Origin: Clostridia bacterium
Lineage (GTDB): Bacteria > Bacillota > Clostridia > Oscillospirales > CAG-272
Reading direction: 5' to 3'
Length of the DNA stretch: 64,000 nt
Assembly: GCA_017454675.1 (NCBI GenBank)
Contig: JAFTCN010000053.1
Span: 4,853-68,852 of the forward strand
Shown piece by piece: positions 1-64,000 of this stretch. The notes beneath the pieces are model-generated. The model did no database searches and had not been told where the DNA came from. It saw only the letters and a program-made list of their open reading frames with translations. Position numbers and translations under genes: made by a program. Positions within the stretch are counted from its first letter, which is position 1; each line of letters opens with the position of its first letter.

Positions 1-123
1 TATCGCTCTGAAAAAACAGTATGACCGGACAGTAAAGCACTTCTCAAGCAGAAAGCATCCGCGCCGGGATTCGCCTTATGTTCTTCCGGACCCTAAAAAC
101 CCCCCGCAACCGTAACAAAAGCC

Positions 124-152
124 TTGAAAAATCCGGCTGAATACACTATAAT
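124..152 (+). promoter_or_regulatory. sigma-A-type promoter for rhaA
   Basis: TTGAAA (124-129), 17-bp spacer, TATAAT (147-152). Confidence 0.7.
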
Positions 153-230
153 ATGAATCGTAATCAATAAAAGATCCGCGCATGTCCGGCAAGCCGGAAA
201 GCGGACGCAACGAAAGGCGGTATACAGGTC

Positions 231-1487
231 ATGGTCTCAGAGATCTACGGATACGCGAGAGAATACTACGCGAGATACGGCATCGATACAGAAGCGGCTC
301 TCGATAAGCTTCTGACCGTACCGGTCTCGCTCCACTGCTGGCAGGGCGACGACGTCCGGGGATTCGACGGCTCCGTTTCCCTCGACGGAGGCATACAGAC
401 GACCGGCAACTACCCGGGAGCCGCGAGGACTCCCGAAGAACTGATGTCGGACCTCGACTTCTCACTGAAGCTGATGCCCGGTACAAAGCGAATCAATCTC
501 CACGCTTCATACGCCATAGCCGCGACGGGCGAGAAGATCAGCCGCGACCGCATAGAGCCGCGTCATTTCGAACCCTGGGTACGGTTCGCGAAGGAGCACG
601 GCGTCGCACTCGATTTCAACCCCACCTTCTTCTCGCATCCCATGGTGGCGGACAATCTGACGCTTTCGAGCCCCGACCCCGAGGTCAGGAACTACTGGAT
701 AAGACACGGGATCTGCTGCCTCCGCATCGCCGAATACTTTGCGCGGGAGCTCGGCTCGCAGTCGCTCGTCAATTTCTGGATGCCCGACGGATACAAGGAG
801 ACCCCGGCTGACAGATATTCGCCGCGGAAGCGGATGGCCGACTCGCTCGACAGGATCCTCGATGCGGGATACGACAGAGATCTCGTTGCGGTATCGCTCG
901 AATCAAAGGTGTTCGGCATCGGACTCGAATCGTATACCGTAGGTTCGGCCGAATTCTGCACCGGATACTCGCTGAAGAACCGGCTGGTACCGCTGATGGA
1001 CAACGGGCACTATCACCCCACCGAATCGGTGGCGGACAAGATCCCGTCGATGCTCCTCTTCTCCGATAAAGTGGCTCTGCACGTCACGAGGGGAGTCAGA
1101 TGGGACAGCGATCACGTCGTAAGGACCGACGACACCGTGAACGACATCGCTCTCGAGGCGGTGAGAGGAGGTCTCGACCGCTTCTTCCTTGCCCTCGACT
1201 ATTTCGACGCCGCAATAAACCGCGTCGCGGCGTGGGTGACCGGCTACCGGGCCTTTGAGAAATCGCTTCTCACCGCCCTGCTCTGGCCTCACAAAATGGG
1301 GCGCGAATATCAGGACGCAGCCGATTTCACCGATATGTTCGTCATCTCCGAGGAAATCAAGACCGCTCCGTTCGGAGCGGTATGGGACGAATACTGCCGC
1401 AGGGCGGGAGTACCGGCCGAGGGCGAATGGATGCCCCTGGTCAGAAAATACGAAAAAGAAGTCCTTTTCAAAAGAGAGAAGGCGTGA
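231..1487 (+). CDS. rhaA: L-rhamnose isomerase
   Basis: 418 aa; motifs SLHCWQGDDV, TGNYPG, DFNPTFFSHP, ESKVFGIGLESYTVGS, GHYHPTE, RGVRWDSDHV, LDYFDAAINR. Confidence 0.95.
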   Translation: MVSEIYGYAREYYARYGIDTEAALDKLLTVPVSLHCWQGDDVRGFDGSVSLDGGIQTTGNYPGAARTPEELMSDLDFSLKLMPGTKRINLHASYAIAATGEKISRDRIEPRHFEPWVRFAKEHGVALDFNPTFFSHPMVADNLTLSSPDPEVRNYWIRHGICCLRIAEYFARELGSQSLVNFWMPDGYKETPADRYSPRKRMADSLDRILDAGYDRDLVAVSLESKVFGIGLESYTVGSAEFCTGYSLKNRLVPLMDNGHYHPTESVADKIPSMLLFSDKVALHVTRGVRWDSDHVVRTDDTVNDIALEAVRGGLDRFFLALDYFDAAINRVAAWVTGYRAFEKSLLTALLWPHKMGREYQDAADFTDMFVISEEIKTAPFGAVWDEYCRRAGVPAEGEWMPLVRKYEKEVLFKREKA

Positions 1488-1502
1488 TTGAGAGGTCGAA
1501 AG

Positions 1503-4500
1503 ATGCTTTACAGGAAAAACTCCGCGAAGGAGCTCGACCGCGGGCTCTTTGAAAATCCGACGTCGGAATACCGCGGCGCGCCTTTCTGGGCGTGGAACTG
1601 CAGGCTCGACGGAAAAGAACTGGAACGCCAGATCGAGATACTGAAGGAAATGGGCTTCGGCGGGTTCCACATGCACGTGAGGTCGGGCCTCGAGACCGAA
1701 TATCTCGGCGACGAATTCATGGACCTGGTGAAGGAGTGCACCGACAAGGCCGAAAAAGAAAAGATGCTCGCCTGGCTCTACGACGAGGACAGGTGGCCTT
1801 CGGGCTTTGCCGGAGGGCTCGTCACGAAAGAGGAAAAATACCGCATAAGGTACCTGCTCTTCACCCGCAGGCCGTATGACGGTAACGAGAGCGGCGGGGC
1901 GATCCATCATAACGAGCAGAACGTCGCCTCACGCAGCAACAACTGCAGCAGGCTCATAGCGAGATTCTCGGTGAAGCTCACTCCCGACGGCTTTCTCGCG
2001 GACTACAGGATGCTGGGCGAAGGAGACAGCGGCGACGGCGACATCTGGTACGCCTACATCGAGTCGCCGAAGAACAATCCCAGATACAACGGGTATACAT
2101 ACGCGAACCTCATGGACAAGGCGACGATCGACCGCTTCATCGAGGTGACACACGAGAAATACTACAAGGCGGTCGGAGACAGGTTCGGGACCGTCGTGCC
2201 CTCGATCTTCACCGACGAGCCTCAGATGACCTTCAAGAACACGCTTCCCTACCCCGACTCTGACAAGGACATCACTCTGCCCTGGACCGACGACATCGAA
2301 GAAAGCTTCAGCGCCGCTTACGGGACATCGCTCACCGGAGCGATCCCCGAGCTCATCTGGGAGCTTCCGTCGGGCGTCTCGCAGACCCGCTACCGCTTTC
2401 ACGACCACGTTTGCCGGCGGTTTGCCGACGCCTTCGCACTCAACATCGGCTCCTGGTGCGACAGCCACGGCATAAAGCTCACGGGACATATGATGCGCGA
2501 GCCCAGCCTTACGTCGCAGACCACTGCGGTGGGCGAGGTCATGAGATCACTCTCGGCCTTCTCACTTCCGGGTATCGACATGCTGGCCGACCGGAGGGAG
2601 TTCACGACGGCCAAGCAGGCTGCGTCGGTAGCCCACCAGTACGGGCGCGAGGGCGTCATGAGCGAGCTGTACGGCGTAACCGACTGGAACTTCGACTTCC
2701 GCGGACACAAACTGCAGGGCGACTGGCAGGCCGCTCTCGGTGTGACTGTCAGGGTCCCCCACCTCGCCTGGGTGTCGATGAAGGGCGAGGCAAAGCGCGA
2801 CTATCCCGCCAGCATCAACTATCAGTCGTCGTGGTACAAAAAATACTCGTACGTCGAGGACCATTTCGCAAGGCTCAACACCGCCCTGACCAGGGGCAGG
2901 CCGCTCATCCGCGTCGGCGTCATACACCCCGTGGAATCGCTCTGGATCCACTGGGGGCCTTCGCTCCAGACCGAGGCCGCCAGAGCCCGTCTCGACGGCA
3001 ACTTCGAGAACGTAACGAACTGGCTCATCTTCGGCGGCATCGACTTCGACTATATCTCCGAATCGCTGCTGCCGTCGCAGTGCGGCAAGGCCGGCTGTCC
3101 GCTGAAAGTCGGCAGCATGAGCTACGACGCCGTCATCGTGCCGGGCTGCGAGACGCTGAGAAAGACGACGGTCGAGCGTCTGTCCGACTTCAGAGCGGCA
3201 GGAGGAAAGCTCATATTCATGGGCGACGCCCCCGAATACATGGATGCCGCGAAATCGGACGCTCCGTCGAAGCTGGCCTCCGCCTCGGAAAAGATAGAGT
3301 TCAGCAGATCGGCGCTGCTCGAAGCCCTTGAAGACGTCCGCGATATCTCTATCCGCAATTCGAACGGAACTCTCACAACGAACCTTCTCACCCAGCTGCG
3401 CTCCGACGGCGGCTGCCGCTGGCTCTTCATCTGCCAGGGCACGAAACCGTACAGCGACGACATATCCTCCCGCCAGCAGATCGACATCGTTCTCCGCGGG
3501 CTGTGGCGTCCCGAACTCTGGAACACGCTCGACGGAAGCGTCTCGGCGACAGGTTTCAGGTGCGAGGGCGGGCGGACTTACATAGGCGCCGTACTTTACA
3601 ACCACGACAGCCTGCTGCTGAAGCTCCTCCCCGCAGCAGAGGGCGATTCGTACACGGCCGCGTCATCGAAGCCCGAACGCGTCAAGGAGCACAGCGGGCT
3701 TCAGATAAGACACGCAGAATATACCGTCGACGAGCCCAACGCCCTGCTGCTTGACATATGCAGATACCGGCTCGACGGAGCCGGGATTCAGGGCCCTGAG
3801 GAGGTACTGCGCGCCGACACGGCGATCAGGCGCGCCCTCGGATGGGGACCGTGGGGCGGCGGAGCAAACCAGCCGTGGTGCATGCCCGACATACCCGCAG
3901 AGCATACCGTCGAAATGAGCTTCGACATCGTGTGCCGTCGGAGCCTGTCCGGCGTAAAACTCGCTCTGGAGAACGCCGGGATCACAAAGATCGTGCTCAA
4001 CGGCACACCGGTGACGGCCGCGGCCGACGGATGGTATACCGACAGATCGATCGAGACCGTGCCGCTTCCGGAACTGCCGGCCGGAAAGTCGGAGCTTGTT
4101 CTCACCTTCCCGTACGGCGAGCGCACCGCGGCGGAGCGCGTATATCTGCTGGGCGACTTCGGAGTTGAACTCAAAGGAAGCGAGGCCGCGATCACGGAGA
4201 GACCTGCTGACGTCGGCTTCGGCGATCTTTCGGAAATGGGCTTCCCGTTCTACGGCGGCGCGTTCACATACAGATTCGAATTCGATACCGAAGAAAAGAA
4301 TGTGGAGATCAGGATCCCGCAATACCGCGCGGCGGTATACGAGGTATCGCTCGACGGCGGAGAGCCGGCGACTGTGGCATACGCTCCGTACAGCACCGTC
4401 TTCCGCGACATCAGACCGGGCAGGCACTTCGCCGAGGTGAAGATCTACCTGTCGAGGTACAACGGATTCGGCAGGATACACTGCGCCGACACGAAAGTCG

Positions 4501-4613
4501 CATATCCCTCCCCGGGATACTGGAGGACATCCGGCGACTCCTGGTGCTACGAGTACAGGCTCACCGAGCAGGGGATCCTTTCATCCCCCGTCATCAGAGA
4601 ATTCTCCGATTGA
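1503..4613 (+). CDS. GH106-like alpha-L-rhamnosidase / large glycoside hydrolase
   Basis: PFWAWN, GFGGFHMH, WLYDEDRWPSGFAGG, IFTDEP, PGIDML, MSELYG motifs; ATG at 1503 preceded by GAGGT; directly follows rhaA. Confidence 0.8.
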   Translation: MLYRKNSAKELDRGLFENPTSEYRGAPFWAWNCRLDGKELERQIEILKEMGFGGFHMHVRSGLETEYLGDEFMDLVKECTDKAEKEKMLAWLYDEDRWPSGFAGGLVTKEEKYRIRYLLFTRRPYDGNESGGAIHHNEQNVASRSNNCSRLIARFSVKLTPDGFLADYRMLGEGDSGDGDIWYAYIESPKNNPRYNGYTYANLMDKATIDRFIEVTHEKYYKAVGDRFGTVVPSIFTDEPQMTFKNTLPYPDSDKDITLPWTDDIEESFSAAYGTSLTGAIPELIWELPSGVSQTRYRFHDHVCRRFADAFALNIGSWCDSHGIKLTGHMMREPSLTSQTTAVGEVMRSLSAFSLPGIDMLADRREFTTAKQAASVAHQYGREGVMSELYGVTDWNFDFRGHKLQGDWQAALGVTVRVPHLAWVSMKGEAKRDYPASINYQSSWYKKYSYVEDHFARLNTALTRGRPLIRVGVIHPVESLWIHWGPSLQTEAARARLDGNFENVTNWLIFGGIDFDYISESLLPSQCGKAGCPLKVGSMSYDAVIVPGCETLRKTTVERLSDFRAAGGKLIFMGDAPEYMDAAKSDAPSKLASASEKIEFSRSALLEALEDVRDISIRNSNGTLTTNLLTQLRSDGGCRWLFICQGTKPYSDDISSRQQIDIVLRGLWRPELWNTLDGSVSATGFRCEGGRTYIGAVLYNHDSLLLKLLPAAEGDSYTAASSKPERVKEHSGLQIRHAEYTVDEPNALLLDICRYRLDGAGIQGPEEVLRADTAIRRALGWGPWGGGANQPWCMPDIPAEHTVEMSFDIVCRRSLSGVKLALENAGITKIVLNGTPVTAAADGWYTDRSIETVPLPELPAGKSELVLTFPYGERTAAERVYLLGDFGVELKGSEAAITERPADVGFGDLSEMGFPFYGGAFTYRFEFDTEEKNVEIRIPQYRAAVYEVSLDGGEPATVAYAPYSTVFRDIRPGRHFAEVKIYLSRYNGFGRIHCADTKVAYPSPGYWRTSGDSWCYEYRLTEQGILSSPVIREFSD

Positions 4614-4654
4614 GACCCGTCGAGAAAAAATTTCGATTCTTTTTCGAAAAAGGC

Positions 4655-4683
4655 TTGCATTTATTCCGCGGTTGTGATATAAT
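4655..4683 (+). promoter_or_regulatory. promoter of tRNA-Val
   Basis: TTGCAT (4655-4660), 17 bp, extended -10 TGnTATAAT (TATAAT 4678-4683). Confidence 0.75.
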
Positions 4684-4695
4684 ATTGCTCGTTTC

Positions 4696-4769
4696 GGAGG
4701 CATAGCTCAGCTGGTTAGAGCGCTACGTTGACATCGTAGAGGTCATTGGTTCAATTCCAATTGTCTCCA
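4696..4769 (+). tRNA. tRNA-Val (anticodon GAC)
   Basis: Acceptor stem GGAGGCA/TGTCTCC, D-arm GCTC..GAGC, anticodon arm CTACG-TTGACAT-CGTAG, T-arm ATTGG-TTCAATT-CCAAT; discriminator A followed by CCG, so CCA is not fully encoded. Confidence 0.96.
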
Positions 4770-4780
4770 CCGCGGAAGGC

Positions 4781-4820
4781 GGCGGCCGGATCCAAGTGAT
4801 CCGACCGCCACTGTTTTATT
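4781..4820 (+). terminator. intrinsic terminator after tRNA-Val
   Basis: GGCGGCCGGATC-caagt-GATCCGACCGCC (one mismatch) followed by a T-rich tract. Confidence 0.65.
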
Positions 4821-4828
4821 ATTTGTAT

Positions 4829-4857
4829 TTGACATAGTCTCTTCTTTATGATAAAAT
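4829..4857 (+). promoter_or_regulatory. promoter of the lipoprotein-OYE-SDR-flavoprotein operon
   Basis: TTGACA (4829-4834), 17 bp, TGnTAAAAT (4852-4857). Confidence 0.75.
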
Positions 4858-4902
4858 TATTATTTGAATAATTATTCGTGTAAAAGGCAGGTGCTTATCA
4901 TA

Positions 4903-7083
4903 ATGACAAATGCTCGCTACAGAGCAAAAAACCGTGCTCTGATCCTTCTGGCAGTCCTTATCGCGGTCATGCCGGTCACAGGATGCGTCGGAGGAGGCCC
5001 CGGCGGCGTCACGACGGCGGTCTCTCCTGACACGTCAGACTCCCCGGAAGATATCATATCCGATACCGGCAGTGTCACGTCCCTGTCTCCCGGGACATCG
5101 CTTGAGCCGGCCGTCACGACTTCCCCCGCCGCGACTACAGTCGAAGTCACGACCGACAGTCCCGACGCGCTCAGAGCCGGCAGCGACGTCATAGGATTCA
5201 TACCTTTTTCCGCCAGGGTAACCGACGGCGAATCGGTCTCTGTCAGGATAGACAGCGATACAGCCGTTATAAATCCGCTGAAGGCGGGCTCGGCGGTGAT
5301 CGAATTCCGCAATATATACGGAGAGACTGCCGGAGCAGATGTCACCGTCTCGACGGATCTCAAAGCGACTGCAGTCTATATCCCGTTCGACGCTCCCAAG
5401 GTCAGCTTCAACCTGGCCGATCTCGGGGTCAAACCCACCGCCAACGCCGATATAACGACGCAGCTCCAGGGCCTTGTCAACAAGGCGAGCGAAGCCGGAG
5501 GCGGAACCGTATACGTACCTTCGGGCAATTACAGGATAAGCTCTATCACGATGAAGCCGGGAGTCGATCTGAAGTTCGCCGGTTTCGTCCCCGACGCGAC
5601 CGTCGGATATACGACCGAGGTGAAGCGATATGTCAGCAGCGGAAAGCCTGCAGTCATAACCGCGGGATCCGCCCCGCGCAACAATATCTTCTTCTACAAC
5701 ACTCCCCTGCCTCAGGCATACTGCACCGACGGAATGTCCGACTTCTCGATATCCGGCGGTGTGTTCAACTGCCAGGCAAAGATGAAGCTGCTTGCCTTCG
5801 CATGCGGCAGCAACATCAGAGTATCTGATATGATCGTCAAGGATCTGCCGGACAACCACGCTCTCCAGATCGACGGCTGCACCGGCCTAACAGTAGACAA
5901 CGTCATGTTCGCGGGATACTATTATCCGGCGAACAACCCCGTTCTCACCCGCGAGACGATCCAGCTCGAGCCCACCACACCGGGATCGATCACCAGCGAC
6001 TACGCGGGTTCGCCGATCCTCGCGACCGCCGGCGACTATCACACAAACAGCGACATATCCGTCCTGAACTGCTATTTCGGCAAGAGCGACTTCTACGGCC
6101 CGCAGCTGGTGGCTGTCGGTCATCACAGCACGGCTGGCTCGATCTCATGCGACGGGTTCCGCTTCATAGGAAACGTCGTAGACAACCCGCTGTACTGCGG
6201 ACTGCACCTTCCCAATGTATCGAACGCCGAGATACGGGACAATACATTCATTTCGGCCGATAAACTGACATCCGGCCGTCTGGCGGACGACTCCGCTCTT
6301 ATCTCGCTCTACTCGTTCAACAGCGATACAAAACTCACCATAGACGGTAAAAATGTAGTATACGCCTTCTCGTATGAGCATTTCGGCGACCGGAACTACA
6401 TAATCGAGAACAACAGCTTCGTCCTGGGCGGCAAGACTTATCTGCGGGCTCTGTATTTCACCGGCGCTTCGGCCGACAACACCCAGAACGCAGCCTATGT
6501 GTCGTCGTCAGCCTACAGATACGAGACGTTCGGCGGAGAGCTGTTCCAGATAAAAGGCTACCTGATAAAGAACAACTGCTGCGCCGGCATCACCGTCAGA
6601 AACAATTCTATCGAATACACATCGGCGGCCTCGTACAAGGATTGTTTCTGCTATGCCAACAACGTCAACGGCTTTTTCTTCGAAAACAACGAGATTAAAC
6701 TTGCCGACGGAGTCAGTTTCTCCCGCAAATACGGCGACATCAAGGGTATCAGCACAAGCGGCACCGTATCGTCCGACAGGGCCGAGGTCGCCACGAGGCG
6801 GATAAATCTCATATCTACGACAGAGGTCCCGGTGACCGTTAACGCGGGCGGCACGAGCTTCACGCTGAAGAAGTCCGACGTAAACATGACTCTGACACTC
6901 ACGCCGACTGATGGCGGCAGGATCGTGCTCAACGCCGACAGAAGAGGAAACCTCACTGTCGACATAATACCCGACGAAGGATACGTTTTCTCTGGATTCA
7001 CCGACGAGAACGGGAACCCGGCCGACCTTGCGAACATCGTTTTCAAACGCAGCACCAGGATAGGAGCCGTATTTAAAAAGTGA
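4903..7083 (+). CDS. surface lipoprotein with right-handed beta-helix (pectate lyase-like) domain; putative polysaccharide-active enzyme
   Basis: Signal peptide with lipobox VTG-C; S/T/P-rich linker; GGGTVYVPSGNYRISSITMKPGVDL cap motif; repeated I-x-N-N beta-helix coils; C-terminal PDEGYVFSGF repeat-like module; ATG at 4903 after AGGTG. Confidence 0.7.
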   Translation: MTNARYRAKNRALILLAVLIAVMPVTGCVGGGPGGVTTAVSPDTSDSPEDIISDTGSVTSLSPGTSLEPAVTTSPAATTVEVTTDSPDALRAGSDVIGFIPFSARVTDGESVSVRIDSDTAVINPLKAGSAVIEFRNIYGETAGADVTVSTDLKATAVYIPFDAPKVSFNLADLGVKPTANADITTQLQGLVNKASEAGGGTVYVPSGNYRISSITMKPGVDLKFAGFVPDATVGYTTEVKRYVSSGKPAVITAGSAPRNNIFFYNTPLPQAYCTDGMSDFSISGGVFNCQAKMKLLAFACGSNIRVSDMIVKDLPDNHALQIDGCTGLTVDNVMFAGYYYPANNPVLTRETIQLEPTTPGSITSDYAGSPILATAGDYHTNSDISVLNCYFGKSDFYGPQLVAVGHHSTAGSISCDGFRFIGNVVDNPLYCGLHLPNVSNAEIRDNTFISADKLTSGRLADDSALISLYSFNSDTKLTIDGKNVVYAFSYEHFGDRNYIIENNSFVLGGKTYLRALYFTGASADNTQNAAYVSSSAYRYETFGGELFQIKGYLIKNNCCAGITVRNNSIEYTSAASYKDCFCYANNVNGFFFENNEIKLADGVSFSRKYGDIKGISTSGTVSSDRAEVATRRINLISTTEVPVTVNAGGTSFTLKKSDVNMTLTLTPTDGGRIVLNADRRGNLTVDIIPDEGYVFSGFTDENGNPADLANIVFKRSTRIGAVFKK

Positions 7084-7084
7084 C

Positions 7085-8458
7085 ATGAAAAAAGAAATTC
7101 GGAAAGAAAACGGCGGGACACGTGACGGTATCCCGCGCGGCGTGCCGAAGAGCATCGCCGAATTCGACCGGATAAACGAACTGACCGGAGCCGGGCTTCC
7201 CCGCACCGGCGATCTTTCCATACTTTCCTCCGCTTACAGGATCGGGCAGTTCACCGTGCCCAACAGGCTCGTCTGCCAGCCTATGGAGGGATGCGACGGC
7301 TGCCCCGACGGCTCACCCGGCGAGCTCACAGTAAGACGCGCGCGCAAGCTCGCGTCATCGGGCGCCGGGATCATATGGTTCGAAGCGACGGCCTGCCTTC
7401 CCGAGGCGAGAGCCAATCCGCGGCAGCTCATGCTGACCGAGGACAACATCTCCTCCTTCGCCCGGCTCGCCGACGAGATGCGCGAGATCTCCGTGCGCGA
7501 GAACGGTTTCGCCCCGCTCATCATGCTTCAGCTCACTCACAGCGGCCGGTACAGCCGTCCTCACGGCGCTCCTGCGCCGATCAGGGCATACAGCTGGCCC
7601 GAGGCCGAACGGGGCTCAGAAACGCTTCCTGCCCTCATCACGGACGATGAGCTCGACGAAGTGCGGGAGGCGCTCTTAAGATCATCGGCTCTCACCGAAA
7701 AGGCCGGCTTCGACGGAGCCGACATCAAATGCTGCCACAGATATCTGAGTTCCGAGCTGCTGTCGGCATACACAAGAGAAAACAGCCGCTACGGCGGGGA
7801 CTTCGATGGAAGGACAAGGCTCATTCGCGAAACGCTGGCAGGGGCTGTCGCGAACTCGTCTCACGGATTCATCGTCGGGACGAGGATAAACATATACGAC
7901 GGCATCGCCTACCCATACGGTTTCGGCTGCAGGACCGACGGGACACTTGAACCCGACATGAGCGAGCCGGTAAAACTCATCCGCATGCTGTACGGCGCCG
8001 GGGCGTCGCTCATCGATATAACGGCGGGCAATCCGTATTTCAACCCGCACGTCAACCGCCCGTTCGCCGCGGGGCCCTACATGCCTGAAGAGCACCCCGC
8101 CGCCGGAGTCGCTCGCTTGCTGGAGCTAACTGCCGAAGTAAAGCGCGAACTTCCGGAAGACCTGCCGGTGATTTCGTCGGGCCTGTCCTGGCTTGGAGCC
8201 GCATCGCCGGGAGTCGCCGCCGCATACATAGGAAAAGGCGGCTTCGACTTCGCGGGATTCGGAAGACTGACGCTTGCCTGCCCCGGATTCGCGAAAAAGA
8301 TACTCGGCGGAGAAGGTCTCCGTCCCTCGGACCTCTGCGCCGCATGTTCGGGCTGCACATCGCTCATGCGGCTTCCGGGCGGCACGCCGGGATGCATACT
8401 GAAAGACAGGCTGTACACCGATATCTACAGAAAAATGAGATCAGCGGAGGCAAAATGA
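7085..8458 (+). CDS. NADH:flavin oxidoreductase (Old Yellow Enzyme family) with C-terminal Cys cluster
   Basis: PNRLVCQPMEG, GIIWFEAT, QLTHSGR, GFDGADIKCCHRYL, YGGDFDGRTR, FAGFGR; C-terminal CAACSGC-x12-C. Confidence 0.85.
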   Translation: MKKEIRKENGGTRDGIPRGVPKSIAEFDRINELTGAGLPRTGDLSILSSAYRIGQFTVPNRLVCQPMEGCDGCPDGSPGELTVRRARKLASSGAGIIWFEATACLPEARANPRQLMLTEDNISSFARLADEMREISVRENGFAPLIMLQLTHSGRYSRPHGAPAPIRAYSWPEAERGSETLPALITDDELDEVREALLRSSALTEKAGFDGADIKCCHRYLSSELLSAYTRENSRYGGDFDGRTRLIRETLAGAVANSSHGFIVGTRINIYDGIAYPYGFGCRTDGTLEPDMSEPVKLIRMLYGAGASLIDITAGNPYFNPHVNRPFAAGPYMPEEHPAAGVARLLELTAEVKRELPEDLPVISSGLSWLGAASPGVAAAYIGKGGFDFAGFGRLTLACPGFAKKILGGEGLRPSDLCAACSGCTSLMRLPGGTPGCILKDRLYTDIYRKMRSAEAK

Positions 8459-8459
8459 T

Positions 8460-9221
8460 ATGTCACGAAAGACCGCAATGATAACCGGCTGCCACGGCGG
8501 GATAGGCATGGCGGCGGTAAAGAGATTCCTCTCCGATGGCTGGAACGTCTGCGGACTCGACATGGCACCTCTACCCGAAGGGAGCGGACTTGCGGAATGC
8601 GGAAGCTATATCTTCGTCCGGGGCAGCATCTCGGACGGTAAAGACAGGAAGGATTTCCTGCAGAGCGCCCTGTCGTTCACCGGCCGTATCGATGCGCTCG
8701 TCAACGTCGCGGGCGTCGCGCCGAAGGTGCGGAACGACATCCTCGAGATGACCGAGGAGAGTTACGACAGAGTCATGGATATCAACACGAAGGGGACATT
8801 CTTCCTCACACAGCTCGTCGCAAACCTGATGAAGGACAACGGGCCCGAGGGCGAAGACATGATTCGCGGGTACATATGCAATATATCGTCGATGTCGGCG
8901 TACACGAGCTCGACTTCTCGAGGCGAATACTGCATATCCAAAGCGGGAGTCTCGATGATAACGAAGCTCTTCGCCGACCGCATGGCGGAATTCGGCATAC
9001 CTGTTAACGAGATCAGACCCGGCATCATCCGCACCGGCATGACGGCGGCTGTAAAGGAAAAATACGACAGACTGATAGGCGGAGGCCTGCTGCCGATAGC
9101 CAGATGGGGGAGGCCGGAGGACGTCGCCGAGGTCATATATTCTCTGTGCTCGGGCAGGCTCCCCTACGTTACCGGGCAGTCGATCGACGTCGACGGCGGC
9201 TTCCACATCCGGCGTCTCTGA
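8460..9221 (+). CDS. short-chain dehydrogenase/reductase (SDR)
   Basis: TGCHGGIG, VNVAG, NISS, catalytic YCISK, RPGIIRTGMT, YVTGQSIDVDGG. Confidence 0.92.
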   Translation: MSRKTAMITGCHGGIGMAAVKRFLSDGWNVCGLDMAPLPEGSGLAECGSYIFVRGSISDGKDRKDFLQSALSFTGRIDALVNVAGVAPKVRNDILEMTEESYDRVMDINTKGTFFLTQLVANLMKDNGPEGEDMIRGYICNISSMSAYTSSTSRGEYCISKAGVSMITKLFADRMAEFGIPVNEIRPGIIRTGMTAAVKEKYDRLIGGGLLPIARWGRPEDVAEVIYSLCSGRLPYVTGQSIDVDGGFHIRRL

Positions 9222-9225
9222 TAAA

Positions 9226-11148
9226 ATGAAGACGGAATACATAAAGCTCAACACATGCGTCGTAGGCTCCGGCGCTGCCGGATTTGCCGCGGCGGTAAGA
9301 CTCCGGCAGGCTGGATGCCGGGACGTCGCGATCCTCACCGAAAACGTGTGTTCGGGGACATCCAGGAACACGGGATCCGACAAGCAGACATACTACAAGC
9401 TCGGAATGTGCGGCGATGTCCCCGACAGCGTTGCCGCGATGGCCCGCGACCTTTTCTCGTGCGGCTGCACCGACGGAGACAGCGCGCTATGCGAAGCCGC
9501 CCTGTCGGCCAGATGCTTCTTCTTCCTGTGCGACCTCGGCGTCCCCTTCCCGTGCGACGCGAACGGCCAGTATGCCGGATACAAGACCGACCACGACACC
9601 GCCGGAAGGGCATCCTCGTGCGGCCCGCTGACGTCGAAGAAGATGACTGAATGCCTCGAGCAGCGCGCCGCGGAGCTGGGCATCAGAGTCTTCTCAGGGC
9701 GGACAGCCGTCGACATACTGAAAAAAGACGGCGGAGGGGAGATCTGCGGACTTGTCGCGGTATCCCGCGACGGAAGCGGAGGCCCGGACAGCTATACCGT
9801 CACGATCGTCAACTGCAAAAACATAATCTGGGCGACCGGAGGCCCCGCGGGGATCTATTCCGACTCGGTCTATCCCGTGAGCCAGACCGGCTCCAGCGGC
9901 GTGCTGCTCGCGGCCGGTGCAAAGGCTCAGAACCTCACAGAATGGCAGTACGGACTCGCGTCGATAAAACCGCGGTGGAACGTTTCGGGCAGCTACATGC
10001 AGGTGCTGCCGAGTTTCATATCGGTAGGAGACGACGGCTCGGAACACGAATTTCTGACAAGTCACTACGGGGATATTTCAGACGTTTGCTCTTCGGTATT
10101 CCTCAAGGGATACGAGTGGCCGTTCAACTGCGGGAAACTGGGGCCCCGGGGCTCGTCGCTCATCGATCTTCTCGTATACAGGGAGAAGAACATATACGGG
10201 AGACGTGTCTATCTCGATTTCAGGAACAATCCGGGCGGCAGGGACGTTGATTTCTCCTCCCTAATTCCCGAGGCCCGCGAATATCTCGGGCGTGCCGGCA
10301 TCTGCTTCGGCCGGCCGGTCGACAGGCTGCGGAAGATGAATCGCCCGGCATACGAGCTCTATCTGTCGAAAGGCGTCGACCTTGAAAAAGAGCCGCTCGA
10401 GATCTCTCTGTGCGCTCAGCACTGCAACGGTGGCATCGCCGTCGACAGATGGTGGCAGACCGGTATCGCCGGTCTGTTCGTATGCGGAGAGGCGGCAGGG
10501 ACACACGGAATCCGCCGCCCCGGCGGCTCCGCCCTCAATTCGGGGCAGGTGGGTGCACTTCGTTCAGCGACATATGCCGCGGTGAAGCGCTCAGGAGAGC
10601 CCATGGACGACGGAGACTTTCTGAAGCTCGCGATGCCGGAAGTCAGACGTCATATGGAATTCATAAACAACGCCGCGTGCGTCCCCGGAAACGTGAAGGA
10701 GATCATAGCGGAGCGCGCCTCCGGGATGAGCAGAATCGCGGCCGCGGTCCGGAACACGTCGGAGCTCGGTCCTTTCTGCGAGAGCGCCCGCGGACTTCTG
10801 CGCTCGCTCGGCGGACTTCACGGTGAGCCGCTCGACCTCTACCGCCTGCGCGACATGCTGATCACTCAGATCACCGTCGCGGGGGCGATGGCGGACTACG
10901 CAGGATACGCCGGATGCAGCCGGGGCTCGGCGGTCTATCTCGACAGAGAAGGCATCGTGCCCGAAGGTTTCGACGGAAGCTTTTCTTATCTCGCTCCCGG
11001 CGACGGCATGCCGGATCTGATACAGGAAGCCGAATACCGCGACGGATACGGCGTATATGAAAAAAGGCCGGTCCGTCCGATACCTGACGGCGACCTTTTC
11101 TTCGAGAATGTCTGGAACAGATTCATGGAGACCGGCGGAGTCTTCTGA
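9226..11148 (+). CDS. FAD-binding protein, succinate dehydrogenase/fumarate reductase flavoprotein-like
   Basis: VVGSGAAG, IIWATGG, AQHCNGGI, GLFVCGEAAGTHGIRRPGGSAL; SdhA-like C-terminal SRGS. Confidence 0.8.
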   Translation: MKTEYIKLNTCVVGSGAAGFAAAVRLRQAGCRDVAILTENVCSGTSRNTGSDKQTYYKLGMCGDVPDSVAAMARDLFSCGCTDGDSALCEAALSARCFFFLCDLGVPFPCDANGQYAGYKTDHDTAGRASSCGPLTSKKMTECLEQRAAELGIRVFSGRTAVDILKKDGGGEICGLVAVSRDGSGGPDSYTVTIVNCKNIIWATGGPAGIYSDSVYPVSQTGSSGVLLAAGAKAQNLTEWQYGLASIKPRWNVSGSYMQVLPSFISVGDDGSEHEFLTSHYGDISDVCSSVFLKGYEWPFNCGKLGPRGSSLIDLLVYREKNIYGRRVYLDFRNNPGGRDVDFSSLIPEAREYLGRAGICFGRPVDRLRKMNRPAYELYLSKGVDLEKEPLEISLCAQHCNGGIAVDRWWQTGIAGLFVCGEAAGTHGIRRPGGSALNSGQVGALRSATYAAVKRSGEPMDDGDFLKLAMPEVRRHMEFINNAACVPGNVKEIIAERASGMSRIAAAVRNTSELGPFCESARGLLRSLGGLHGEPLDLYRLRDMLITQITVAGAMADYAGYAGCSRGSAVYLDREGIVPEGFDGSFSYLAPGDGMPDLIQEAEYRDGYGVYEKRPVRPIPDGDLFFENVWNRFMETGGVF

Positions 11149-11161
11149 AACGATATGCATC

Positions 11162-11205
11162 ATGACAGCAAAAAACGGCCGATTTGGGCCGTTTTTTGCT
11201 GTCAT
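11162..11205. terminator. bidirectional intrinsic terminator
   Basis: Perfect 19-bp inverted repeat ATGACAGCAAAAAACGGCC-gatttg-GGCCGTTTTTTGCTGTCAT between convergent genes. Confidence 0.9.
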
Positions 11206-11213
11206 TCGGTCGA

Positions 11214-12194
11214 TCATCCGAACTTTACATGAGTGAGCGGCTCTCCGTCGGTGCCGACGATGTCAGTGTCATAAACGGTATTTCCTTCGCTGTCGGAAGT
11301 CCCGTAGAACTGACGCCTTCCCTCCGACATTGAGGAAAGATACCATATGCCCTGAGCCACCGTCGATCCGCTGACCTTTACCGCCGCCTGTTCGCCGTAG
11401 ATATCGACCTTCGCGCGGCTGTCGATCATAAGGACGCTCCCGCTCGATTCCGCATTCAGCAGTATCCCGTATTCGTATTCGCCGTCGGGATCGCTGACCG
11501 TTAGCTGCCCTCTTCCGGTTATCAGCATGCTTCCGCCGTAATGGAAGCCCCAAACCGTTATTGATCTCAGCGTGTTTTTCCCGACGAGCTTCAGCTTGAA
11601 ACCGTTGCCCATAAGGTTTACGTCGAGGTGTCCTCCGTCGACATTGTTGAGGGTAAGCGTGTTGGTGTCCCGGTCGTATGAGACTCCCTCGGGTACCGTG
11701 CCCTGTCTGTCTCCGGGATCACGCGAGGGGTTCATATAGACGACAGCATGTCCGTTCTCGCCGTCAAGCAGAATATATTCCTCGTCTACCGCGCCGTATT
11801 CCTCTACGGTCCCGTTCGGATCCTGGTTGTCAAGCTCCGGGAAAGCTCCGTCGGGATAGTCCCGGTCAGGGTCGAAATGATGGTCGTGCGGCTCTTCGAA
11901 AAAGATCGGACTTCCCTCTTCGCTGAAAAGATCGAAGCCCAGAAGATCGAAACCGAAAGACGAATAAACGAGATTTGCTACGACCGCAACGGCGACAAAG
12001 GCGGCAATACTGCTCCGTTTGAGCATACTGATGAATCCGCCTTTTTTCTTCTGTTTCTTTATTTCCCAGTGGTCGCCGTTCATCTCGTCCGTAGTTCTGA
12101 ATTCATCTGTCGGACGGATGTATTCGGGGGTCACGATGCCGCCGAATTCCTCGGGAACGCCGAACTCCGGGTCACGTTTGTACGTACTGCCCAA
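11214..12194 (-). CDS. single-pass membrane protein with extracellular beta-helix-like (Cthe_2159-like) domain
   Basis: TTG start after GAAAGGAGG; basic KKQKKK then a hydrophobic helix; GVSYDRDTNTLTLNNV, LKLVGKNTL, LITGRGQLTV beta-solenoid motifs. Confidence 0.6.
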   Translation of the reverse strand: MGSTYKRDPEFGVPEEFGGIVTPEYIRPTDEFRTTDEMNGDHWEIKKQKKKGGFISMLKRSSIAAFVAVAVVANLVYSSFGFDLLGFDLFSEEGSPIFFEEPHDHHFDPDRDYPDGAFPELDNQDPNGTVEEYGAVDEEYILLDGENGHAVVYMNPSRDPGDRQGTVPEGVSYDRDTNTLTLNNVDGGHLDVNLMGNGFKLKLVGKNTLRSITVWGFHYGGSMLITGRGQLTVSDPDGEYEYGILLNAESSGSVLMIDSRAKVDIYGEQAAVKVSGSTVAQGIWYLSSMSEGRRQFYGTSDSEGNTVYDTDIVGTDGEPLTHVKFG

Positions 12195-12251
12195 CGGTCT
12201 GCCTCCTTTCTCTTCTCTGTATATGACCGCAAAAACGAAAGAAGAACGGTA

Positions 12252-13142
12252 TCAGCCGATATTGTGAACGTCGAGCTGCGGGAAGGGGCATTCGACTCCG
12301 AGTTTGCGGAAGCCGAGAAGCAGGTCGTGATTGAGCACGCGTGAGCCTGAATAGATGTCTTTTTCGTCGACATCGACAACGAAGCGCAGCACGACGGAAC
12401 TGTCGGCAAGCGACTGTACTCCGAGATACCGCGGAGCGCTCTTGAAGATGTCTGTTCTCACAGCGTATATCTCCTCCATGAGCTGCGGGATCCCGGCCTC
12501 GAGGGCGGCAAGATCGGTCGCATAGGGGATCGCGATATCGCTGAGGCTGCGCGAGATCCTGTCGGATCTGTTGAGTATGTTCTTCATGTCAGAGTTGTTG
12601 ACGATCTTGACGTTGTCGCCGGTGTCTGTGATGCTGGTCGTGCGGATCCCGATATTGGTGACCGTTCCTCTGAATCCGTCGACTTCCACGATATCGCCCA
12701 CGTTATACTGGTTCTCGAAGAGCATGAAAGCTCCCGTCACAACGTCGCTGATGAGGCTCTCGGCGCTGAAACCGACGACAAGAGCTACGATCCCGACGCT
12801 CGCGACGATAGTCGAGACGTTGACTCCGATGATCGACAGGCCCCAGCAGATTATCACTATGATGGCGACGTACTTGAGCAGGCTCGAGATGATAGACAGG
12901 ATCGAGCGGGCTCTGTGATTGGTCGGCCTGGGGATCTGAAGGATCAGATAAAGGCCGGTCTGGATACCGATGACAAGGGCCGCCATGACGATGAGTTTGA
13001 GTATATTCGACAGGTTGATCGTCACATTCTGGAACGACTGGGCGCTGAATACGCTTGTTAGAAAGCCGACCGGGATCAGCACCGTGAGCAGACCTGCGCA
13101 CACGATCAGCCTGATCAGCATGTTTTTCCTGTTCTTGTTCAT
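12252..13142 (-). CDS. mscS: small-conductance mechanosensitive channel (MscS family)
   Basis: TM helices, GIVALVVGFSAESLISDVVTG, YNVGDIVEV, GTVTNIGIRTT, C-terminal PFPQLDVH. Confidence 0.9.
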   Translation of the reverse strand: MNKNRKNMLIRLIVCAGLLTVLIPVGFLTSVFSAQSFQNVTINLSNILKLIVMAALVIGIQTGLYLILQIPRPTNHRARSILSIISSLLKYVAIIVIICWGLSIIGVNVSTIVASVGIVALVVGFSAESLISDVVTGAFMLFENQYNVGDIVEVDGFRGTVTNIGIRTTSITDTGDNVKIVNNSDMKNILNRSDRISRSLSDIAIPYATDLAALEAGIPQLMEEIYAVRTDIFKSAPRYLGVQSLADSSVVLRFVVDVDEKDIYSGSRVLNHDLLLGFRKLGVECPFPQLDVHNIG

Positions 13143-13211
13143 TTTTCTCTCCGTGATATAAAAATTTTTATAATTCTCATCATGATCATGACGTCGGCGC
13201 CGGCTCCTGTG

Positions 13212-14393
13212 TCAGGGCCTGTATTCGCAGCCGTCGGAAGGGATGCAGGAGACCGAATCCCCGTCGAGATATACGAGTCCCGCCTCACCGTCCCCGCCGA
13301 ATTCCCGGCATCTGTCGGACATATAGAGCGGGAGAAGTCTGAGCAGAAGATCAGAGCAGCCGAGCCGGGTCGAAAAAGCCGTTGCAGGACCGGAGGCGTC
13401 GTGAGGCAGCAGATCAGAGACGCCGATATACCGGGAGACCACGGTGCCGTCTCTGTATGTGTAGCAGAAGTTCTCCTCGAATCCGTCGAGAGCGAACCGG
13501 CGCAGCGAGCAGAAGGCAACTCCGCCTCCGTATACGAGGCCTCCGGCGGATACCGTCTTTCCGTCCTTTTCGATATAGAACCCGGACACGTAACGCGTGT
13601 CCGACGAATCGAAATTGCGGGCAAAACCGTCCTTCGAGGCGATCGCGCCGTGTCTGTATCCGAGCGATACGAGACCGTCGGCAAGCAGGTCGACGATATA
13701 CGCGTTCTTCATCCAGCAGAAATCGACGAAAGCTTCGATCCCCCGCTCTTCCGCGAAGGCGAGATATTCGTCGCTGACACGGAGAACGACCTTGCCGTCG
13801 CCCCTGAACTCAAGGCTCACATGTTCGTCGGAGCGGACGAAGGGGATGAGAGCGTCGTAGAAGGAACGCATCTGCGTGTTTCTGGCAGGGTCCCAGGTAG
13901 CGGCGTCCTCGTCGTACGATGACGACCACAGGGTCTCATAATAGGCAAAAGCCGGAGCAAGAAAAATATTTCGCCCCGGATCGGATGCCGCTTTTTCAAG
14001 AGACGAGCAGAGTTCCGCGGGAAGTACGATCTCGGTGTTCGGAGAAGAATTCAGCGAAGCGAGATTTACGGTATCCGAAAAAGAAAGAGTCGGATGGAAA
14101 AGCCGGTAGTAATATGTGGTTTTTTCGGTATAAATGTTTCGAAGCGCTTTGTATTCGGCTGTGGAGGACATGCCAGACACTCCAAGCTCGTATGTGAATA
14201 CGAGCTCAGGTGCGCAACCGACAGCCCCGTCATGTGCCTCGACCGTCTTAACGCCCTTGCCGGTCGTGAGCAGACCGCCGATGCCGATCGCGATGCCCGA
14301 GGCCCCGACGGCCGCCAGCACTATGACCGCGATCAGCCGCAGGACCGTTTTTTTGTCCCGAAAAAGCTTTTTATCTTCTTTTTTATCTTCCAT
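13212..14393 (-). CDS. ApbE-like (FAD:protein FMN transferase fold) membrane-anchored protein, motif-degenerate
   Basis: N-terminal TM; NLASLN..P...EL..L segment, VDFCWMKNAYIVDLLADGL (in place of LDLGGIAKGY..D); overall ApbE-like layout. Confidence 0.55.
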   Translation of the reverse strand: MEDKKEDKKLFRDKKTVLRLIAVIVLAAVGASGIAIGIGGLLTTGKGVKTVEAHDGAVGCAPELVFTYELGVSGMSSTAEYKALRNIYTEKTTYYYRLFHPTLSFSDTVNLASLNSSPNTEIVLPAELCSSLEKAASDPGRNIFLAPAFAYYETLWSSSYDEDAATWDPARNTQMRSFYDALIPFVRSDEHVSLEFRGDGKVVLRVSDEYLAFAEERGIEAFVDFCWMKNAYIVDLLADGLVSLGYRHGAIASKDGFARNFDSSDTRYVSGFYIEKDGKTVSAGGLVYGGGVAFCSLRRFALDGFEENFCYTYRDGTVVSRYIGVSDLLPHDASGPATAFSTRLGCSDLLLRLLPLYMSDRCREFGGDGEAGLVYLDGDSVSCIPSDGCEYRP

Positions 14394-14425
14394 TTTAAAG
14401 CCTGCCCCCCTGTCTGACGCCGTCT

Positions 14426-14449
14426 GCGGAACGGGAGTACCCGTTCCGC
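14426..14449 (-). other. GC-rich intergenic stem-loop between oppF and the apbE-like gene (possible mRNA stabiliser)
   Basis: GCGGAACGGG-agta-CCCGTTCCGC, 10-bp perfect stem, no U tract. Confidence 0.5.
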
Positions 14450-14490
14450 GGATAGCGTGTCCGGTACGTCGGAGGCCCTTTACGGTATCG

Positions 14491-15819
14491 TCAGATGACC
14501 GCGAGGAGCAGCAGGATCAGGAAAATGACCAGCAGCGCTCCCCTGAACGCCAGGCCTATGAACGAGCCCTTGCGGCAGGATCTGCGGTTGCGCATATAAT
14601 TGTGCTTGCGGAAGACCGCGGCGGCGATGAGCCCGAGTATCGGGAAAAGGAAGGCAAGGACTCCGAGCCAGGCATTGCCGGTGTCGTGGAGAGGAGTGTC
14701 GAGGATCGGTTCGTTCGAAACGTTGTAATCCGCGTCATCCTTCTCCTTTTCCTGACCGTCGGCGGGAGCGTTGACGTCCTTGATAGTGACCGGCTTGAGC
14801 GGGATGCCCGCTTCGCGGATCTTCTTGTATTCCTCTATCTCGGAGAGACTTCCGAATACATAGTGATCGTGCCCGATCGGACGGAGCTCCGGAGTCTCGC
14901 TGCTGTAGTCATGTATCGAGGGATCATAGGTAAAGAGCACCTTGTTCTTCTCAAGCAGCGGATCGGGAATCGGTATGGCCGAGATTAGCGATCTCGTGTA
15001 GGGATGGAGCGGGAAATTGAAGAGTTCCTCGGACGACGCGACCTCGACGATGTCGCCCTTGTAAATGACGCCTATCCTGTCGGAGATGAATCTGACGATC
15101 GAAAGGTCGTGGGCGATGAAGAGGTAGGTGGTACCGCGTTCCTCCTGGAACTTCTTCATCAGATTGAGCACCTGTGCTCTGATCGAAATGTCGAGCGCGG
15201 AGATCGGCTCGTCGGCGATGACGAGCTCCGGCTCCATTACCATGGCTCTCGCAAGACCGATCCTCTGGCGCTGGCCGCCCGAAAACTCGTGTGGATAGCG
15301 CGTCAGGTGCTCGGGGAGCAGGCCGACCTCGTCGATGATCTTCTCGACCTTCGCGACTCTCTCGGCCTCGTTCTTGAAGAGATGGAAGTTGTATAGTCCT
15401 TCGGAGATGATGTAATCCACCGTCGCGCGCTCGTTGAGCGAGGCGGCGGGATCCTGGAAGACCATCTGGATGTTCCTGATGACTTCCCTGTCGACCGACT
15501 TCGGGATCTTTCCCGAGATCCGTACGCCCTTGTAGTCGATCTCGCCGGCGGCGCAGGGGTTGACTCTGATTACGGCTCTGCCTATCGTGGTCTTCCCGGA
15601 GCCCGACTCTCCGACGAGCGAGAAGGTCTCGCCCCTGTAGATGTCGAACGAGGCGTTCTTTACGGCCTTGACGGCCCTGTCGCCCTTTCCGAATGTGATG
15701 TCGACATTCTTCAGCGACAGAAGTATCTCGCGGCCGTTTTCGTCGAACGGACCGTTTGCGGGGAGATGTTTGGCTTTTGAAAGATCGGCGGCGCCGTTGT
15801 GATTAAGCTGTTCGTTCAT
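14491..15819 (-). CDS. oppF: oligopeptide ABC ATP-binding protein OppF with C-terminal two-helix membrane extension
   Basis: Walker [13 protein letters not shown], signature FSGGQRQR, Walker [20 protein letters not shown]; hydrophobic C-terminal tail. Confidence 0.9.
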
Positions 15820-15834
15820 AAAGCTGCCCCCCTG

Positions 15835-17634
15835 TCAGATATTGAAAGCTTCGATAAGCTTTTCATGGATGTTCCTGATCGCTTCGGGCTTTTCGATCTT
15901 CGGTGATCTGGGATCGAGCAGCCAGGTCTTGGCATAGTGGGTGTCGGTGATCCGGAACATCGGAGGATCGAGAAGAGTGTCGATCTTCAGGCAGTAGGGA
16001 TTTCTCGGAGCGAACGGGTCGCCAACGATAGTGTTGTAGAGGCTCGGAGGAGTACCGGTGATCGAATAGAGTTTGGTATTCCTCTTGGCAAGCTGCGGCA
16101 GCGACGAAAGCAGCGCCCAGGTGTAGGGATGACGCGGATCGAAGAAAATCTCGTTTACGTGTCCGACCTCGACGATCTGTCCGGCGTAAAGCACCGCGAC
16201 TCTGTCCGCTATGTTGGCCACGACTCCCAGATCGTGCGTGATGAATACGATGGTGTAGTTGAATTCTCTCTGAAGATCCTTGAGCAGCTTGAGTATCTGA
16301 GCCTGGATCGTGACGTCGAGAGCTGTGGTGGGCTCGTCGCAGATAAGGATCTTGGGCTGGCAGGACAGCGCGATGGCAATGACTATCCTCTGCCTCATTC
16401 CGCCGGAATACTGGAAGGGGTAATCGTCGAACCTCTTCTCCGCCTCGGGGATGCCGACCTTCTTCATAAGGATGAGAGCGCGCTCCCTGGCTTCGAATTC
16501 AGAGCACTTCTGGTGCTTCAGAATGACCGACGTGATCTGCTTTCCTATCGTGATGATGGGGTTGAGCGAGGTCATCGGGTCCTGGAAAACGGTGGCGATC
16601 TTCTTTCCTCTGATCTGGGTCCAGTCGGTCTGTTCCTTGATCTTGGCGAGGTTGAGGATGCATTCGCCGTGCAGCGTTTCTTCGGTCTCGTCGATGTACC
16701 TTACCCTGAATATTACCCTGTCGAACACCTTGTTGCGCTCGGACATATCGGACAGGTCGATGCCCGTCTTCATGGCCTCAGTGCAGCATTTTACGAGCCT
16801 GCGTCGCATGTTCGCACCGCGGAGGCCTCCGATGCGGCCGGTCGAGAGCAGTATCTCCTTCGCGAGGATGAGATTGCGCTCAGAGATGCTCTCGGGGACG
16901 GTGACATTCGCCATCTCGATGTATTTCTTACCGAGCTCGAGTCTTTTCTTCTCATACTCGGTGTTGTACGAAACGTCGCCGGCGGCCTTTGCCTTTTTCT
17001 CGGCAGCCTTTATCTTTTTCTGCGCCTCGATCTTCTTTATCTCTTCGGAGAACTTCGCGATCCTGGCGTCGGCCTCTTTAATGGCCTCTTTTTCTTTAGA
17101 GGAGTCGAGAGTGAGTTTGTGGTTGTAGACTTCGGTCTTCTGGAACAGCAGTTCCTTCAGCTGGACGTCGAACTCGGCGGATTCCTCGGGAGTGAGCTTC
17201 GCGCGGCTCTCCTTCTCTTTTTTGAGCCTGTCGAGCTCGACCCAGACCGGAGAGGCGAACTCACGGCCGTAGTTCCGGTCGAGTTCTTTTCGAATGGATT
17301 CGACGGTCTTGCGATGCTTCCTGCTGTTTGAGACGTTCGTCGTGACGAGTTCTTCGTCGTTGTAGATGATGTCGCCGCTGTCGATGAAACCGTTGCTGTC
17401 GAGCATCCCGGCGAAGGTCTTGGTGAAGACGGATTTGCCCGAGCCTGACTCGCCGACTATGGCGATCGACTCGTTCTCCATGACGTCGAGCGAGATGCCG
17501 CGTATAGCGGTCAGCACTCTGCCTCTGACGTGGAATTTGACTACAAGATCCCTGACCGAAAGGAGCACCTTCTCCTTTTTGTCAACAGTGTTTTCAGTGA
17601 CGGCGTTCATGCCTGCGTCTTTGTATTCAGCCAT
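15835..17634 (-). CDS. oppD: oligopeptide ABC ATP-binding protein OppD with large charged insertion
   Basis: GESGSGKS, FQDPMTSLNP, YPFQYSGGMRQR, ICDEPTTALD, PRHPYTWALL; ATG at 17634 after GAGGTG. Confidence 0.9.
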   Translation of the reverse strand: MAEYKDAGMNAVTENTVDKKEKVLLSVRDLVVKFHVRGRVLTAIRGISLDVMENESIAIVGESGSGKSVFTKTFAGMLDSNGFIDSGDIIYNDEELVTTNVSNSRKHRKTVESIRKELDRNYGREFASPVWVELDRLKKEKESRAKLTPEESAEFDVQLKELLFQKTEVYNHKLTLDSSKEKEAIKEADARIAKFSEEIKKIEAQKKIKAAEKKAKAAGDVSYNTEYEKKRLELGKKYIEMANVTVPESISERNLILAKEILLSTGRIGGLRGANMRRRLVKCCTEAMKTGIDLSDMSERNKVFDRVIFRVRYIDETEETLHGECILNLAKIKEQTDWTQIRGKKIATVFQDPMTSLNPIITIGKQITSVILKHQKCSEFEARERALILMKKVGIPEAEKRFDDYPFQYSGGMRQRIVIAIALSCQPKILICDEPTTALDVTIQAQILKLLKDLQREFNYTIVFITHDLGVVANIADRVAVLYAGQIVEVGHVNEIFFDPRHPYTWALLSSLPQLAKRNTKLYSITGTPPSLYNTIVGDPFAPRNPYCLKIDTLLDPPMFRITDTHYAKTWLLDPRSPKIEKPEAIRNIHEKLIEAFNI

Positions 17635-17642
17635 GCCGCACC

Positions 17643-18644
17643 TCACATATGTGTTCTCGGGTCGGAGGCGTCACCGAGGTTCTGTCCCACGACGTAGAGA
17701 ACTATCGTAATGATCGAAGCGATCGCGACCGGAGCCCAGAATTCGAGCTGCATACCGGGCGTGAACATAGAGGGCTGCGCGGTACCGATGAGTTTGCCGA
17801 GCGAAATATCGGACATCGTAAGTCCGATGTAGCTGAGGAATACTTCATATGAAATATATGAAGGGATCTCTGTGGCGGCGAGAGTTACGATGACCGACAC
17901 CATGAAGGGCAGTATGTTCTTCATGGCTATACGGAAGATCGATGTCCCGAGGCAGCGCGATGCCAGATTGTACTCACGGTCGCGGATTATTACGACCTGG
18001 GTCCTGATAAAATACGCGATGCCGAGCCAGCCGGTGACAGTCAGAGCGAAGACCAGCGACCAGAAACTGGCCGAGAGCAGCATGACTATGACCGAGATGA
18101 GGAGTATGTACGGCACATTGCCGATGATATTGTAGACCTCCTGCATGATGAGGTCGAACCGCTTGGAGAATCCCCAGACCGCGCCGAGCACGACGCCGAT
18201 GGCCATATTGATTATGGCACAGATGAAGGCGAGCGAAAGCGAGATCCGGGAACCGGTCCAGATGGCGTCAAACGTGGATTCGCCGACGCCGCCCGAGCCG
18301 AGTATCCAGTGGATCTTCGCGTCGTCCGGATGGAGCTCCATCGCCTTTTCGGGAGTGAGATGCTTTCCGCCCTCGGTCAGGACGCTCGAGAAGCGGTCGT
18401 AATTTGAGAACATGGGATAAATGTAGGCAAATACCACGATAACAGCAAGCAGGCCGAGTATAACGATATTGATCTTCTTTCTGAAGAAGACTCTGAACAC
18501 AGAATGCCAGTAGCTGTATCTGGGTGCCGTGATCTTTTCTGCCGCGAGTTTGTCGCTTTCGACTCTGCTGAAGAGTTCCTCTTCGGGAATTCCGAGAGAC
18601 GAGAGGTCCTGAAGTTTTTCAGTTTCGGTCGTATTTCCGTTCAT
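17643..18644 (-). CDS. oppC: oligopeptide ABC permease OppC (AmiD-like)
   Basis: YSYWHSVFRVF N-terminus, multiple TM helices, EAA loop REYNLASRCLG, GQNLGDASDPRTH. Confidence 0.9.
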   Translation of the reverse strand: MNGNTTETEKLQDLSSLGIPEEELFSRVESDKLAAEKITAPRYSYWHSVFRVFFRKKINIVILGLLAVIVVFAYIYPMFSNYDRFSSVLTEGGKHLTPEKAMELHPDDAKIHWILGSGGVGESTFDAIWTGSRISLSLAFICAIINMAIGVVLGAVWGFSKRFDLIMQEVYNIIGNVPYILLISVIVMLLSASFWSLVFALTVTGWLGIAYFIRTQVVIIRDREYNLASRCLGTSIFRIAMKNILPFMVSVIVTLAATEIPSYISYEVFLSYIGLTMSDISLGKLIGTAQPSMFTPGMQLEFWAPVAIASIITIVLYVVGQNLGDASDPRTHM

Positions 18645-18650
18645 TTCAGG

Positions 18651-20291
18651 TCACCTCGCTTTGCTTGTGAATGAGATACGCGGATCGACGGCTCCCATGA
18701 GAATGTCGCCGAGGATAAGCGAAACGATCGAGAGCAGCGAATAGAACAGTGTAAGTCCGACGATGACTCCGTTGTCGTTTGCGTTGATGGCGTTGGTCAG
18801 CAGGTTCCCCGTGCCGGGAACCAGGTACACACGCTCGGTGATGATGCCTCCGACGAGAGATCCGAGAACGCTGCCGGGAATGCCGTGTATGATCGGGATC
18901 GCGGCGTTTTTAAGGATATGCTTCGTGAAGATCTCACCTTCTGAAAGACCGCCCGACCTCGCGAACCTTACGTAATCGGAGTTCATCTGGTCTATCATGT
19001 ATCTGCGCAGCCATTTCATAAGTCCTGCGATCGACGGCAGAGACAGCGAAACGATCGGAAGGACATACATCTTCCAGCTCTCGTTGTTGACGTCGAGCGT
19101 GCTCGGCAGTCCGATGCTCCGCCCTATCGCCTGAAACATGAAGATATATGCCAGAGACGGCACGGCTATGATGAATATCACGTAGATAGTGCCGAGATTG
19201 TCGATCACCGTATCCTTTTTCTTTGCTATCAGTATCCCGAGCGGAACGCCGAGAAAATAAGATATGACGGTGGATATGATGCCTATGACGAACGAGAATC
19301 CTATCTTGGATTTGCTCGAGAGCCGGAGGTCGGTATTGGTGTAATCGTCGGTATAGCGTTCAATGGCGATCGGGTTCAGCTCCCTGGAGTTCTCCTGATA
19401 GGTGGCTGAGTGGAGGTCGTCGGCGCTGATCTCGGAGAAACCGGTCGGATAGTATGTGAACGCTTTGACCTGAGCGCCCTGCGAGACCGTCATAGTCTTG
19501 AAGACGTCGACGTCCTTGTTGACCGAATAGGAGGTACCCATACGGATGTTCAGGAGATTCTGATGGATGAACGGGAATCTGTTGTCGCAATAGACCAGAT
19601 ACTTGTGAAGAGTTCCGTTTCCGGTGATGGCGGGAGAGAATTTCACTTTCCCGTCGGGACCGGTATATGCAGGATCGTGAAGAGTAAACGAAAGCTTCCT
19701 CTCCCCGATATCAATTTCGGAGTTTACATAGTGGATGTTGTCCACCCAGAAGATGCGCGTGAAATATTTGAACATGCGGCTGATCAGAGGCACGTCTTTA
19801 TAGGCAAACAGTACCTGCTTGCCTCCGTTTGCCAGCTGCTGTGTTTTTGCCGAGTAGTAGTCGGCGTTAAGGCGCACGATCGTATATCCCTTCGACTGAT
19901 AGGCGTCAGCGAATTTACGGATGTATTCGGAAGCCTTCGGACTGTCGTCGGGAGCGAAGATATCGACAAATCTCTCTCCGTTTTTAACGGTCACCTTTGC
20001 TGTCGGAGCGATCTCGACGGCGGAAGCGCGTTCCTCCTCTGTGATCTCACCCGATCTTGTCAGCGACGCAAGGTAATCGTTGTATGTGACGTAATCGAGA
20101 TAGCCGTATTTTTCCCACTGTTCGTATTTGTAGGTCGTCCTGACGTTGCTGGATTTTTTGCTGAAAAGCGGGTCGCTGCCGAAGATCTTTTCTCTGTCTG
20201 TCAGCGAATATATCAGCAGCATGACGATGGCGACGACTATTATCACCGAGATCAGGCCGTGCAGCAGACGTCTTAGCAAATACTTTGTCAT
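18651..20291 (-). CDS. oppB: oligopeptide ABC permease OppB (AmiC-like, large extracellular domain)
   Basis: MTKYLLRRL, WLRRYMIDQMNSDYVRFARSGGLSE, ITERVY..PG.G, VDPRI. Confidence 0.9.
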   Translation of the reverse strand: MTKYLLRRLLHGLISVIIVVAIVMLLIYSLTDREKIFGSDPLFSKKSSNVRTTYKYEQWEKYGYLDYVTYNDYLASLTRSGEITEEERASAVEIAPTAKVTVKNGERFVDIFAPDDSPKASEYIRKFADAYQSKGYTIVRLNADYYSAKTQQLANGGKQVLFAYKDVPLISRMFKYFTRIFWVDNIHYVNSEIDIGERKLSFTLHDPAYTGPDGKVKFSPAITGNGTLHKYLVYCDNRFPFIHQNLLNIRMGTSYSVNKDVDVFKTMTVSQGAQVKAFTYYPTGFSEISADDLHSATYQENSRELNPIAIERYTDDYTNTDLRLSSKSKIGFSFVIGIISTVISYFLGVPLGILIAKKKDTVIDNLGTIYVIFIIAVPSLAYIFMFQAIGRSIGLPSTLDVNNESWKMYVLPIVSLSLPSIAGLMKWLRRYMIDQMNSDYVRFARSGGLSEGEIFTKHILKNAAIPIIHGIPGSVLGSLVGGIITERVYLVPGTGNLLTNAINANDNGVIVGLTLFYSLLSIVSLILGDILMGAVDPRISFTSKAR

Positions 20292-20314
20292 AATAAAAAT
20301 CTTCCCGAAAAATC

Positions 20315-20419
20315 ACACAGTAAGAGGACTCGGCGGAGACTACAGGTCTCACTCTTCATCCCCTTACTGTGTTGCATTATTTAATCAGTATGTTATTTCC
20401 CGGCAGGACCGGGAGATAA
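20315..20419 (-). other. structured intergenic region after oppA (stabilising or attenuating stem-loops)
   Basis: ACACAGTAAG (20315-20324) pairs with CTTACTGTGT (20363-20372) around an inner GAGAC/GTCTC hairpin; second hairpin TTATTTCCCGG-cagga-CCGGGAGATAA. Confidence 0.55.
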
Positions 20420-20428
20420 GCTCACCGA

Positions 20429-22597
20429 TCAATACAGACCGATGTTCTTGGCCATGCCGCCGGCCTGCGGAAGCATGGTGTCGAGGTAGGTCTGGGGATC
20501 GCCGAAGTCAGGGCCCCAGCCGCAGACGTCGACGATGTTGTAGTTCATGGTGTCACCGGTCTCCGGATAGTAGCCGGCGTTATACCAGTTGAGAGCGTTC
20601 GAACCGCCGGTCTTTACGAGAACGACCTCGACGAGTTTGCCGAGAGAGGTCTCGATCGACTGCTTGAGAGCGTTGGCTCTGGCGGTGTAGATCTCGTTGA
20701 TGTCATAGTACGGAATCTCAAGCTTTATCGGGGTCTTCTCGGTGACGGTGATGCCCTGCTCCGCAAGCTCTTCGACAGCCTTGGCCATGTAAGCCTTCGC
20801 GTTCTCGGCATTGTACCATCCGTCAAATCCGGCAGAGGAGCCTGCGCCCTCTTCCTTGGTGGGATCCCAGACCTTGATCTTGATGCCGTCGGCATCGATC
20901 TGGTCCTGCATGATCTGTCCGTAGTAGGTTCCGGCGGCGTAGGTCTTGTCGGTGCCGTTGATCTTTACGGTCGCGGCCTCGGGAAGAGATACGAAGTTGC
21001 CGGGAGTGTAGGAGTTAACGAGCGACGTGAGCTTGAGTTCGTCGCCGGTCGTCGTGGCGTTGTAGGCGCCGCGGTCGAGAGCGGTGCAGACGGCAAGCCT
21101 GAAGTTCTGGTTGCCCATCGCGATGTTGGTACGGTTCTTCTGGTTGTCAGAGAGAGTCGTCGGAGCGATCGTGGGATCGTCGTAGTTGCCGTACTGAGCG
21201 CGGTAGAGGTTGAGGAACATCGGGTAGGAAGTCGCATCGGTGGCGGAGACGTAGGCGTACTCGTCAAAGAGTCCGTCGGCCTTGCACTTCGCGAGAGCCT
21301 GGGTGTTGAGGCCGGCGCCGGCGAATTTGCCTTCCTTGAACTTGTCGTAGCCGAATGTCGGGTTGGAACCGTCGGAGAATGTCCAGGTGATCTTCTTGAG
21401 CGTGACGGCGTCCTTGGCGTAGAACTTGTCATTGAGCTCGAAGACGATGCTGTTCTTCTCGGTGGCGGAAGTTACGAGATAAGCGCCGCAGTAAGCGATA
21501 TCGTTCGGGGTCTTGCCGTAGGTGTAAGCGTCGCTCTTGGCCTTTTCGGCAAATTCGTCAACGCCGAACACACCGCCCTTGGCAGCAAACTGGACCTCGC
21601 TCAGAGGAGCGAAGATGTTGTAGCCGAACATGGTGAGGAAGTAGGTGCAGGGGGCCTCGAGAGTATACTCAAGAGTATAATCGTCAACAGCCTTTACGCC
21701 GACCTGCGAGAAGTCGGTGATCTCCTTGCTCATGTAGGCGTCGGCATTCTTGATGATGCCGCTGACGAGGTACTCAAGTCCGCCCTGGGCGTCGAGCATG
21801 TGGTGCATGGCGGCCACGAAGGACTTGGCGGTAACGGGCTCAAGAACTCTGCCCTGAGAGTCGACCCAGTCGACGCCCTGGCGGATCTTGAAGGTGTAGG
21901 TAAGACCGTCGGCGGAAACGGTGGGCATCTCGGCGGCGAGAGCGGGCTTCAGCTCATTCTCAACATCATACTCGAGAAGTCCGGTATAGGTGTTGATGAT
22001 GGCTTCGGAGTCAGCCGAACGGTAGGTGTTGAAGGCGTCCCAGGTCTGAGGGTCAGAGGTGTAGCCGTACTCGTAGGTATCCTGGAAGGTGTAGCCCTTT
22101 CCGGTGAGGTACTTCTTGGCTTCCTCATAGTAGGTGCCGGTGCCCTTCTTGGCGTTCCAGAGAGCTTTGAGTTCGTTTCTCTCGGCAGCCTTGATCGGCT
22201 TGTCGCCCGCAACGATCAGGAGCCTGTAGTATCTGTAGGAGTCATTGCCCCACAGAACAGGCGTCGCGGTATAGGGAGCGACTTTGGAGATGGCGTAGTT
22301 GCCGCCCTTGGAAGTGGACGGGAGCATAACGCCGGATTCGAGAAGCTTTGCCTCGGCGATGGCCATGAGGGCAAATCTTTCGGCAACGGTCTTGGCTTCC
22401 TTTGCAGCCTTGTAAGCGGTATCGAACTCGCCGAGAACCTTCTCGTAGATTTCGTCGGAGATCTCAGCATGGGTCTTTCCCGCGTAAGGATCGGAAACAA
22501 TACCGCCTGCCTTCTCGGGATCGCTGCAGGCCGCGAATGACGCCGCAAGCATCACAAGCACGAGAGCGACCGAGATCAGTTTCATGAGTTTCTTCAT
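20429..22597 (-). CDS. oppA: oligopeptide-binding lipoprotein (AmiA/AliA-like), apparently circularly permuted
   Basis: Lipobox FAA-C24; GLLEYD, PALA, VSADGLTYTFKIRQG, VGVKAVDDYTLEYTL, NQNFRLA, WGPDFGDPQTYLD; strongly biased codon usage. Confidence 0.9.
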   Translation of the reverse strand: MKKLMKLISVALVLVMLAASFAACSDPEKAGGIVSDPYAGKTHAEISDEIYEKVLGEFDTAYKAAKEAKTVAERFALMAIAEAKLLESGVMLPSTSKGGNYAISKVAPYTATPVLWGNDSYRYYRLLIVAGDKPIKAAERNELKALWNAKKGTGTYYEEAKKYLTGKGYTFQDTYEYGYTSDPQTWDAFNTYRSADSEAIINTYTGLLEYDVENELKPALAAEMPTVSADGLTYTFKIRQGVDWVDSQGRVLEPVTAKSFVAAMHHMLDAQGGLEYLVSGIIKNADAYMSKEITDFSQVGVKAVDDYTLEYTLEAPCTYFLTMFGYNIFAPLSEVQFAAKGGVFGVDEFAEKAKSDAYTYGKTPNDIAYCGAYLVTSATEKNSIVFELNDKFYAKDAVTLKKITWTFSDGSNPTFGYDKFKEGKFAGAGLNTQALAKCKADGLFDEYAYVSATDATSYPMFLNLYRAQYGNYDDPTIAPTTLSDNQKNRTNIAMGNQNFRLAVCTALDRGAYNATTTGDELKLTSLVNSYTPGNFVSLPEAATVKINGTDKTYAAGTYYGQIMQDQIDADGIKIKVWDPTKEEGAGSSAGFDGWYNAENAKAYMAKAVEELAEQGITVTEKTPIKLEIPYYDINEIYTARANALKQSIETSLGKLVEVVLVKTGGSNALNWYNAGYYPETGDTMNYNIVDVCGWGPDFGDPQTYLDTMLPQAGGMAKNIGLY

Positions 22598-22640
22598 GAT
22601 TGGGTTTATTCCTCCTGAGAATAATATTGGTTTTCGAAGT

Positions 22641-22669
22641 ATTATACCTCAAACGCAACAGAATGTCAA
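22641..22669 (-). promoter_or_regulatory. promoter of the opp operon
   Basis: Minus strand TTGACA (22669-22664), 17 bp, TATAAT (22646-22641): perfect consensus. Confidence 0.85.
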
Positions 22670-22875
22670 GAATAAAATGATAAAAATGAAAGTACGGTAC
22701 TAAAATTATTCACCGGGAGACTCTTTTTTTGACTGAAACGGGGCAAATACCCGGTTTTCGCTGCCGCCTGCGGATAATCAGCCGCCCGTCCTGGTCTTTC
22801 TCCGGCCTGCGGCAGGTCCCGCACACCGGCGACTCACCGTCCGTTCGGACACCGTATGAAATAAAGCAAAAACAG

Positions 22876-22904
22876 TTGACAAATAACCGGAAAAAGTATA
22901 TACT
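22876..22904 (+). promoter_or_regulatory. promoter of valS
   Basis: TTGACA (22876-22881), 17 bp, TATACT (22899-22904). Confidence 0.75.
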
Positions 22905-23043
22905 ATAATCAGAAAAAAATTTATAAACGAAGCCGCCGTGTGTTTCAGGGATCCTTCCCTAACCAGGAACATGCCGGAGCGGTCCGCAGGTGCGGATCCG
23001 TGACGGTCCGCACCGAAGACGCGCGGCTGCGAAAGGAACCCGT

Positions 23044-25719
23044 ATGAACGATTCAGCACACGAGCTGCCGAAGACCTACGACCCCGCGGGATTCGAAGAC
23101 CGCATTTACGCGATGTGGATGGAAAAGGGCTACTTCACGCCCGATCCCGCCGACACGAGACCTCCCTTCTGCGTCGTCATCCCGCCTCCCAACGTGACGG
23201 GACAGCTCCACATGGGCCACGCCCTCGACGAGACCCTTCAGGACATACTCGTAAGATACAAAAGAATGAAAGGTTTCGACACCCTCTGGGTGCCGGGGAC
23301 CGACCACGCCGGCATCGCCACCCAGATCAAGGTTGAAGAACGCCTGAGAGTCGAAGAGGGACTTTCACGCTTCGACCTGGGACGCGAGGAATTCCTCCGC
23401 AGAGTCTGGGACTGGAAGGCGAAATACGGCACGAGGATCATAAGCCAGCTCCAGAAGCTCGGATCGTCGTGCGACTTCACCAGAGAAGCCTTCACGATGT
23501 CCGACAGACTTTCCGCCGCCGTAAAAAAGGTATTCGTAAAGCTTTATAACGACGGCCTTATCTACAGAGGACTCCGCATAACAAACCTCTGCCCGCACTG
23601 CAACACCGTCATTTCCGACGCCGAGGTCGACTACCGCGAGATAGAAGGCGCCTTCTGGCATATCAGATATCCCGTCAAGGGAGAGCCCGGACATTATGTG
23701 ACCGTCGCGACGACGAGGCCCGAGACTATGCTCGGCGACACCGCCGTGGCCGTCGCTCCCGGGGACGCCCGCTTCTCGGATCTCGTCGGAAAGACGCTCA
23801 TACTCCCGCTCGTAGGGCGCGAGATACCCGTCATCGAGGACGAGAACGTCGATCCCGGATTCGGCACCGGCTGCGTCAAGATCACGCCCGCCCACGACCC
23901 GAACGACTATGAGACCGGGCTCCGCCACGGACTCGAGAACATCATCGTCATAGACAACACCGCACACATCAACGAGAACGGCGGAAAATACGCCGGCCTC
24001 GACAGATTTGAGGCGAGGAAGAAGATCGTCGCAGATCTCGAGGCGGAGGGACTGCTCGTCAAGGTCGAGAAGTGCATGCACAGCGTCGGCCACTGCTACA
24101 GATGCGGCACGGTCCTCGAACCCGTCGCGTCCCGTCAGTGGTTCGTGAAGATGAAGCCGCTCGCCGAACCGGCGATCGAGTGCGTGCGCCGCGGCGATAC
24201 CTCATTTATCCCGGAGAGATTCTCGAAGAACTACTTCAACTGGATGGAGAACATCAAGGACTGGTGCATCTCAAGGCAGCTCTGGTGGGGCCACCGCATT
24301 CCCGCTTACTACTGCGGACACTGCGGCGAGGTCACGGTCTCCGAAGACGACGTCACGGTCTGCCCGAAGTGCGGCGGACACGATATCAGACAGGACGACG
24401 ACGTGCTCGACACCTGGTTCTCCTCCGCTCTGTGGCCTTTCACGACGCTCGGATGGCCCGATTCCGATGCCGACCTGAAAAAATACTATCCCACTTCCGT
24501 CCTCGTCACCGGATACGACATCATAACCTTCTGGGTCTCGAAAATGATCTTCATGGGACTGAAGTTCATGGGCGAGAAGCCGTTCTCGCACGTCTTCATC
24601 CACGGTCTTGTCCGCGACGCCGAAGGCAGAAAAATGTCAAAATCGCTCGGCAACGGCATAGACCCGCTCGAGATCATCGACAAGTACGGCGCCGACGCCC
24701 TGCGCTTCGCGCTTGCCACCGGAAACAGCCCCGGAAACGACATGCGCTTCTCCAACGAGAAGATCGAAGCGGCGAGGAATTTCGCGAACAAGCTCTGGAA
24801 CGCGTCGAGATTCGTTCGAATGAACCTGAAGGGTGACGAGGAAGGTCTTCCCTCCCCCGGCGCGATGTCGGCCGAGGACAGATGGATACTCGACCGCTTC
24901 GAACGCCTGACCGCATCGGTGACGTCGAACCTCGACAGATACGAGATAGGCATAGCCCTGTCGTCGGTATACGATTTCACCTGGGACATCTTCTGCGACT
25001 GGTACATCGAACTGTCGAAATCAAGACTCACCGGCAGGACCGGCACCGAAGCCGACAGGGACGCCGCCGCGAGAGTGCTGCTCTTCGTGCTCCGCGGGAT
25101 CCTCAAGCTGCTGCATCCGTTCATGCCGTTCATCACCGAAGAGATCTACATGTCGCTGCCGAGGCCGGCTTCCGAGCCCGAGAGCATCATGATCTCCTCT
25201 TTCCCCGAATTCGACGAAAAGCTCCTCTTCCCTGAGGATTCCGGCGACATCGAGAGGATCATAGCCGTCATCAAGGCAGTCAGGGCCCGCAGAAAAGAGA
25301 TGAACGTGCCGGCGTCGAAGAAAACGCGCATGTTCATAAAGAGCACCTTCCCCTGCTTCGGACGCCGCTCGTATCCCTTCTTCGAGCGTCTGGCTTCGGT
25401 CTCCGAGGCGGCGGACGCCGGGAGTGCGGATGAGATCGGCGGGGACGGCTTCGTCCAGATCGTCACCGATTCGGCGACCGTTTTCCTCCCGCTCGACGAG
25501 CTCGTCGACACCGAAAAGGAAAAGGCAAGGCTCACGGCCGAGACCGAGCGTCTGAAGGGAGAGATCGCGAGGGCCGAGGCAAAGCTCGCGAATCCCGGAT
25601 TCACATCGAAAGCCCCCGAAAAAGTCGTCGAGAACGAACGCGGCAAGCTTCTCAGGCTCAAAGAAACATACGCCGCGTCACTGGACGCCCTGTCAAAACT
25701 CGGACACCCAAATCACTAA
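23044..25719 (+). CDS. valS: valine--tRNA ligase
   Basis: PPPNVTGQLHMGHA (HIGH), GTDHAGIATQ, ATTRPETMLGD, WCISRQLWWGH, KMSKS, C-terminal coiled coil; ATG at 23044 after GAAAGGA. Confidence 0.98.
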   Translation: MNDSAHELPKTYDPAGFEDRIYAMWMEKGYFTPDPADTRPPFCVVIPPPNVTGQLHMGHALDETLQDILVRYKRMKGFDTLWVPGTDHAGIATQIKVEERLRVEEGLSRFDLGREEFLRRVWDWKAKYGTRIISQLQKLGSSCDFTREAFTMSDRLSAAVKKVFVKLYNDGLIYRGLRITNLCPHCNTVISDAEVDYREIEGAFWHIRYPVKGEPGHYVTVATTRPETMLGDTAVAVAPGDARFSDLVGKTLILPLVGREIPVIEDENVDPGFGTGCVKITPAHDPNDYETGLRHGLENIIVIDNTAHINENGGKYAGLDRFEARKKIVADLEAEGLLVKVEKCMHSVGHCYRCGTVLEPVASRQWFVKMKPLAEPAIECVRRGDTSFIPERFSKNYFNWMENIKDWCISRQLWWGHRIPAYYCGHCGEVTVSEDDVTVCPKCGGHDIRQDDDVLDTWFSSALWPFTTLGWPDSDADLKKYYPTSVLVTGYDIITFWVSKMIFMGLKFMGEKPFSHVFIHGLVRDAEGRKMSKSLGNGIDPLEIIDKYGADALRFALATGNSPGNDMRFSNEKIEAARNFANKLWNASRFVRMNLKGDEEGLPSPGAMSAEDRWILDRFERLTASVTSNLDRYEIGIALSSVYDFTWDIFCDWYIELSKSRLTGRTGTEADRDAAARVLLFVLRGILKLLHPFMPFITEEIYMSLPRPASEPESIMISSFPEFDEKLLFPEDSGDIERIIAVIKAVRARRKEMNVPASKKTRMFIKSTFPCFGRRSYPFFERLASVSEAADAGSADEIGGDGFVQIVTDSATVFLPLDELVDTEKEKARLTAETERLKGEIARAEAKLANPGFTSKAPEKVVENERGKLLRLKETYAASLDALSKLGHPNH

Positions 25720-25746
25720 TATACAGTTAAAAAGGAGAACGCTCTG

Positions 25747-26748
25747 ATGAAAAAAGCACTTTCTTCGATCCTGGCCGTCATAATGCTCGTCGCGCTCCTC
25801 ATTCCTGCCGCCGCGACCGAGACTTCCCCCGAGATCGACCTCTACACCCCCGCCGCCGACGGCGACCTGCTCTACACCGTCAACTTCACGGGCGACAGCA
25901 TGTACGAGCCCGGAAGATCCGTCTTCGCGGACGCCGACGTCGAGGTGACTCTTGACCAGCTCGACACCGGCAAAGTCACACTCAAGGGCCTGACTGACAA
26001 AGCTCAGGGCCGCTGGGGCGCCGAAGTCAAGGGACTCCCGCTCAACGAGAAGACAGCCTACACGCTCTACTACACCGTCACCAGATCGAGCACGATCAAC
26101 GAGAAGGATCCCGCGCTCGGGATCGCCGTCGACGACGTCTTCGGATTCTACGGCTATTCATACAACACGAGATTCCTTGAGAAAGGCAAGACGCTCGCCG
26201 GCCACAGCACCATCAAGTACGTCGACTCCGGCATCGCCGCCGAAGGCGATACCTACTCCACCGGCGAGAGCGTTCAGCACTACGCCCTCGAAGTAAACGG
26301 CCAGAAGGTCACGATGAAACTCTTCGTCATGGACAACACCGGAGCCTGGGTCCTCGCCGACGAGACGAAGGAAGGCGAAGTCCTTGTGTTCTACACAGAT
26401 AACATCGGCGTATTCTTCTACGTTTATTACATCAACATGGCCGTGACGATCAGCGACGTCACCATCCACAAGGGCATGAACATCTCGAAGGAGAAACTCC
26501 TCGATGTCGTCGAAACCGATCCGCCCGCGACAACAAAGACTCCGAAGACCGAAGCTCCGGTCACCACATCCGCCCCCGGGACCGATGCGCCGACCGAAGC
26601 AGGCGACGTCACCACTGCCGCTCCTGTCGTCACCACTGCAGCACCCGCCAGGGAAGAGGGCGGCTGCAAGTCGTTCGCCGCTCCCTCGGCCATCGTATTT
26701 GCGATAGCCGCCGGCGCGATCATGATCGGCAAAAAGAAACGCCGCTGA
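25747..26748 (+). CDS. secreted/surface protein with Thr/Pro/Ala linker and C-terminal GGC-TM-basic tail
   Basis: Signal peptide ending IPAAA; beta-rich domain; TTAAP-rich linker; EEGGCKSF, hydrophobic helix, KKKRR; RBS AAGGAG. Confidence 0.8.
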   Translation: MKKALSSILAVIMLVALLIPAAATETSPEIDLYTPAADGDLLYTVNFTGDSMYEPGRSVFADADVEVTLDQLDTGKVTLKGLTDKAQGRWGAEVKGLPLNEKTAYTLYYTVTRSSTINEKDPALGIAVDDVFGFYGYSYNTRFLEKGKTLAGHSTIKYVDSGIAAEGDTYSTGESVQHYALEVNGQKVTMKLFVMDNTGAWVLADETKEGEVLVFYTDNIGVFFYVYYINMAVTISDVTIHKGMNISKEKLLDVVETDPPATTKTPKTEAPVTTSAPGTDAPTEAGDVTTAAPVVTTAAPAREEGGCKSFAAPSAIVFAIAAGAIMIGKKKRR

Positions 26749-26767
26749 CCGAAGCGCCGCATAGCTG

Positions 26768-26807
26768 AAACATCCCCGCCTGATGATCCGGCGGGGATGT
26801 TTATTTT
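26768..26807. terminator. intrinsic terminator between convergent genes
   Basis: AAACATCCCCGCC-loop-GGCGGGGATGTTT followed by ATTTT. Confidence 0.85.
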
Positions 26808-26820
26808 AAGAGGAAGTGAT

Positions 26821-28329
26821 TCAAACGGTGTGGACACCGAGCGCGGGGTCTGAGTGGCTGCCGTCGAGCGCATATCTGCGGGCCTTGCGGTATTCAAAGA
26901 ACTCCTTTGCGGTATTCTCGAACAGCGCGTATGTCAGCACGTCCTCCTCCTGCTCGTACCAGGGCTCTATCTCCCCGCGCAGCCTGTCGAGCTCGGACAG
27001 AGGCGAGTCGGCCTGACTCTCTGTCTTCACCGCCTCATTTTCCGTCATGACCGCGTCGTCTCCCACTACGGCAAAGAGCACATCGCTCTTAATCCTTGCG
27101 GGAGTCCTTCCGTATTCTCCGCGAAGCAGAGCCTTGAATTCCTTGGTCACGACCTTGTATCTCGACCCGGAGATCACGTTGAGCACAGCCTGGGTACCCA
27201 CGATCTGCGACGAAGGAGTGACGAGCGGCGGATATCCGGCGTCGGCCCGCACCCTCGGCACCTCGTCGAGGACGGCCGGCAGGAGGTCAGACTTGCCCTG
27301 CGACGCCAGCTGTGACACCAGGTTCGACAGCATGCCTCCCGGCACCTGATAGCGCAGAGCGTTGACGTCGACTCCGAGCACCTTGTCGCTGATAAGGCCT
27401 TCCGCGATATACTTCTTCCGCAGTCCGGCGAAATACTCGGCCACCGGCCCGAGCTTCGAGAGCGAGAGCCCGGTGTCGTATGGGGTGCCGGCGAGTGCCG
27501 CGACGAGCGATTCGGTCGACGGATGCGAAGTCCCCTGCGAGAGCGGGGATATCGCGCAGTCGACGACGTCGGCGCCGGCTTCGATGGCCTTCAGCTGGGT
27601 CATCGAGGCAAGACCTGCCGTCGCGTGCGTGTGAACGGTCACATCGAGAGACACCGCCTTCTTTATCTCTGTCACGAGCTCGTAAGCATCGTACGGCCGG
27701 AGCAGACCAGCCATGTCCTTTATGCATATCGAATCGGCGCCCATTTCCTGCAGGACCTTCGCGTAGGCGGCAAAAGACCCGTTGCTGTGCACCGGACTCG
27801 TGGTATAGCTTATGGCGGCCTGGCAGTGTCCGCCGTATTTTTTTATCGCCTTTATCGAAGTCTCAAGATTGCGCGGGTCGTTGAGCGCGTCGAAGATCCT
27901 GATGATGTCGATCCCGTTGTCGATCGACTTTGCCGCGAAGGCCTCGACGACCTCGTCGGGATAGTGACGGTATCCCAGGATGTTCTGCCCGCGGAAGAGC
28001 ATCTGCAGCTTCGTGTTTTTCACATGAGTCCTGATGGTCCGCAGACGCTCCCAGGGGTCTTCGTGAAGAAAACGCAGGCAGGCGTCGAAGGTGGCTCCTC
28101 CCCAGCATTCGAGCGAATAAAATCCCGCTTCGTCGAGCATCTCGAGCACAGGCAGCATGTCGGCCGTGCTCATTCTCGTCGCCAGCAGCGACTGATGGGC
28201 GTCGCGCAGGGCGGTCTCGGTTATCCTGATCCTTTTTCCGGCAGCCGGGGAAACGGTTCCTCCGTCCCGGCCGGCATCACGGGCTTCGGTCAGTTTTTCG
28301 TCGGATCCGGTGATATCTGGTATTTCCAT
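26821..28329 (-). CDS. oadA: oxaloacetate decarboxylase alpha / pyruvate carboxyltransferase subunit (no fused biotin domain)
   Basis: LRDAHQSL, ECWGGATFD, EDPWERL, CIKDMAG, HTHAT, QVPGGMLSNL, YPPLVTPSSQIVG. Confidence 0.9.
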   Translation of the reverse strand: MEIPDITGSDEKLTEARDAGRDGGTVSPAAGKRIRITETALRDAHQSLLATRMSTADMLPVLEMLDEAGFYSLECWGGATFDACLRFLHEDPWERLRTIRTHVKNTKLQMLFRGQNILGYRHYPDEVVEAFAAKSIDNGIDIIRIFDALNDPRNLETSIKAIKKYGGHCQAAISYTTSPVHSNGSFAAYAKVLQEMGADSICIKDMAGLLRPYDAYELVTEIKKAVSLDVTVHTHATAGLASMTQLKAIEAGADVVDCAISPLSQGTSHPSTESLVAALAGTPYDTGLSLSKLGPVAEYFAGLRKKYIAEGLISDKVLGVDVNALRYQVPGGMLSNLVSQLASQGKSDLLPAVLDEVPRVRADAGYPPLVTPSSQIVGTQAVLNVISGSRYKVVTKEFKALLRGEYGRTPARIKSDVLFAVVGDDAVMTENEAVKTESQADSPLSELDRLRGEIEPWYEQEEDVLTYALFENTAKEFFEYRKARRYALDGSHSDPALGVHTV

Positions 28330-28405
28330 GGTAAATGATTCCTTTCGGAGCTGCGAGGCCGGGATGATCCCGGTCGGTATTCAGGTGATGACGCGTTTCC
28401 GCCGG

Positions 28406-29596
28406 TCAGCCGAAGAATGTGATGAACACGCCGGCGGCTACCGCCGAGCCGATGACTCCGGCGACGTTCGGTCCCATCGCGTGCATCAGAAGGAAGTTCG
28501 TCGGGTCCTCCCTCTGCCCTTCCGACTGCACGACCCTCGCCGCCATCGGGACCGCCGAGACTCCGGCGGCTCCTATGATGGGATTGATCCTGCCGCGGGT
28601 GACGACGCACATGAGCTTGGCAAAGAGGATACCGCCGGCAGTCGCGACCATGAACGACAGGCTGCCGAGGCCGACAATGAGCAGTGTCTTGAGGTTCAGG
28701 AAGTTCTCAGCCGAAGCAGTAGCGCCGACCGAAACGCCAAGGAACACGGTGATCGTGTTCATCAGGCCGTTCTTTGCTGTCGTCGAAAGCCTGTCGGTGA
28801 CACCGCTGACGCTGAGCAGATTCCCGAACATCATAAAACCCACGAGCGGAGCGGATTCCGGTACTATCAGGCAGACGATCAGCGCGACGAGTATCGGGAA
28901 AAGGATCTTCTCCAGCTTCGACACCTGCCTCGGGGTCTCCATGCGGATGCGGCGCTCCTTTTTCGTGGTGAGTAGCCTGATTATCGGAGGCTGGATCATC
29001 GGTATGAGGGCCATGTAGATGTAAGCCGCGATGGCCACCGCCGACAGGAGCGTCGGCGCGAGGATCTTGGTCGCGTGGATGGCAGTCGGGCCGTCGGCTC
29101 CGGCGATCGTTCCTATCGATGCGGCTTCGTTGATCGTAAAGACACCCGATGAATAGGCTCCGAAGAAAGCGGCGAAAACTCCGAACTGGGCGGCGCCGCC
29201 GATCAGGACCGTCTTCGGGTTGGCGATGAGCGGCGTGAAGTCCGTCATCGCGCCGAGCCCCATGAAGATCAGCGACGGATACAGGCCGAGCTTGATCCCG
29301 ATGTAAAGGTAATCGAGAAGTCCTCCCTTGGCGAAGACCTCGCCGATATTGAGTTCGCCCTCGCCGATGAACAGGTCGATGTGGAACAGATCGGCGCCGG
29401 GGAGGTTGGCCATCAGCATGCCGATGGCGATCGGGAGCAGCAGCAGGGGCTCGTATTTCTTTACCACGGCGCAGTATATCAGAGCGCCGACGATTATATA
29501 CATGACCAGCGTCTTGAGCGGCATGAGCGGGTCGTCAGACCCGAAGAGCTTTGCTATGCCGGTCGTCTCAAAGACCTGTATGAGTTTGTCTATCAT
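28406..29596 (-). CDS. oadB: Na+-translocating decarboxylase beta subunit
   Basis: YEPLLLLPI, GAMTDF, AGADGPTAI, GVSAVPMAARV, HAMGPNVAGVIGSA. Confidence 0.95.
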   Translation of the reverse strand: MIDKLIQVFETTGIAKLFGSDDPLMPLKTLVMYIIVGALIYCAVVKKYEPLLLLPIAIGMLMANLPGADLFHIDLFIGEGELNIGEVFAKGGLLDYLYIGIKLGLYPSLIFMGLGAMTDFTPLIANPKTVLIGGAAQFGVFAAFFGAYSSGVFTINEAASIGTIAGADGPTAIHATKILAPTLLSAVAIAAYIYMALIPMIQPPIIRLLTTKKERRIRMETPRQVSKLEKILFPILVALIVCLIVPESAPLVGFMMFGNLLSVSGVTDRLSTTAKNGLMNTITVFLGVSVGATASAENFLNLKTLLIVGLGSLSFMVATAGGILFAKLMCVVTRGRINPIIGAAGVSAVPMAARVVQSEGQREDPTNFLLMHAMGPNVAGVIGSAVAAGVFITFFG

Positions 29597-29618
29597 GATT
29601 TCAGATGCCGGCGGAGGA

Positions 29619-29990
29619 TCAGACCGTCGGGTCGATCGTAAAGAGGACCTTCCCCTCTTCTGCCGTCTCGCCCTTTGTGACCGACGCGGTCACGACGGTC
29701 CCGTCAGCGGGCGACATGACGTCGTATTCCATCTTCATGGCCTCAAGGACGCAGAGTTTGCTTCCCTTCGAGACCTTATCGCCTGCCGAGGCAGAGATGC
29801 CGACTATCCTGCCCTGTATCGGAGATCTCACCTCTACAGAGCCTTTCCCTGCGGCCGGAGAGGCCGCAGCGGGCGCCGAAGGTGCCGCCGTGACGGCAGC
29901 GGCGGGAGCTGCATTCGCGGCCGCTCCGGTGTCCTCTTCTATCTCGACGACATATTCCCTGCCGTTTACCTTTACGTTGAATCTTCGCAT
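29619..29990 (-). CDS. biotin carboxyl carrier protein
   Basis: VKVNGREYVVEIEE, Ala/Pro linker, biotinylation motif EAMKM. Confidence 0.92.
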   Translation of the reverse strand: MRRFNVKVNGREYVVEIEEDTGAAANAAPAAAVTAAPSAPAAASPAAGKGSVEVRSPIQGRIVGISASAGDKVSKGSKLCVLEAMKMEYDVMSPADGTVVTASVTKGETAEEGKVLFTIDPTV

Positions 29991-30087
29991 GTTTTGCTCC
30001 TTTTATTCAAAAGCTGTATTGCCTTAATTCCGGCCCGCCGGAAGCGGGCAGCGCCGGGAAACGTGATCAGCGGAAGTCAGATGCCGT

Positions 30088-30480
30088 TTATCTGACGAAC
30101 CGGTCCGAACGCCTGAAATTGACGACACGGAAGCCCGTCCCGCAATCCGGTCTGTCCGACGACCGCCGCTCCTCCTCAAGCAGCAGCGCGACCGCCGCAG
30201 TGACCGCTGCGATCTCCTCCTCATCCGTATTCCCGTCAGCAGCCTGTCCCGTGCCGGGGTCGTCAGCGCCGGGGACATTCTTTCTTTTCTTCCGCTTTGC
30301 AAGCAGACCGTCGACGCCGAAAAAGAGATGCACTATCTCGAGAACTCCCCAGATAAACGCGAGAACCAGAAAAACGACAGCGATGCCAAGCCCGGCATAA
30401 AGTCCGGCCTCACCCGCCCTGCCGGCGAATAGCGCGGCAGCCGTCATCCGCCCGGCGGCGGAAACAAGTACATTGATCAT
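30088..30480 (-). CDS. oadG: Na+-translocating decarboxylase gamma/delta subunit (OadG family)
   Basis: TM GLGIAVVFLVL, EEIAAVTAAVA, FRVVNFRR; operon context. Confidence 0.8.
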   Translation of the reverse strand: MINVLVSAAGRMTAAALFAGRAGEAGLYAGLGIAVVFLVLAFIWGVLEIVHLFFGVDGLLAKRKKRKNVPGADDPGTGQAADGNTDEEEIAAVTAAVALLLEEERRSSDRPDCGTGFRVVNFRRSDRFVR

Positions 30481-30506
30481 CGGCTTTTCCTCTCAATCAC
30501 CGCGGG

Positions 30507-32009
30507 TCATCTATTCCGGCGGCTCTTTTCGCCGCGGTCTCTTCCGAGAAGCATATACAGCGCGGAGACGATCTTCGGGCGCGCGCCGGCGGGACTCACG
30601 ATATCGTCGATATCGCCGGAGAGAGCCGCCTCGGCGGGCGAATGTTCCTCTTTCCACTCCCTCTCGAGCATCTCCCGGGACGAATCCAGATCGCCCGCCT
30701 TTATCTTTTCGTTCCAGACGAAGGCGACGGACGACTCGGGGGACAGCGCGCTGATGCAGGCGTCGGGCAGCGCGTATACGATGTCCGCGCCGAGAGCCTT
30801 CGATCCCAGGAGGATATAACCCGCGCCGTAGGCGCGACCGGTATAGAGCGTAACGACGGGCGCGGAGAAAGCCGCGGAGGCCGCCGAGAGCGCCGAGAGC
30901 GAGGCAAGGTATGCGGCGCCTGTACCGGTCGCAGCCGGGTCGCCGTCACCGGTATATACACCTGAGCCGGGTATGCCGGTCGAGTCGGTGAGATATACCG
31001 CCGGGATACCGAACCTGTCAGCAAACCCCAGTGCCTTGACAAGTGAGTCGCAGCCGCTTCCTGTCAGTGCTCCGCCTCCCGTAGATCTGTCACCAGCGAC
31101 GATGAGGCAGGAAACGCCTCCAACTCTGGCCAGAGCCAGCGCCAGGCCGTCGGAGAAGCCCCGGTAAAGCGGGAAAGAAGCGCCGGCGTCTGCTATCTCT
31201 CCTATTAGCGGGAAGCCGTAAAGGCCGGTTATATCGGGAGCTCTGCTCTCCTCCGCTTCATCGTGAGGAGCGGCGGCTGGTATATCGCGGGACGATGACG
31301 GAATCAGCGAGATCAGCCTGCAGGCGGCGGAAGCGAGTTCCGCCTCCGATGCGGCACGGAAGCACGACAGTCCTTCTGCCGCGGGATCGATGCTCTTCCC
31401 GGTGAGGAACGGCGACACGGCGAAAAGGTCGGTCCCGGTGCCGTCTGGCCTTGACAGCGTTAGCATGAAGTCGAACGACGCGGCAAGCGCCGCCTCGATG
31501 CCCCCGCATACTCCGGGAACCAGCGCGATCCGCGGGATAACTCCCCCGGCTTCGGAAAGTGCGCTCATCACACCGCCCATGGACGAGAGCGCCTGCGCTC
31601 CCTCGAATACCGAGAAACCGTCGGAATCGAATATGCCGACGAGCGGCGAGAGATTGTCGACGGCTGCGCGGATGAGCAGGGCGATCTTCCTTCCCGTCGA
31701 TGCGTCGAAGGCGCCCTTCATGCGCGAGCGGTCGAAGGCGAACGCAAAGCAGAGTCTGCCGTCCACCGAACCGTAGCCCGTGATCACTCCGGTCGCACCG
31801 TCGGGATCCGAGCTGCGCTGCATGAAACGCCCGGTCTCGGAGAAGGTCCCCCTGTCAAACAGTGCCGTCAGGCGCGCTCTTGCAGTATATTCTCCTTCTT
31901 TTACTGCTCCGGCGGCCGACACATCGATCTCCTTGAGCATCTCGGAGAGTCTTTCGGACGTCAGCCGGCTGAGAAGGCTCTTTTTCTTTTTTACCGTTTC
32001 GTTTGGCAT
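30507..32009 (-). CDS. acyl-CoA carboxyl transferase (methylmalonyl-CoA decarboxylase alpha-like), divergent
   Basis: ARARLTALFD..F.E, GVITGYGSVDGR, GVIPRIALVPG.CGG, FADRFGIP, GRAYGAGY, GDIDDIV.P..R. Confidence 0.8.
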   Translation of the reverse strand: MPNETVKKKKSLLSRLTSERLSEMLKEIDVSAAGAVKEGEYTARARLTALFDRGTFSETGRFMQRSSDPDGATGVITGYGSVDGRLCFAFAFDRSRMKGAFDASTGRKIALLIRAAVDNLSPLVGIFDSDGFSVFEGAQALSSMGGVMSALSEAGGVIPRIALVPGVCGGIEAALAASFDFMLTLSRPDGTGTDLFAVSPFLTGKSIDPAAEGLSCFRAASEAELASAACRLISLIPSSSRDIPAAAPHDEAEESRAPDITGLYGFPLIGEIADAGASFPLYRGFSDGLALALARVGGVSCLIVAGDRSTGGGALTGSGCDSLVKALGFADRFGIPAVYLTDSTGIPGSGVYTGDGDPAATGTGAAYLASLSALSAASAAFSAPVVTLYTGRAYGAGYILLGSKALGADIVYALPDACISALSPESSVAFVWNEKIKAGDLDSSREMLEREWKEEHSPAEAALSGDIDDIVSPAGARPKIVSALYMLLGRDRGEKSRRNR

Positions 32010-32043
32010 TTTTACAAGCCCTTTCGAGCTCTTGCGGTCGGGA

Positions 32044-34596
32044 TCAGAAGTAAAGGCTGCTCCCTCTCTCCATGTCGACCGTGAGTTTGACGGGCAGGTC
32101 GATCGCGCCCACCATGCATTCCTTCAGGAGCTCCGCCGCCCTGTCGGCGCATTCGGGCGCCGAATCGAGCACGAGTTCGTCGTGTATCTGAAGGACGAGA
32201 CGCGCGTCAAGCCCCTCATAGGCAAGACGTCTGCCTATCCTGATCATGGCTATCTTGATGATGTCGGCGGCGCTGCCCTGAATCGGGCTGTTCCGCGCGA
32301 CCCTCTCGCCGAACCTTCGTATGTTGGCGTTCGAGGCGGAGAGCTCGGGAATATATCTGCGCCTGCCGCAGAGAGTCTCGGTGTATCCCTTTTCCTTCGC
32401 GTCGCGCACGACGCCGGTCAGGTATTCGCCTACGCCCGGATAGGCGGCAAGGTAGCTCTTTATGTAGTCGCCGGCCTGCTTCACCGTTATTCCCAGGTCC
32501 TGGGAGAGCGAATACTCGCCTATTCCGTAAACTATCCCGAAGTTTACCGCCTTCGCGCGCTTCCGGAGTTCGGGAGTGACCTCGTCCGGGCTCACGCCGA
32601 ACACGGCGGACGCGGTGGATGTGTGTATGTCGACGCCCGACGCGAAAGCCCCGGTCATTGCCCTGTCGCCCGATATGGCGGCGAGCAGCCGCAGCTCGAT
32701 CTGAGAATAGTCGGCGTCGATGAGCACGTGCCCCTCGCGCGGCAGGAAGTAGCGGCGCAGCTCGCGCCCTTCGTCGGTCCTGATCGGTATGTTCTGAAGA
32801 TTCGGCTCGGCCGACGACAGCCTGCCAGTCGCGGTGCCTGTCTGTCTGAAGCAGGTGTGGACGAATCCGTTTGCGTCGGCGACCTTGAGAAGCCCCTCGA
32901 CGTAGGTCCCGACGAGCTTGGTCAGCTTGCGGTATTCGAGTATGTCGCTGACGATAGGATAGAACGGAGCCAGTTTTTCGAGTATCTCGGCGGAAGTGGA
33001 AAAGCCGTTTGAGTTCTTCTTGCCCGAAGGGATCCCCATCCTGACGAAAAGGACCTCTCCGAGCTGCTTTGGCGAGTTCAGGTTGAACTCGTATCCGGCG
33101 GCCTCGAAGACCTCGCGCTTTTTCTTCTCCGCCTCTGCCGAGATCGCCTCGCCGTAGCGCCGGAGTCCTTCGGTATCGATGCGGAATCCCTCTTCCTCCA
33201 TGTCGGTGAGGATATCGGACAGCGGCATCTCGATGTCGCGGAAGAGCGCTTCCGACGATCTTTTCTTCAGTTCGGCGGACAGCTTCCGGTAGAGTCTCAT
33301 GACATATACCGCCTCGGGAATACCGGGCGACATTATGTCGTCGAGAAAATAATTGACGAGTTCGAACAGGCCGGGCTTGAGCTGCGGATCGATGACATAT
33401 GCCGCGAGCATGACATCGAATCCCGGCTCCCTGATCCTGACGCCGGCGGCATCCGACGAACGGAAGAACGACTTCGCGTCGTGGAAGACGAGCTTCCGGT
33501 GCTTCTCCGCCAGCATGTTCAGCGTGCCGGAGTCGAACGGAAGGCTCGCTGTCTTTTCTCCGTCTTCCGCGCACAGCCATACCGCCGCGCCGTCATATGA
33601 CACGGCGATCATGCCTTCTTCGGTAAGCGGATCGAATGTGCCTGATGCGGCTGCGCCTTCGCTCTTTTCGTTATCGGCCGCTGTCGCGTCTTCCGGGTTG
33701 AAAGACCGGCTCTCGGCCCTGTCCAGGCCGAATTTCTTTATGTATCCCGAGAATTCAAGCTCGGTAAAGAGCTTTCTTGCGGCGCCCCTGTCGATACTCG
33801 CCTCGCCAAGCGAAGAAAGTTTCGGGATATCCGGGACCGAGCGGCAGATGGTCGCGAGCTCTCGCGAGAGAAATGCGGAGTCGTATCCGGCCTCGAGCTT
33901 TGATATCATAGCGGGTTTGAGTCCCGCCCCGGGCGCACGGTAGGCGCCGTCTCTGTATATCGCGTCAAGGCTGCCGAATTTTGAGATGAGCATCACGGCG
34001 CCCTTCTCGCCGATCCCGGGAACTCCGGGGATGTTGTCGGAAGAGTCGCCCATGACGGCCTTTAGGTCGACGTACTGCCCGGGCTCGACTCCGAATCTCG
34101 CCATGAAGGCGGCGGGGTCGTAGTCGGTGTACTCGCCTCCTGACGGATAGCGCACGTATGTGCTGCCGCTGATCAGCTGGAACGAGTCGCGGTCTCCGGT
34201 GAGAAGGCAGGTCCTGTATCCGCCGTCGGCGTCGGCCTCGGCGGAATAGGTGCCGAGGATGTCGTCGGCCTCGTAGCCTTCCTTCTCGACGACAGTCATG
34301 CCGAGCACTTCGGCAGCCCTTACGATATACGGCATCTGTCTGCACAGCGCCTCGTCCATCGGTTTTCGCGTGCCCTTGTAGCCTTCGAACATCCGGTGTC
34401 TGAAGGTGGGCGCGTGGACATCGAAGGCCGCGACGGCAACGCAGGGCGCGAGCCGTTCGAGCTCGCGTGACACGATGCCGATAAAACCGAACACAGCCGC
34501 TGTGGGGAGTCCGGCACGTGTGGAAAGGTTGGACTTCAGTCCGTAGTACGCGCGGTTCGCTATGCTGTTGCCGTCGATGACGAGAAGATTCTTCAT
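32044..34596 (-). CDS. polA: DNA polymerase I
   Basis: LLVIDGNS, YEADDILGT, GDSSDNIPGVPGIGEK, TATGRLSS.EPNLQNIP, DYSQIELR, KAVNFGIVYG, QIHDEL; ATG at 34596. Confidence 0.97.
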   Translation of the reverse strand: MKNLLVIDGNSIANRAYYGLKSNLSTRAGLPTAAVFGFIGIVSRELERLAPCVAVAAFDVHAPTFRHRMFEGYKGTRKPMDEALCRQMPYIVRAAEVLGMTVVEKEGYEADDILGTYSAEADADGGYRTCLLTGDRDSFQLISGSTYVRYPSGGEYTDYDPAAFMARFGVEPGQYVDLKAVMGDSSDNIPGVPGIGEKGAVMLISKFGSLDAIYRDGAYRAPGAGLKPAMISKLEAGYDSAFLSRELATICRSVPDIPKLSSLGEASIDRGAARKLFTELEFSGYIKKFGLDRAESRSFNPEDATAADNEKSEGAAASGTFDPLTEEGMIAVSYDGAAVWLCAEDGEKTASLPFDSGTLNMLAEKHRKLVFHDAKSFFRSSDAAGVRIREPGFDVMLAAYVIDPQLKPGLFELVNYFLDDIMSPGIPEAVYVMRLYRKLSAELKKRSSEALFRDIEMPLSDILTDMEEEGFRIDTEGLRRYGEAISAEAEKKKREVFEAAGYEFNLNSPKQLGEVLFVRMGIPSGKKNSNGFSTSAEILEKLAPFYPIVSDILEYRKLTKLVGTYVEGLLKVADANGFVHTCFRQTGTATGRLSSAEPNLQNIPIRTDEGRELRRYFLPREGHVLIDADYSQIELRLLAAISGDRAMTGAFASGVDIHTSTASAVFGVSPDEVTPELRKRAKAVNFGIVYGIGEYSLSQDLGITVKQAGDYIKSYLAAYPGVGEYLTGVVRDAKEKGYTETLCGRRRYIPELSASNANIRRFGERVARNSPIQGSAADIIKIAMIRIGRRLAYEGLDARLVLQIHDELVLDSAPECADRAAELLKECMVGAIDLPVKLTVDMERGSSLYF

Positions 34597-34609
34597 GTGT
34601 GCCCGTGTA

Positions 34610-35590
34610 TTACAGAAGATGCGCGACGGCATCCTCGCGTTCGCCGGGAAGCAGCTTCACCGGCGGTATGTCGAAAGCGGTGACGCAGCCGGTCTTCCCT
34701 TCGGCGCGCAGTCTGCATACCGCTCTGGCGAAGGCGGTGAGCACGCTTCCGGTGAATCCGGGATTCGAATCGAGCTTCAGCGAGAATTCCATGCGCTGGG
34801 ACTCCGTCCCGCCGCGCGTGGAGCCGGTCCTTATGACCGAACCTCCGTGAGGCAGTCCGCCGTGATCTCTCTTCATCTCTTCCGCGGAGATGAAGTGAAC
34901 GGTAGTTCTGTAATCGGCGAAATAAGCCGGCATGTTCACTATCTCTTCACGTATGCGGTCGGTGTCGGCCCCCTCTTCCGCGACGACATAGCATTCCCTC
35001 GTATGCTTCTCACCGGCAGAGAGCACCGGACGCTCGCCGTTCCTCACACGCGCGACCGCCTCCTCCACCGGGACCGTGTACTGCCTCGCGTCTGCGACGC
35101 CTTCGATCCTGCGGACCGCGTCCGAATGGCCCTGGCTCACTCCGCGGCCCCAGAAGGTATAGTCGCTGCCCTCGGGCAGGACAGCGTTCATATACAGTCT
35201 CGCCAGCGAGAAGAGTCCCGGATCCCATCCGACCGAGACGAGGGCTAGGTTGCCGCCTTCTTCGGCGGCTCTTCCCATCGCCGCCAGATGTTCGGGAATA
35301 TGCGAATGGTTGTCGAAGCTGTCGACGACGTTGAAGAACGCCGCGATCTCTGGCGTCGTCACCGGCAGGTCGGTAGCGCTTCCGCCGCAGTTGACGACCA
35401 CGTCGAAGCAGCCCCTGAACCGGGGCAGATCGGCGTATGAATAGACCTTTACTCCGTCGCGGACCGGCTTTACGGTCTCCGGGCCGCGGCGGGTGAATAT
35501 CGCCGTGAGCTGTATGTCACGGCTTTCGTTCATCGCGGCCTCGACTCCCTTTCCGAGGTTGCCGTAGCCGCATATAGCTGCTTTAATCAT
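34610..35590 (-). CDS. ddh: meso-diaminopimelate D-dehydrogenase
   Basis: GYGNLG, CGGSATDLP, VDSFD.H, GWDPGLFS, TFWGRGVSQGHSDAVRR, LDSNPGFT; true start MIKAAI at 35590. Confidence 0.95.
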   Translation of the reverse strand: MIKAAICGYGNLGKGVEAAMNESRDIQLTAIFTRRGPETVKPVRDGVKVYSYADLPRFRGCFDVVVNCGGSATDLPVTTPEIAAFFNVVDSFDNHSHIPEHLAAMGRAAEEGGNLALVSVGWDPGLFSLARLYMNAVLPEGSDYTFWGRGVSQGHSDAVRRIEGVADARQYTVPVEEAVARVRNGERPVLSAGEKHTRECYVVAEEGADTDRIREEIVNMPAYFADYRTTVHFISAEEMKRDHGGLPHGGSVIRTGSTRGGTESQRMEFSLKLDSNPGFTGSVLTAFARAVCRLRAEGKTGCVTAFDIPPVKLLPGEREDAVAHLL

Positions 35591-35652
35591 CTTTCCGTTC
35601 TCTGCTCTTTCTTCCCTGATCGATAATCCTGTCCGCGCTCTCCGACGGGGTC

Positions 35653-36408
35653 TCAGTCGGGATCCGCCGCCACGGCGAGGTCGCTCATGCCGTAGAGCCC
35701 GGGGCCCTTCCCTGCGATGAACCGGGCGGCCGATATCGCGCCCTCTGCGAAAAGCGTCCTTGAGTGCGCCTCGTGCTTCAGCGTCAGCGTCTGGCTGTCG
35801 GTGGAGATCAGTATCTCGTGGATGCCGGTGATTCCGCCCCGCCTCACCGAGCTGATCCCGATCTCGTTCCTGTCGCGAAGGCCGCGCGTCCCCGATTCGG
35901 CGCAAATATGAGAGCCGGGACGTGCGCGAGAGATCGCTTCTGCCAGCATCAGGGCGGTGCCGCTGGGAGCGTCCTTCTTGCGGTTGTGATGGGTCTCGAC
36001 GATCTCTATGTCGGCTTCGGGAAATGCCGACGCGGCGGTGACGGCGAGCTTCGCGAGCACGGCGACGCCGAGCGACATGTTGGCCGAAAAGAACACGGGA
36101 ATCTTCTCCGACGCTTCTCTTATAAGTTCTTTCTCCTCTGCCGTGTGGCCGGTCGTCGCTATGACGGCAGGGATGTTCCGCGAGACGGCGCACGACAGGA
36201 CGTCATGCACGGCGCTGTGGTGCGAAAAATCGATTATCACGTCGGCGGCAGTCGATGCCGGGATATCGGCAAGGGATCGGAAGCAGGAAACTCCGTCGCC
36301 CGAAATGTCGGAGAGCGCCGCGACCATTATTCCGTCGTCGCCCGCCGCGATCTTCTCGACCTCGACTCCCATCCTTCCGTTCGCGCCGTTGACTATGATC
36401 CTGATCAT
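35653..36408 (-). CDS. dapB: 4-hydroxy-tetrahydrodipicolinate reductase
   Basis: GANGRMG, IDFS, ATTG, NMSLG, ETHHNRKKDAPSGTA. Confidence 0.96.
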   Translation of the reverse strand: MIRIIVNGANGRMGVEVEKIAAGDDGIMVAALSDISGDGVSCFRSLADIPASTAADVIIDFSHHSAVHDVLSCAVSRNIPAVIATTGHTAEEKELIREASEKIPVFFSANMSLGVAVLAKLAVTAASAFPEADIEIVETHHNRKKDAPSGTALMLAEAISRARPGSHICAESGTRGLRDRNEIGISSVRRGGITGIHEILISTDSQTLTLKHEAHSRTLFAEGAISAARFIAGKGPGLYGMSDLAVAADPD

Positions 36409-37301
36409 TTTATCAGCCCCTCGGCGCGCATCAGGCCGTAAAGATGCTCTCTGTGAGCATCCTCCATCTCGGTGAGCGGAAGGCGTACGTAATTCCTGCA
36501 GAAGCCCATTGCTGCCATGGCTGCCTTGACCGGTATCGGGTTGACCTCGCAGAAGAGGGCCGATATGAGAGGCATGTATTTCAGCTGGAGCCTTCTCGCG
36601 CCGGCCGAGTCTCCGTCCAGATACATATGGCAGAGCGCGGACGTCTCGGCCGGGAGCAGATTCGAGAGCACGGAAATGACTCCCTTGCCGCCGAGAGACA
36701 TGATGGGAACGATCTGGTCGTCGTTGCCCGAATAAATGTCGAGCCTGCCCTCAACGAGTGAGGCGGTCTCGGCGATCTTCGATATGTTGCCTCCGGCCTC
36801 CTTGATCCCGCTTATCATCGGGTGATCGGCCAGGGCGGCGTAGGTGGAAGGCTCGATGTTCACACCGGTCCTCGACGGTACATTGTACAGGATGCAGGGC
36901 TTCGTGCTGGCGTCCGCGACGGTCGTGAACGACTTTATGAGCCCTTTCTGTGTCGCCTTGTTGTAGTAAGGGGTAACGAGGAGCATGCCGTCGTATCCGA
37001 CGCCGCACGCGTATCTCGTGAGATCGACGGCGTAGGCAACGTCGTTCGATCCCGTGCCGGCAATCATCGGAACTCTTCCGGCAGCCCTGCGCACGGCGAA
37101 ATCGAGCACCGCGCGGTGCTCCTCATCGCTGAGGGTGGAGCCTTCGCCCGTGGTACCGCAGATGACCAGAGCGTCGATGCCCCGTTCGATCTGCCAGTCA
37201 ATCAGGCGCCCGAACTGTACAAAATCCACGCCCTTTTCGTCGAGCGGCGTGATGAGAGCCGTGGCGGCCCCTATGAAAACACTCTGCTTTTCCATTTGCA
37301 C
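36405..37301 (-). CDS. dapA: 4-hydroxy-tetrahydrodipicolinate synthase
   Basis: ALITP, GTTGE, TPYYNK, YNVPSRT, GIKEA, YSGNDD, NPIPVK. Confidence 0.96.
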   Translation of the reverse strand: MQMEKQSVFIGAATALITPLDEKGVDFVQFGRLIDWQIERGIDALVICGTTGEGSTLSDEEHRAVLDFAVRRAAGRVPMIAGTGSNDVAYAVDLTRYACGVGYDGMLLVTPYYNKATQKGLIKSFTTVADASTKPCILYNVPSRTGVNIEPSTYAALADHPMISGIKEAGGNISKIAETASLVEGRLDIYSGNDDQIVPIMSLGGKGVISVLSNLLPAETSALCHMYLDGDSAGARRLQLKYMPLISALFCEVNPIPVKAAMAAMGFCRNYVRLPLTEMEDAHREHLYGLMRAEGLIK

Positions 37302-37347
37302 TACCGTACCTTTCCTGAATCGAACATATTGCTTTAATTTAATAAAG

Positions 37348-38523
37348 TCAGTGTTTTCCCGCGCAGACCGAAAGGATGACTTCCGCTCCTTCGCGGAGCA
37401 GGTCCGACGGGATGTTGAGAGCCGGCAGGAGCCTTATCCTGTCCTTTGCCGTCAGGCATAACACGCCGCGGTCGATGCATTCCCTGACGCACTCGGCGGC
37501 GGGGCGCTCGCACGCGATCCCCAGCATGAGTCCCATTCCGCTGATACCGGACACGCCGGGAGCGCCTTCCATGATCTTTCGCAGCATCTCTCCCTTTTCC
37601 CTCACTCCGGCGAGCAGTTCGTCGTCGATCCGGTCTATGATACTTACCGCGCCGGCGCAGCATACCGGATTCCCGCCGAAGGTCGAGCCGTGGTCGCCGG
37701 GCGAAAACACGCCGGCGCACTTCTCTCCGAGGAGCGTCGCTCCGATCGGAAGGCCTCCCCCGAGTCCCTTGGCCGTCGTGACTATATCGGGCATTATGCC
37801 GAAATTCATATATGAATAGAGGGCTCCGGTGCGGCCGTTTCCGGTCTGTACCTCGTCGACCGCGAGGAGAACGTCGTTCTTTGCGCACCAGGCGGAAAGG
37901 GCGCGGAGATATCCGCCGTCGAGCGGGATGACTCCGCCCTCGCCCTGTATGCACTCGACCATCACGGCGGCGGGAAGACCGTCCTCTGAGATTTTCTCCA
38001 GCGCTTCGAGGTCACCGGCAGCGACACTGGCAAAGCCGGGTGTGAGCGGACGGAACAGGGTGTGGAACCTGTCCTGACCGGTGGCAGCGAGAGTAGTCAG
38101 CGTCCGGCCGTGGAAGCTGTTCTTCAGCGTCACGATGAGATGCCTCTGCTCGCCGTATCTGTCGGCGGCGTACTTCCTCGCGGCTTTGATAGCGCACTCG
38201 TTCGCTTCGGCGCCGGAATTCGAGAAGAACACCTTCTTCATCCCGGTGCGTTCGCACAGGCGTTCCGCGAGGGCGACGCAGGGATCGGTATAGTAAAGGT
38301 TCGACATATGCTGCACGGCATAGAGCTGGCGGACGACGGCGTCGCGCCAGACGGGATCGGAGATGCCGAATGATGTCACCCCGATACCCGATCCGAGGTC
38401 GATATATCTCTTTCCGTCGGGGCCGTACGCGAGAGAGCCCTCGCCGCGGACGATCTCGACGGGAAAGCGTCCGTATGTGCCCGCAATATAGCGGCTGTCG
38501 CGCTCAAAGATCGAATTATCCAT
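37348..38523 (-). CDS. argD: acetylornithine aminotransferase
   Basis: FFSNSGAEANE, SFHGRT, QGEGG, DEVQTG.GRTG, TTAKGLGGGLPIG, HGSTFGGNP. Confidence 0.93.
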   Translation of the reverse strand: MDNSIFERDSRYIAGTYGRFPVEIVRGEGSLAYGPDGKRYIDLGSGIGVTSFGISDPVWRDAVVRQLYAVQHMSNLYYTDPCVALAERLCERTGMKKVFFSNSGAEANECAIKAARKYAADRYGEQRHLIVTLKNSFHGRTLTTLAATGQDRFHTLFRPLTPGFASVAAGDLEALEKISEDGLPAAVMVECIQGEGGVIPLDGGYLRALSAWCAKNDVLLAVDEVQTGNGRTGALYSYMNFGIMPDIVTTAKGLGGGLPIGATLLGEKCAGVFSPGDHGSTFGGNPVCCAGAVSIIDRIDDELLAGVREKGEMLRKIMEGAPGVSGISGMGLMLGIACERPAAECVRECIDRGVLCLTAKDRIRLLPALNIPSDLLREGAEVILSVCAGKH

Positions 38524-38587
38524 ATTTCACCTGTTTTTCCGGTTTTATAGGAAATGACTGTTTGCCGGTCGCAGCTCCGGCACGGTC

Positions 38588-39457
38588 TCACAATGGATCG
38601 GAGGTGACGAGCGTGCCGGCGCCCTCGTCGGTGAGCAGCTCCATGAGTATCGAATGCGGGACCCTGCCGTCCATAATGACGGCGTTCTTCACGCCCGCGA
38701 CGATTGCCTCGATGCAGCAGTCGACCTTGGGGACCATGCCTCCGGAGATGATCCCGTCGCTGTAAAGCCGGCGTGCCTCCGACACCGTTATCTCCGGGAT
38801 GAGCGACGACTTGTCGTCCCTGTCCCTCATGATCCCGGCAACATCGGTCATGAGTATCAGCCTCTCTGCTCCGAGCGCTCCGGCGATCTTGGCGGCGGCG
38901 GTGTCGCCGTTGATGTTGTATGTGTTGCCTGCCCTGTCGCAGCCGAGCGTGGATATGACCGGGATATAGCCGCCCGAGAGCACGTTGTCGACCGGCTTCG
39001 TGTCGATCCCGGTGATCCTGCCGACGTATCCGAGGCGCTCGTCGAGCTTTTCGGCCAGTATCATCCGGCCGTCGATGCCCGAAAGCCCGACAGCCTTGCC
39101 GCCCTTCATTCCGAGCATGCCGACGAGCGTCTTGTTGATCTTTCCGGCGAGCACCATCTGGGCTATGTCGACGGTCTCGCGGTCGGTCACACGCAGGCCG
39201 TCGATGAACATCGGCTTCTTGCCGAGCCTCGACATCATGTCGCTGATCTCGGGTCCTCCGCCGTGCACCAGCACGACGCGTACTCCGACGAGCCAGAGCA
39301 GCACGATGTCCTCCATCACCTGCTCCTTGAGGGCGTCGTCGGTCATGGCGTTCCCGCCGTATTTCACGACGACGGTCTTGCCTCTGTATCTTCTGATGTA
39401 AGGGAGCGCCTGGGTCAGGACCTCTGCGCGCTCCATGTTTGAGAGCTGTTCTGTCAT
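38588..39457 (-). CDS. argB: acetylglutamate kinase
   Basis: VVKYGGNAM, VHGGGPEI, GLRVTD, NINGD, GGMVPKV. Confidence 0.96.
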   Translation of the reverse strand: MTEQLSNMERAEVLTQALPYIRRYRGKTVVVKYGGNAMTDDALKEQVMEDIVLLWLVGVRVVLVHGGGPEISDMMSRLGKKPMFIDGLRVTDRETVDIAQMVLAGKINKTLVGMLGMKGGKAVGLSGIDGRMILAEKLDERLGYVGRITGIDTKPVDNVLSGGYIPVISTLGCDRAGNTYNINGDTAAAKIAGALGAERLILMTDVAGIMRDRDDKSSLIPEITVSEARRLYSDGIISGGMVPKVDCCIEAIVAGVKNAVIMDGRVPHSILMELLTDEGAGTLVTSDPL

Positions 39458-39521
39458 CTTCTCATGCCGGTCCGCGGCGTATGTGTGCCCGGAAACGCTC
39501 CGGATATTACCCGGCGTCCGC

Positions 39522-40745
39522 TCAGGTGCGGTAGTCGCCGTTGATCTTTACGTAGTCGTATGTCAGGTCGCAGCCGAGCGCACGGGCGCTGTATTTTCCG
39601 TTGCCGAGTCCGACTTCGATCGTTATTTCGCTGCCGGAGAGTATCTTTTTAGCCTCTTCTTCGGAAAAATCGACTCCGCATCCTCCTCGGCAGACTTCTA
39701 TCCTGCCCGCTTCTCCCGAGAAGAAGACCGAACACTCCGACGGATCGAACGACGCGCCGCTGTAGCCTGCCGCGCACAGCACCCTGCCCCAGTTGGCGTC
39801 GGCGCCGAACATCGCCGCCTTGAGAAGGTTCGAGCTGATCACGCTCCTCGCGGCGAGCCGCGCGTCCTTCAGCGTCGCGGCGCCCGACACCTCGCATACG
39901 AGGAGCCTCGACGCGCCTTCGCCGTCGGCCGCGATCATGCGGCACAGGTCGTCCGTGACACGCGAGAGCGCCTCGCGGAAGGCGTCAAATCCCGGGCCTT
40001 CGGCATCGATGAGGGCATTTCCGGCGGCTCCGTTCGCCATCACCGAGACCATATCGTTCGTCGATGTGTCGCCGTCGATGCTGATCATGTTGAAACTGCC
40101 GTCGATATCGTCTGAGAGCGCCCGCTCCAGCATGGCGGGAGAGACCGCCGCGTCTGTCGTGATGAACACGAGCATGGTCGCCATGTTCGGGTGTATCATT
40201 CCGCTGCCTTTGGCGCAGCCGCCTATGCGGCAGACGGTATCACCGACGGAAAACTCGTAGGCTGTCTCCTTTCGGCGGGTATCGGTAGTCATGATCGCCT
40301 CGGCGGCGAGCGGTCCGCCGTCGGGGCTGAGGCCGGATACGAGCTCCGGGATCGCCCGCACGATGACACCGGGGTCGAGCGGCTGACCTATGACGCCGGT
40401 CGAAGCGACGATCACCCTGTCTTCAGGGATGCCGAGCGCGCCGGCCAGGGCGCGGCACTCGGTGTCGGCCGCGAGGACTCCGCCCTCGCAGCAGGTGTTC
40501 GCGATGCCGCTGTTGCATATGGCGGCCCTCGCCGTTCCGCCGGTTCCGTCGAGATGCCTTTTCGTCACCGTCAGGGGCGCGCCCTTTACGAGATTCGTCG
40601 TATAGACCGCGGCCGCGGCCGCGTCCCGGTCGCTGAGTATGAGCGCCAGGTCTTTTTTCGTTTTGTTCTTTCTTATGCCGCAGCGCATTCCGAAGGCCGA
40701 AAAACCGGCCGCGGCGCACACGCCGCCTTCCGTCTTTTTTATCAT
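39522..40745 (-). CDS. argJ: ornithine acetyltransferase
   Basis: STGVIG, AIMTTDT, KGSGMIHPNMATML, DGDTSTND, DGEGA, GCDLTYDYVKIN. Confidence 0.96.
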   Translation of the reverse strand: MIKKTEGGVCAAAGFSAFGMRCGIRKNKTKKDLALILSDRDAAAAAVYTTNLVKGAPLTVTKRHLDGTGGTARAAICNSGIANTCCEGGVLAADTECRALAGALGIPEDRVIVASTGVIGQPLDPGVIVRAIPELVSGLSPDGGPLAAEAIMTTDTRRKETAYEFSVGDTVCRIGGCAKGSGMIHPNMATMLVFITTDAAVSPAMLERALSDDIDGSFNMISIDGDTSTNDMVSVMANGAAGNALIDAEGPGFDAFREALSRVTDDLCRMIAADGEGASRLLVCEVSGAATLKDARLAARSVISSNLLKAAMFGADANWGRVLCAAGYSGASFDPSECSVFFSGEAGRIEVCRGGCGVDFSEEEAKKILSGSEITIEVGLGNGKYSARALGCDLTYDYVKINGDYRT

Positions 40746-40764
40746 GGCAGAGACCTCCCTTCAA

Positions 40765-41751
40765 TCAGATGACAAGTCCTTCTTTTTCGTCGAGACCGAG
40801 CGCGATGTTCATGTTCTGTATCGCCGCGCCCGAAGCGCCCTTGCCGAGGTTGTCGAACCTCGACACGAGGAGTATGCGGTCCTTTCCGTCCGCGGCCGAC
40901 ACCTCCATGGTGTCCTTCCCGCGCATCGACGCCGCCGAGAGCGTTCCGTCACCGTCTCCGGTGACGCCGGTGTCGACCGCCCGGACCATGCCGTCTTTAC
41001 CGTAATACTCCGCGTAGGCTGCCGAAATGTCGGCGCCGCACGCCTTCGTCTCATCCTTCGGGATCTGGACTATGACCTCCATTCCCGAATAAAATGACGA
41101 AACCACCGGCAGGAAGAGAGGCTCGCGGGATAGGCCGCACACCTTCGTCATCTCGGGAAGGTGCTTGTGCCCTCCGCCGAGGCCGTAAAGCCTCGGGGCC
41201 TGCAGCCTGCCGAAGCTCTCGCCGCGCGGCGCGCCGCCGTCCGCGGAGCGTGCGGCGTTCATGTTGTCATACGCGTCGGAATAATCGGCTATCATTTTCT
41301 TTCCGCCTCCCGAATATCCGGTGAGCGAAGTACACTGGAGCCTTATATCCTCAGAGATCAGGCCGTAAAAAACAAGAGGGCGGACGAGCGCGATAAACCC
41401 GCCGGCGTGACAGCCGGGATTCGCTATCCTCTTCGAAGACGCGATCCGCTCCCGCTGTCCGTCAAGCTCGGGAAAACCGTATGTCCAGCCCTCTTTTGTC
41501 CTGTGGACCGTTGATGTGTCGATGATGACCGAAGCGCAGTCTCGTGCAGCCTCCGCGATCTCGGCCGCTGCTGCGTCGGGAAGGCACAGAAAAGCGACGT
41601 CGGCGCGCGATATCGCCTCCGCCCTCGCGGAGACGTCGTGCCTCTTCTCTTCACTGAGCTGCAACAGTCTTATGTCCTGTCTTCCGGACAGCCTTTCGCG
41701 TATGCGAAGCCCCGTCGTGCCTGAGCTGCCGTCGATGAATACGTCTGCCAT
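40765..41751 (-). CDS. argC: N-acetyl-gamma-glutamyl-phosphate reductase (short type)
   Basis: VFIDGSSGTTGL, FLCLPD, YGFPEL, IANPGC, GYSGGGK, HKHLPEM, DNLGKGASGAA. Confidence 0.95.
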   Translation of the reverse strand: MADVFIDGSSGTTGLRIRERLSGRQDIRLLQLSEEKRHDVSARAEAISRADVAFLCLPDAAAAEIAEAARDCASVIIDTSTVHRTKEGWTYGFPELDGQRERIASSKRIANPGCHAGGFIALVRPLVFYGLISEDIRLQCTSLTGYSGGGKKMIADYSDAYDNMNAARSADGGAPRGESFGRLQAPRLYGLGGGHKHLPEMTKVCGLSREPLFLPVVSSFYSGMEVIVQIPKDETKACGADISAAYAEYYGKDGMVRAVDTGVTGDGDGTLSAASMRGKDTMEVSAADGKDRILLVSRFDNLGKGASGAAIQNMNIALGLDEKEGLVI

Positions 41752-41789
41752 TCCTCTGACCCCCGGCCGAATAAAAATGAGTTTAGTAT

Positions 41790-41818
41790 ATTATATCACA
41801 TAAATAATATCACGTCAA
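41790..41818 (-). promoter_or_regulatory. promoter of the argC operon
   Basis: Minus strand TTGACG, 17 bp, TGnTATAAT. Confidence 0.8.
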
Positions 41819-41883
41819 CTGTTTTTTCGGTCCCGGGAAGACCGGAGCCGCCGGTAAGGCTATACGCGAGAGACGTACGTCAG

Positions 41884-43176
41884 TCAGCGCTGCCCGCCCG
41901 CTTCGGTGTTCTCCGGCAGACGTCTTGCCGTCTTGCCCTCGGGCTTTGTTTCTATATCGCCCGCCCTTGTGAGCGCGAAGCGGGTGAGCGACGGACCGAC
42001 GATCTCGTATATCAGCACTCCGAAGAGCACTATGTTGCGGATCAGTCCGCCCTCTTCGCCCAGCGCTCCGACGCTGTTCGCCATACCGAGCGCGACTCCA
42101 GCCTGAGGCAGAAGGGTGAGGCCGAGATTCCGCTTCACCGCCGGATCGCACTTCATGAAGCCGGCGCTGATGCCGGCGCCGAAATACTTGCCGAGCGAAC
42201 GGAAGATGATGTAGACAAGTCCGATGAGGACGACGGTCAGATCGGCGAAGACCGAGAGGTCGAGCTCCGAGCCGCTTATAACGAAGAAGAGTATGAACAG
42301 CGGGTAGGTCCATCTGTCGGTCCTCTCCATAATCTCGGGCGAGAAATCGCAAATATTGCAGAAGACGGTTGCCAGCATCATGCATACAAGGAGCGTCGAG
42401 AAGCCGAACCTGACCCTCCCCGCGGTGAATTCGAGCTGAGACAGAGCGACGGTCAGGATCACCGCCGTGACGGCCAGCGACAGACGCTTGCTGCGCGACT
42501 GGAAAAACCGCTCGAAGAACGAGAACAGGAAGCCCATCACCGCGCCGAGCACCAGCGACAGCACGATCTCGATGATGGGGTTCACCGCCACCGAGACGAT
42601 GTCGATGCTCGACGAGCTCATGGCCTTCGCGATGCCTATCGACACCGAGAAGATGACGAGCCCGACAGCGTCGTCGAGAGCGACGATCGGCAGGAGCAGA
42701 TCGGTGAGCTTTCCCTTCGCCTTGTACTGGCGCACGACCATGAGCGTCGCGGCGGGGGCCGTCGCCGACGCGATGGCTCCGAGAGTCAGAGCGAGCGGGA
42801 CCGTCACCTTGCCGCCGGCGATCACGTGGAGGAGCAGGAGCGCGGCATCGACGAGCACCGTCGCGGCCACCGACTGAAATACTCCGATGACCAGGGCCTG
42901 GCGTCCGATCTTTTTGATCTCGGAGAGCCGGAACTCGTTGCCTATCGCGAAGGCTATGAAGCCGAGCGCGACATCGCTTATGAGCTTCAGTGAACCGACC
43001 TCTTCAAATGATGTGAAGCCGAGTCCGGATATCCCGAGCCTTCCCAGGCAGAAGGGGCCGATCAGTATACCCGCGACAAGGTATGACGTGACAGCCGGAA
43101 GGCCTATAAGTTTGGCGGGTCTTGACAGAGCAAGTCCCGCCGCAAGAGCTACCGCAATGCTGAGAAGAACAGTCAT
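41884..43176 (-). CDS. cation:proton antiporter (CPA2 / Kef-like, no fused regulatory domain)
   Basis: Very hydrophobic; LPAVTSYLVAGILIGP, ATAPAAT, VALDD, LLPQAGVALG. Confidence 0.88.
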   Translation of the reverse strand: MTVLLSIAVALAAGLALSRPAKLIGLPAVTSYLVAGILIGPFCLGRLGISGLGFTSFEEVGSLKLISDVALGFIAFAIGNEFRLSEIKKIGRQALVIGVFQSVAATVLVDAALLLLHVIAGGKVTVPLALTLGAIASATAPAATLMVVRQYKAKGKLTDLLLPIVALDDAVGLVIFSVSIGIAKAMSSSSIDIVSVAVNPIIEIVLSLVLGAVMGFLFSFFERFFQSRSKRLSLAVTAVILTVALSQLEFTAGRVRFGFSTLLVCMMLATVFCNICDFSPEIMERTDRWTYPLFILFFVISGSELDLSVFADLTVVLIGLVYIIFRSLGKYFGAGISAGFMKCDPAVKRNLGLTLLPQAGVALGMANSVGALGEEGGLIRNIVLFGVLIYEIVGPSLTRFALTRAGDIETKPEGKTARRLPENTEAGGQR

Positions 43177-43311
43177 CGGTAATATAACATCTCACTTTCA
43201 TGAACGGGAATAGGTTAAACGTTCGATTCGGGGATCCCGTTCTCACAGAGCGCTCCGCGGCCCTGCCGCGCCGCGGTCCGGTCGAAACCGTTTCCCCGAA
43301 AAACGGATAAT

Positions 43312-43340
43312 ATAATAGCACTAAATCGTTTTTTTGTCAA
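43312..43340 (-). promoter_or_regulatory. promoter of the antiporter gene
   Basis: Minus strand TTGACA, 17 bp, TGnTATTAT. Confidence 0.65.
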
Positions 43341-43433
43341 CCTGAAAACAGCAGTTTAAACAAATTTAGCCGCAAAAAACTGTTCAATCCGACGAACGTG
43401 GACAGACCGCTGCCGTTTTTTTGAGGAAAAAGC

Positions 43434-43462
43434 TTGACATGGGCCGGAGTCTGTGGTATAAT
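43434..43462 (+). promoter_or_regulatory. promoter of ylxM-ffh-rpsP-khpA
   Basis: TTGACA (43434-43439), 17 bp, TGnTATAAT (43457-43462). Confidence 0.85.
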
Positions 43463-43529
43463 GTGTAAACCAAAACACTTTACACCGTTCCGCGGACAGC
43501 CGGAGCGGCCGCGGGAGGCCTGACGCAAA

Positions 43530-43862
43530 GTGATCGAAAAGAACATCGAAGCCGGATATCTCCTCGACTTTTACGGAGGTCTCCTCTCGGAGCGCCGGAA
43601 GAACGTCACCGACATGTACTACAACAGCGACATGTCGCTCTCCGAGATCGCGGAGGAACTGGGGATTTCGAGGCAGGCGGTCCGGGAGATCATAGTAAGG
43701 GCCTCGGCCGAGCTCGCCATGTACGAGGAAAAGCTGGGCATGGCAGAAAAGTTCAGGACAGTAAAGGAAAAAGCCGGGATGGCGGCGTCACTCGCGAGAG
43801 AGATCGGAAACGAGGAAATTGCCATGCTCGCCGAAGGGATATCCGAAGCGATAGAGCGCTGA
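43530..43862 (+). CDS. ylxM: YlxM/p13 family HTH protein (SRP-associated)
   Basis: LLDFYGGLLSE, YYNSDMSLSEIAEELGISRQAV, YEEKLG; directly upstream of ffh. Confidence 0.93.
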   Translation: MIEKNIEAGYLLDFYGGLLSERRKNVTDMYYNSDMSLSEIAEELGISRQAVREIIVRASAELAMYEEKLGMAEKFRTVKEKAGMAASLAREIGNEEIAMLAEGISEAIER

Positions 43863-43931
43863 TTCGGGTTCCCGACCGGCAACGCACCCGCACAGCCGTA
43901 CCGAATAATTCAAAGAGAAAAGAAACGAACA

Positions 43932-45275
43932 ATGTTCCAGTCACTAACAGACAAGCTCTCAGCCGCTTTCAGAAAGTTCCGCGGCAAGGGCAAACTCACC
44001 GAGGCCGACGTCAGGTCCGGGATGCGTGAGATCAAGCTCGCGCTGCTCGAGGCCGACGTCTCCTTCAGGGTGGTGAAGGAATTTATAAACCGTGTGAGCG
44101 AGCGGGCCGTCGGTTCCGAAGTCCTCGAATCGCTCCTTCCCGCCCAGCAGATAGTCAAGATCGTAAACGAGGAACTGACGGAGATCATGGGCAGCAGTCA
44201 GTCGAAACTGACCGTCTCCCCCTCCCCGCCCACAGTCATAATGATGTGCGGCCTTCAGGGCGCCGGCAAGACCACTCACGCCGCCAAGCTCGCGGCGATG
44301 TACAAAAAGCAGGGCAAGCGCCCGATGCTCGCCGCCTGCGACGTCTACCGTCCCGCCGCGGTAAAGCAGCTCGAGGTCCTCGGCGAACAGATCGGCGTCC
44401 CTGTCTTCTCGATGGGCACCGGCGTCTCTCCCGTCGAGATCGCGAAGCGCAGCCTCGAAGCCGCGAAGGACAGTTTCTGCGACATGCTGTTCATCGATAC
44501 CGCGGGACGGCTGCACATCGACGAGGCCCTCATGGAAGAGCTTCGTCAGATCAAGGCCGTGACGGATCCCGACGAGATACTGCTCACCGTCGACGCCATG
44601 ATAGGACAGGACGCGGTGAACGTCGCCGAGAAGTTCAACGAGCTGCTCGATATCACGGGAGTGATACTCACGAAGCTCGACGGCGACACGAGAGGCGGTG
44701 CCGCGCTGTCGGTCAGATACATCACAGGCAAGCCGATAAAGTTCATCGGGACCGGCGAGAAGATCGAGAATATTGAGCCGTTCTACCCCGACCGCATGGC
44801 ATCGAGAATACTCGGGATGGGCGACATCCTGACTCTCATTGAGAAGGCGGAGCAGGCCTACGACGAAAAGCAGGCCGCCGAGCTCGAACGCAAGGTGAGA
44901 GAGGCAAGTTTCACGCTCGACGACTACCTCGAACAGTTCGGGCAGCTGAAGAACATGGGCGACCTCGACCAGCTCCTCGGACTTATGCCGGGGATCGACC
45001 GCTCGGCGCTGAAGGGAGCTCACGTCGACGAAAAGGCCGTAGCGAGGACCGAGGCCATAATCAAGTCCATGACGCCCGCCGAACGGGCAAGGCCCGACAT
45101 CCTCAACTACTCGAGGAAGCAGCGTGTCGCGAAAGGAAGCGGCACCTCCATACAGGAGGTGAACCGCCTTCTCAAGCAGTTCGAACAGACACAGAAGCTC
45201 ATGAAGCAGTTAGGGTCTGGCGGACGCGGATTCGGAAAAAACAAAAAACGCGGTATGCCGCGCTTCCCGTTCTGA
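43932..45275 (+). CDS. ffh: signal recognition particle protein
   Basis: LLEADV, GLQGAGKTT, DVYRPAA, DTAGR, TKLDGDTRGG, M-domain IIKSMT..ER. Confidence 0.98.
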   Translation: MFQSLTDKLSAAFRKFRGKGKLTEADVRSGMREIKLALLEADVSFRVVKEFINRVSERAVGSEVLESLLPAQQIVKIVNEELTEIMGSSQSKLTVSPSPPTVIMMCGLQGAGKTTHAAKLAAMYKKQGKRPMLAACDVYRPAAVKQLEVLGEQIGVPVFSMGTGVSPVEIAKRSLEAAKDSFCDMLFIDTAGRLHIDEALMEELRQIKAVTDPDEILLTVDAMIGQDAVNVAEKFNELLDITGVILTKLDGDTRGGAALSVRYITGKPIKFIGTGEKIENIEPFYPDRMASRILGMGDILTLIEKAEQAYDEKQAAELERKVREASFTLDDYLEQFGQLKNMGDLDQLLGLMPGIDRSALKGAHVDEKAVARTEAIIKSMTPAERARPDILNYSRKQRVAKGSGTSIQEVNRLLKQFEQTQKLMKQLGSGGRGFGKNKKRGMPRFPF

Positions 45276-45363
45276 CGGCCATCCTGCCGCGGAACACGTC
45301 CGGACCCGAGCCGGGCGGATATTTCACAGTAATCAAATTTTTACTTCAAAAGGAGAATAAACC

Positions 45364-45603
45364 ATGGTCAGAATCAGACTTTCGCGTTTCGGCGCGAAGA
45401 AACAGCCGTGCTACCGCATCGTCGTAGCCGATCAGCGCACACCCAGAGGCGGCAACTTCATCGATGAGATCGGGACCTACAATCCGCTCAAAGAGGGCGA
45501 CCTGAAGATCGACGCCGAAAAGGCTTCCGACTGGCTGAAGAAGGGCGCGCAGCCGACTGAACAGGTAATGGCGCTGCTCAAGAAGGCCGGAGTCACAGAG
45601 TGA
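45364..45603 (+). CDS. rpsP: 30S ribosomal protein S16
   Basis: [37 protein letters not shown]. Confidence 0.97.
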
Positions 45604-45616
45604 ACCGTCAGCCGCG

Positions 45617-45850
45617 ATGGATATCGAAAAGATACTGTTCGACATCGTCTGCGCAATAGTCGACTCACCCGATCAGGTCTCCATAACCCGCAGCGATTCG
45701 GATGACGAGGTGAGATTCGTCCTCACCGTCGCCCCCGAGGAGATGGGAATGGTCATCGGCAGACACGGCAAGATCGCCAAAGCGATACGCACTCTCGTCA
45801 AAGCGGCGGCCACGGGATCCGGCAAAAAGGTTACCGTAGACATACGCTGA
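45617..45850 (+). CDS. khpA: KH-domain RNA-binding protein KhpA
   Basis: MGMVIGRHGKIAKAIRT KH motif; follows rpsP. Confidence 0.92.
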   Translation: MDIEKILFDIVCAIVDSPDQVSITRSDSDDEVRFVLTVAPEEMGMVIGRHGKIAKAIRTLVKAAATGSGKKVTVDIR

Positions 45851-45859
45851 GACAGCTCA

Positions 45860-45901
45860 AGGCAGACAAAAAACCCGCTTTTGCGGGTTTTTTGTCTGCC
45901 T
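45860..45901. terminator. bidirectional intrinsic terminator
   Basis: Perfect 19-bp inverted repeat AGGCAGACAAAAAACCCGC-tttt-GCGGGTTTTTTGTCTGCCT. Confidence 0.92.
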
Positions 45902-45906
45902 GAAAG

Positions 45907-46977
45907 TCAGAGAGTGATCTCCTTCTTCTGTTCGGCCGAGCGGTACAGATAATCCAGCAGCTTCGCGCTCTCGAGTATGTTCACTATGTTAGAGCGGTTC
46001 GGGATCCCCGAGCGGCAGGATTCGAGGAAGGCGCGGTCCTCCCTCGCGTACATGTTCGGAATGTCGTATTCGGGCGATATCTCGACGAATTCGCCGTCCT
46101 TTTCGGTAAAAAGTGTGTATCCGGCGCAGTATTTCATCCTGACTCCGCCTCTGTCTCCGAGAAAGTCGATGAACATCTCGTCTCTGTCGATGTTCTGCGC
46201 CCAGGCTCCGTTGAAGGAGATGCTCGCGGCGTCGGTCCTGACGTATCCGCTGACGAAGTCCTCGACGTCGTTTGTTCCGGACAGGTCGGCGGTGTCGCGC
46301 GCCCACATCGAGCGGTATCTGTACGCGCTCATGTCCTTCGCCATCTCGGAGTATGTGTCGCATGTGACCGTCCGGAGCTTCGGTCCGCCGAGGATATAGA
46401 GTATCAGGTCAAGGAAATGTATGCCCCAGTCGATGAGCACTCCGCCGCCCGACATCGCCTTCGTCGTGAAAGCGCCTCCGAGTCCGGGGATCGAGCGGAA
46501 GCTCCGGAACGAGCAGTATACGTGGTAGATCTTTCCGAATTCGCCGCGGCGGTTCATCTCTTCGAGGATCTCCACGGTCTTATGGTATCTGTTGCAGACC
46601 CCTATGTTGAGGATCTTCCCGCATTTTTCAGCCTGTTCGGCCATTTCGAGCGAGAGAGGGTAGTTGACGGTGATAGGCTTCTCGCAGAAGACGTTCTTCC
46701 CCGCAGCCAGCGCGTCCATCGTCACGGTGTAGTGAACGTAGTTCGGGGTGAGGACGAACACAGACTCGACCTCCGGGTCGGCGAGGACCTCCCTGTAGTC
46801 AGTCACCGCGCGTTCGGCTCCGAATTTTTCCACCATACCCGCGGCTTTTTCGGGGATGAGGTCGCACGCGTATTTGATCCTCACATCTTCCATTTTCGAG
46901 AGTGCGGGAAAATGCTGCCCGCGAGCTATCCTGCCGCAGCCGACGACGGCCACGGTGTATCTTCCGCTTTCAATCAT
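45907..46977 (-). CDS. Gfo/Idh/MocA family NAD(P)-dependent sugar oxidoreductase
   Basis: VVGCGRIA, VLTPNYVH, FCEKP, SGGGVLIDWGIH; ATG at 46977 after GGAGG. Confidence 0.92.
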   Translation of the reverse strand: MIESGRYTVAVVGCGRIARGQHFPALSKMEDVRIKYACDLIPEKAAGMVEKFGAERAVTDYREVLADPEVESVFVLTPNYVHYTVTMDALAAGKNVFCEKPITVNYPLSLEMAEQAEKCGKILNIGVCNRYHKTVEILEEMNRRGEFGKIYHVYCSFRSFRSIPGLGGAFTTKAMSGGGVLIDWGIHFLDLILYILGGPKLRTVTCDTYSEMAKDMSAYRYRSMWARDTADLSGTNDVEDFVSGYVRTDAASISFNGAWAQNIDRDEMFIDFLGDRGGVRMKYCAGYTLFTEKDGEFVEISPEYDIPNMYAREDRAFLESCRSGIPNRSNIVNILESAKLLDYLYRSAEQKKEITL

Positions 46978-47031
46978 TAAAACCGGTCCTCCGAAAGAGC
47001 AAATCCGGAACGCCTGGGCGCCCGTGCCACC

Positions 47032-47060
47032 ATTATACACTCAGGAGGCGGACTTGTCAA
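47032..47060 (-). promoter_or_regulatory. promoter of the Gfo/Idh/MocA gene
   Basis: Minus strand TTGACA, 17 bp, TATAAT. Confidence 0.85.
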
Positions 47061-47100
47061 CAGCCGCCGCGCCGTAAGCGCCGTTTTTTTGCACTCAAGG

Positions 47101-47129
47101 TTGATTTATCGCCGTACGTGTGATATAAT
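47101..47129 (+). promoter_or_regulatory. divergent promoter of the isomerase-glpK-yhhN operon
   Basis: TTGATT, 17 bp, TGnTATAAT. Confidence 0.75.
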
Positions 47130-47186
47130 TGTTTTGCATTATTTTTCGACACGCGGCGCGGTCAGCGCGGCGGCAGGAGGAAAGAC

Positions 47187-48038
47187 ATGTACTCTTTCAG
47201 GATCGGGGCCATGCTCGAGTCATTCAGGCTTCCCGTCCCCGAGGCGATTAAAAAAGCTGCGGAGCTCGGCGTCGACGGACTTCAGATGTTCGCGACGACC
47301 GGAGACTACGCCCCCGAGAACATCACGTCGGACAGAAAGAAGGAACTGCTGTCGCTGACGGACGGCTGCGGTCTCTCCTTCTCCGCCCTGTGCGGGGATC
47401 TCGGCATGAGCTTCGACGTCCCGGAGCGGAATCCCTCGCTTATAGAAAAATCAGAGAGGATCCTCGACCTCGCGAACGAACTCGGCACGAATATCGTAAC
47501 GACTCACATAGGTCTCATTCCGGAGGACACGGGCGACCGCAGATACAGGATCATGCAGGACGCCTGCTACGAGCTCTGCCGATACGCCGACTCGACAGGC
47601 TCTCACTTCGCTATCGAGACGGGTCCCGAGAAGGCGGAGACGCTGCGGGACTTCCTCGATCCCTTCGGATCGACAGGAATGGCGGTCAATCTCGATCCGG
47701 CGAATTTCGTCATGGTCACCGGGACCGATCCCGTCGAATCGGTGAGGATACTCTCGAAATACATCGTTCACACGCACGCGAAGGACGGAAGGAAGCTGAA
47801 CGACGCGACGCCGGCGCAGATATTCGGCCTTGTCCCGAAGACAGAGGAGCAGAAAAAGGGCCGGGCGTTCGAGGAGCTCCCGCTCGGACAGGGCGACGTC
47901 GATTTCGAAACCTATCTGCGCGTGCTTGACGGAACAGGCTACCATGGCTATCTTACGATAGAGCGCGAATGCGGCAGCGACCCCGTGCACGACATCGCGC
48001 TCGCCGTGAACTTTCTCAGAGAGGCTGTCTCCCGCTGA
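47187..48038 (+). CDS. sugar phosphate isomerase/epimerase (xylose isomerase-like TIM barrel)
   Basis: Metal-ligand motifs AIETGPE, NLDPAN, HTHAKD, LTIERE; PLGQGDVDF. Confidence 0.88.
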   Translation: MYSFRIGAMLESFRLPVPEAIKKAAELGVDGLQMFATTGDYAPENITSDRKKELLSLTDGCGLSFSALCGDLGMSFDVPERNPSLIEKSERILDLANELGTNIVTTHIGLIPEDTGDRRYRIMQDACYELCRYADSTGSHFAIETGPEKAETLRDFLDPFGSTGMAVNLDPANFVMVTGTDPVESVRILSKYIVHTHAKDGRKLNDATPAQIFGLVPKTEEQKKGRAFEELPLGQGDVDFETYLRVLDGTGYHGYLTIERECGSDPVHDIALAVNFLREAVSR

Positions 48039-48116
48039 CGGTCCGGACTCGGGCAGACGGGGCAGCGACAGTTACCTGAACAGATTCAAACAAACAGTCT
48101 TAAGAAGGACAGCAAA

Positions 48117-49613
48117 ATGAAAGAAAAGAAGTACCTACTTGCACTCGACCAGGGAACGACGTCGTCCCGCGCGATCGTCTTCACGACCGACGGCAGGCCC
48201 GTCGCGACCTCGCAAAAGGAATTCAGGCAGTACTTCCCTCACGAGGGATGGGTCGAACACGACGCCCTTGAGATCAGGGACACGCAGTTCGAAGTCGCCC
48301 GCGAAGCGCTCGCGGCGGCAGGCTCGGACGCCGGCGAGATATACGGCATCGGCATCACTAACCAGCGCGAGACGACCGTCGTCTGGGACAGAAAGACAGG
48401 TGTCCCGATCTGCCCCGCCATAGTCTGGCAGTGCCGCAGGACTGCCGAATACTGCGACTATCTCAGATCCGAAGGTCTCACCGAGTTCATCCGCAGAAAG
48501 ACGGGACTCATTCCCGATCCCTACTTCTCCGGCACGAAGCTTCGCTGGATACTTGAGAACGTTCCGGGAGCGAGAGCGCGCGCCGAAGCCGGCGAACTCT
48601 GCTTCGGGACCGTCGACTGCTGGCTGATTTACTGCCTGACCGGCGGGCGCACTCACGCGACTGACGTCTCGAACGCATCGCGCACGATGCTGTACAACAT
48701 AAACACGATGGACTGGGACGGCGAGCTGCTCGAACTCCTCGGCATCCCGGAGAGCATCCTTCCGAAAGTCATGCCGTCGTCGGGACTCTTCGGCATGACC
48801 GACCCCGCCGTGTTCGGCGAGACGATCCCGGTCGCGGGAGTCGCCGGCGACCAGCAGGCCGCCCTCTTCGGCCAGTGCTGCTACGAGCGCGGGAGCGTCA
48901 AAAACACCTACGGGACCGGCGGATTCCTGCTCATGAACACGGGCGACCGTCCGGTGCTCTCGAAGAACGGACTGCTCTCGACCGTCGCGTGGCAGATCGG
49001 CGGAAAGACGACATACGCGCTGGAAGGTTCGGTATTCATCTGCGGCGCCGCGATCCAGTGGCTCCGCGACGGACTGGGACTTGTAGGATACGCCGGAGAA
49101 AGCGAAAAGATCGCCTCTTCCGTCGAGAACACCGGCGGAGTCTATTTCGTTCCCGCTTTCGTCGGACTCGGAGCCCCCTACTGGAACCCTCACGTCCGCG
49201 GCGCCGCGTTCGGAATCACCAGAGGCACGACGCGCGCGCATCTGGTCCGCGCCGTGCTCGAATCGATGGCATTCCAGACCGCCGACCTCATCGGCGTGAT
49301 GCAGAGCGACTCCGGCACGTTCATCCCCTCTCTGGCGGTCGACGGCGGAGCCTCGGCAAACGATCTGCTGCTCCGGATGCAGGCCGACCTGCTCGGGAAA
49401 AAGATCATAAGGCCGGGATGCGTCGAAACGACGGCCATGGGCGCCGCTTTCCTCGCGGGACTTGCCACGGGAGCCATAAGCTCTGCCGCCGACATCGTCA
49501 GGGAGCGGCATATCGCTGCCGAATTCTCGCCGCAGATCTCGCCGGCCGAACGCCAGGACAGGCTCGACAGCTGGCACAGGGCGGTAAAGGCGGCGGCTGT
49601 ATTCAGCGAATAG
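48117..49613 (+). CDS. glpK: glycerol kinase
   Basis: ALDQGTTSSR, GITNQRETT, VWQCRRT, YFSGTK, TDVSNASRT, GDQQAALFGQ, KNTYGTG. Confidence 0.97.
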   Translation: MKEKKYLLALDQGTTSSRAIVFTTDGRPVATSQKEFRQYFPHEGWVEHDALEIRDTQFEVAREALAAAGSDAGEIYGIGITNQRETTVVWDRKTGVPICPAIVWQCRRTAEYCDYLRSEGLTEFIRRKTGLIPDPYFSGTKLRWILENVPGARARAEAGELCFGTVDCWLIYCLTGGRTHATDVSNASRTMLYNINTMDWDGELLELLGIPESILPKVMPSSGLFGMTDPAVFGETIPVAGVAGDQQAALFGQCCYERGSVKNTYGTGGFLLMNTGDRPVLSKNGLLSTVAWQIGGKTTYALEGSVFICGAAIQWLRDGLGLVGYAGESEKIASSVENTGGVYFVPAFVGLGAPYWNPHVRGAAFGITRGTTRAHLVRAVLESMAFQTADLIGVMQSDSGTFIPSLAVDGGASANDLLLRMQADLLGKKIIRPGCVETTAMGAAFLAGLATGAISSAADIVRERHIAAEFSPQISPAERQDRLDSWHRAVKAAAVFSE

Positions 49614-49650
49614 ACCTCTTCTGCCGATCCGGAGACGAAAGGAGCCGCTC

Positions 49651-50313
49651 ATGGAAAAGAAGAACACGGCCCCCGGCAAAGGCGGGAAATATCCGCGTTT
49701 ACCTGCGAAAAAAAAGTCGCATCTCATTATTACACTCTCGCTCTCGCTTTACGGAATACTCCTCGCGGCCTTTGCGCCGCACCCGGCGCCCGACAGATAT
49801 CTATGTGCCGCCGCCATGCTGCTATCCTCGCTGGGAGACATCGTGCTCATGAACTTCCGGCCGGTCACCGACAGGCTCCGCCTTCACGGGTTCGTCGCCG
49901 GAGGAGCGGTCTTCGGCATCTCGCATATCATTTACGCCGCGGGATTCGCCGTCCTGAATCTCGTCCGCGGCGGAAGTTTTTCAAATGCCGGGCTCCTCGC
50001 GGCAGTGGCGGTGTGGGCTGCGCTCATAACTTTCGGAGCGTTCAGATACAGGGATGCCGGCGGATCGAAGCCGCTGTTCCTGCCTGTCGCGGGTTATCTC
50101 ACGCTGATATGCGCCGACTGCGCGTCGGTCTGGGCGGCCGCCGTATCGCTCGGCGGGCTGAGGTGGATCTCCGCCGCGGGAATATTCCTCTTTCTCGCAT
50201 CTGACCTGTTCATCTTCTTCGACAAGCTGCTCGGCGTCAGGACGAAAAACAACGACCTCGCGATCTGGATACTCTATCCCGCGGGCCAGTTCCTGCTCCT
50301 CGCCGGAGGATGA
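49651..50313 (+). CDS. YhhN family membrane protein (lysoplasmalogenase-like)
   Basis: Multi-TM; SSLGDIVL, F..G...F.ISHIIY, FLASD, W.LY..GQ. Confidence 0.8.
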   Translation: MEKKNTAPGKGGKYPRLPAKKKSHLIITLSLSLYGILLAAFAPHPAPDRYLCAAAMLLSSLGDIVLMNFRPVTDRLRLHGFVAGGAVFGISHIIYAAGFAVLNLVRGGSFSNAGLLAAVAVWAALITFGAFRYRDAGGSKPLFLPVAGYLTLICADCASVWAAAVSLGGLRWISAAGIFLFLASDLFIFFDKLLGVRTKNNDLAIWILYPAGQFLLLAGG

Positions 50314-50350
50314 CGGCGGAACGGGCCGTGATACCGGCAGGTATAAGCAT

Positions 50351-50391
50351 CATAAAAACGCCGCGGATGACGCATCCGGGGCGTTTTTATG
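50351..50391. terminator. bidirectional intrinsic terminator
   Basis: CATAAAAACGCCGCGGATG-acg-CATCCGGGGCGTTTTTATG (one mismatch). Confidence 0.88.
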
Positions 50392-50425
50392 TTACGTTCG
50401 GTTTTTTCGGGCGATCCGCGGGGGC

Positions 50426-52327
50426 TCACCTGTCTCTGGAGACGAGTGGCATGATCTTCCGAAGGATGCTGTCGACGTCGACTCCGGCAGCTCTGGCGGC
50501 GGTCATGCCGCTCTTCGGCACCGCGAAGGTGTCGTCGGTCCCGATCACTGCAAAGGAGAACCTCTCTCTGTCCGCCGCGTCGCGGACGGCGTCGGACAGA
50601 TTCATACCGAAGCCGCCCTGCTTTATCTCCTCCTCGATGAATATGATCCGGCGGACCGTCGCGGGAAGCCTTCTCACGATCAGTTCTGCCGGGACCGAAT
50701 ACGGCTTTATCAGCTCGCAGAGCGCGAGACCGCATCCGATGCCGGCGGCCTTCAGTCTGTCGGCGGCCTCGACAGCCACCGAGGCCATCCTGCCGTGACA
50801 TACGATGACTGTAACCGCCCCGTCGAGGCGCGAAAAGCGCACACCCGTGAGCGACCGGAAACCGTCGGGATAAAACTCTGACACGACGCGCGGGTCTTCG
50901 CTTCCGTTCGGATACCTCACGGCTGCGGTCGTTCCCGATGCCAGCGCCGCGCGAAGAGATGCCCTGAGCGAGTCGTATGTCGCCGGAGCGAATATCTCGA
51001 CACCCGGTATCGACGAAAGGAAAGCCACGTCGAAGATCCCGTGGTGCGTCGCGCCGTCGGTCTCGTTCAGGCCCGCCCGGTCGATGCAGAGCGTGAGTGG
51101 AAGCCCCTGGAGAGCGGCGTCGTGAAGTATGCTGTCGTATGCCCTCTGGAGAAAAGTGGAATAGATCGCGCATACCGGCTTCATGCCGTCGGAGGCAAGT
51201 CCGGCGGCAAACGTCACGGCGTGAGCCTCGGCTATTCCGACATCGAAAAAGCGCTCGGGGAACATGCGGTGGAACTTGTCGAGAGAAGTGCCCTTCTCCA
51301 TAGCGGCGGTAACGGCGCAGACGGTGCTGTCGACCGTCGCGGCCCTGCACAGCGCTTCGCCGAACTCGGCCGAAAAGCCGTTCGTACCGGAAAAGCCGGA
51401 GGCCGGGACCGAATGCCAGTCGTCCGGATTCTCCTCGGCGGGCGGATAGCCCTTTCCCTTCACCGTTTTTATGTGTATGACCGCGCTCTCTCCGTGCTTC
51501 ACCGCCTCGCGGAAGGCGGTCTCGAGCTTGCGCCTGTCGTGGCCGTCGACCGGCCCGACGTAGTAAAGGCCAAGGTCCTCGAACAGATTAGAGCCGTAAA
51601 GGCCGTCCTTGAGTTTCTTCTTGAAAGCGGTGAGAAAACGCAGTACCGGCTTTCCGATCAGCGGGATAGCCGACAGGATCTTTCTCGTCACGAGTTTGGT
51701 CCTGAAGTATCCTGGCGTCGTGCGTATGTTCGACAGACTGCGCGCGAAACTGCCGATGTTCTTCGAGATCGACATCTCGTTCTCGTTTATGACTATGAGC
51801 AGCTTAAGGTCGCCAGCCTGCGGGCAGTTGTTGAGCGCCTCGTGCACCATGCCTCCGGTGAAGGCGCCGTCGCCGATCACCGCGACCGTCCAGTTGCCGC
51901 TGCCCGACAGCTTTTCCGCCTCGGCGATGCCGAGCGCCGCTGACAGCGCCGTTGAACTGTGTCCTGCGCCGAACGGGTCGTACACGCTCTCGGAGCGTTT
52001 GGTGAAGCCGGAGATCCCGCCCGGTCTGCGAAGTGTGTCAAAGCTGTCGAACCTGCCGGTGAGCAGTTTGTGGACGTAGCTCTGATGACCGACGTCAAAT
52101 ATTATCCTGTCGTCCGGCGCGTCAAAGACGCGGTGCAGCGCGAGAGTCAGCTCTACGACCCCCAGGTTCGAAGCCAGGTGACCGCCGTTCTCGCTCACTC
52201 GCTCGACGAGGCACTCCCTTATCTCGTCGGCAAGGCTGTCCGTGTCTTCGTCGCTCAGCAGCTTGAGGTCTGCCGGCGACGAGATCCCCGAAAGAATGGG
52301 GTATTTTTTTCTTTGAATCTTATCCAT
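50426..52327 (-). CDS. dxs: 1-deoxy-D-xylulose-5-phosphate synthase
   Basis: GGHLASNLGVVELT, DVGHQSYVHK, GHSST, GDGA..GGMVHEALN, DVGIAEAHA, YSTFLQRAYD. Confidence 0.97.
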   Translation of the reverse strand: MDKIQRKKYPILSGISSPADLKLLSDEDTDSLADEIRECLVERVSENGGHLASNLGVVELTLALHRVFDAPDDRIIFDVGHQSYVHKLLTGRFDSFDTLRRPGGISGFTKRSESVYDPFGAGHSSTALSAALGIAEAEKLSGSGNWTVAVIGDGAFTGGMVHEALNNCPQAGDLKLLIVINENEMSISKNIGSFARSLSNIRTTPGYFRTKLVTRKILSAIPLIGKPVLRFLTAFKKKLKDGLYGSNLFEDLGLYYVGPVDGHDRRKLETAFREAVKHGESAVIHIKTVKGKGYPPAEENPDDWHSVPASGFSGTNGFSAEFGEALCRAATVDSTVCAVTAAMEKGTSLDKFHRMFPERFFDVGIAEAHAVTFAAGLASDGMKPVCAIYSTFLQRAYDSILHDAALQGLPLTLCIDRAGLNETDGATHHGIFDVAFLSSIPGVEIFAPATYDSLRASLRAALASGTTAAVRYPNGSEDPRVVSEFYPDGFRSLTGVRFSRLDGAVTVIVCHGRMASVAVEAADRLKAAGIGCGLALCELIKPYSVPAELIVRRLPATVRRIIFIEEEIKQGGFGMNLSDAVRDAADRERFSFAVIGTDDTFAVPKSGMTAARAAGVDVDSILRKIMPLVSRDR

Positions 52328-52357
52328 AAGCCGGTTCTTTCCGGGCCGTACGCCCGC

Positions 52358-54844
52358 TCATTCCTGTCTGTTTTCCGGTCCGTGCACGTCGGCGCTGCCG
52401 TATACCTCCGCCGCGTATCTCACGGTCGACATCGCGTCGGGGGAATACCTGTCGGCGCCTATCATCTTTGCGTATTCTGCCGTGAGCACGGCGCCTCCGA
52501 CGACAGTCTTTACACCGGGGCAGCGCTCATTCAGCATACGCACGGTACGCTCCATCGACGGAACGGTAGTCGTCATGAGAGCCGAGAGCCCGACGAGCTT
52601 CGCGCCGCTCTCCTCCGCCGCGAGGCATACTCTCTCCGGAGGTACGTTCTTTCCGAGATCGATGACCTCGTAACCGTAGCTGCGAAGCATCACCCCGACG
52701 ATATTCTTTCCGATGTCGTGTATATCGCCCTCGACGGTCGCGAGGACCACCTTTCCGGCGCTCTCACGCTTCTGCCCGCCGGAGCGACTCTCCATGCAGT
52801 CGGTGATCACGCCGAGCGCGGCGATCGCCGCGTCGGCAGCGGCGAGCAGGCCCGGCAGAAAGATGAGCGATCTCTCAAAGTCCGATCCAACCCTGTCGAG
52901 CGCCGGTATGACCTCGTCTGTTATTACGCTCTGAGGGTCGCGGACGGAGCACAGTTTCTCCGCTTCCGCGCGTGCGGCGGACGGCATGCCGCATATCACG
53001 GCCTCCTTCAGCGTCAGAGTCCCGGGACCCGCCTGCGCCGAGGTCTGATCCCTGTTTTCTCCAGTCGCCGTAACGGCAAATGCCTCCTCGTCGGCGGCTG
53101 CGCTTCCGGGGTCCTTGGCGAAACGCATCATCGGAGCGCAGGAGGGGTTCATGATGGCGGCGTCGAGTCCCGCCGCGGCCGCGGAGCGCAGAAAACCGTA
53201 GTTGACTCTTTCCCTGTCGGGAAGACCGAAGGATATGTTCGACACGCCGAGAGAAGTCAGCACTCCGAGTTCGGACTTTATCAGCCTCAGGGCCGCGAGC
53301 GTCTTCTCGGCGGCTAGGCTGTCAGCGCCGAGAGTCAGGGCGAGCGGATCGACGATGATCCTCTCCCTGCCTATACCGTATTCCGCCGCCCGGCAGACGA
53401 TCCTCCGGGCGATCTCCAGCCTTCCCTCGGGCGAGTCGGGTATACCTTCGCCGTCGAGCGTCAGCGCGATGACGGTACCGCCGTATTTCGCGGCGAGCGG
53501 AAGGATCGCGGACATCGATTTTTCGCTGCCGTTAACTGAATTGATGAGAGGCAGGCCGTCGTATATTCTCAGCGCCGCCTCCATGGCCGCGGGAGACGAG
53601 GTATCGATCTGCAGCGGGAGCTGACAGACGCGCTGGATGTCCTCCACTGTCTTACACAGGACGGCCGGTTCGTCGATGCCGGGTATTCCGACGTTGACGT
53701 CGAGTATGTCGGCACCGAGAGATGCCTGCGAGAGCGCCTCGGACACCGCGTAGTCGCCGTCTCCGGCGAGCAGCGCCTCCCTGAACCGCTTCTTTCCCGT
53801 CGGGTTTATCCTCTCGCCTATGACGGCGACACCGGCAGAACAGCGCGCGGCATATCCGGGGCCTGAACCTGTGTCGCCCCCGTCTCCGAAGACGAATATC
53901 TCCGAACGGCTGGTTATCCTGCACCTGGCGTGCTTTTCCCGCACCGCGGGTCTTATACCGGAGAGCGCCGAACGGAGCGCCCTTATGTGCTCCGGCGTCG
54001 TGCCGCAGCACCCGCCGAGCAGTACGGCGCCCCGCCTTGCGATCTCCTTCATCGTTCCGGAAAATTCTTCGGGGCCGCAGTCGTATACCGCCCTGCCGCT
54101 CCGGCCGGCGGAAGGAAGTCCCGCGTTGGGGTTCACGCAGACCGGTATGTTCACCGAATCGAGCACCGACGGCAGGATGTCGAGCATCGAATCCGGCCCG
54201 AACGAACAGTTCATGCCGACCGCGTCGGCTCCGAGCCCCTCAAGAGCCGCCGACATGACCGATGCCGGAGTACCGGTGAAGCTCCGCCCGTCCTTCCCGT
54301 ATGCGCAGGTGACGACCGCGGGAAGATCGCAGTTCTCCTTCACGGCGAGGAGCGCGGCCCTGATCTCGGAAAGATCGCCGAAGGTCTCGAGCAGTATGAG
54401 GTCGTATCCGCCTGCAGCGACGGCTGCCCTCACGGACTCCGCGAAGACCTCGCAGGCGCGATCGAAGGTGATGTCGCTCCCGATCAGCCTGCCGCAGGGA
54501 CCTATGTCGTACGCCGCGTATACTTCCCTTCCTGCAAGCTCTGACGCACGCCTGATGTTACGCAGTCCGGCCGAGGCGAGGCGGGCGACAGTGATCCCTC
54601 CGCCGTCCGGGTAGTTCAGGCTGTTCGCCCCGAAGGTGTTCGACTTGATGATATCGGCTCCGGCCTCGATGTAGCTCCGGTGTATGTCGCAGACGGCGTC
54701 GGGACGTGTGAGCCCCCACACCTCCGGTGCGACGCCCGCGGGAAGTCCGCGGCTGTGAAGAAGGGTACCCGTCGCGCCGTCGAAGAGCAGAAAGCCCCCT
54801 CCCCTTCCCCCGCACCCGGTGAGCGCTGTCCTGAAGTCTTTCAC
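52358..54844 (-). CDS. metH: cobalamin-dependent methionine synthase core (Hcy, pterin and B12 domains; no AdoMet reactivation domain)
   Basis: DGATGT, GMNCS, NPNAGLP, GGCCGTTP, IGERINPTGK, GDIHDIGKNIV, GLSALMTTT, GGAV; GTG start overlaps the metF stop. Confidence 0.9.
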   Translation of the reverse strand: MKDFRTALTGCGGRGGGFLLFDGATGTLLHSRGLPAGVAPEVWGLTRPDAVCDIHRSYIEAGADIIKSNTFGANSLNYPDGGGITVARLASAGLRNIRRASELAGREVYAAYDIGPCGRLIGSDITFDRACEVFAESVRAAVAAGGYDLILLETFGDLSEIRAALLAVKENCDLPAVVTCAYGKDGRSFTGTPASVMSAALEGLGADAVGMNCSFGPDSMLDILPSVLDSVNIPVCVNPNAGLPSAGRSGRAVYDCGPEEFSGTMKEIARRGAVLLGGCCGTTPEHIRALRSALSGIRPAVREKHARCRITSRSEIFVFGDGGDTGSGPGYAARCSAGVAVIGERINPTGKKRFREALLAGDGDYAVSEALSQASLGADILDVNVGIPGIDEPAVLCKTVEDIQRVCQLPLQIDTSSPAAMEAALRIYDGLPLINSVNGSEKSMSAILPLAAKYGGTVIALTLDGEGIPDSPEGRLEIARRIVCRAAEYGIGRERIIVDPLALTLGADSLAAEKTLAALRLIKSELGVLTSLGVSNISFGLPDRERVNYGFLRSAAAAGLDAAIMNPSCAPMMRFAKDPGSAAADEEAFAVTATGENRDQTSAQAGPGTLTLKEAVICGMPSAARAEAEKLCSVRDPQSVITDEVIPALDRVGSDFERSLIFLPGLLAAADAAIAALGVITDCMESRSGGQKRESAGKVVLATVEGDIHDIGKNIVGVMLRSYGYEVIDLGKNVPPERVCLAAEESGAKLVGLSALMTTTVPSMERTVRMLNERCPGVKTVVGGAVLTAEYAKMIGADRYSPDAMSTVRYAAEVYGSADVHGPENRQE

Positions 54845-55749
54845 GGCAGCTCTCGCTTTCCGTCGGATCCGGGGCCGGAGACGGCCGCCGGGATCATCGA
54901 CATGAACGCGTCATGGATCCTGCCCGCGACGTACGCGCTGTTCATCGTATAGAGGTGTATCCGCTTCACTCCGGCCGACAGCAGTCCCCGTATCTGTCCG
55001 ACGGCAAAATCGATGCCCGCTTCGCGCATCGATCCGGGGTCGCCGCCGTATTTATCGGCGATAGCCGCAAGGCTTTCCGGCACGAAGGAGTTCGAGAGCG
55101 AGACTATCCTGTTTATCTGGCCGGGCGTCGTCACCGGCATGATGCCGGCAGTTATCGGGATAGTGATCCCCGCCGCGGCCGCCCTTTCAGCGAAATCAAG
55201 ATAAAACGAGTTGTCGAAGAAAAGCTGCGTAGTGAGGAAATCACAGCCGGCGTCGGCCTTGCGCTTCAGATTGAGCAGATCCTCTTCGGGCGATGCCGCC
55301 TCGGGATGGACCTCGGGATAGCATGCGCCTCCGACGCAGAAGTCGCCGCGGCTTTTGATGTGCGAGACCAGGGCGTCTGCGTGCATGAAGGCCCACTCCG
55401 ATGGGTCAGAACCTTCGGGGATGTCGCCCCGCAGCGCGAGAACGTTCTCGACGCCCACCATTCTCATGAAGACGAGGCGTTCGTCTATGTTCTCGGCAGT
55501 CGATCCGACGCATGTCAGATGGTGGATCACAGGGACGCCGTATTTCTGCTCGATGTTTGCCGCGATCGGGAGGGTGTACCTCGCTCCGCTTCCGCCCGCG
55601 CCGAAGGTGACGCTCATGTAGGCGGGATGCAGTCCGGCTATCTTTTCGGTCGCGTCCCTCGTCGAGTCGAACCGGTCGTACGTCTTCGGAGGAAACACCT
55701 CGAAGGAGAGTGTGTATTCGTTATTCTCAAATATATCAGTGATCTTCAT
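54841..55749 (-). CDS. metF: 5,10-methylenetetrahydrofolate reductase
   Basis: SFEVFPPK, SVTFGAGG, HLTC, LALRGD, ACYPEVH, TQLFFD, HLYTMN; start MKITD at 55749. Confidence 0.95.
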   Translation of the reverse strand: MKITDIFENNEYTLSFEVFPPKTYDRFDSTRDATEKIAGLHPAYMSVTFGAGGSGARYTLPIAANIEQKYGVPVIHHLTCVGSTAENIDERLVFMRMVGVENVLALRGDIPEGSDPSEWAFMHADALVSHIKSRGDFCVGGACYPEVHPEAASPEEDLLNLKRKADAGCDFLTTQLFFDNSFYLDFAERAAAAGITIPITAGIMPVTTPGQINRIVSLSNSFVPESLAAIADKYGGDPGSMREAGIDFAVGQIRGLLSAGVKRIHLYTMNSAYVAGRIHDAFMSMIPAAVSGPGSDGKRELP

Positions 55750-55829
55750 CCTGGATTCTCTTTTCCTGTGATGCGCTTTCCGCTTCATTACGCGCGGGCG
55801 GTCAGACCGCAGTTCCTCCGGCACTTTAT

Positions 55830-55858
55830 ATTATATAATATTTGCTCCTGTTTGTAAA
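55830..55858 (-). promoter_or_regulatory. promoter of metF-metH-dxs
   Basis: Minus strand TTTACA, 17 bp, TATAAT. Confidence 0.7.
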
Positions 55859-55897
55859 GTTTTGTTTTTCGGGACGCGCAGGCATCGCAAAACGCAC

Positions 55898-55926
55898 TTG
55901 AATTTTTCTGCCGAGTGTGATATACT
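55898..55926 (+). promoter_or_regulatory. promoter of the HAD-sulfatase-HAD operon
   Basis: TTGAAT, 17 bp, TGnTATACT. Confidence 0.7.
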
Positions 55927-55997
55927 TTTTTTATCCGCGACGAAGTCCCGCCAGAGCGCGGACAGGACAATGCCGGCGGGGAGACAACGGAGATAAT

Positions 55998-56666
55998 ATG
56001 GACCGAAAGATAAAGCTTTGTGTATTCGACCTCGACGGCACCACCGCGGACACGCTGCCAAGCATCATATATCACCTCAACGGAGTGCTTGTGTCGCACG
56101 GCTACCCCGAAGTGCCCGTCGAGTCTCACAAGTCACTTCCGGGAGGCGGTGCCCGCAGCCTCTTCGTAAAGGTATCGGCTATGGATGGCTACGCGGGCAT
56201 CGATATAGACGGAATGACGGCCGAGTGGATAAGCCGCTATTCCGCCGACCCCGTATACCTCACCTCTCCGTTCGACGGCATTGCCGACATGCTCCGCGAA
56301 CTCCGGGAGGCGGGTATCCGCACCGCGGTGCTGACGAACAAGAACGAACTTCTGGCAAGGTCCGTGGTCTCCGCACTGTACGGAGACCTCATAGAAAAGA
56401 CCGTCGGAGACGCTCCGGGTCGCGCCCTCAAACCCGATCCCGGAGAGCTGCTCGCCCTGTGTTCCGGATTCGGAGCGGATCCGTCGGAGTGCATCCACAG
56501 CGGCGATCATATGATCGATATACGCACCGCCAAAGCCGCCGGGACACTCTCCTGCGGCGTATCGTGGGGATTCAATCCGCCGGAGACGCTGGCCGCCGAA
56601 GGAGCGTCATTCATAGCTGAAAAGCCGGCAGACATATCGGCGGCCGCGCTCGGCGGAGCAGTATAA
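55998..56666 (+). CDS. HAD family phosphatase (phosphoglycolate phosphatase-like)
   Basis: FDLDGT, VLTNK, KPDP, GD..IDI..A, VSWGF; ATG at 55998 after GGAG. Confidence 0.9.
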   Translation: MDRKIKLCVFDLDGTTADTLPSIIYHLNGVLVSHGYPEVPVESHKSLPGGGARSLFVKVSAMDGYAGIDIDGMTAEWISRYSADPVYLTSPFDGIADMLRELREAGIRTAVLTNKNELLARSVVSALYGDLIEKTVGDAPGRALKPDPGELLALCSGFGADPSECIHSGDHMIDIRTAKAAGTLSCGVSWGFNPPETLAAEGASFIAEKPADISAAALGGAV

Positions 56667-56814
56667 AACAGCGCAGACGATACCGGACTTCCTCCGCGCC
56701 GGAACGTACCGGCAGGAAGGCGGCGTCAGCAGATAACAGGTAATTGTTCCGGACGCGGACCCGCCGTGACCGTGCGGATCCGGACTGAGAGAACATTCAC
56801 CGGAAGGAGCACAA

Positions 56815-58314
56815 ATGGCAGAAAACGACCGCAGAGCCCGCGGCGCGGGGAACGGAGCGGAACGTCCGAACGTCCTATTCATCTTCACCGATCAGCAGAG
56901 GCGCGACACGATATCCGCGCTCGGCAATCCCTGTATCGTGACTCCGGCACTCGACTCGATCGCGACCGCCCCGGATACATCCGTCTTCGACAGATGCTAC
57001 ACTCCGTCTCCGGTCTGCGTGCCGGCGAGGCTCGCGCTGTTCGCCGGGCAGTACTGCTCGAGGACCGGCAACAACAATAACAACGCCGTGAGCGTATACG
57101 AAGGTGAAGGCTTCTTCAAAAGGTTCACCGATGCCGGATACGACACCTGCTGCATCGGAAAGATGCACTACAAAAAGGACCCATACGGCCCCATGGGCTT
57201 CAGACGCCGAATAGTCCAGGAGGAGATGGCGGACCCGCGCGACGACTATATGAAATGGCTCCGCGGAACTCCATACCGGAACGTCTTCGACTACAACGGA
57301 CAGCGCACCGAGCTCTATTACATCCCGCAGGTGTCGCAGCTCCCTGCCGAGGCGCATCCGACGCAGTGGATCGGCGACCGGGCAGTCGAGTTCATAAACG
57401 GGGCAGGCAGGTCCGGCGAGCCATTCTTCCTTTTCGCCTCGTTCATACACCCGCACCCGCCATTTGCCCCGCCTTCACCGTGGAACAAGCTGTACCGTTC
57501 CCGCGTGAGACCGGCATTCGTACCGGAGGACGAGGACTCCTACCGGGATCTGCTCAGAAACAGATACACGCTCGACGCCCTGGCGATCTCGCCGCGCCGC
57601 CGCGAACTGCTCGTGCAGCACTATTACGCCTGCGTCTCATTCGTCGATTACCAGATCGGCAGGATCGTCGCTGCGCTGAAGGAGCGCGGACTGTATGATA
57701 ATACGATAATCGTCTTTTCGTCTGACCACGGCGAACTGCTCGGAGACTACCGATCGATGGGCAAGCGCACGATGCTCGACGCTGCGTCGAACATCCCGCT
57801 GCTCATTCGAGTTCCCGGATGCACGGGAGGCATAAGACACGATCCCGCGTCGCTCGTCGACATGGCCCCGACGCTCCTGTCCGCTTGCGGCATCGGCTAC
57901 CCCGGCGGCGAGTTCGACGGCGTCGATCTCATGAGCGACAGACACGACTTCGTATTCTCGCAGTACGAAAGCGGCCCGGCAGAGACATGTATGGCCGCAT
58001 CCGGGACCGACAAGCTCGTATGGTCCGCGATCGGCGGACGGTATTTCTATTTCGATTCCTTCCCCGACGGGAAGGACAGATTCGACCTCTCTCTACCCCG
58101 CGTAAGGGAACTGAAGGAGCGCCTCGACGCCTACATGTCATCAGACAGATGCCCTGCCCCGACTGAAGGTCCGGCGCGCACGAGCCCGCTGCTCCAGGAA
58201 TACGGCTCCTTCTATGCGCCCCTCGACGACCACTGCAGCACGATGGACGAGGAGCGGGCGAGGATGCCGGAGGGATACCCGATCACGCTCGGCTGCAAAC
58301 ATACCGATTACTGA
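56815..58314 (+). CDS. Cys-type (formylglycine-dependent) sulfatase
   Basis: RPNVLFIFTDQQR, signature CVPAR, IGKMH, HPHPP, SSDHGE. Confidence 0.93.
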   Translation: MAENDRRARGAGNGAERPNVLFIFTDQQRRDTISALGNPCIVTPALDSIATAPDTSVFDRCYTPSPVCVPARLALFAGQYCSRTGNNNNNAVSVYEGEGFFKRFTDAGYDTCCIGKMHYKKDPYGPMGFRRRIVQEEMADPRDDYMKWLRGTPYRNVFDYNGQRTELYYIPQVSQLPAEAHPTQWIGDRAVEFINGAGRSGEPFFLFASFIHPHPPFAPPSPWNKLYRSRVRPAFVPEDEDSYRDLLRNRYTLDALAISPRRRELLVQHYYACVSFVDYQIGRIVAALKERGLYDNTIIVFSSDHGELLGDYRSMGKRTMLDAASNIPLLIRVPGCTGGIRHDPASLVDMAPTLLSACGIGYPGGEFDGVDLMSDRHDFVFSQYESGPAETCMAASGTDKLVWSAIGGRYFYFDSFPDGKDRFDLSLPRVRELKERLDAYMSSDRCPAPTEGPARTSPLLQEYGSFYAPLDDHCSTMDEERARMPEGYPITLGCKHTDY

Positions 58315-58341
58315 CACGGACCAAGAAAGGATACAGACGAT

Positions 58342-59046
58342 ATGAAAAAGCTGATAGGCTTCGACCTCGACGGCACGCTGTCACAGCACCGTTCACCTCT
58401 CCCCGCCGAAAACCGCGAACTGCTCGACCGTCTGGGAAAAAAATACAGCCTGGTCATGGTCGCAGCCGGCAACTGTCCGCGCGTATACGGACAGATGGAT
58501 CACTATCCGATCGACATAATAGGCAACTACGGGATGCAGGAGAGCACGGTAAAAGACGGGAGGTTCGAGATCATACGCACCGACTTTACCGAGCCGGACA
58601 GAGAATGCTTCCTCGCGGTCACGTCATACCTTCGGAAAAAATACGGGTATACCGAATACGCCGGCGACCCGGTGGAGTTCCACCAGTCGGGCATGGTGAC
58701 CTTCCCGCTGCTCGGCACCGCCGCGAAGATCGAAGACAAGCTCGTCTTCGACCCAGACAGGTCGAAGAGGCGCCGCATGTACGGCGAAGTCCTGGCGCTC
58801 TTCCCCAACTACTCGGTATACATAGGCGGGTCGTCTTCCTTCGATTTTTCGGCAAAGCGGTACAACAAATACGATTCGCTGATGAGATACGCCGCCGAAC
58901 ACGGATTCACGAAGGACGAGATCCTGTACGTCGGAGACGATTTCGGCGACGGAGGCGGCGACAGCCATATCCGGCTCTTCGGAATGGATTACGTCAGGGT
59001 CGACGACTACCGCAGAACGCCCGACCTTCTGCGTTTCCTGCTCTGA
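58342..59046 (+). CDS. HAD-IIB hydrolase, phosphomannomutase (PMM)-like
   Basis: FDLDGTL, GMVTF, IGGSSSFD, YNK, YVGDDFGDGGGD. Confidence 0.75.
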   Translation: MKKLIGFDLDGTLSQHRSPLPAENRELLDRLGKKYSLVMVAAGNCPRVYGQMDHYPIDIIGNYGMQESTVKDGRFEIIRTDFTEPDRECFLAVTSYLRKKYGYTEYAGDPVEFHQSGMVTFPLLGTAAKIEDKLVFDPDRSKRRRMYGEVLALFPNYSVYIGGSSSFDFSAKRYNKYDSLMRYAAEHGFTKDEILYVGDDFGDGGGDSHIRLFGMDYVRVDDYRRTPDLLRFLL

Positions 59047-59104
59047 ACCGGCAAGCGCGCATGGCTCGATGAGCAGTGCCGCTCATGCCTGGCGCAACGT
59101 CATA

Positions 59105-59149
59105 ATGTCACAGACCCCGGAAGATCCGATCTCCCGGGGTCTGTGACAT
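59105..59149. terminator. long hairpin between convergent operons (probable terminator)
   Basis: 16-bp perfect inverted repeat ATGTCACAGACCCCGG / CCGGGGTCTGTGACAT; U tracts weak. Confidence 0.6.
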
Positions 59150-59177
59150 ATTATCTTTGCAGAAAACCGGCTCACGC

Positions 59178-59918
59178 TCAGGAGCCGAGGTAGCGCGAGA
59201 GGAATTCCCTCGTTCGCTGCTGCTCAGGGGCACCGAAGATCTGCTCCGGACTTCCCTGCTCGGCGATGACCCCCGCGTCCATGAAGATCACCCTGTCGGA
59301 GACCTCCCTCGCGAAAGCCATCTCGTGCGTCACGACGAGCATCGTAAAGCCGGCGCCGGCGAGCCTTCTCATGACGTTCAGCACCTCGCCGACCATCTCC
59401 GGGTCGAGAGCAGAGGTCGGTTCGTCGAAGAGTATGACCTCGGGTCCCATCGAGAGCGTCCTCGCTATCGCGACACGCTGCTTCTGTCCGCCCGACAGCT
59501 GTCGCGGCCTCGCGTTGATGAACTGCTCCATCCCGACCTTCGACAGGTATTCCAGCGCGGTCTTCTCGGCATCGGCCCGGGTCTTTCCCAGGACCTTCAT
59601 CTGACCTGCGGTGCAGTTGCCGAGCGCTGTCATGTTGTCGAACAGGTTGAAAGACTGGAAGACCATCCCGACTTTCGCCCTGTACCGGCGGATGTTGAAG
59701 CTCTTTGATGATATATCCGTGCCGTGAAAGAGTATCTTTCCGTCGGTCGGCGTCTCGAGCAGATTTATGCATCTGAGCATGGTGCTCTTGCCCGAGCCGG
59801 AAGAGCCGATGATGCTCACGACCTCGCCCTTCTTCACTCCGAAGTTTATGTCGGACAGGACGGTGTTCTCGCCGAATTTCTTTTTCAGATGCCGAAGCTC
59901 GATCACAAAGTCATCCAT
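59178..59918 (-). CDS. polar amino acid ABC transporter ATP-binding protein (probably lysine)
   Basis: [44 protein letters not shown]. Confidence 0.93.
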
Positions 59919-60687
59919 GACGCTCCTCCTGCGGAACTCTTATCTCCGCCTCGGGATCCGACTGTGAACCGCATATGACGTAGTTTTCGGAGCCGCTAAG
60001 CTTCTTCTCCGCGAGACGGAGGAGTCTCGTCACGGTAAACGTCAGGATGAAGTAGATCACGCACACGACGAGATAGGTCTGGAAGCTCTGGAAATTCTGC
60101 CGCTTGATTATGCCGGCGAAATAGTAGAGTTCGGTGACGCCTATTACGTTCAGGACCGAGGTGTCCTTGATGTTGATGACGAACTCGTTGCTGACCGACG
60201 GCAGAATGTTCCGCATCACCTGCGGGATGATCACGTGCAGCATCGTCTGCGGATGGCTCATGCCGATCGAAAGCGCGCCTTCTGTCTGGCCGCGGTCGAT
60301 GGAGATGATACCGCCCCTTACGATCTCGGCCATATAAGCGCCGGTGTTGATGGAAACGATGAACATGCCCGACGGTATGAGAGGAAGCGTCGCGCCGCCG
60401 CTCGCGAAGGCGTATCCCCAGTATATGACCATCGCCTGGACCATCATCGGCGTTCCGCGGAAGACTTCCACGTAAGCCGCGATTATCCCCTTTACGGCCC
60501 TGTGAAGTCCGCGGAGAAAGCCGTTCCGCGACTCCGGAGCCGTCCTGATAACGCCGGTGAGCAAACCGATCACGAGACCCGCGACCGTGCCGACCAGCGA
60601 TATGAGCATCGTATAACCGACGCCTTTGAGCAGATAACCGTGATAGTCCGCGATTATAGCCGCGACGTCTGAAAAGAACTGTGCCAT
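59911..60687 (-). CDS. polar amino acid ABC transporter permease (probably lysine)
   Basis: [41 protein letters not shown]. Confidence 0.93.
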
Positions 60688-60719
60688 AGATCACACCACG
60701 CGGGAGAATCAGCCCGCTT

Positions 60720-61616
60720 TTATTTCTTGATAATCACAACGAGGTTAGACGAATAGTAAACGCTGCTGAAGTCGATCTCCTTCGCACGTTCTGCGGTGGG
60801 GCTCATCCCGGCGACAATGGCGTCGACGGTCCCGGCCTGGACGGCGGGGATGAGCGAATCCCACTCAAGCGCGTAGATCTCGAGCTTCATTCCGAGGCTG
60901 GCGGCGATGTACCGGGCGATCTGTACGTCGTAGCCGTTGGCATACCTTCCGGCGGCGGGCTGCCCGTTCGGTTCGTAGATCGCGACTGCTCCGGCGGAGG
61001 GAGTGCCGAGGTCGGTCCAGTTAAAGGGCTCGTACGCGCATTCCATCGCGACCTTCAGCGTCCCGACGGGGTTCTCGGGCTCGGCGGCGGAAACGGCGAG
61101 CTCGCCGATCTCCTTGCCGGCAGAGAGCTTAACCATCTGCTCCATGAGGGCGGCCCTCTGTTCGGTCGTGACCTTAGCCAGTGCCTCGTTGATCCTTGCA
61201 GTGAGCTCGGAGCCCTTTTTCAGGCCGACGGCGATGCCGGTATCGGCGTCGGTGGCCTCGAATCCGGTGTCGTTGTTGACGAAGTGCAGATAGTCGAGCG
61301 ATTCCTCACTGAGACATATGGCCAGGGCCGTCGGTTCCTCGGCGATGTAGCCGTCTATGGCTCCGCTCTTGAGTGCGATGAGCAGATCGGCGAATTCGGG
61401 GTAGGTCGAGCCCTGGACTTTGCTTATCTGATTCAGCGCGTCGGCGTGGAATGTGCCTGCCTGCGCGGCTATCTTGGCACCGGCGAGGTCGGCTATCGAC
61501 TTTGCTGCCGAGATGTTCTTCGCGCCGCCTCCTCCGCAGGATACGAGCGCGAGCATGAGGATCGCGAGCACCGCGCAGAGCGCGGCAGTGAGTGTACGTC
61601 TTCTTGTTGATCTCAT
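60720..61616 (-). CDS. family 3 substrate-binding lipoprotein (probably lysine), apparently circularly permuted
   Basis: Lipobox LVS-C27; LKVAMECAYEPFNW, GYDVQIA, WDSLIPA, AGMSPTAER, IDFS..YY all in the C-terminal half; downstream of a lysine riboswitch. Confidence 0.88.
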   Translation of the reverse strand: MRSTRRRTLTAALCAVLAILMLALVSCGGGGAKNISAAKSIADLAGAKIAAQAGTFHADALNQISKVQGSTYPEFADLLIALKSGAIDGYIAEEPTALAICLSEESLDYLHFVNNDTGFEATDADTGIAVGLKKGSELTARINEALAKVTTEQRAALMEQMVKLSAGKEIGELAVSAAEPENPVGTLKVAMECAYEPFNWTDLGTPSAGAVAIYEPNGQPAAGRYANGYDVQIARYIAASLGMKLEIYALEWDSLIPAVQAGTVDAIVAGMSPTAERAKEIDFSSVYYSSNLVVIIKK

Positions 61617-61665
61617 TTGTTTCTTCCCTCCGTGTATGTTTGAATTTTATGAATTCTCCGCCGGT

Positions 61666-61703
61666 AAAAAAGGGCCGGCCCGGATGAAGAACATCCGGAC
61701 CGG
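61666..61703 (-). terminator. riboswitch expression-platform terminator
   Basis: Minus strand CCGGTCCGGATG-ttctt-CATCCGGGCCGG-ccc-TTTTTT between aptamer and RBS. Confidence 0.75.
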
Positions 61704-61720
61704 AAATAATACCGGGTAAA

Positions 61721-61882
61721 GATAGCTCTCCACATAAAGTGACAGTTCGCGACATCTTCTGCCGCGCCCCAACCTCCCGCAGTGCAAAGATACGGGAGAT
61801 TTCGGCGAAAGATCCTTTCCCGGGGCATCACCGGCATCTGCCTGCCTCCGCTCCGGTAGTCATATCTTCCGCGACCTCTATC
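61721..61882 (-). ncRNA. lysine riboswitch (L-box) aptamer
   Basis: Minus strand GATAGAGGTCGCG...GAAAGG...GCCGAA...TGGG...ACTGTCAC-TTTAT-GTGGAGAGCTATC; P1 GATAG/CTATC, P2 GCGGAAGAT/ATCTTTCGC, P3 TCTCCCG/CGGGAGG. Confidence 0.9.
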
Positions 61883-61896
61883 GTTTTATTGCGGAT

Positions 61897-61925
61897 ATTA
61901 TAACGCGTAAGCCGCTGTTTGTCAA
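61897..61925 (-). promoter_or_regulatory. promoter of the riboswitch-controlled ABC operon
   Basis: Minus strand TTGACA, 17 bp, TATAAT. Confidence 0.85.
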
Positions 61926-61973
61926 CATTTTTTCTGTTTTTCTCACGTATCAACCCGCAAAACGAGACTTTTC

Positions 61974-62002
61974 TTGCATTTATCTTTAGAATATGATATA
62001 AT
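61974..62002 (+). promoter_or_regulatory. promoter of coaE
   Basis: TTGCAT, 17 bp, TGnTATAAT. Confidence 0.75.
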
Positions 62003-62037
62003 TATGATGTATTTTTGTGTCCAGGATGGTGGGGTTG

Positions 62038-62694
62038 ATGCAGATGACAGTTATCGGAGTGACCGGGCCCAGCGGAGCGGGAAAGTCTTTGTTCTGCTCA
62101 CGCTTCGCAGAAGCCGGCTACAGGGTGATCGACTGCGACGCCGTATACCATGAGATGATCTCCAGGCCTTCCCGCTGCGTCGCCGAGCTCTCCCGGGAGG
62201 AGAACTTCGGGCGCGGCATACTGCTCCCCGACGGATCGGTCGACAGACGGGCGCTGTCGCGCGAGGTCTTCGCAGGCACACCGGAAGCCGGGAAAAAGCT
62301 CGGCCTGCTCAACGCGATCACTCACAGACACGTGAGAACGAGCATTAAAAGGCGGCTGTCGCACCCGGGCAACAACCGGCGAGGATTCGTCATCGACGCT
62401 CCACTCCTCTTCCAGGCCGGTGTCGAAGCCGACTGCTGCCTCACGGTGGCCGTCCTTGCATCCGGGAAGATCCGGCTCGAGCGGCTGCGCGGGCGTGACG
62501 GCCTGCCCGACTCCGACCTGATGGCAAGACTCGGAGCCGCGCCGTCAGACGAATGGTATTCAGGTCTTGCCGACGTCACCGTTGTGAACGACGGCTCGCG
62601 TGGGAGGCTCTTCTCAGCCGCCGACGCGATAATGAAAATGATCGATGAAGGCAGGTCACCGGAAGAGATAAAGAAGGCGGCGGTGTCGGGATGA
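62038..62694 (+). CDS. coaE: dephospho-CoA kinase
   Basis: IGVTGPSGAGKS, IDCD, VDRRAL, LNAITH, IDAPLL, RL..RD; exact start uncertain (62038 or 62044). Confidence 0.9.
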   Translation: MQMTVIGVTGPSGAGKSLFCSRFAEAGYRVIDCDAVYHEMISRPSRCVAELSREENFGRGILLPDGSVDRRALSREVFAGTPEAGKKLGLLNAITHRHVRTSIKRRLSHPGNNRRGFVIDAPLLFQAGVEADCCLTVAVLASGKIRLERLRGRDGLPDSDLMARLGAAPSDEWYSGLADVTVVNDGSRGRLFSAADAIMKMIDEGRSPEEIKKAAVSG

Positions 62695-63269
62695 GCAGCA
62701 AAACGAGCGTGAGGAACAGCATAGCCGTCCTCGTCATAGTGCTGCTGTCGATAGCGGGCGGATTCATCTTCGACCGCGTCGCGAAAGAGGTAAAGAAAGA
62801 CAGATATCCGCGGGAGTTCGAAACGGAGGTCAGATCGAGCGCCGAGGCAAACGGACTCCCGGAGAACACCGCGTTCGCCTGTATAAAGCTCCGCTCCGAC
62901 TTCTCACCCGCCCTGCTCACGGAAGGCGACAGGGGCGACATGATAGGTCTCTTCCAGCTGACCGAATCCGACTATGTCAGGTATTTCGGGGGCGAACCGG
63001 GTTCGTCGGGACTGCTTTACGAGCCGGCGACGAACATCGAGACCGGCTGCAGGCTCGTGTCTGCGCTGTTCGAGAAGTACGCCGGCTGGGACGAGGTCTG
63101 GGCAGCGATGTACGCGGGAGAGAGCACGGTCGACGCCTGGCTGTCGTCGGGGCTCTATTCCGACGCCTCGGGAAGGCTGAAGACGGTACCCGACAGCAAA
63201 ACTGCTGACTATGTGAAGCGGATGAACGAGACAATTGAGAAATACGAGGAGCTCTACCCTTCGAAATAA
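62691..63269 (+). CDS. SLT-type lytic transglycosylase homologue lacking the catalytic Glu
   Basis: N-terminal TM; YP..F...V, IKLRSDF, GLFQL, L.EP.TNI..G, ending T.DYVKR; the coaE-slt pairing is common in Clostridia. Confidence 0.75.
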   Translation: MSSKTSVRNSIAVLVIVLLSIAGGFIFDRVAKEVKKDRYPREFETEVRSSAEANGLPENTAFACIKLRSDFSPALLTEGDRGDMIGLFQLTESDYVRYFGGEPGSSGLLYEPATNIETGCRLVSALFEKYAGWDEVWAAMYAGESTVDAWLSSGLYSDASGRLKTVPDSKTADYVKRMNETIEKYEELYPSK

Positions 63270-63328
63270 CCGCCGGAACGGAACGGTTACAGGATTCAAA
63301 TCTCATAAAGACAGAAAGCGAGAAAAAG

Positions 63329-64000
63329 ATGACACCTGAAGAGATCCGCGGACTGACATACACAAAAAAGTCCGCATACGAGCGCAAGCGCGGTGAAAGC
63401 TATCTTTCCGACATCGGGACATACGCCGAAGGATACATGAAGTTCCTCGATGAAGCCAAGACAGAGCGTGAGGCAGTCAGAGAAGCTGTACGGCTGGCCG
63501 AGGCCGCCGGCTGGAAAAAATTCTCCTTCGGAGACAGGATCGAGACCGGAGGAAAATACTACTACAACAACCGCGGGAAGAACCTCTTCCTCTTTGCGGT
63601 CGGAAGCCGTCCGCTGACCGAAGGCATCAGGATATCGGCAGCTCACATCGACTCCCCCCGAGTCGACCTCAAGCCGGTCCCGCTGTACGAGGACGGCGGC
63701 ATGTGCTTCCTTAAGACTCACTATTACGGCGGCATCAGAAAATATCAGTGGACGGCGACGCCGCTCGCCCTCCGCGGCAGGATCGTCCGGAAGGACGGGA
63801 CATCCGTCGACATCCGAATCGGCGAAGACGGAAGCGGAGACCCTGTCTTCTACATCAACGATCTGCTCCCTCACCTCTCCCACAAGGACGACTCGAGACC
63901 TCTCGCCGAGGCTGTGCCGGGGGAAAAGCTCAATCTGCTGGCGGGATCAAGACCGGTCCCCGGCGAGTCCGACGGCATAAAGCTCAACGTGCTCGGCATA
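63329..64000 (+). CDS. M18 family aminopeptidase (5' part, runs off the window)
   Basis: Not in the ORF track; manual translation from ATG 63329: MTPEEIRG...FLDEAKTEREAV...NNRGK...AAHIDSPRVDLKP...THYYGGIRKYQW...INDLLPHL. Confidence 0.9.
   Translation, partial: MTPEEIRGLTYTKKSAYERKRGESYLSDIGTYAEGYMKFLDEAKTEREAVREAVRLAEAAGWKKFSFGDRIETGGKYYYNNRGKNLFLFAVGSRPLTEGIRISAAHIDSPRVDLKPVPLYEDGGMCFLKTHYYGGIRKYQWTATPLALRGRIVRKDGTSVDIRIGEDGSGDPVFYINDLLPHLSHKDDSRPLAEAVPGEKLNLLAGSRPVPGESDGIKLNVLGI

What the first reader, a model, noticed from the sequence alone, without database searches (positions are those of the whole stretch)
60720..61616. Circularly permuted family 3 substrate-binding protein under a lysine riboswitch
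Seen: after Cys27 the chain starts with AKSIADLAGAKIAAQAGT..ALKSGAIDGY..IAVGLKKG..INEAL. The usual N-terminal block (GTLKVAMECAYEPFNW..GYDVQIA..WDSLIPA..GMSPTAER..IDFS..YY) starts only at ~185, and the chain ends at LVVIIKK. Known: in family 3 SBPs that last strand leads directly into S..DL.G.K..Q.GT. Inference: a permutation cut just after the first hinge strand, joined by a ~20-aa linker. It could also serve as a natural scaffold for a lysine biosensor.
Basis: partly seen in the sequence, partly recalled or inferred. Interest (0 to 1): 0.75.

Follow-up and report, generated by a model that had tools for sequence, protein, structure and literature searches.

The report
Circularly permuted lysine-regulated amino-acid binding protein
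This gene encodes the binding protein of a lysine-controlled nutrient importer whose two sequence halves are swapped relative to all textbook relatives, and it belongs to a protein family that has reshuffled its chain order several times in nature.

Summary
ORF 60720-61616 (-) is a 298-aa lipoprotein. Its residues 187-298 match the N-terminal block of canonical family-3 binding proteins, and residues 38-172 match their later part (BLASTP E 3e-39 and 1e-36 against canonical relative P0137). A full-length lysine riboswitch (111.5 bits), a consensus promoter and a terminator precede it. A permease and an ATPase gene follow.

It is not an artefact. All 80 genome loci examined show the same order, 62 of 63 permuted loci tested carry the riboswitch, and an assembly from another study spans the gene.

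AlphaFold gives pLDDT 93.7. Residues 34-120 superpose on an isolated domain 2 and residues 183-293 on isolated domain 1 structures, at 1.6-1.9 Å.

Canonical relatives also sit behind lysine riboswitches (21 of 30 loci), so lysine control appears older than the permutation.

The same subfamily holds a second large permuted clade with another cut site (7 of 7 loci with the riboswitch). It also holds two rare further cut sites, two canonical-order sequences nested among permuted ones, and ABA, BAB and ABAB forms.

Natural permutation of binding proteins is known (OpuAC/ProX, TpMglB-2), so this is a new variant of a known kind. Lysine binding is inferred, not shown.

The parts
61897..61925 (-). 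Sigma-70-type promoter, TTGACA-17-TATAAT
   Evidence: 12 of 12 consensus matches. It was the only promoter-like site in 58900-62100; shuffles gave a mean of 1.3. It is a consensus match only.
61715..61888 (-). Lysine riboswitch aptamer (RF00168)
   Evidence: 111.5 bits against gathering 30, E 6.2e-30, model positions 1-182 of 182. It is the only match in the genome.
61665..61703 (-). Expression platform: 12-bp GC-rich hairpin plus U-run (intrinsic terminator)
   Evidence: Found by the terminator scan. The hairpin is present in the MFE and centroid folds of the leader, z -3.63. The OFF-switch logic is inferred.
61626..61631 (-). Ribosome-binding site GGAGGG, 9 nt before the ATG
   Evidence: Read from the sequence.
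61536..61616 (-). Signal peptide and lipobox (aa 1-27, LVSC, Cys27)
   Evidence: Translation. C27 is invariant in alignments A1 and A2. The model shows a helix at residues 3-25. No dedicated lipoprotein predictor was run.
61257..61517 (-). Lobe 2 (aa 34-120), now at the N-terminus of the mature protein
   Evidence: Model residues 34-120 superpose on isolated domain 2 of TmArgBP (6gpm): Z 10.2, rmsd 1.9 Å, 83 aligned of 92 chain residues. It aligns to chain residues 107 onward of canonical SBPs.
61122..61256 (-). Second hinge crossing and the C-terminal part of lobe 1 (aa 121-165)
   Evidence: BLASTP to P0137 residues about 235-290. Model elements E127-132, H138-146 and H151-165.
61062..61121 (-). 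Linker joining the old C-terminus to the old N-terminus (aa 166-185)
   Evidence: No regular secondary structure in the model; block pLDDT 95-98. Its counterparts are the C-terminal tail and the mature N-terminus of canonical P0121, and the inter-domain linker of tandem P0122.
60723..61061 (-). N-terminal block of lobe 1 plus the first hinge strand (aa 186-298), now at the C-terminus
   Evidence: Pfam SBP_bac_3 on residues 225-298. Model 183-293 superposes on TmArgBP domain 1 (7a99, Z 10.0, rmsd 1.9 Å), and 183-292 on LAO domain A (6xks, Z 9.8, rmsd 1.6 Å).
59911..60687 (-). ABC permease, 258 aa, polar-amino-acid type
   Evidence: BPD_transp_1 at 73.1 bits. TIGR01726 HEQRo_perm_3TM at 60.1 bits against a cut-off of 42.2.
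59178..59918 (-). ABC ATPase, 246 aa
   Evidence: ABC_tran at 127.9 bits. It overlaps the permease gene by 8 nt.
59157..59188 (-). Terminator-like hairpin at the end of the operon
   Evidence: Terminator scan. The next genes downstream are convergent.

Best explanation
The gene encodes the lipid-anchored substrate-binding protein of a three-gene polar-amino-acid ABC importer (binding protein, permease, ATPase). The importer is most likely for L-lysine and is switched off by lysine through a transcription-terminating riboswitch.

The binding protein has the usual two-lobed 'Venus flytrap' fold, but its chain is circularly permuted. After the lipidated Cys27 comes lobe 2. The chain then returns to lobe 1, a linker of about 20 residues joins the old C-terminus to the old N-terminus, and the protein ends with the strand that normally leads from lobe 1 into lobe 2.

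As a result lobe 1 is one continuous stretch, the membrane anchor hangs on lobe 2, and only one of the two inter-lobe crossings is still followed by further chain.

The arrangement most probably arose from a tandem duplication of the mature part followed by loss of the outer halves, with the signal peptide kept.

Shown: the swapped order, its conservation, the riboswitch and operon, and the predicted fold. Inferred: lysine as ligand, OFF-switch logic, the route of origin, and any effect on hinge mechanics.
For: Swapped homology.

Conservation:
- The best 120 database homologues are 63-97% identical over 88-100% of the query.
- All 80 of 80 genome loci kept from 465 tblastn-confirmed stretches were classed BA by half-domain HMMs.

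Riboswitch on the same strand directly upstream:
- Permuted loci L001-L050: 49 of 50. The one miss, L044, has only 65 nt of upstream sequence.
- Permuted metagenome loci: 13 of 13.

Operon:
- Of 73 BA loci with at least 1700 nt downstream, 69 have the permease and 73 the ATPase.
- By tblastn, 78 of 79 loci have the permease and 77 of 79 the ATPase.

Independent assembly: a 5322-nt contig of run X3, from a different study, spans 60500-62000 with 5 differences.

Fold:
- AlphaFold2 gives pLDDT 93.7 and pTM 0.84.
- Both lobes match isolated canonical domains at 1.6-1.9 Å in swapped order.

Route of origin:
- Natural tandem ABAB-permease protein P0122 aligns collinearly to query 36-298 across its domain junction.
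- ABA (P0273) and BAB (P0316, P0322) forms exist.
- The signal peptides of canonical P0121 and permuted P0024 are nearly identical.

Lysine:
- This is the only lysine riboswitch in the genome.
- Canonical relatives carry the riboswitch in 21 of 30 loci.
- The best solved sequence and structure matches include arginine- or lysine-binding proteins (4zv1, 4ymx, 3k4u, 6xks).
- Lysine-riboswitch 'lysX-lysY' ABC transporters are described in PMC5584792 (passages read).
Against: - No binding, transport or riboswitch assay exists for this protein. The ligand rests on regulatory context alone.
- 9 of 30 canonical relatives' loci had no riboswitch hit.
- The structure is a prediction from a 25-sequence alignment.
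- Foldseek whole-chain TM-scores to PDB are low, 0.29-0.40. This is expected for a permutant but is not positive evidence.
- The genome has lysA, so import is not essential.
- The RNA-library contigs that cover the gene (X15) do not prove transcription.
Confidence: 0.88

Rival explanations
1. Assembly artefact: a tandem two-domain gene, or two adjacent binding-protein genes, was collapsed or mis-joined, so the permuted ORF does not exist in the cell.
For: Tandem ABAB forms exist in the family (P0122, P0133). The window comes from a draft genome of 87 contigs.
Against: - The same order occurs in 80 of 80 genome loci from different species-level genomes and in 13 metagenome loci.
- Contigs from two studies span the whole stretch in one piece (X1 3410 nt, X3 5322 nt).
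- The ORF has its own signal peptide, ribosome-binding site and stop, and lies 32 nt from the permease gene.
Confidence: 0.01
2. Decaying remnant: the ORF is a non-functional leftover of a tandem-domain protein that no longer binds substrate.
For: ABA and BAB forms suggest that partial deletions happen in this family.
Against: - Mean column identity is 74% across 20 homologues and 61% across 25.
- The stretch GMSPTAER, the AEEP motif and the AQ.GT motif are highly conserved.
- The reading frame is intact in 80 of 80 loci.
- The model is confident.
- It is the only member of this subfamily found in the genome with the P0137 query, and the only binding protein in the operon.
Confidence: 0.03
3. 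A permuted binding protein, but for a ligand other than free L-lysine. Candidates are arginine or ornithine, diaminopimelate, or a lysine derivative.
For: - The closest solved relatives bind arginine, glutamine or several basic amino acids (AncQR 4zv1, 4ymx, TmArgBP).
- No NCBIfam equivalog reaches its cut-off (TIGR01096 scores 107.8 against 256.35).
- Specificity was not tested.
Against: - Riboswitch linkage is tight across canonical, BA and c3 forms.
- Lysine riboswitches are known mainly before lysine synthesis and uptake genes (PMC5584792, passages read).
Confidence: 0.2
4. The permuted chain works as a domain-swapped dimer, with the cleft formed between lobes of two chains, rather than as a monomeric flytrap.
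For: Only one inter-lobe crossing is followed by further chain, which could favour swapping. Isolated TmArgBP domains exist as stable constructs (6gpm, 7a99; names).
Against: The monomer model is confident as a compact two-lobed unit (pTM 0.84). No oligomer prediction was run.
Confidence: 0.05

Closest known systems
Canonical family-3 (PF00497, type II / cluster F) basic-amino-acid binding proteins: LAO, ArtJ, TmArgBP, AncQR, GlnPQ SBDs
   Same: - Sequence homology of both halves.
- Each lobe of the model superposes on the isolated domains at 1.6-1.9 Å.
- The partners are a polar-amino-acid-type permease and an ATPase.
   Different: The order of the two sequence blocks is swapped. The lipid anchor sits on lobe 2. 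Pfam and NCBIfam models match only in part. No solved chain was collinear with the permuted profile among the best 60 of 70 matches.
lysX-lysY: lysine-riboswitch-controlled ABC transporters predicted by comparative genomics (PMC5584792, passages read; Rodionov et al. 2003 recalled, not read)
   Same: A lysine riboswitch lies directly before a glutamine/histidine-like ABC importer in Firmicutes. Canonical relatives of this binding protein carry the same riboswitch (21 of 30 loci).
   Different: The passages read do not mention any permuted binding protein. Here the binding protein is a separate lipoprotein gene. Whether it is orthologous to the original lysXY was not tested.
OpuAC of Bacillus subtilis versus ProX: circular permutation among glycine-betaine binding proteins (PMC2395249, passages read)
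   Same: It is a natural permutation within the type II binding-protein fold. OpuAC 2b4l is the best whole-chain, collinear structural match of the model (Z 10.4, 221 aligned, model 27-298 to chain 5-259).
   Different: The rmsd is 5.4 Å and identity 11%. There was no Pfam OpuAC hit at E up to 0.1. That case concerns distant families below 24% identity; here canonical and permuted forms are 50-80% identical and share regulation.
TpMglB-2 (Tp0684) of Treponema pallidum, 'Type Ic / Cluster Bc' (PMC4990184, passages read)
   Same: It is a naturally circularly permuted, lipid-tethered binding protein of an ABC importer. It retains ligand binding, and its homologues occur mainly in organisms with tethered binding proteins.
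   Different: It has the type I (sugar) fold. Its permutation adds a fourth crossing, and the permuted part shows poor sequence conservation, so a different gene origin was considered. Here both halves are clearly homologous and intermediates are visible.
Tandem substrate-binding domains of GlnPQ (PDB 6h30) and the ABAB-permease proteins P0122 and P0133
   Same: The permuted protein reads collinearly across the junction of two tandem domains. Foldseek's top hit is 6h30.
   Different: Those proteins keep two complete domains fused to the permease. The window protein keeps exactly one domain's worth of sequence.

Membership tests
SBP_bac_3 (PF00497), type II polar-amino-acid binding protein | Pfam HMM score above the gathering threshold | tested here: met
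   83.3 bits against 26.4.
SBP_bac_3 (PF00497), type II polar-amino-acid binding protein | Collinear match over the profile: N-block, then lobe 2, then C-terminal part | tested here: not met
   Only profile positions 20-92 of 132 match, at residues 225-298. Canonical controls P0137 and P0121 match 13-123 and 21-123. The genome's two other family-3 genes match 1-129 and 2-130.
SBP_bac_3 (PF00497), type II polar-amino-acid binding protein | Two alpha/beta lobes, each superposable on the canonical lobes | tested here: met
   This rests on the AlphaFold model only. Matches are 6gpm (Z 10.2, rmsd 1.9 Å, 83 aligned), 7a99 (Z 10.0, rmsd 1.9 Å, 92 aligned) and 6xks (Z 9.8, rmsd 1.6 Å, 90 aligned).
SBP_bac_3 (PF00497), type II polar-amino-acid binding protein | Residues that hold the alpha-carboxylate and alpha-amino group (Ser/Thr-x-x-Arg motif in lobe 1, Gly-Thr and an acidic residue in lobe 2; positions recalled from LAO/HisJ) | tested here: inconclusive
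   S272, R277, T55 and E94 are invariant or at least 90% conserved in A2. They align to the corresponding AncQR stretches. Their roles are recalled; no ligand-bound structure was compared residue by residue.
lysX-lysY-type lysine-riboswitch ABC importer | Lysine riboswitch directly upstream on the same strand | tested here: met
lysX-lysY-type lysine-riboswitch ABC importer | Polar-amino-acid permease and ATPase in the same operon | tested here: met
lysX-lysY-type lysine-riboswitch ABC importer | Transports L-lysine | not testable with these tools
   Needs binding and uptake assays.
Natural circular permutant | Two homologous segments in swapped order relative to relatives, with nothing else gained or lost | tested here: met
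   Two reversed HSPs cover 38-172 and 187-298. Total half-domain HMM coverage is the same as in canonical forms.
Natural circular permutant | Collinear with a tandem duplicate of the canonical form | tested here: met
   Query 36-298 aligns to P0122 residues 145-393 in one stretch. The four stretches on 6h30 are in the expected order.
Natural circular permutant | Real and conserved rather than an assembly product | tested here: met
OpuAC family (PF04069) | Sequence membership by HMM | tested here: not met
   No OpuAC hit at E up to 0.1. The resemblance is in chain topology only.

The most novel reading that the evidence does not exclude
The lysine-riboswitch binding-protein subfamily is a natural hot-spot of recurrent circular permutation.

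At least four cut sites occur, all in loops:
- The window type (BA) is cut just after the first hinge strand.
- A second large clade (c3, the P0136 family) is cut at the other border of lobe 2.
- The c3 cut recurs in a distant lineage (P0265 and P0202).
- Two rare cuts are known (P0130 and P0362).

In addition, two canonical-order sequences are nested inside the permuted clade, and ABA, BAB and ABAB forms look like duplication intermediates.

The two common permutants both turn the 'domain inserted in a domain' layout into two contiguous domains and move the membrane tether. This may be selected in tethered binding proteins of Gram-positive bacteria.
Probability: 0.4. Interest if true: 0.8.

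Novelty: new variant of a known kind. Interest (0 to 1): 0.64.

Why it matters
Circular permutation is usually inferred between distant proteins. Here one functional family offers all of the following together: canonical forms, at least two abundant permuted forms with different cut sites, rare further ones, and apparent duplication intermediates. The family has the same riboswitch and the same transporter partners, with halves 50-80% identical.

That makes two questions testable with natural sequences. The first is whether permutation really proceeds by duplication and truncation. The second is how chain connectivity and tether position affect the opening and closing of a Venus-flytrap protein and its docking on the transporter.

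There are practical points too. Profile-based annotation sees only half of these proteins. The new termini next to the hinge could be useful for sensor design.

Tried and rejected
- Pfam gave one partial hit, not the predicted two reversed hits.
- Foldseek against PDB gave only low whole-chain TM-scores (0.29-0.40), led by the 6h30 tandem and OpuAC. A sequential aligner cannot show equivalence of a permutant.
- The ESM Atlas holds the sequence but no model.
- Three look-ups of earlier findings returned nothing.
- Structure prediction was not accepting jobs. It was accepted.
- Rodionov 2003 could not be opened under a recalled PMC id.
- The c3-type protein was not found as a collinear match in those searched: 0 of 400 scored Clostridia genomes.
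- Of 26 metagenome loci fetched with the c3 query, only 7 are c3. Of the rest, 13 are BA, and 6 are partial or other (1 b2-A fragment, 2 AB, 2 A-only, 1 unclassed). The min-max 'residues matched' column was misleading.
- An AU test did not reject a tree uniting the BA clade and the main c3 clade (p 0.5), so these two may share a permuted ancestor.
- His_leader matches at 59021-59226 are below the gathering score (34.2 and 26.2 against 49) and overlap the operon terminator. They were treated as chance.
- The sequencing runs were available only as contigs. Gaps in the RNA-library run X15 and the 'diverged' joints of X1 say nothing.
- No complex prediction was run.
- Literature searches found no paper naming a permuted family-3 binding protein. 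One search gave 0 papers, one search gave 103 (20 listed), one search gave 6, one search gave 9, one search gave 20 (15 listed), one search gave 1 and one search gave 5. Subscription journals are not covered.

Full report
**The locus.** ORF 60720-61616 on the minus strand encodes 298 aa starting MRSTRR... with LVSC at residues 24-27. It is followed, 32 nt later, by a 258-aa permease (59911-60687). An ATPase of 246 aa (59178-59918) overlaps the permease gene by 8 nt. Pfam gives BPD_transp_1 and ABC_tran for these two, and NCBIfam places them among polar-amino-acid systems.

Upstream lie four elements:
- a 12-of-12 consensus promoter at 61925-61897;
- a full-length lysine riboswitch aptamer at 61888-61715 (111.5 bits, gathering 30);
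- a 12-bp hairpin with a U-run at 61703-61665;
- a GGAGGG ribosome-binding site.

A second terminator-like hairpin follows the ATPase, and the next genes are convergent. This is the only lysine riboswitch found in the 2.21-Mb, 94.9%-complete genome, which does have lysA.

**The observation.** The swapped order is real and far beyond chance. BLASTP against the canonical relative P0137 gives window 187-298 to P0137 36-145 (55%, E 3e-39) and window 38-172 to P0137 152-290 (48%, E 1e-36). PDB chains show the same picture: for 4zv1, query 204-298 matches residues 10-104 and query 36-149 matches residues 107-217; 4ymx is alike.

Pfam SBP_bac_3 sees only residues 225-298, matching profile 20-92 of 132. 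The canonical controls P0137 and P0121 match profile 13-123 and 21-123 in a single stretch. The genome's two other family-3 genes match 1-129 and 2-130. NCBIfam TIGR01096 matches in two stretches and stays below its cut-off (107.8 against 256.35).

**Not an artefact.**
- The best 120 database homologues are 63-97% identical over 88-100% of the query, and 117 of the 120 are 288-299 aa long.
- In species-representative genomes, 465 of 599 pattern matches encode a relative. The 80 loci kept all carry the same B-then-A order when scored with half-domain HMMs.
- By record titles, 71 of 80 are Bacillota, 68 Clostridia and 37 Oscillospiraceae. A few lie in bins named for unrelated taxa, probably mis-binned.
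- Contigs of two different studies span 60500-62000 in one piece: X1 at 3410 nt, possibly the source, and X3 at 5322 nt with 5 differences.
- Contigs of an RNA library (X15) cover most of the gene at 99% or more. DNA carry-over cannot be excluded.

**Fold.** AlphaFold2 on a 25-sequence alignment of permuted members gives mean pLDDT 93.7 and pTM 0.84. A search of about 48,000 PDB representatives returns the following.

| PDB chain | Description | Model range | Chain range | Z | rmsd (Å) | Aligned |
|---|---|---|---|---|---|---|
| 6gpm | TmArgBP isolated domain 2 | 34-120 | 105-187 | 10.2 | 1.9 | 83 (of 92 chain residues) |
| 7a99 | TmArgBP isolated domain 1 | 183-293 | 7-98 | 10.0 | 1.9 | 92 |
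| 6xks | LAO domain A | 183-292 | 2-94 | 9.8 | 1.6 | 90 |
| 3k4u | Lysine complex | 183-290 | 1-89 | 9.5 | 1.6 | 89 |
| 2b4l | B. subtilis OpuAC | 27-298 | 5-259 | 10.4 | 5.4 | 221 |

OpuAC is the only chain collinear with the whole model, and it is itself a known permuted member of the fold (PMC2395249, passages read). Foldseek's top hit is the GlnPQ tandem 6h30. No solved chain was collinear with the permuted profile among the best 60 of 70 matches.

The linker 166-185 has no regular secondary structure but high confidence. The last element is a strand at 292-297.

The cut removes only about two residues of the canonical chain: query 298 aligns to 4zv1 residue 104 and query 36 to residue 107. 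From recalled GlnBP and LAO structures, this strand carries the chain from lobe 1 into lobe 2. The permuted protein therefore keeps that strand as its C-terminus, but only the second crossing (about residues 111-126) is followed by further chain.

**Function.** A lysine riboswitch lies directly upstream on the same strand in these sets:

| Set | Loci with riboswitch |
|---|---|
| Permuted genome loci L001-L050 | 49 of 50 (the miss, L044, has 65 nt upstream) |
| Permuted metagenome loci | 13 of 13 |
| Canonical relatives in Clostridia genomes | 21 of 30 |

Lysine control therefore appears older than the permutation and marks the whole subfamily. Lysine-riboswitch ABC transporters ('lysX-lysY') are a known comparative-genomics prediction (PMC5584792, passages read).

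The permease and ATPase are conserved beside all arrangements. For the permease, BA loci show 78 of 79 hits with median identity 77%, canonical loci 29 of 30 with 62%, and c3 loci 6 of 7 with 59%.

I therefore read the system as a lysine importer that is shut off when lysine binds the aptamer and the terminator forms. Ligand and switch logic are inferred.

**Evolutionary context (beyond the finding).** A search of 1.84 billion representatives and two further homologue searches revealed several arrangements. These were classified with HMMs of the N-block (A, 108 positions) and of the rest (B, 129 positions).

Among 381 single-domain proteins retrieved (a set biased by my queries) there were:
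- 190 BA (the window type);
- 119 'c3' (B about 68-128, then A, then B 1-67);
- 70 canonical AB;
- one 'c2' (P0130, cut at B27/28);
- one 'c4' (P0362, cut near B99).

All cuts map to loops of the model. The c3 type is abundant: the best 120 hits to P0136 are 58-100% identical over 90-100% of the query, on contigs up to 171 kb. It folds confidently (pLDDT 87.5). Its residues 108-292 are collinear with residues 1-170 of canonical chains (3k4u: Z 14.4, rmsd 2.6 Å, 170 aligned). It carries the riboswitch in 7 of 7 loci.

BA and c3 cut at the two borders of lobe 2. Both make lobe 1 contiguous and put lobe 2 at a chain end.

**Trees.** Trees were built from separately aligned halves (quick IQ-TREE, SH-aLRT support only). 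They place all BA rows in one clade. The canonical-order P0121 and P0153 are nested within it (support 97-99). An AU test rejects a BA-only clade (p 8e-7; the group was named after seeing the tree).

Other placements:
- P0130 is sister to canonical P0137 (97; 76% identity).
- P0265 and P0202 (c3-like, the latter fused to a permease) sit with canonical P0222 (99).
- The main c3 clade (96) is sister to canonical P0134 (90). Uniting it with the BA clade is not rejected (p 0.5).

So at least four distinct rearrangements are needed to explain the cut sites, and probably more, including two reversions.

The rare forms rest on few contigs:
- P0121: 2 sequences on 3 contigs of at most 1.8 kb;
- P0153: 1 contig;
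- P0130: 4 contigs up to 52 kb;
- P0362: 1 contig.

They could not be checked at the DNA level.

**Origin.** Possible intermediates of the duplication-truncation route exist: ABAB-permease (P0122, P0133), ABA (P0273) and BAB (P0316, P0322). P0121 (AB) and P0024 (BA) are about 80% identical and share a nearly identical signal peptide. This shows that the swap happens downstream of a retained signal peptide.

**Prevalence.** In an even sample of 401 Clostridia genomes, 4 carry the BA form and about 48 carry a collinear canonical relative at E 1e-30 or better. No c3 form was found in the 400 genomes scored.

**Comparison with what is known.** Natural circular permutation in binding proteins is documented for betaine binders (OpuAC/ProX, PMC2395249) and for the sugar binder TpMglB-2. 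The authors of the latter also noted a link to tethered proteins (PMC4990184, passages read).

My seven full-text searches found no description of a permuted family-3 amino-acid binding protein or of multiple cut sites within one family. Subscription journals were not covered.

The finding is thus a new variant of a known kind. It is ordinary in function. It is unusual in offering closely related canonical, permuted and intermediate forms under one regulatory and transport context.

Noticed in passing
P0136 family; loci L132-L138: A second, abundant circular permutation of the same subfamily with a different cut site. The order is hinge-2 strand and C-terminal helices, then the N-block, then lobe 2. 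It also lies behind lysine riboswitches and before a permease and an ATPase.
   Followed up: yes
Proteins P0130, P0362, P0265, P0202: Further cut sites. P0130 is cut inside lobe 2 after its first beta-alpha unit. P0362 is cut before the C-terminal helices. P0265 and P0202 are c3-like in a distant lineage, with P0202 fused to the permease.
   Followed up: partly
Proteins P0121 and P0153: Canonical-order sequences nested inside the permuted clade, which look like back-permutations. Both are known only from a few short metagenome contigs.
   Followed up: partly
Proteins P0273 (ABA), P0316 and P0322 (BAB), P0122 and P0133 (ABAB-permease): Forms with one and a half or two domains that look like intermediates of permutation by duplication. 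In P0316 the second B half groups with a different lineage than the first.
   Followed up: partly
Window residues about 199-227 of the ORF (nt about 60936-61022): A subfamily-specific insertion in the N-block (NWTD...GAV.I....YANGYD), modelled as extra beta-strands. Canonical relatives such as P0137 share it; typical family-3 proteins lack it.
   Followed up: no
L010, L017, L020, L031, L038, L041 (about 1.7-2.3 kb upstream of the binding-protein gene, opposite strand): A T-box leader is conserved near the operon in several permuted loci.
   Followed up: no
L016, L023, L026, L046: Permuted loci lie in genome bins titled Collinsella, Bacteroidaceae, Alloprevotella and Escherichia coli. These are probably mis-binned Clostridia contigs rather than gene transfer.
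   Followed up: no
window 59021-59226: Two sub-threshold His_leader matches on both strands overlap the bidirectional terminator region after the ATPase. They are probably chance matches to a hairpin.
   Followed up: no
window 62017-64000 (+): Divergent neighbours are a dephospho-CoA kinase (CoaE, 100.4 bits), a small SLT-domain protein (27 bits) and the start of an M18 aminopeptidase (94.2 bits).
   Followed up: partly
L093, L094, L098, L101 (canonical relatives): Open frames of about 526-532 aa, long enough for the binding domain to be fused to the permease. None of these four loci had a lysine riboswitch hit.
   Followed up: no
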